This document shows positions 1 through 14,750 of a DNA stretch of 14,750 bases, one piece after another. The notes under the pieces are model-generated. The model did not search any database. It saw only the letters and a list, made by a program, of their open reading frames with translations, and was not told the DNA's origin. A program made the translations under genes and the position numbers. Location of the stretch: NCBI GenBank assembly GCA_964449215.1, contig CAYVAH010000010.1, positions 1 through 14,750 of the forward strand, written 5' to 3'. Within the stretch, counting starts at the first letter, position 1. Each line of letters opens with the position of its first letter. This DNA is from Candidatus Undinarchaeota archaeon (GTDB lineage Archaea; SpSt-1190).

Positions 1-1
1 C

Positions 2-1297
2 GGAGGCGGGGGTGGAGGCGGGGGGAACATACACTTGGTGGCCAGGAACATCAGCCTCTCAGGGACTCTTCAGGCAAAGGGTGGGAATGGGGGAGATGGT
101 GGCTTTGATGGATTCCTTTATAGAATCGGTGGTGATGGGGGTGGTGGAGGGTTCATACGGATTGCTGCCGATTACCTTGTTGAAAATTCAGCAACCTTTA
201 CGCTCGCGGGTGGTTCTAGTGGTACTGGAGGGTTTGGTGGTTATTCCGGAACTGCAGGATTTTACGACTGGCTGCTGGTCAGGCAAATAAGTCCGTCAAA
301 TGGCAGCCAAGTGCCCGCGGGTTACGTGACCTTCAGGTTCAACGCGAGTTCGAGACTGGAGTCCACAGTACCCTGCCAGATTACTCTAAACGGTTTAGTG
401 ATTTATTCTAATTCGAGTGTCTATTCGGATGTAATTACGGAACACACTGAAACCTTGTCTTCGGGTACCAAGTACTGGAACGTCACTTGCAACATGACCG
501 CGAACGGCACCGCCCTTCCGACCATATCAATGACCAAGGTCCTCTATGTCACAGGTGGTGACTCGGAACCGCCCACCTACTCCCAGAACTCCACCAACTC
601 CACCACTGCGGGCGAGTTTGTGGAGCACCGCCTCCACTGGGAAGATAGCGGAGGTCTCTCCGGATACGTGTTCAGCTTTGACAACTGCACGGGCAACTTG
701 GTGAATGATTCATGGACTCCATTTGGTGGTGAAAGCTGGTCGAATGTTACCAAGATGACAAATTACACTGTCGGCTGCACAATCCAGTGGTGTGTTTATG
801 CCAACGACACGAGCGGCAACTGGAACGGTTCCTCGTGTGTGAGTCCGTTCTCCTACCAGGCGACGTCTCCTGTGTATATAGCCATCTCTCTTTCTCCTAC
901 CTTGCAGTCCGGTGTGCTGTTTGGTTCCTTGGACCCGAATACTGCGAATGCATCCTCGACAAATTGTGTAAATCGCGAGTGCAACATAACAATCTCCTCC
1001 GACACGACGGTGAATGTCGATGTGGTTCTGCATGTTGGCAGCTATTTGACCAGATGGAGTGGGTCCGAAACTATCGAGGAACAGTGCTGGAACAGTTCCA
1101 TTGCAACCCAACCTGCTTCTCCGGCATACAAGGTCCAATTGACCTACGATTATACCAACAAGGTGGCTGCCAATGTGGCTGCCGGTACAAATATTACATT
1201 TAACTCCTGGCTCTCAATACCATCAGGTCAGCTGCCCGGCCTCTACAACAACACCATCTATTTCTGCGCCACAGAGACCGGAACGACCAACTGTTAA
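2..1297 (+). CDS. Large cell-surface/adhesin-like protein, 5'-truncated: Gly-rich repeats, two Ig-like beta domains, C-terminal pilin/WxL-like domain
   Basis: Frame +2 is open from the window edge (GGGGGGGGNIHLVARNISLSGTLQAKGGNGGDGG...GGDGGGGGFIRIAA), so the start lies upstream. It is S/T/N-rich with many N-x-S/T sequons and has Ig-like modules (ISPSNGS...YWNVTCN; DSEPPTY...WCVYANDTSGNWN). The last ~141 aa (872-1294) align with the next gene. Confidence 0.8.
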   Translation, partial: GGGGGGGGNIHLVARNISLSGTLQAKGGNGGDGGFDGFLYRIGGDGGGGGFIRIAADYLVENSATFTLAGGSSGTGGFGGYSGTAGFYDWLLVRQISPSNGSQVPAGYVTFRFNASSRLESTVPCQITLNGLVIYSNSSVYSDVITEHTETLSSGTKYWNVTCNMTANGTALPTISMTKVLYVTGGDSEPPTYSQNSTNSTTAGEFVEHRLHWEDSGGLSGYVFSFDNCTGNLVNDSWTPFGGESWSNVTKMTNYTVGCTIQWCVYANDTSGNWNGSSCVSPFSYQATSPVYIAISLSPTLQSGVLFGSLDPNTANASSTNCVNRECNITISSDTTVNVDVVLHVGSYLTRWSGSETIEEQCWNSSIATQPASPAYKVQLTYDYTNKVAANVAAGTNITFNSWLSIPSGQLPGLYNNTIYFCATETGTTNC

Positions 1298-1308
1298 ACC
1301 TTAAATAC
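1296..1308 (+). promoter_or_regulatory. Putative archaeal BRE/TATA promoter for the 191-aa gene
   Basis: AAACC-TTAAATA; the TATA-like box at 1301-1307 is 22-28 nt upstream of the ATG at 1329, typical spacing for a leaderless transcript. Confidence 0.55.
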
Positions 1309-1328
1309 TTCCCCTTCTTGGTTTAATA

Positions 1329-1904
1329 ATGAAATGGGTAGGCAGGGCTCTGCTTCTGGCCTCTTTCGGTCTTTTCGTCCTGCTGTTGTCCCAGTATTCA
1401 GTGAAGGCAGCTGCCAGCGATGAGAAGGTAACGACCTCCAACGTTACAGTGAATGTCTATGTTTCGATAAGCCTCACAACAGCCTTCGCCAATGGTGTTG
1501 AGTTCGGCAACCTTGACCCCGGAACCGATGACAATCCTTCCACTACATGTGCCGACCTGGGATGCAATATAAGCGTGAGCGGCGACACCAATGTGAATGT
1601 GGATATCTTGATGAAGGCGAACGCCAACCTGACCAGATTCCCCGGCACAGAAATGATAGGCTGGTGGAACTACACGTGGAACTCCACTGATGGCACCTAT
1701 CCATTTGTTCAGCCCGGGTGGGAGCTGAACATAACACAGTATGACAACAGGACTGCCCGCAAGGTTGGTGATAGCGTTGCCCCTGGAGGGGTCCGGAGCT
1801 GGCAGGCGTGGCTCGATATACCCCCTGCTCAGACTGCAGGATCCTACAACAACACGCTGTACTTCTGTGCTCACCAGGAAGACTCGACTGACTGCGGATT
1901 CTGA
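1329..1904 (+). CDS. Secreted beta-rich protein, candidate major filament/surface-complex subunit (WxL/Csu/TasA-like)
   Basis: Signal peptide (MKWVGRALLLASFGLFVLLLSQYSVKA) and no C-terminal anchor. Motifs VEFGNLDPG and WLDIPPAQTAGSYNNTLYF; four Cys shared with the upstream gene's C-terminal domain. The CDS is solid, the function is inferred. Confidence 0.75.
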   Translation: MKWVGRALLLASFGLFVLLLSQYSVKAAASDEKVTTSNVTVNVYVSISLTTAFANGVEFGNLDPGTDDNPSTTCADLGCNISVSGDTNVNVDILMKANANLTRFPGTEMIGWWNYTWNSTDGTYPFVQPGWELNITQYDNRTARKVGDSVAPGGVRSWQAWLDIPPAQTAGSYNNTLYFCAHQEDSTDCGF

Positions 1905-1921
1905 AGACTGGAGGCTGGGAG

Positions 1922-2632
1922 ATGAGGACAGTGACATCTGCGGTGGCTTTGGTTGCTCTTATTTTTATCTCTGGTGTTTTTGCCCAGGAAAAATTTGAGG
2001 TGGTTCCGGATACCGTGGGCATAGGTCTCCAGAAGAACTTTGATGTGGTGGACTTTTATTCAAGTGACGAGAAGCGCTGTGTCCGGTATGATCTCGGGAA
2101 TCCCTGGTCCACAAACGTGACGGGGTGGATAGAGGTCGGGGGCGACCTCGAAAGATATTTTGTTGGCAACGAGCCCGAGGAGGTTTTTGTTCCCTCCGGA
2201 ACCTTCCGGTATAACGCCTCCTGTTGCCTCCTCCCAATATATGCGTGCTTCAAATTCCCCTACGTTCTCAATGACACCTATTTCACTGGCAGGGTCTCCT
2301 CCGCTTTCAGGGTCGGTGAGAGCCGCCGGGTTGGAGGGACGGGGTCCGCCACGGGTTCCTCAGTGGCATACACGCTCACGGTCCATATAATGCCCCTCAC
2401 GGAGCTTGTTTTCAGGGCGGGGGAAACAAAATGTCTCGACATTTACGGGGTTGGCAAGAGGTGCTTTTCGGCACCCTGGGTGGTTCTGTCAGACACCACC
2501 GAGAAGGTCAATATTGAAGGTCACGAGGTGATGTTCATTTACAAGAACAACCTGGCGGTTATCCTCCTGGTAGTTGCCTTGGTTGCTGCATTCTATTTCT
2601 GGTTCAGGTCGAAGAGAAAAAAGGATTTATGA
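1922..2632 (+). CDS. Membrane-anchored extracellular beta-sandwich protein (possible DUF916/chaperone-like partner)
   Basis: GGAGG at 1910-1914 before the ATG; signal peptide (…LIFISGVFA-QE); beta-rich body ending GGTGSATGSSVAYTLTVHI; C-terminal TM helix (LAVILLVVALVAAFYFWF) plus basic tail RSKRKK. Confidence 0.7.
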   Translation: MRTVTSAVALVALIFISGVFAQEKFEVVPDTVGIGLQKNFDVVDFYSSDEKRCVRYDLGNPWSTNVTGWIEVGGDLERYFVGNEPEEVFVPSGTFRYNASCCLLPIYACFKFPYVLNDTYFTGRVSSAFRVGESRRVGGTGSATGSSVAYTLTVHIMPLTELVFRAGETKCLDIYGVGKRCFSAPWVVLSDTTEKVNIEGHEVMFIYKNNLAVILLVVALVAAFYFWFRSKRKKDL

Positions 2633-4518
2633 TGATTCACAGGCTCGCTCCCGCACTCCTGGTGGTTTTTTTGTTAGCGGTGGCTCTCCACGCGGCTCCC
2701 ACACAGACGCTTCCTTCCGACACGAACGCATCAATAAATGACGCCAACAACACGCTTGGGATTTCCCCTGACAATCTCACAGTTTATGCTCCACCAAACG
2801 GGCATACTGATGACAGCTTCGAGGTTCTGGCTCTCCTCCCCGGAAACTCCGGGCTGAATGTCACCGTTTCGAGGGAAGGGGACATAGCGGACTGGATTAC
2901 CTTTGATGGTGCTGGAACAGTCGATTTTTATGTTCAACCCGGGGAGGAGAGAGTTGTGAATTTTACCGTTACGGTCCCTCCTTCGACATCCGGCATGCTT
3001 TACCATGCAAATATTACCGTGAATTCCAGCTTTGGTGAGCTGAAAAAACTCAACCTCACGGTGAATGTCACTCAAGGAGTCGGTGCCATAAATGTCACTG
3101 TGAAGAGTTCCATCGGGGACCCGATAAGCGGTGCCAGTGTTTTTATCTGGACGCCTCTCAATGTGCTGAAGGATACGGGGACCACCGGAAGCAACGGCAC
3201 CTACCTCTCGAAGTGGCTTCTTCCCGGGAACTACACTGTTGAGGCGACGGCTGCCGGGTATAACACGAACACGGCAAATGCCACCGTTCACGGGAATCTC
3301 AATGTTACGGATGCTGTGGTTGTTTTGGAGCCCACCGGTGCTCCGGTGCTGGAGGTCTCGCCCAGCTCGATTTCGGAATCCGCTTACACGGGGGATCAGG
3401 TTACCAAAACACTCATAATAAGCAACACAGGGGACCTTTCGCTCGTCAATGTGTCGCTCAACACTTCTGTTTCCTGGATATCTTTCAGCAAGGGTAAAAT
3501 GAGCAGCATCCCTGCCTCCGGGAATGAATATGTGACCGTTTACATCGGGCCCCTTGGAGCTGTGGGGACCTACAGCGGTTCAATAACGGTTGCCAGTGAA
3601 AATGATGGAAATGAAACCATGCCTGTGAGTTTCGACGTCCGTTCGAGACCGTCAGGGGGTGAGGCTCCTTCCGGGGGCGCTGCCCCGCCTTCAGGGGGGA
3701 TTCCTCCACCTGTCAGGGAGATTGAGCTTACAGACTTCCCGGAAGGGGCGAACGCCAGTGTCGGGGAGACCAAGCTGATAGGGGTGGGTGTGAAGAACAA
3801 AGGTGACGCGACCATTTCGGGAGTTTCCGTCAGCGCTGCCGGTCCATTCGAGGTTAGAGTTTCCCCGGAAACCGCCGGGATACTCCCGGAGCTCACAAAG
3901 ACCTTCCTTCTGAGCATAGAGGTTCCTGCGGATGCCGAACCGGGGACCTACAGTTTTGTGGTGGTGGCGAGCGGTGGTGGAGTGTCGGACACGAAGACCC
4001 TGCACCTGGAGGTCATTCCCCTGAGGGATGAAGGGGTTGAAAAGGCGCTCAGCGGAACTATCCACGAGATGAGGCAGCTGGTGGACCAGCTCTGGGGGGA
4101 GGCCGTCCGTCTGGGATTTGAAGGATATGATGTTGAGGGGGTGTTTTCGGTTCTCCAGAATGCCACGAGGAAACTCAACAGTGCTGAAGGGAGTCTGGAG
4201 CTTGGCAACTATCCGGCTTCAAGGCTTGAAATTGAGCGTATGAAGGCGCTTGCCGAGGAAGCTGTTAAGGAGATGGCCATGTTGAAGGCTGTAACTGTGG
4301 TTGAGCAATCGCCTGTCGCGTACCTTCCGGCGGCCGTTGCCTGTGTGGCTCTTGTTGTGGTTCTCTCCCAGTTTTCGAGGCTCAAGAAGGAGCTGAAGAG
4401 ACGGGACAAAATTTACACGGCGCTCCTGACGACATTCAACCTGAAAAGACCGGAACCACAGAGGGAGAACCCGCCCGCAGGGCAGTTCGGGAGCCCCCCT
4501 GACAGTTATACCAGATAG
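2629..4518 (+). CDS. Multi-Ig-domain type I membrane surface protein (carboxypeptidase-regulatory-like and NEW3/CARDB-like domains, helical stalk, TM anchor)
   Basis: ATGA overlap with the upstream stop; signal peptide; GDPISGASV…TTGSNGTY…LPGNYTVEATAAGY (CarboxypepD_reg-like); TLIISNTGD; a Gly/Pro linker; VKNKGD…IEVPADAEPGTY; an amphipathic helical region; TM segment YLPAAVACVALVVVL then RLKK. Confidence 0.8.
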   Translation: MMIHRLAPALLVVFLLAVALHAAPTQTLPSDTNASINDANNTLGISPDNLTVYAPPNGHTDDSFEVLALLPGNSGLNVTVSREGDIADWITFDGAGTVDFYVQPGEERVVNFTVTVPPSTSGMLYHANITVNSSFGELKKLNLTVNVTQGVGAINVTVKSSIGDPISGASVFIWTPLNVLKDTGTTGSNGTYLSKWLLPGNYTVEATAAGYNTNTANATVHGNLNVTDAVVVLEPTGAPVLEVSPSSISESAYTGDQVTKTLIISNTGDLSLVNVSLNTSVSWISFSKGKMSSIPASGNEYVTVYIGPLGAVGTYSGSITVASENDGNETMPVSFDVRSRPSGGEAPSGGAAPPSGGIPPPVREIELTDFPEGANASVGETKLIGVGVKNKGDATISGVSVSAAGPFEVRVSPETAGILPELTKTFLLSIEVPADAEPGTYSFVVVASGGGVSDTKTLHLEVIPLRDEGVEKALSGTIHEMRQLVDQLWGEAVRLGFEGYDVEGVFSVLQNATRKLNSAEGSLELGNYPASRLEIERMKALAEEAVKEMAMLKAVTVVEQSPVAYLPAAVACVALVVVLSQFSRLKKELKRRDKIYTALLTTFNLKRPEPQRENPPAGQFGSPPDSYTR

Positions 4519-5438
4519 CTACTGTCGCGCTGTGAGCTCATTTCCAGCTGTAAGGTGAACAGGAGGGCCTCTCTGATGGCGTCCCCGAGTTTTTCCCGGG
4601 AGTATTCGTTGAGTTTCTCCAGGCTGCCCTTGTGTCCTGTCTCCACATCGAACAGCCGGGATGGTGCATGATGCACATAGTCGATACAAGCGTCTCTGTC
4701 CAGGATTGCCATCCTGGTATAGTCCCCCACCATTTCAATTGCTCTGGCTGGGTCTATCCCTGCCACCCTGGAGGCTTCCACCAGAACGGGAGCCCTGTCA
4801 AGGAATTTCTGTCCAATCTTTTCATCCGTCACGCAGATTTTCCTGGTGTACTCCCCGATAAGGGCGAGAGTTTCCTCAGGGCTCCATTCGGTTTCCCTGA
4901 ACTTCCACAGTATGTCATTGAAGTCTGCTATATAGCTATAACGTAATTCGCCCTCGAGCTTGTTTGCACACTTCCCGACGACCCCCACAACTTCGTTCAG
5001 GCTGGCGTTAACCTTCTTGGGTTCCCAGAAGGCGGCCGTTCTGTCAGCCTCTAGTGCATATCTATATGCAGCATGTATGTCCTTCTTGGCGAGCTTGTTC
5101 AGATATTTCCCGAAGGTTTTCAGTACTTTGACCGCGTTGGTTCTCCTTTTTGGATGCAGAATTAAAACCTCTGCAGTGCTTTCATAGCACTCACAGACAT
5201 TTCTGGGGGGTCTTCCTTTGGGAGCCCTTTTTAGGAGCTTCTCCAGGTTTTTTCCCAGCACGTCAAGACCATCGACGACCTCCTTACGGATTCGTGCTTC
5301 CCCGAATTTTTTTATGAGGCCGTCGAGAATGGCTCGTGCAGTTTTCCCATAGTCAATGCTTGTTTTCCAGTCTGTTCTGTACAGTCTCTTCTGGTGTTTT
5401 GCTGTGGTGTCTATAAACCTCGCGTAGAGATTTGACAT
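4506..5438 (-). CDS. Hypothetical cytoplasmic protein with ~40-48 aa alpha-helical repeats
   Basis: 310-aa ATG ORF, coupled to the upstream ORF by a TAATG overlap; recurring hhG[KED][YNC]xx[KM]h…[YF]xxxA units; no family recognised. Confidence 0.7.
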   Translation of the reverse strand: MSNLYARFIDTTAKHQKRLYRTDWKTSIDYGKTARAILDGLIKKFGEARIRKEVVDGLDVLGKNLEKLLKRAPKGRPPRNVCECYESTAEVLILHPKRRTNAVKVLKTFGKYLNKLAKKDIHAAYRYALEADRTAAFWEPKKVNASLNEVVGVVGKCANKLEGELRYSYIADFNDILWKFRETEWSPEETLALIGEYTRKICVTDEKIGQKFLDRAPVLVEASRVAGIDPARAIEMVGDYTRMAILDRDACIDYVHHAPSRLFDVETGHKGSLEKLNEYSREKLGDAIREALLFTLQLEMSSQRDSSYLV

Positions 5439-5737
5439 TAAAATTGACTACTCGAGGGTTTATAAATCTGGGTGAGACAGGTGGCGTAGTTGCAATACCT
5501 GTCAAATGCCCTGTCCATCAGGTCCAAAACACTGGTGTCGCGGCCCTGCAAACTGTGATAAGCTTTGAGCACAATTGTCCTGAACCAGTTACCGGCATCA
5601 CCCACAAAGGCGTTTACACGGTCCAGGTATTTTCGGTCCACTGAAAGTTCCTTTATCTCTTCTATTTTGTCCTCCGGAACCCCCATTTCATGGAGCCTTT
5701 TCTCAAGCATTTTACTGTATCGCTCGACGTCCTCCAT
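5438..5737 (-). CDS. Hypothetical protein (99 aa)
   Basis: ATG ORF with a natural-looking charged helical N-terminus (MEDVERYSKMLEKRLHEMGVPEDKIEEIKEL). Its stop overlaps the start of the 310-aa gene. Confidence 0.6.
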   Translation of the reverse strand: MEDVERYSKMLEKRLHEMGVPEDKIEEIKELSVDRKYLDRVNAFVGDAGNWFRTIVLKAYHSLQGRDTSVLDLMDRAFDRYCNYATCLTQIYKPSSSQF

Positions 5738-5799
5738 GAATTCGGACGTGTAAGGCAGTTTTATGTGGCTAATGCGCCCCCTGTTTTTTAAGATTTATC

Positions 5800-5825
5800 G
5801 CGAAGCAACCTTCTCAAAAAGGTTG
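5800..5825. repeat. Short palindrome (REP-like) preceded by a GCGAAGC mini-hairpin
   Basis: GCGAAGC at 5800-5806; CAACCTT (5806-5812), 6-nt loop, AAGGTTG (5819-5825). Confidence 0.6.
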
Positions 5826-5892
5826 AGGGTTCTGCATACCCCTAGTGCTGTCGGACTCCAAAAGGTATTCCATCAACGAATTCAGTTTTCGT

Positions 5893-5936
5893 CAACCTTT
5901 TGTAGCAAGCCGAAGGCGCAGCGTAACAAAAGGTTG
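5893..5936. repeat. 11-bp perfect inverted repeat with internal GNA-loop hairpins, abutting the tRNA 3' end; probably also the tRNA terminator
   Basis: CAACCTTTTGT (5893-5903) / ACAAAAGGTTG (5926-5936); the interior holds GCC-GAA-GGC (5909-5917) and GC-GCA-GC (5916-5922); a TTTT tract follows the tRNA on the minus strand. Confidence 0.7.
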
Positions 5937-6008
5937 CAGCCGGCGGGATTTGAACCCGCGCTGTCAGCTTGGAAGGCTGATGTCCTGGCCAGACTAGACG
6001 ACGGCTGC
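5935..6008 (-). tRNA. tRNA-Gly (anticodon TCC), 74 nt, no intron, CCA not encoded
   Basis: The reverse complement GCAGCCG TC GTCT AGTCTGGCCA GGAC A TCAGC CTTCCAA GCTGA CAGC GCGGG TTCAAAT CCCGC CGGCTGC A folds into a full cloverleaf. Confidence 0.97.
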
Positions 6009-6030
6009 TACCATCATTTCGCTTTTCACC

Positions 6031-6047
6031 TTAATAAATGTTTTAAT
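6031..6047. promoter_or_regulatory. Putative divergent TATA boxes for tRNA-Gly (-) and EamA (+)
   Basis: Minus-strand TTTATTAA (6038-6031) lies 23-30 nt upstream of the tRNA; plus-strand TTTTAAT (6041-6047) lies 21-27 nt upstream of ATG 6068. Confidence 0.5.
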
Positions 6048-6067
6048 CACCCGACCCTGTGGTTGAG

Positions 6068-6484
6068 ATGCTGAAAGTGGAGACCTGGCTTGTTTATGCT
6101 GTGGCTACGCTGCTGCTCTGGGGTATCAGCGGTTTCATGTCCAAACTGGCCGTGGGTTATATGAGCCCGAACAGGGTTCTGGGCTACCAGGTTTTGGGAG
6201 CCTTGTTGACCGGGGTGCTGCTATTCCCCTCCCTGGAACTGAAGTTTGAGTTCGGCAAAGGGGCATTTTTTGGCATTCTCTTGGGAGTCTCGGCAATACT
6301 CGGCAGCCTGTTCTTCCTGCTTTCGGTGGAGCTGGGCAAAGTTTCGGTTGTGACTATGGTGAGTGCCCTGTATCCCCTCGTCACGATTCTGCTCGCATTT
6401 TTCTTTCTCAAGGAGCCCATAACCCTGAAGCAGGGCATGGGCATGATTCTGGCGCTGATAGCGATGGCACTCCTCTCCTCATAG
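6068..6484 (+). CDS. EamA/DMT-superfamily transporter (single-domain, ~5 TM)
   Basis: Hydrophobic 138 aa with ATLLLWG…FMSKLA, GKVSVVTMVSALYPLVTILLAFFFLKEPITLKQGMGMILALIA. ATG 6068 is preferred over GTG 6059. Confidence 0.92.
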   Translation: MLKVETWLVYAVATLLLWGISGFMSKLAVGYMSPNRVLGYQVLGALLTGVLLFPSLELKFEFGKGAFFGILLGVSAILGSLFFLLSVELGKVSVVTMVSALYPLVTILLAFFFLKEPITLKQGMGMILALIAMALLSS

Positions 6485-6522
6485 CTCCGGAACGCTTTTT
6501 TATTTTCTGTGCGAAGCCTTAA

Positions 6523-9060
6523 GTGGTTCTCGAGACTGATCTGGAGCGCGGACTGAGCAACAACGAGGCAAAGCTCCGTCTCGAAAAATACGGTCCAAAT
6601 GAGGTGGTGGAGCGGGAGCGGGTGTCTGCCCTGCGCCTGCTGCTCGGCCAGTTCGAGGACCCCATAGTTCTGATATTCATAGCCTCCGCTGCCATGTCCG
6701 CTTTCCTCGGTGAGGTTCTCGACTTTGCCGTGATAAGCGCAATAACGCTTTTCATAGTCCTTCTCGGTTTCTTTCAGGAATACAAGGCTGAAGAAGCTCT
6801 TGAAAAGCTCAAGGCTTTGATAGTGCCGACAGCCAAGGTTCTGAGAAGCGGGAAGTTACGGGAGCTGCCAATCGAGGTTCTGGTTCCGGGGGATATAGTG
6901 GTGCTTGAACCGGGGGATATGGTGCCTGCCGATTGCAGGATTGTGAAGGCAAACAACTTTGCGGTGGACGAGTCCATGCTCACCGGGGAAAGCCAGTCGG
7001 TGCACAAGAAGGAAGGAGACGAGGTTTACAGGGGCACAATAGCTGTCCGGGGAAATGCCAAGGTCGAGGTTGTTGCCACCGGTTCCGACACAAAGTTCGG
7101 GAAGATAGCCGAGCTTCTTGAAGGCGAGACGGAGAGCAGCATACAGAAGAAAGCAGAGCAGCTGGCTTCCATAATAACTAGGCTCGTGATTTACGCCAGC
7201 GTTTTGATTGCTGCTGTGGGATTTTTTCAGGGGGCATCCATCACGTCCATAGTGTCTGTGGCGATAGCGACAGCTATTGCGGGGATACCCGAAGCGCTGC
7301 CACTCACGACCACCATAGTCCTGGCCATTGGAGTTTACAGGATGGTTAAAAAAAGGGCCATAGTGAGGAGGCTCTCTGCCGTGGAGGAGCTTGGCACCGT
7401 CACGGTGATTTGCACCGATAAGACGGGAACCCTGACCAAGAACGAAATGACCGTGGAGCGCATCTTTGTGGGGGGGAAGGATTTTGAGGTGACCGGCAAG
7501 GGCTACTCCGATGAGGGCAGAATACTCCACGAGGGCAAGGAAGTGTCTGATCCCGAGCTGGAGCGGCTTTTGGTGTCAGCCACCCTCTGCAGCAATGCCG
7601 ACCTCATAGAAAAGGAGCGCGGGTATGATGTGGTCGGGGACCCGACTGAAATTGCCCTGCTGGTGGCTGCCCGGAAGTACGGGTTGAATGAAGATATAGT
7701 CCGCAACAGGTACCCGAGGGTGGCGGAGCAGCCTTTCTCTTCCGAGAAGAAGTTCATGGTAACGGAGCACCGGAACGGGGGGCGCTTCCGTGTTTTGAAA
7801 GGGGCGCCGGAGGTGGTGTTCGGCAAATGTGCCAGGGTTCTGGTGGCGGGCAAGCACCAGAAATTTGCCCGTAAGTGGAAGGGCATCTACAGGCGGAAGG
7901 TTGAGGAGATGGCGCGGGAAGGGCTGCGTGTCATAGCTGTGGCCGTCTCGCGCGGAAAGGACTGGTCGCTCCTTGGGCTCTTTGGAATGGAGGACCCCCC
8001 CAGACCCGGTGTGGAAAAGGCTGTCAGGCTTGCGCACCAGGCAGGCATAAAGGTCTATATGGTCACGGGAGATAACCCCATAACCGCCGAGTCCATTGGC
8101 AAGAAGATTGGGCTGGATGGTGGTGTGGTCGTTGGAAAGGACATAAGGGGGCTCGATGACAAGGAACTCCTGGGTGTGCTTGACAGGGTCAGGATACTTG
8201 CGCGGATCGACCCTGAAGACAAGCTGCGGATAGTGCGATTGCTCCGGAAGCGGGGCGAGGTTGTTGCCATGACCGGGGACGGGGTGAATGATGCCCCGGC
8301 TTTGAAGGAGGCGGATGTGGGTGTGGCAATGGGCGAGCGGGGCACCGAGGTTGCCAAGGGTGCTTCAGATGTGGTGCTGGCAGATGATAATTTTGTCACA
8401 ATAGTGAATGCCATTGAGATGGGGCGTGGCATATATGAAAATATCCGAAAATTCACGGCCTTCCTGCTGAGCTGGAATATTGGCGTTACGGCGATGATAC
8501 TGCTGAGTGTGGCCCTCTTCGGCATGGGAGAGGTGATTCTTCTCCCATTACAGATACTTCTGCTTAACGTGGTTCTGGAGGACCTGCCTGCCATAGCGCT
8601 GGGCCTTGACCCCATATCCAGGGGCGTGATGAGCCGACCTCCCCGCGACCCTTCACAGCCCTTCATAACCGGGGATATGTGGTTCGCCATCCTGGGACTG
8701 GGTGGCTATATGGCGCTGGTCAGCACTGCGGTTTTCCTTTTCAACGCCGCTCACCTCCCAACGGCACGCACCGTGGCTTTCCTGACTTTTGCGGCCTTTG
8801 TGGTGTTCAATGCCCTGAATTTCCGCTCCCTCGAGCTATCGACATTCAGAACGGCCCTCCGGAAGAATTTCCTGCTTTTGCTGGCGGTTCTGGCCTCCAC
8901 GGCAATAACCCTGCTCTCCATCTACACTCCCGCTGGTGTTGATGTGTTCAAATTTGAGCCTGTTTGCGCCACGAACTGGTTTGTTGCGCTCGGGCTCGCT
9001 TCGACCATACTGGTGGCAGGGGAGCTTCTAAAACGCAGCATTTATCGTAGCAAAGCATAA
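6523..9060 (+). CDS. Cation-translocating P-type ATPase, type IIA (Ca2+-ATPase-like)
   Basis: GLS..EA..RL..YGPNE, QEYKAE, VPADCR, DESMLTGES, IPEALP, ICTDKTGTLT (phosphorylation site), GDPTE, KGAPE, TGDN, MTGDGVNDAPALK; multi-TM C-terminal region. Confidence 0.95.
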   Translation: MVLETDLERGLSNNEAKLRLEKYGPNEVVERERVSALRLLLGQFEDPIVLIFIASAAMSAFLGEVLDFAVISAITLFIVLLGFFQEYKAEEALEKLKALIVPTAKVLRSGKLRELPIEVLVPGDIVVLEPGDMVPADCRIVKANNFAVDESMLTGESQSVHKKEGDEVYRGTIAVRGNAKVEVVATGSDTKFGKIAELLEGETESSIQKKAEQLASIITRLVIYASVLIAAVGFFQGASITSIVSVAIATAIAGIPEALPLTTTIVLAIGVYRMVKKRAIVRRLSAVEELGTVTVICTDKTGTLTKNEMTVERIFVGGKDFEVTGKGYSDEGRILHEGKEVSDPELERLLVSATLCSNADLIEKERGYDVVGDPTEIALLVAARKYGLNEDIVRNRYPRVAEQPFSSEKKFMVTEHRNGGRFRVLKGAPEVVFGKCARVLVAGKHQKFARKWKGIYRRKVEEMAREGLRVIAVAVSRGKDWSLLGLFGMEDPPRPGVEKAVRLAHQAGIKVYMVTGDNPITAESIGKKIGLDGGVVVGKDIRGLDDKELLGVLDRVRILARIDPEDKLRIVRLLRKRGEVVAMTGDGVNDAPALKEADVGVAMGERGTEVAKGASDVVLADDNFVTIVNAIEMGRGIYENIRKFTAFLLSWNIGVTAMILLSVALFGMGEVILLPLQILLLNVVLEDLPAIALGLDPISRGVMSRPPRDPSQPFITGDMWFAILGLGGYMALVSTAVFLFNAAHLPTARTVAFLTFAAFVVFNALNFRSLELSTFRTALRKNFLLLLAVLASTAITLLSIYTPAGVDVFKFEPVCATNWFVALGLASTILVAGELLKRSIYRSKA

Positions 9061-9085
9061 TTATCAGGGAGGGCGTTTTTATAGT

Positions 9086-11287
9086 ATGAAACTCCAGGTC
9101 TTTCTGGCACTGTTTTTGTTGACGGTATCCGCGTTTGCTGATGAAGCCAACGTGGTGGGCCCCGGCGTCACCGGGGAAGCCAAGAGTGGGATGATTACTG
9201 TCACGTCCGGCATGGCGGGTGAAGTTGATGTGGTGGCTCCCGAGGAGGTTCCACCCGAAGAACTTATTGTTCAGGAACCTCCGCCTGAAGAGATTGCCCC
9301 TCCCGGGGGTGAAGTGGTCACCGCTGGTGAGAATCAATATGGCTCCTGCGAAATTGAAAAAGAAGTTGAGGGAGACTTGATTACTGTTACTGCTACTTGT
9401 GAGCTTTCCTTGCCAACCCCCTGCCACACCGTAAATTATGGCTGGGTTCCCGGGAAGGACGAAGGGGAGTTCGTGTTTTCGGTTCAGATAAAGGAGAGGC
9501 CCGGTGTGTGTGCAGAGGTGCTCCAAAGGACGACTGTTGAAAACAGCATGACTTTCAATTACAGGGAGGGAATGAAGTTTGACTACAAGATAAATTACAT
9601 TCCCGTTGCGAGGGTCTCTCCTGTTCCAGTGCCAGTCTCAACCGAAGTGGTTGGTGGGGTCGATGAGAGGTGTGAGAGAGCCAAAGCGGCACTTCTCAGT
9701 GCCATTGAAAGGCTGGAAGCCCAGATAGGGATGGCCGAGCAGCGGGGTGACTCCCTGGAGCTCGGCAAGTTGAAGCGGTTGCTCCTTGAGAAGAAGCATG
9801 AGCTTGAGAACCTTGAGTGCGCCCGGAATGTGGTGCAGAAAGAACTCCCGCCTGCGGCAATTTGTGTGAAGGAGCGCCTGGAGCTGGAGAGCGATTTGAG
9901 GCGTCTGTACCTCGCCTTGCATAAAGCCAAGGAAGAAGGGGATGAGGAGACTGCCGGAATTCTTGAGGATAAGATAAAGGCTATCAAGGAACAGCTGGAA
10001 GAGCTCCCCACGGTGGTCAGGTGTGCCCAGGCTACCGGTGAGCTCCGGGCTGAAACCACTGTTACCACGGCAAGGGAGGAGAAGCTCCAGGAATATGCCG
10101 CCCGCCTCAGGAAGTTTGACCTGGCGGTGAGGCTTTTCAATCCGTGCGACAAGGTTTCTCATATAGATGAGGAAATAAAGGAACTTGAGCAGGAGCTGGA
10201 GCTTTCTACGGGTGAGGAGGCGGAGGCCATAAAGGAAAAGATAGGTGCTCTGGTGGATGTCAAGGATGCAATGATGGAGGCCTGCACTGAGCTCAAGGAA
10301 AACAGCGTCTGCGGGGATGCTCTGCGGCTCAGGGCGATGCTTGAAAGGTTGAAGGACAGTGTTGAGTCCGGTGAGATCAGTGCGGTTCGGGCCAGGATGC
10401 AGGCCAAGGAACTGCTGGAAAAGTTTGATCACGTTGAAAAGCTCTGTCTGAACAATGTAAAGACCATGATGGACAGCCACCCGTGCATGGCCGCGCGCGC
10501 TCTGGAGGTCCAGCTTGACAGGCTCTCCGCTGCTGGAAAAGCCACCGATGTGCTGGGTGACCTCTACGAGAAGGTGGAGGAATACAGGGAAGCCTGCCTG
10601 GAGGGAGGGAACTTCACCAGGGTCAGGGAGAGGGTCAGGGAAGAGATGGGGGGACCCGGGCCTGTGAGTGAAAGGGCCAGCGATGTTGCCAAGCTTGTTG
10701 GCGAGCTGGAACTGAGGAAGCACCTGGTGCTGATGGATGAAAGCCTTTCCAGTGAAGAAAAGACCCAGAAGATCGGGGAGCTGGAGAGAGAGAAGCTTTC
10801 ACTGATAAAGGAGGCGGTGTCCAGGCTGAAGAGGGCGAAGATTTCAGGTGCTCTGAGGGTTCGCTTTGCCCCGAGGAAGATGGAAATTGAAGGCGAGGGG
10901 ATAGATACGGATGCAACCCTCGAACTTCCGACCACTGGTAATGACACCATAGAGGTCAGTGTTGGTGACCAGGAAGTGGAGCTGAAGGCAAAGAAGGCGA
11001 GGGTCAGGGCCAGGCTGCAGCTGGACTTCGAGAACGGGATGCTGAAGGTCCGTGGCAAGGCAATAAAGCTCCCGGACGAAGTGATGGAGCGGATAAGGGC
11101 AGAGATGGGCGATGTGGAGCTGAAGGAAGAGGAAGGGCGCCCTGTCTATGAGGGCAACGCCACGAAGGAGTTCAGGCTCTTTGCCATACTCCCGATAAAG
11201 GCCAAGGTGAGGTTCAGGGCGGATGCCGAAGCCGGACACCTTCTGGAAATGGAGAAGCCTTGGTGGACTGTCCTGGCCGTCGAGTGA
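9086..11287 (+). CDS. Secreted/surface hypothetical protein: acidic Pro-rich N-terminus, PTPC…CAEV beta domain, coiled-coil hairpins, C-terminal 'LFAILPI…EAG…KPWW' domain
   Basis: 733-aa ORF; signal peptide MKLQVFLALFLLTVSAFA-DE; E/K-rich heptads bracketed by Cys pairs; PepSY-like C-terminal motif ending KPWWTVLAVE. Confidence 0.8.
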   Translation: MKLQVFLALFLLTVSAFADEANVVGPGVTGEAKSGMITVTSGMAGEVDVVAPEEVPPEELIVQEPPPEEIAPPGGEVVTAGENQYGSCEIEKEVEGDLITVTATCELSLPTPCHTVNYGWVPGKDEGEFVFSVQIKERPGVCAEVLQRTTVENSMTFNYREGMKFDYKINYIPVARVSPVPVPVSTEVVGGVDERCERAKAALLSAIERLEAQIGMAEQRGDSLELGKLKRLLLEKKHELENLECARNVVQKELPPAAICVKERLELESDLRRLYLALHKAKEEGDEETAGILEDKIKAIKEQLEELPTVVRCAQATGELRAETTVTTAREEKLQEYAARLRKFDLAVRLFNPCDKVSHIDEEIKELEQELELSTGEEAEAIKEKIGALVDVKDAMMEACTELKENSVCGDALRLRAMLERLKDSVESGEISAVRARMQAKELLEKFDHVEKLCLNNVKTMMDSHPCMAARALEVQLDRLSAAGKATDVLGDLYEKVEEYREACLEGGNFTRVRERVREEMGGPGPVSERASDVAKLVGELELRKHLVLMDESLSSEEKTQKIGELEREKLSLIKEAVSRLKRAKISGALRVRFAPRKMEIEGEGIDTDATLELPTTGNDTIEVSVGDQEVELKAKKARVRARLQLDFENGMLKVRGKAIKLPDEVMERIRAEMGDVELKEEEGRPVYEGNATKEFRLFAILPIKAKVRFRADAEAGHLLEMEKPWWTVLAVE

Positions 11288-11327
11288 CGGTCGGGAATCT
11301 TTTTATTCCGTTTTCTTGATTCTGTTG

Positions 11328-12257
11328 GTGATTGAGGAGTTCGAGAAGAAGGGCTACAGGTTCCACGGGACTGGTGCTGTTGAGATATGCAGGTGGACCA
11401 AGAATGCCCTGCTTGGTCGGGGGGTTTGCTACAAGCAGAAATTCTACGGCGTGCCTGCGCACAGGTGTATGGAGTTCTCACCCTCGGCACTCTGGTGCAA
11501 CAACAACTGTGTGTATTGCTGGAGGCCCGAGGAGCTGATGGTCCCTGCCCGGGGTGTGAGATGGACGGATCCTGTGGAGATGGTCGAAGCTCTGGTGAGA
11601 AAGCGGCGCTCTCTTCTGACGGGTTTTAAGGGAAACCCCCGGGCTGACAAGCGGCTGCTGGAGGAAGCCATGGAGCCCTCACACTTCGCCATAAGCCTGA
11701 GTGGTGAACCTACCGCCTACCCCCATCTATCGGAACTCATAGCCTACCTGAAATCCCGTCCGGGGCATTTCTCCACCTTCCTGGTCACGAATGGACAGTA
11801 TCCCTTTACCCTGGAGTCCCTTAAGGTGCTCCCGACGCAGCTGTATCTGAGTCTCACCGCCCCGAATCCCGACCTTTATCGCCGTGTGTCGGTCCCCACG
11901 GAAAAGGACGCCTGGGAGCGCCTGCTCCACAGCTGCGACTTCCTCGCCCGCGCGGACACCAGAACGGTTGCCCGCATCACTCCGATAAAGGGATTGAACA
12001 TGACGGATGTGGAAGGCTGGCGTGCCCTTGTGGAGCGGTGCAATTCCCATTTTGTCGAGTTCAAAGGCTACTCCTGGATAGGTTTCAGCCAGCACAGGTT
12101 GAAGCTCGAGAATGTGCCTTCGCTGGAGGAGGTCAGGGAATTCGCCACCCGTGTCATGTCCGGGCTTCCCTTCAGCTATATGGACGAGGATAAGAAGAGC
12201 AGGGTTGTTGTGTTCAAGAATCAGAGGCGGGAGGCGGAAAGAGTTATAAAACAGTAA
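11328..12257 (+). CDS. taw1: 4-demethylwyosine synthase TYW1/Taw1 (radical SAM tRNA-modifying enzyme)
   Basis: Auxiliary-cluster cysteines and the Schiff-base Lys (ICRW…CYKQKFYG…HRC), CNNNCVYCWRP radical SAM motif, HFAISLSGEPT, TFLVTNG, PTQLYLSL, FVEFKGY. Start placed at GTG 11328 (TTG 11325 is an alternative), with a TTTTTAT box at 11300-11306. Confidence 0.95.
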   Translation: MIEEFEKKGYRFHGTGAVEICRWTKNALLGRGVCYKQKFYGVPAHRCMEFSPSALWCNNNCVYCWRPEELMVPARGVRWTDPVEMVEALVRKRRSLLTGFKGNPRADKRLLEEAMEPSHFAISLSGEPTAYPHLSELIAYLKSRPGHFSTFLVTNGQYPFTLESLKVLPTQLYLSLTAPNPDLYRRVSVPTEKDAWERLLHSCDFLARADTRTVARITPIKGLNMTDVEGWRALVERCNSHFVEFKGYSWIGFSQHRLKLENVPSLEEVREFATRVMSGLPFSYMDEDKKSRVVVFKNQRREAERVIKQ

Positions 12258-12273
12258 TATGGTGTATTACTGT
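12244..12273 (+). promoter_or_regulatory. TATA-like box plus a perfect 9-bp inverted repeat over the manC start
   Basis: TTATAAAA at 12244-12251; ACAGTAATA-tggtg-TATTACTGT at 12251-12273 covers the taw1 stop and part of the manC GTG. Confidence 0.45.
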
Positions 12274-13630
12274 GCCCAAAGCAATAGTCCTTGTGGGGGG
12301 TGTGGGCTCGAGGCTCTGGCCGTTGAGCAGGGAAGCCTACCCCAAGCAGTTTGTGAAGCTCTTCAATGGCAGGAGCCTTTTTCAGAAAACCGTGGAAAGG
12401 CTTGAGCCAGTATTTGGCATGGAGAACATCCTTTTCTCCGCAGCTGCTAAATACCGGTTCATAATTCAGAATCAGTTGAAGGAGATGGGGGTCGAGGCCA
12501 GCAAGGAGCAGGTGGTGGTTGAACCCGAGGGGAAAGACACGCTTCCCGCAATTCTCCTGACGGTCCGCTATGGAGGGAAGGGAGAATACAGTGTTTTTCC
12601 AAGCGACCACCTGATCGCTGATCAAGACCGGTTCAGGGAAAGCCTGAAAGCTTCCTGGGAGCTGACCAACCGCTATCTTGTTTCTCTTGGCATAGTCCCT
12701 TCTCACCCTCATACGGGTTACGGGTATATCAAGCCGGGGAGGCCTGTGGGGAGGGGCTTTGAGGTTGAAAGGTTTGAAGAGAAGCCCAGTCGTGAGAAAG
12801 CGGAGCGATATGTCAGGGACGGATACTTCTGGAATGGAGGGATAGTTTCGTTCAGGTCCAGGAACCTGCTGAAGGAAGTGAAAAAGCACTCGCCGGAGCA
12901 CCTTTCCGTGTATGAGGACGGGGAAACCGCCTACAGGTGTGTGGATGGGATCTGTATCTCGAGGGGTGTGTTCGAAAGGACTTCGCGTGCCGCGGTGGTT
13001 CCCCTGAACTCCTACTGGAATGACCTTGGGAGCTTCTCGGCGTTTTTTGAGGTCATGAAGGATAACGGGAACAATCTGGTTACGAATACGGAGGTTCTTG
13101 ATATGGGAGCCAGGGAAAGTCTTGTGTTGAGCGAGGAGGAAAAGCTCGTGGGTCTGGTTGATGTTTCGGACCTTGTGGTGGTGGATACCCGTGATGCCCT
13201 GCTCATAGGTTCGAAGGACAGCTGCCAGAAGGTGAAGGAGCTGTTCAGGTTCCTGCAGAAAAGAGGGGACCAGAGGGCAAAGCAGCACACCACTGTCTAT
13301 CGCCCCTGGGGGTTTTTCACCTTTCTTGAAGATGGTGGAAAATACAAGGTGAAAAAGGTCGTGCTGTATCCCGGTAAGAGGATGACACGTCACTGTCACT
13401 ACAACAGGAGTGAGCACTGGGTTGTTGCCAAGGGGACCGCGCAGGTGGAACTGGACGGCAAAAGTTTCATTATAGGTTCCGGAGAGTCCACCTACGTTCC
13501 CCGTGGCGCACCCCACAAAATAGCGAATCCCGGGAAGATTCCGCTGGAGCTTCTTGAGGTTCAGATCGGAGATTACCTCTCGGAGGATGACGTGGAGCGG
13601 GTAGGGGAGGATGGTGTGGAGGAACTATAA
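12272..13630 (+). CDS. manC: Bifunctional mannose-1-phosphate guanylyltransferase / mannose-6-phosphate isomerase (type II PMI-GMP)
   Basis: GGVGSRLWPLSREAYPKQF, EPEGKDT, FPSDHLI, TGYGYI, FEEKP, YFWNGG, WNDLGS, DTRDALL; C-terminal cupin YRPWG…HYNRSEHWVV…H.I.NPG…LEVQIGDYLSEDD. Confidence 0.95.
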   Translation: MPKAIVLVGGVGSRLWPLSREAYPKQFVKLFNGRSLFQKTVERLEPVFGMENILFSAAAKYRFIIQNQLKEMGVEASKEQVVVEPEGKDTLPAILLTVRYGGKGEYSVFPSDHLIADQDRFRESLKASWELTNRYLVSLGIVPSHPHTGYGYIKPGRPVGRGFEVERFEEKPSREKAERYVRDGYFWNGGIVSFRSRNLLKEVKKHSPEHLSVYEDGETAYRCVDGICISRGVFERTSRAAVVPLNSYWNDLGSFSAFFEVMKDNGNNLVTNTEVLDMGARESLVLSEEEKLVGLVDVSDLVVVDTRDALLIGSKDSCQKVKELFRFLQKRGDQRAKQHTTVYRPWGFFTFLEDGGKYKVKKVVLYPGKRMTRHCHYNRSEHWVVAKGTAQVELDGKSFIIGSGESTYVPRGAPHKIANPGKIPLELLEVQIGDYLSEDDVERVGEDGVEEL

Positions 13631-14239
13631 ACTCTTCAGCACCATCTTCGCGAACACATGCGGCGGCACGGCCCCTTCGAAGCTCTGCCCGTCGTTTATT
13701 ACAACCTTGGGAACGGACATGACCCCGTACTTGCGGGAGAGCTCGGGGAACTCCATGGCTTCAATCATTGTGCTGGTTATGTTCTTGTTTTCTATGGCGA
13801 ACTGATGGGCCGTGGCGACTGCTGATGGGCAGTATGGGCACATCGGCGTCACGAAGACCTTGAGGTCCACTGGCTTGTTTATGCCTGCCACGAGTTTCTT
13901 CACTTCGGCGGTCAGCCCGGTTTCTCCGTTGGAGACCATGGCTATTGTGTCTATGAATGTCCGGAACTCATGTCCGCTGGGGAGTCCGGCGAACCGCACC
14001 CTTGGATTTTCCTCAAATACCACCATGGGTGCCCCATTGACTCCAAGCTTTTTTGCTTCGGGGGACTTGACGTCAAGGACCCGAAGTTCAAGCTTTCCCA
14101 GCTCTGTCAGTTCCTCAAGAAGTTCCTTCTCTGCCGGGCAGAACTCACACCCATCCGCAGTGAAGAAGAAGAGAGTGAGCTTTTTTTTCATATCCTCAAG
14201 CAACTTTCTGATTATTCCCTTCTGTTTTTCCTCGAGCAT
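13625..14239 (-). CDS. pdo: Protein disulfide oxidoreductase (PDO, two thioredoxin folds; archaeal glutaredoxin-like)
   Basis: Two CxxC motifs (CEFC, CPYC), RFAGLPSGHEF, VFVTPMCPYCP, YGVMSVPKVVIN, FEGAVP. Confidence 0.93.
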   Translation of the reverse strand: MLEEKQKGIIRKLLEDMKKKLTLFFFTADGCEFCPAEKELLEELTELGKLELRVLDVKSPEAKKLGVNGAPMVVFEENPRVRFAGLPSGHEFRTFIDTIAMVSNGETGLTAEVKKLVAGINKPVDLKVFVTPMCPYCPSAVATAHQFAIENKNITSTMIEAMEFPELSRKYGVMSVPKVVINDGQSFEGAVPPHVFAKMVLKSL

Positions 14240-14248
14240 GGACTTAGC

Positions 14249-14277
14249 ACAGTTAAGAATTTATAACTCTTGACTGT
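14249..14277. promoter_or_regulatory. Bidirectional TATA box flanked by an imperfect inverted repeat
   Basis: ACAGTTAAGA-atttataac-TCTTGACTGT (9/10 arm match); the central TTATAA (14261-14266) is ~21-27 nt from both ATG 14239 (-) and ATG 14287 (+). Confidence 0.6.
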
Positions 14278-14286
14278 AAGGTTTTT

Positions 14287-14475
14287 ATGAAGGTCAGTGT
14301 TTCGGAGGAATGCATAGGTTGCGGTGCCTGTGTTGCCGTGGCCCCGGACATTTTTGAGCTCAACATGGAGACCATGAAGAGTCATGTGAAGAAGCAGCCA
14401 AGGGGGAGTGAGGAGGAGGAACTGGCCAAGCAGGCTTCCGAGGCCTGTCCCGTGGGGGCCATAAAGCTCAAATGA
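14287..14475 (+). CDS. fdx: Monocluster [4Fe-4S] ferredoxin
   Basis: 62 aa with CIGCGACVAVAPDIF…ACPVGAI (CxxCxxC…CP). Confidence 0.93.
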   Translation: MKVSVSEECIGCGACVAVAPDIFELNMETMKSHVKKQPRGSEEEELAKQASEACPVGAIKLK

Positions 14476-14750
14476 ATTCCTTCAGCTTTTCGATTGCCCT
14501 TACCAGCATCCCTTTGTTTTCTGGATTCCTGAGCACAGCTGCCGGGTGAATTGCCGGAATCACCGTGACTTCTCCAAGTATGGTTACCACTTTTCTCTCC
14601 ACTCCGTTTTCCTTGAACATGCCTGACCATGGGAGCCCATATTTCCTGGCTATGGTTTCCCCTGCAACCGCACCCAGGGGGACGATGACCCTCGGTCCGA
14701 TGCTTTCGAGCTGCATGTTCAGGTAGGGGATGCATGCCTCCATCTCTTCC
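14468..14750 (-). CDS. udg: Uracil-DNA glycosylase family 4, C-terminal part (5' end lies beyond the window)
   Basis: EEMEACIPYL..QL..I.PRVIVPLGAVA and HPAAVLRNP (motif B); the frame is open to the window edge. Confidence 0.88.
   Translation of the reverse strand, partial: EEMEACIPYLNMQLESIGPRVIVPLGAVAGETIARKYGLPWSGMFKENGVERKVVTILGEVTVIPAIHPAAVLRNPENKGMLVRAIEKLKEFI

Follow-up and report, generated by a model that had tools for sequence, protein, structure and literature searches.

A candidate donor-strand-exchange pilus locus in an Undinarchaeota genome, with a donor/acceptor asymmetry that recurs across its pilin-like family

Results and discussion

Organisation of the locus

The window, by which is meant the whole 14,750-nucleotide stretch of DNA analysed here, is the start of a contig (C10; CAYVAH010000010.1) in the 95%-complete genome of a Candidatus Undinarchaeota archaeon (788 kb in 49 contigs), and near-identical DNA is present in hydrothermal-vent metagenomes (runs X1-X4), one of which could be its origin. 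Four genes on the forward strand stand at the start of the window, with the following features.

2..1297, +: gene 1, open at its 5' end; 3' part of a large secreted protein with a Gly-rich repeat, Ig-like domains and a C-terminal pilin-like domain; putative tip adhesin
557..871, +: Ig-like domain directly 5' of the shared domain, with last strand FSYQAT (848-865)
872..1294, +: proposed acceptor-only pilin-like domain, large protein residues 291-431, 42% identical to the small protein and without an upstream donor motif
1301..1307, +: TATA-like box TTAAATA, 22 nt 5' of the small gene, recognised by eye; possible promoter of its own
1329..1904, +: gene 2; small secreted pilin-like protein of 191 aa, putative shaft subunit (AF2 model, fold matches)
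about 1329-1409 and 1455-1901, +: signal peptide and pilin body of the small protein, respectively; cleavage between VKA and AASD judged by eye from the alignment
1410..1454, +: putative N-terminal donor strand, mature residues 1-15, with the motif T8-x-S10-x-V12-x-V14 at 1431-1451 and the sequon N11-V-T
1922..2632, +: gene 3; membrane-anchored PapD-like protein, putative assembly chaperone (model, fold matches)
about 2321-2392, +: candidate chaperone donor strand of gene 3, a conserved loop and strand (conservation, model)
within 1922..2632, +: C-terminal end of gene 3, a hydrophobic helix and basic tail
2629..4518, +: gene 4; 629-aa multi-Ig protein with a C-terminal membrane helix (Pfam CarboxypepD_reg, NPCBM_assoc), putative base anchor
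2713-2739, +: donor-like N-terminal segment of gene 4, weak by donor PSSM

Elsewhere in the window lie a tRNA-Gly(TCC) (5935-6008, minus strand), a protein of 733 aa whose start resembles a signal peptide and which has long, charged stretches of helix but no Pfam family above cut-off (9086-11287, plus strand), and a radical SAM enzyme of wyosine formation (11223-12257, plus strand; matched by Pfam Radical_SAM and Wyosine_form). Contig C1 of the same genome carries an open frame that spans about 14,690 aa and whose start resembles a signal peptide (17164-61248, plus strand); the pilin profile has no match in it.

By eye, TATA-like boxes similar to that of the small gene precede the pilin gene at locus L018, in genome G010, and in one of the two pilins of G003 at locus L010. 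None precedes genes 3 and 4, and the background frequency is 79 of 513 long ORFs. Such a box before the small gene would permit the excess expression that a fibre shaft requires. In the spacer, seven substitutions common to three runs fall within 1310-1327, and none is listed in 1298-1309, where the box lies. Among the strain variants listed for the small ORF itself, 14 of 17 are synonymous, so that this ORF appears to be under purifying selection.

A domain common to the large and small proteins

The first-pass annotation had judged the C-terminal domain of the large protein and the small protein to be paralogues of roughly 40% identity. Pairwise alignment by BLASTP agrees, giving 62 identities in 147 columns (42%, E 9e-33) between residues 291-431 of the ORF at 2-1297 and residues 43-189 of the ORF at 1329-1904 (nt 1455-1895), and the highest local alignment score among 1000 shuffles was 69, against 295 for the actual pair. 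Every conserved block that had been listed is found in this alignment, which begins, as described, abruptly at VY. The segment SDEKVTTSNVTVN lies upstream of that point in the small protein, at 1416-1454. When all six frames of the genome were searched with the family profile, these two copies were the only ones returned.

Four cysteines are conserved between the two proteins (74, 79, 180 and 189 in the small; 322, 327, 422 and 431 in the large), as had been proposed, and the large protein has one further cysteine at 362. Pairing in the small protein is plausibly 74-79 and 180-189. Among 143 homologues the first two cysteines always co-occur (29 of 29), while the terminal cysteine, present in 131, is accompanied by mature C153 in 34 and by C67 in 97; C67 and C153 coincide only once, which looks like a switch of cysteine partner.

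The view that the large protein continues upstream into its Ig domains stands for the adjacent domain (residues about 186-289), but beyond it the ORF is truncated by the contig start. What is missing at the 5' end probably corresponds to an ORF of 596 aa with which contig C23 begins (1788-1, minus strand), a join suggested by a 100-nt repeat, 94% identical, common to the end of C23 and the start of the window, and by the homology of the C23 ORF to the N-terminus of a complete 1408-aa counterpart in genome G010 (E 2e-57). Since the ORF is cut in this way and Pfam and NCBIfam name no domain in the large protein, the label 'adhesin' is an inference. The label 'major subunit' and the position of the large protein at the tip have the same standing. 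No ligand-binding domain was identified in it by Pfam and NCBIfam scans; laminin-G or beta-helix modules are carried by other C-terminally fused members of the family (three of the ten long proteins scanned).

It had been pointed out that the donor/acceptor reading would fail if the N-terminal segment folded back into its own domain and the adhesin possessed a structurally equivalent strand, VSPFSYQATSP, so that no groove stayed open. VSPFSYQATSP was rejected as a self-complementing strand of the C-terminal domain, because it equals the last strand of the preceding Ig domain. Four copies of the Ig domain that lead into no pilin domain (two in P0050, one in the ORF on contig C18 and the N-terminal copy in G010) are likewise followed by an equivalent strand, of the form (F/Y/H/S)-S/T-Y-x-x, and FSYQAT is therefore taken to close the upstream Ig domain. 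The phmmer alignment of the large protein to the C18 ORF extends to residue 288. That ORF (C18:8923-6185, minus strand) is a 913-aa secreted-protein frame without a pilin domain, and its Ig domain is 56% identical to that at window 557-871.

The putative donor strand across the family

A profile search returned 1084 clusters (50% identity) at E<=1e-3, of which the best 150 were retrieved, and 143 stand-alone members were used for motif counts. In these, N-terminal conservation alternates along the strand: T8 in 66%, S10 in 87%, V or A at position 12 in 97% (V 70%, A 27%) and V or I at position 14 in 98% (V 55%, I 43%). The sequon at N11 is kept in 89 of the 143. The motif [STAV]-x-[SGAT]-x-[VAIL]-x-[VIL] is found in 130 of the 143 stand-alone members, against none of the 16 in which the domain is fused C-terminally. 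The asymmetry that the first-pass annotation had noticed between two neighbouring genes is thus family-wide, and the fold matches given below are to donor-strand pilins. A donor/acceptor interpretation is supported by this family and fold evidence; insertion of the strand into a groove of the large protein is proposed from sequence and model.

The fused members come from a set of 34 proteins of at least 225 aa, the 16 including those of the window and of G010. The remainder are two N-terminal fusions, 12 proteins of 270-300 aa, three ordinary stand-alone proteins with the motif, and one repeat false positive (P0161), which was excluded from the counts; for P0057 the upstream window was extrapolated. 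Both N-terminal fusions, P0101 (698 aa) and P0148 (1201 aa), have the pilin domain and donor motif at their N-terminus, and by analogy with an exception in E. faecium described in the Elr preprint they could be built into the shaft. The 270-300-aa subclass (P0087, P0089, P0090, P0096, P0116, P0123, P0138, P0151, P0158, P0162, P0175 and P0178) has about 100 charged, coiled-coil-like residues, then a hydrophobic segment, a donor-like strand and the pilin body; the donor motif is present in 7 of the 12, and the six scanned gave no Pfam match. These are possibly membrane-retained or regulated pilins.

In a tree of a subset of 64 domains (14 fused, 50 stand-alone), the label 'fused' needs four changes, and no bootstrap tree has a single change. 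The C-terminal domain of the window protein groups with ten other fused domains and one stand-alone protein, with support of 96/97. This unrooted tree suggests an old duplication in the lineage of the window and repeated fusion elsewhere. The stand-alone protein in that group, P0027 (181 aa), has a donor strand and a body that groups with the fused tip domains, and it is possible that it represents an adaptor subunit or a gene conversion.

Atlas clusters of homologues are 90-95% Archaea, with Altiarchaeota and Aenigmarchaeota among the named sources. Taken with the size of the genome, these labels suggest that the organism is of DPANN type. The pilin was found in 5 of 17 genomes of the phylum, which counts against the explanation preferred below. 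Pfam and NCBIfam hold no family for genes 1-3, matches to DUF4402 being weak (in 8 of 38 and in 5 of 143 members, with a best E of 0.003). By sequence, nothing meaningful was matched in the PDB, and plasmids gave no match.

Predicted structure of the small protein

The AF2 model of the mature small protein, which carries eight N-glycosylation sequons, has a pLDDT of 95.5. Residues 1-19 have no pairing partner in the monomer and yet are modelled at pLDDT 85-97, in line with the earlier proposal of a free N-terminal segment that does not fold back on its own domain.

The first ten rows of the Foldseek search are all donor-strand pilins, among them Csu (E 5.8e-4), TLP-1a/b, CfaB, FimA and AbpA, with one row at E<=0.001. 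With the strand included, VIA-align superposed the model on TLP-1b at Z 8.1 (147 aligned, rmsd 4.2) and on the TasA fibre at Z 6.1 (138 aligned, rmsd 3.7); Saci_0406, CsuE and AbpA gave Z of 7.5, 7.3 and 5.8, respectively. For the body, the alignment with Csu A/B (17-156 on 15-155, Z 7.2) reaches that protein's C-terminal end, and in Csu A/B, FimA, FimG and PapA alike the C-terminal strand is covered (Z 6.2-7.2). The best VIA-align match is a non-pilin ASH domain, with Z of about 8.5 against 5.8-8.1 for the pilins, and non-pilin ASH and GH123 N-terminal Ig domains together span 7.5-8.7, as high as the pilins. Given these middling pilin scores and equal non-pilin scores, the models support a fold class and not a specific family. 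WxL, TafE and Pam pilins are not among the fold matches listed, an absence that excludes nothing.

Genes 3 and 4 and related neighbourhoods

The first-pass annotation had not remarked on these two genes. The gene 3 protein carries a signal peptide as well as a C-terminal membrane helix, and a further 31 homologues of it were found. Its model (pLDDT 84.3) contains a nearly invariant loop, 113-125, which falls below 50 and is followed by the last strand of domain 1; S121, G124, S126 and V127 in this region are invariant in 31 gene 3 sequences. A loop of this kind would suit a chaperone donor strand, as in F1-G1 loops. When VIA-align was run against 48,161 chains, E. faecium WxLIP came first (9i1y; Z 10.5, rmsd 3.2, 110 aligned), followed by YadV (10.1), VAP-A MSP (9.8), SafB (9.6), Vpr (9.6) and FimC (9.5), so that the WxLIP score is tied with those of the non-chaperone folds VAP-A and Vpr. 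Ciliary ASH proteins lead the Foldseek list, in which FaeE, FimC and Caf1M are also matched. It is rather likely that the gene 3 protein serves as a chaperone. Among the 17 genomes of the phylum a homologue occurs in three, one of them weak.

Just after the signal peptide of the gene 4 protein is a segment with a donor PSSM score of 3.1, third among the genome's 66 signal-peptide-like ORFs; the pilin median is 16.5, a figure inflated by the training of the PSSM on stand-alone members. The segment scores no better than chance segments of the same proteins, and by eye it is similar in most of the 14 closest homologues. The role of base anchor can be assigned to gene 4 only tentatively, at somewhat less than an even chance.

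The order pilin, gene 3, gene 4 is kept at L018. In G010 the large-small pair and gene 3 occupy separate contig ends. In G003 and G004 pilin-like genes adjoin short membrane-anchored beta proteins. By eye, 12 of 37 pilin homologues come from sources whose longest contig has the same length as that of a gene 3 homologue. A metagenome-assembled genome of Chloroflexota (L015:6501-11219) has, in order, a fused domain, a 188-aa gene, a pilin (hhalign probability 98%) and a membrane-anchored beta protein, which suggests that the system also occurs in bacteria; this locus adjoins ECF-type transporter genes. The two post-pilin membrane proteins tested, of G003 and L015, show no profile similarity to gene 3 (hhalign probability 0.2-0.3). 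A further locus, L019, was rejected as a relative, the match being due to chance.

A proposed mechanism and its alternatives

From sequence and predicted models, the four genes probably specify a Sec-secreted pilus built by donor-strand exchange. The small protein would be an incomplete Ig fold ending in the last strand of its body, and each copy would insert the strand at its N-terminus into the previous copy's groove to form a linear fibre, with T8, S10, V12 and V14 facing inward and glycosylated N11 outward. Since the large protein has the same domain without a donor strand, it would only accept, and would sit once at the distal tip with its N-terminal modules displayed. The gene 3 protein would lend its own strand, prime the subunits at the membrane and pass them on without an usher, and the gene 4 protein may donate a strand, end assembly and hold the fibre in the membrane. 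The order from tip to base would then be the large protein, the small protein repeated, and the gene 4 protein, with gene 3 priming. Polymerisation of the small protein together with a tip role for the large one is the most secure part of this scheme and very probable; adhesion to a host or a surface is moderately likely.

The same subunits might form a fibre through strand donation with no chaperone, in the manner of archaeal threads, AbpA, Tafi or TasA, gene 3 then being either an accessory Ig protein or a passive anchor in the membrane. The literature presents archaeal donor-strand fibres as chaperone-free, Saci_0406, TasA and AbpA match the small protein as well as the chaperone-usher pilins do (Z 7.5, 6.1 and 5.8), and the Z of gene 3 to WxLIP is within 1 of those to VAP-A and Vpr. 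We nevertheless consider this unlikely: the invariant G/S-rich loop of gene 3 lacks order in the free model, a behaviour that one would expect a chaperone donor strand to show; four of its top six VIA-align matches (WxLIP, YadV, SafB and FimC) are pilus chaperones; and there is no signal-peptidase gene in the locus (cut at its 5' side), the only TIGR02228 match of the genome lying on contig C22.

Less likely again is an arrangement with no long fibre, in which one or a few copies of the small protein would act as an adaptor joining the large protein to the membrane anchor by strand complementation. The polymer is itself a proposal, and the domain of the large protein is 42% identical to its neighbour as against 57-65% to the closest fused domains, a divergence by which the grooves could be partner-specific. 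The small protein, however, combines a donor strand with a body of that same fold, which permits it to polymerise with itself; the small gene has its own TATA-like box in several loci; and the Elr and Pam systems, of the same layout, form fibres. Least probable of all, and to our minds hardly credible, is that the pair represents an ordinary duplicated Ig-like domain of S-layer-type surface glycoproteins, the N-terminal segment being a self-complementing strand or a linker. The richness of the proteins in N-glycosylation sequons would suit such a role, and PapD/ASH-like and GH123 N-terminal Ig domains do score as high as pilins, but the strand is modelled unpaired at high confidence and is conserved in strict alternation, and all 16 C-terminally fused copies, lacking it, would then miss a strand that they need.

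Comparison with known systems

On the best reading, which is one by analogy, the donor-strand pilus proposed here would work like the WxL/Elr and Pam pili, although the locus gives negative results in the family tests for WxL and chaperone-usher systems. Membership of the WxL, chaperone-usher and Tafi families was rejected on such tests. At E<=0.01 Pfam WxL (PF13731) is not matched anywhere in the genome, and the L. lactis control was positive; the Atlas lists a WxL cluster at 0.83, which serves as a lead only. WxLIP (PF06030) likewise has no match in the genome, and WxLIP_PGBD and WxLIP_HBD are absent among the matches shown for gene 3 or its alignment. The control matches of Pfam WxLIP_PGBD were in Thermotoga maritima, Methanosarcina acetivorans and L. 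lactis, and two of these passed the cut-off.

The WxL donor consensus given in the available part of the Elr preprint is [S/T]8-x-[G/A]10-x-[V/I]12-x-F14 (bioRxiv 10.64898/2026.10.17.759780). Register and alternation are alike in the two systems, with S at position 10 and V/I at position 14 here in place of G/A and F. They resemble each other in having a tip-type protein with a C-terminal pilin domain and no donor strand (the motif being absent from all 16 fused members). They differ in that the second chaperone domain is small here, and in that the present proteins have disulfides, N-glycan sequons and an archaeal host. In place of the LPxTG base of WxL/Elr, the putative anchor ends in a membrane helix; inspection by eye of the C-terminal parts of the gene 3 and gene 4 proteins showed no LPxTG, and a Gram_pos_anchor match on the gene 3 membrane helix is sub-threshold (E 0.48). 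The same preprint, as far as available, surveyed 4,698 genera and placed the Elr system in Bacillota only, by Pfam thresholds (bioRxiv 10.64898/2026.10.17.759780) below which the present locus falls. A paper of 2022 called WxL exclusively bacterial.

The Pam pilus of CPR bacteria is described, in the accessible portion of its report, as usher-less, Sec-secreted, assembled by donor-strand exchange and exclusive to CPR (PMC13278184). By that account its chaperones PamC/D have a C-terminal membrane helix, as gene 3 does, its anchor PamR has an N-terminal strand, beta domains and a membrane helix, as gene 4 does, and the context is again one of symbiont and host. Compared by description, Pam pilins are two-domain proteins of 39-55 kDa with a single-domain pilin as the tip (PMC13278184), whereas the pilin here has a single domain.

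With chaperone-usher pili (Csu, CupE, CFA/I, type 1/P) the locus has in common an incomplete Ig pilin with an N-terminal extension, here in a predicted model for which Csu is the top Foldseek match, a two-part adhesin with a C-terminal pilin domain, and a PapD-like chaperone fold. Sequence identity to them is 8-16%, and their cysteine positions differ from those here. No usher (PF00577) was matched in the 95%-complete genome, the E. coli control being positive. PapD chaperones are soluble and periplasmic, unlike gene 3, whose membrane helix is kept in its full-length homologues.

Archaeal threads (Saci_0406), AbpA, cannulae and Tafi are likewise built from glycosylated beta-sandwich subunits joined by an N-terminal strand, but their descriptions, in the parts available, report no chaperone. 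The Tafi accounts, also available in part, describe Tat signals and a peptidase at the locus, and the model for H. hispanica has TafC as a donating tip and TafF as an accepting membrane anchor (PMC12337348, PMC11821415), a polarity opposite to that proposed here. No twin-arginine motif was seen by eye in the signal of the small protein. The highest-scoring filament proteins in VIA-align, the TLP-1a/b fibrils, are 14% identical to the small protein; TLP-1 is of unknown origin, has 237 residues, assembles by n+4 donation and, in the available text, is assigned by its authors to bacteria (PMC11494351).

Significance

Donor/acceptor asymmetry is textbook knowledge in bacteria, which limits the surprise of finding it here. 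The open literature, to which our search extended, holds no description of this family or of a chaperone-assisted system in archaea. On balance we incline slightly towards the view that DPANN archaea and some Chloroflexota have a widespread, undescribed pilus that is assembled by donor-strand exchange under the guidance of a chaperone and without an usher, is anchored in the membrane, and carries a tip adhesin that can be exchanged. If so, it would be an archaeal counterpart of the WxL, Pam and chaperone-usher pili, and would extend chaperone-assisted pilus assembly to archaea, where strand-donation fibres have been described as chaperone-free; a large unannotated family would also gain a name.

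Published candidates for the means by which DPANN archaea find their hosts and attach to them include, in the part of the source available, archaellum-like filaments and lectin-like proteins (10.1101/2023.10.27.564410). The locus offers a further candidate, of four genes, expressible and clear in what it predicts, and if the proposal is true the pilus would be a candidate organelle of host recognition whose specificity is set by the swapped payload at its tip.
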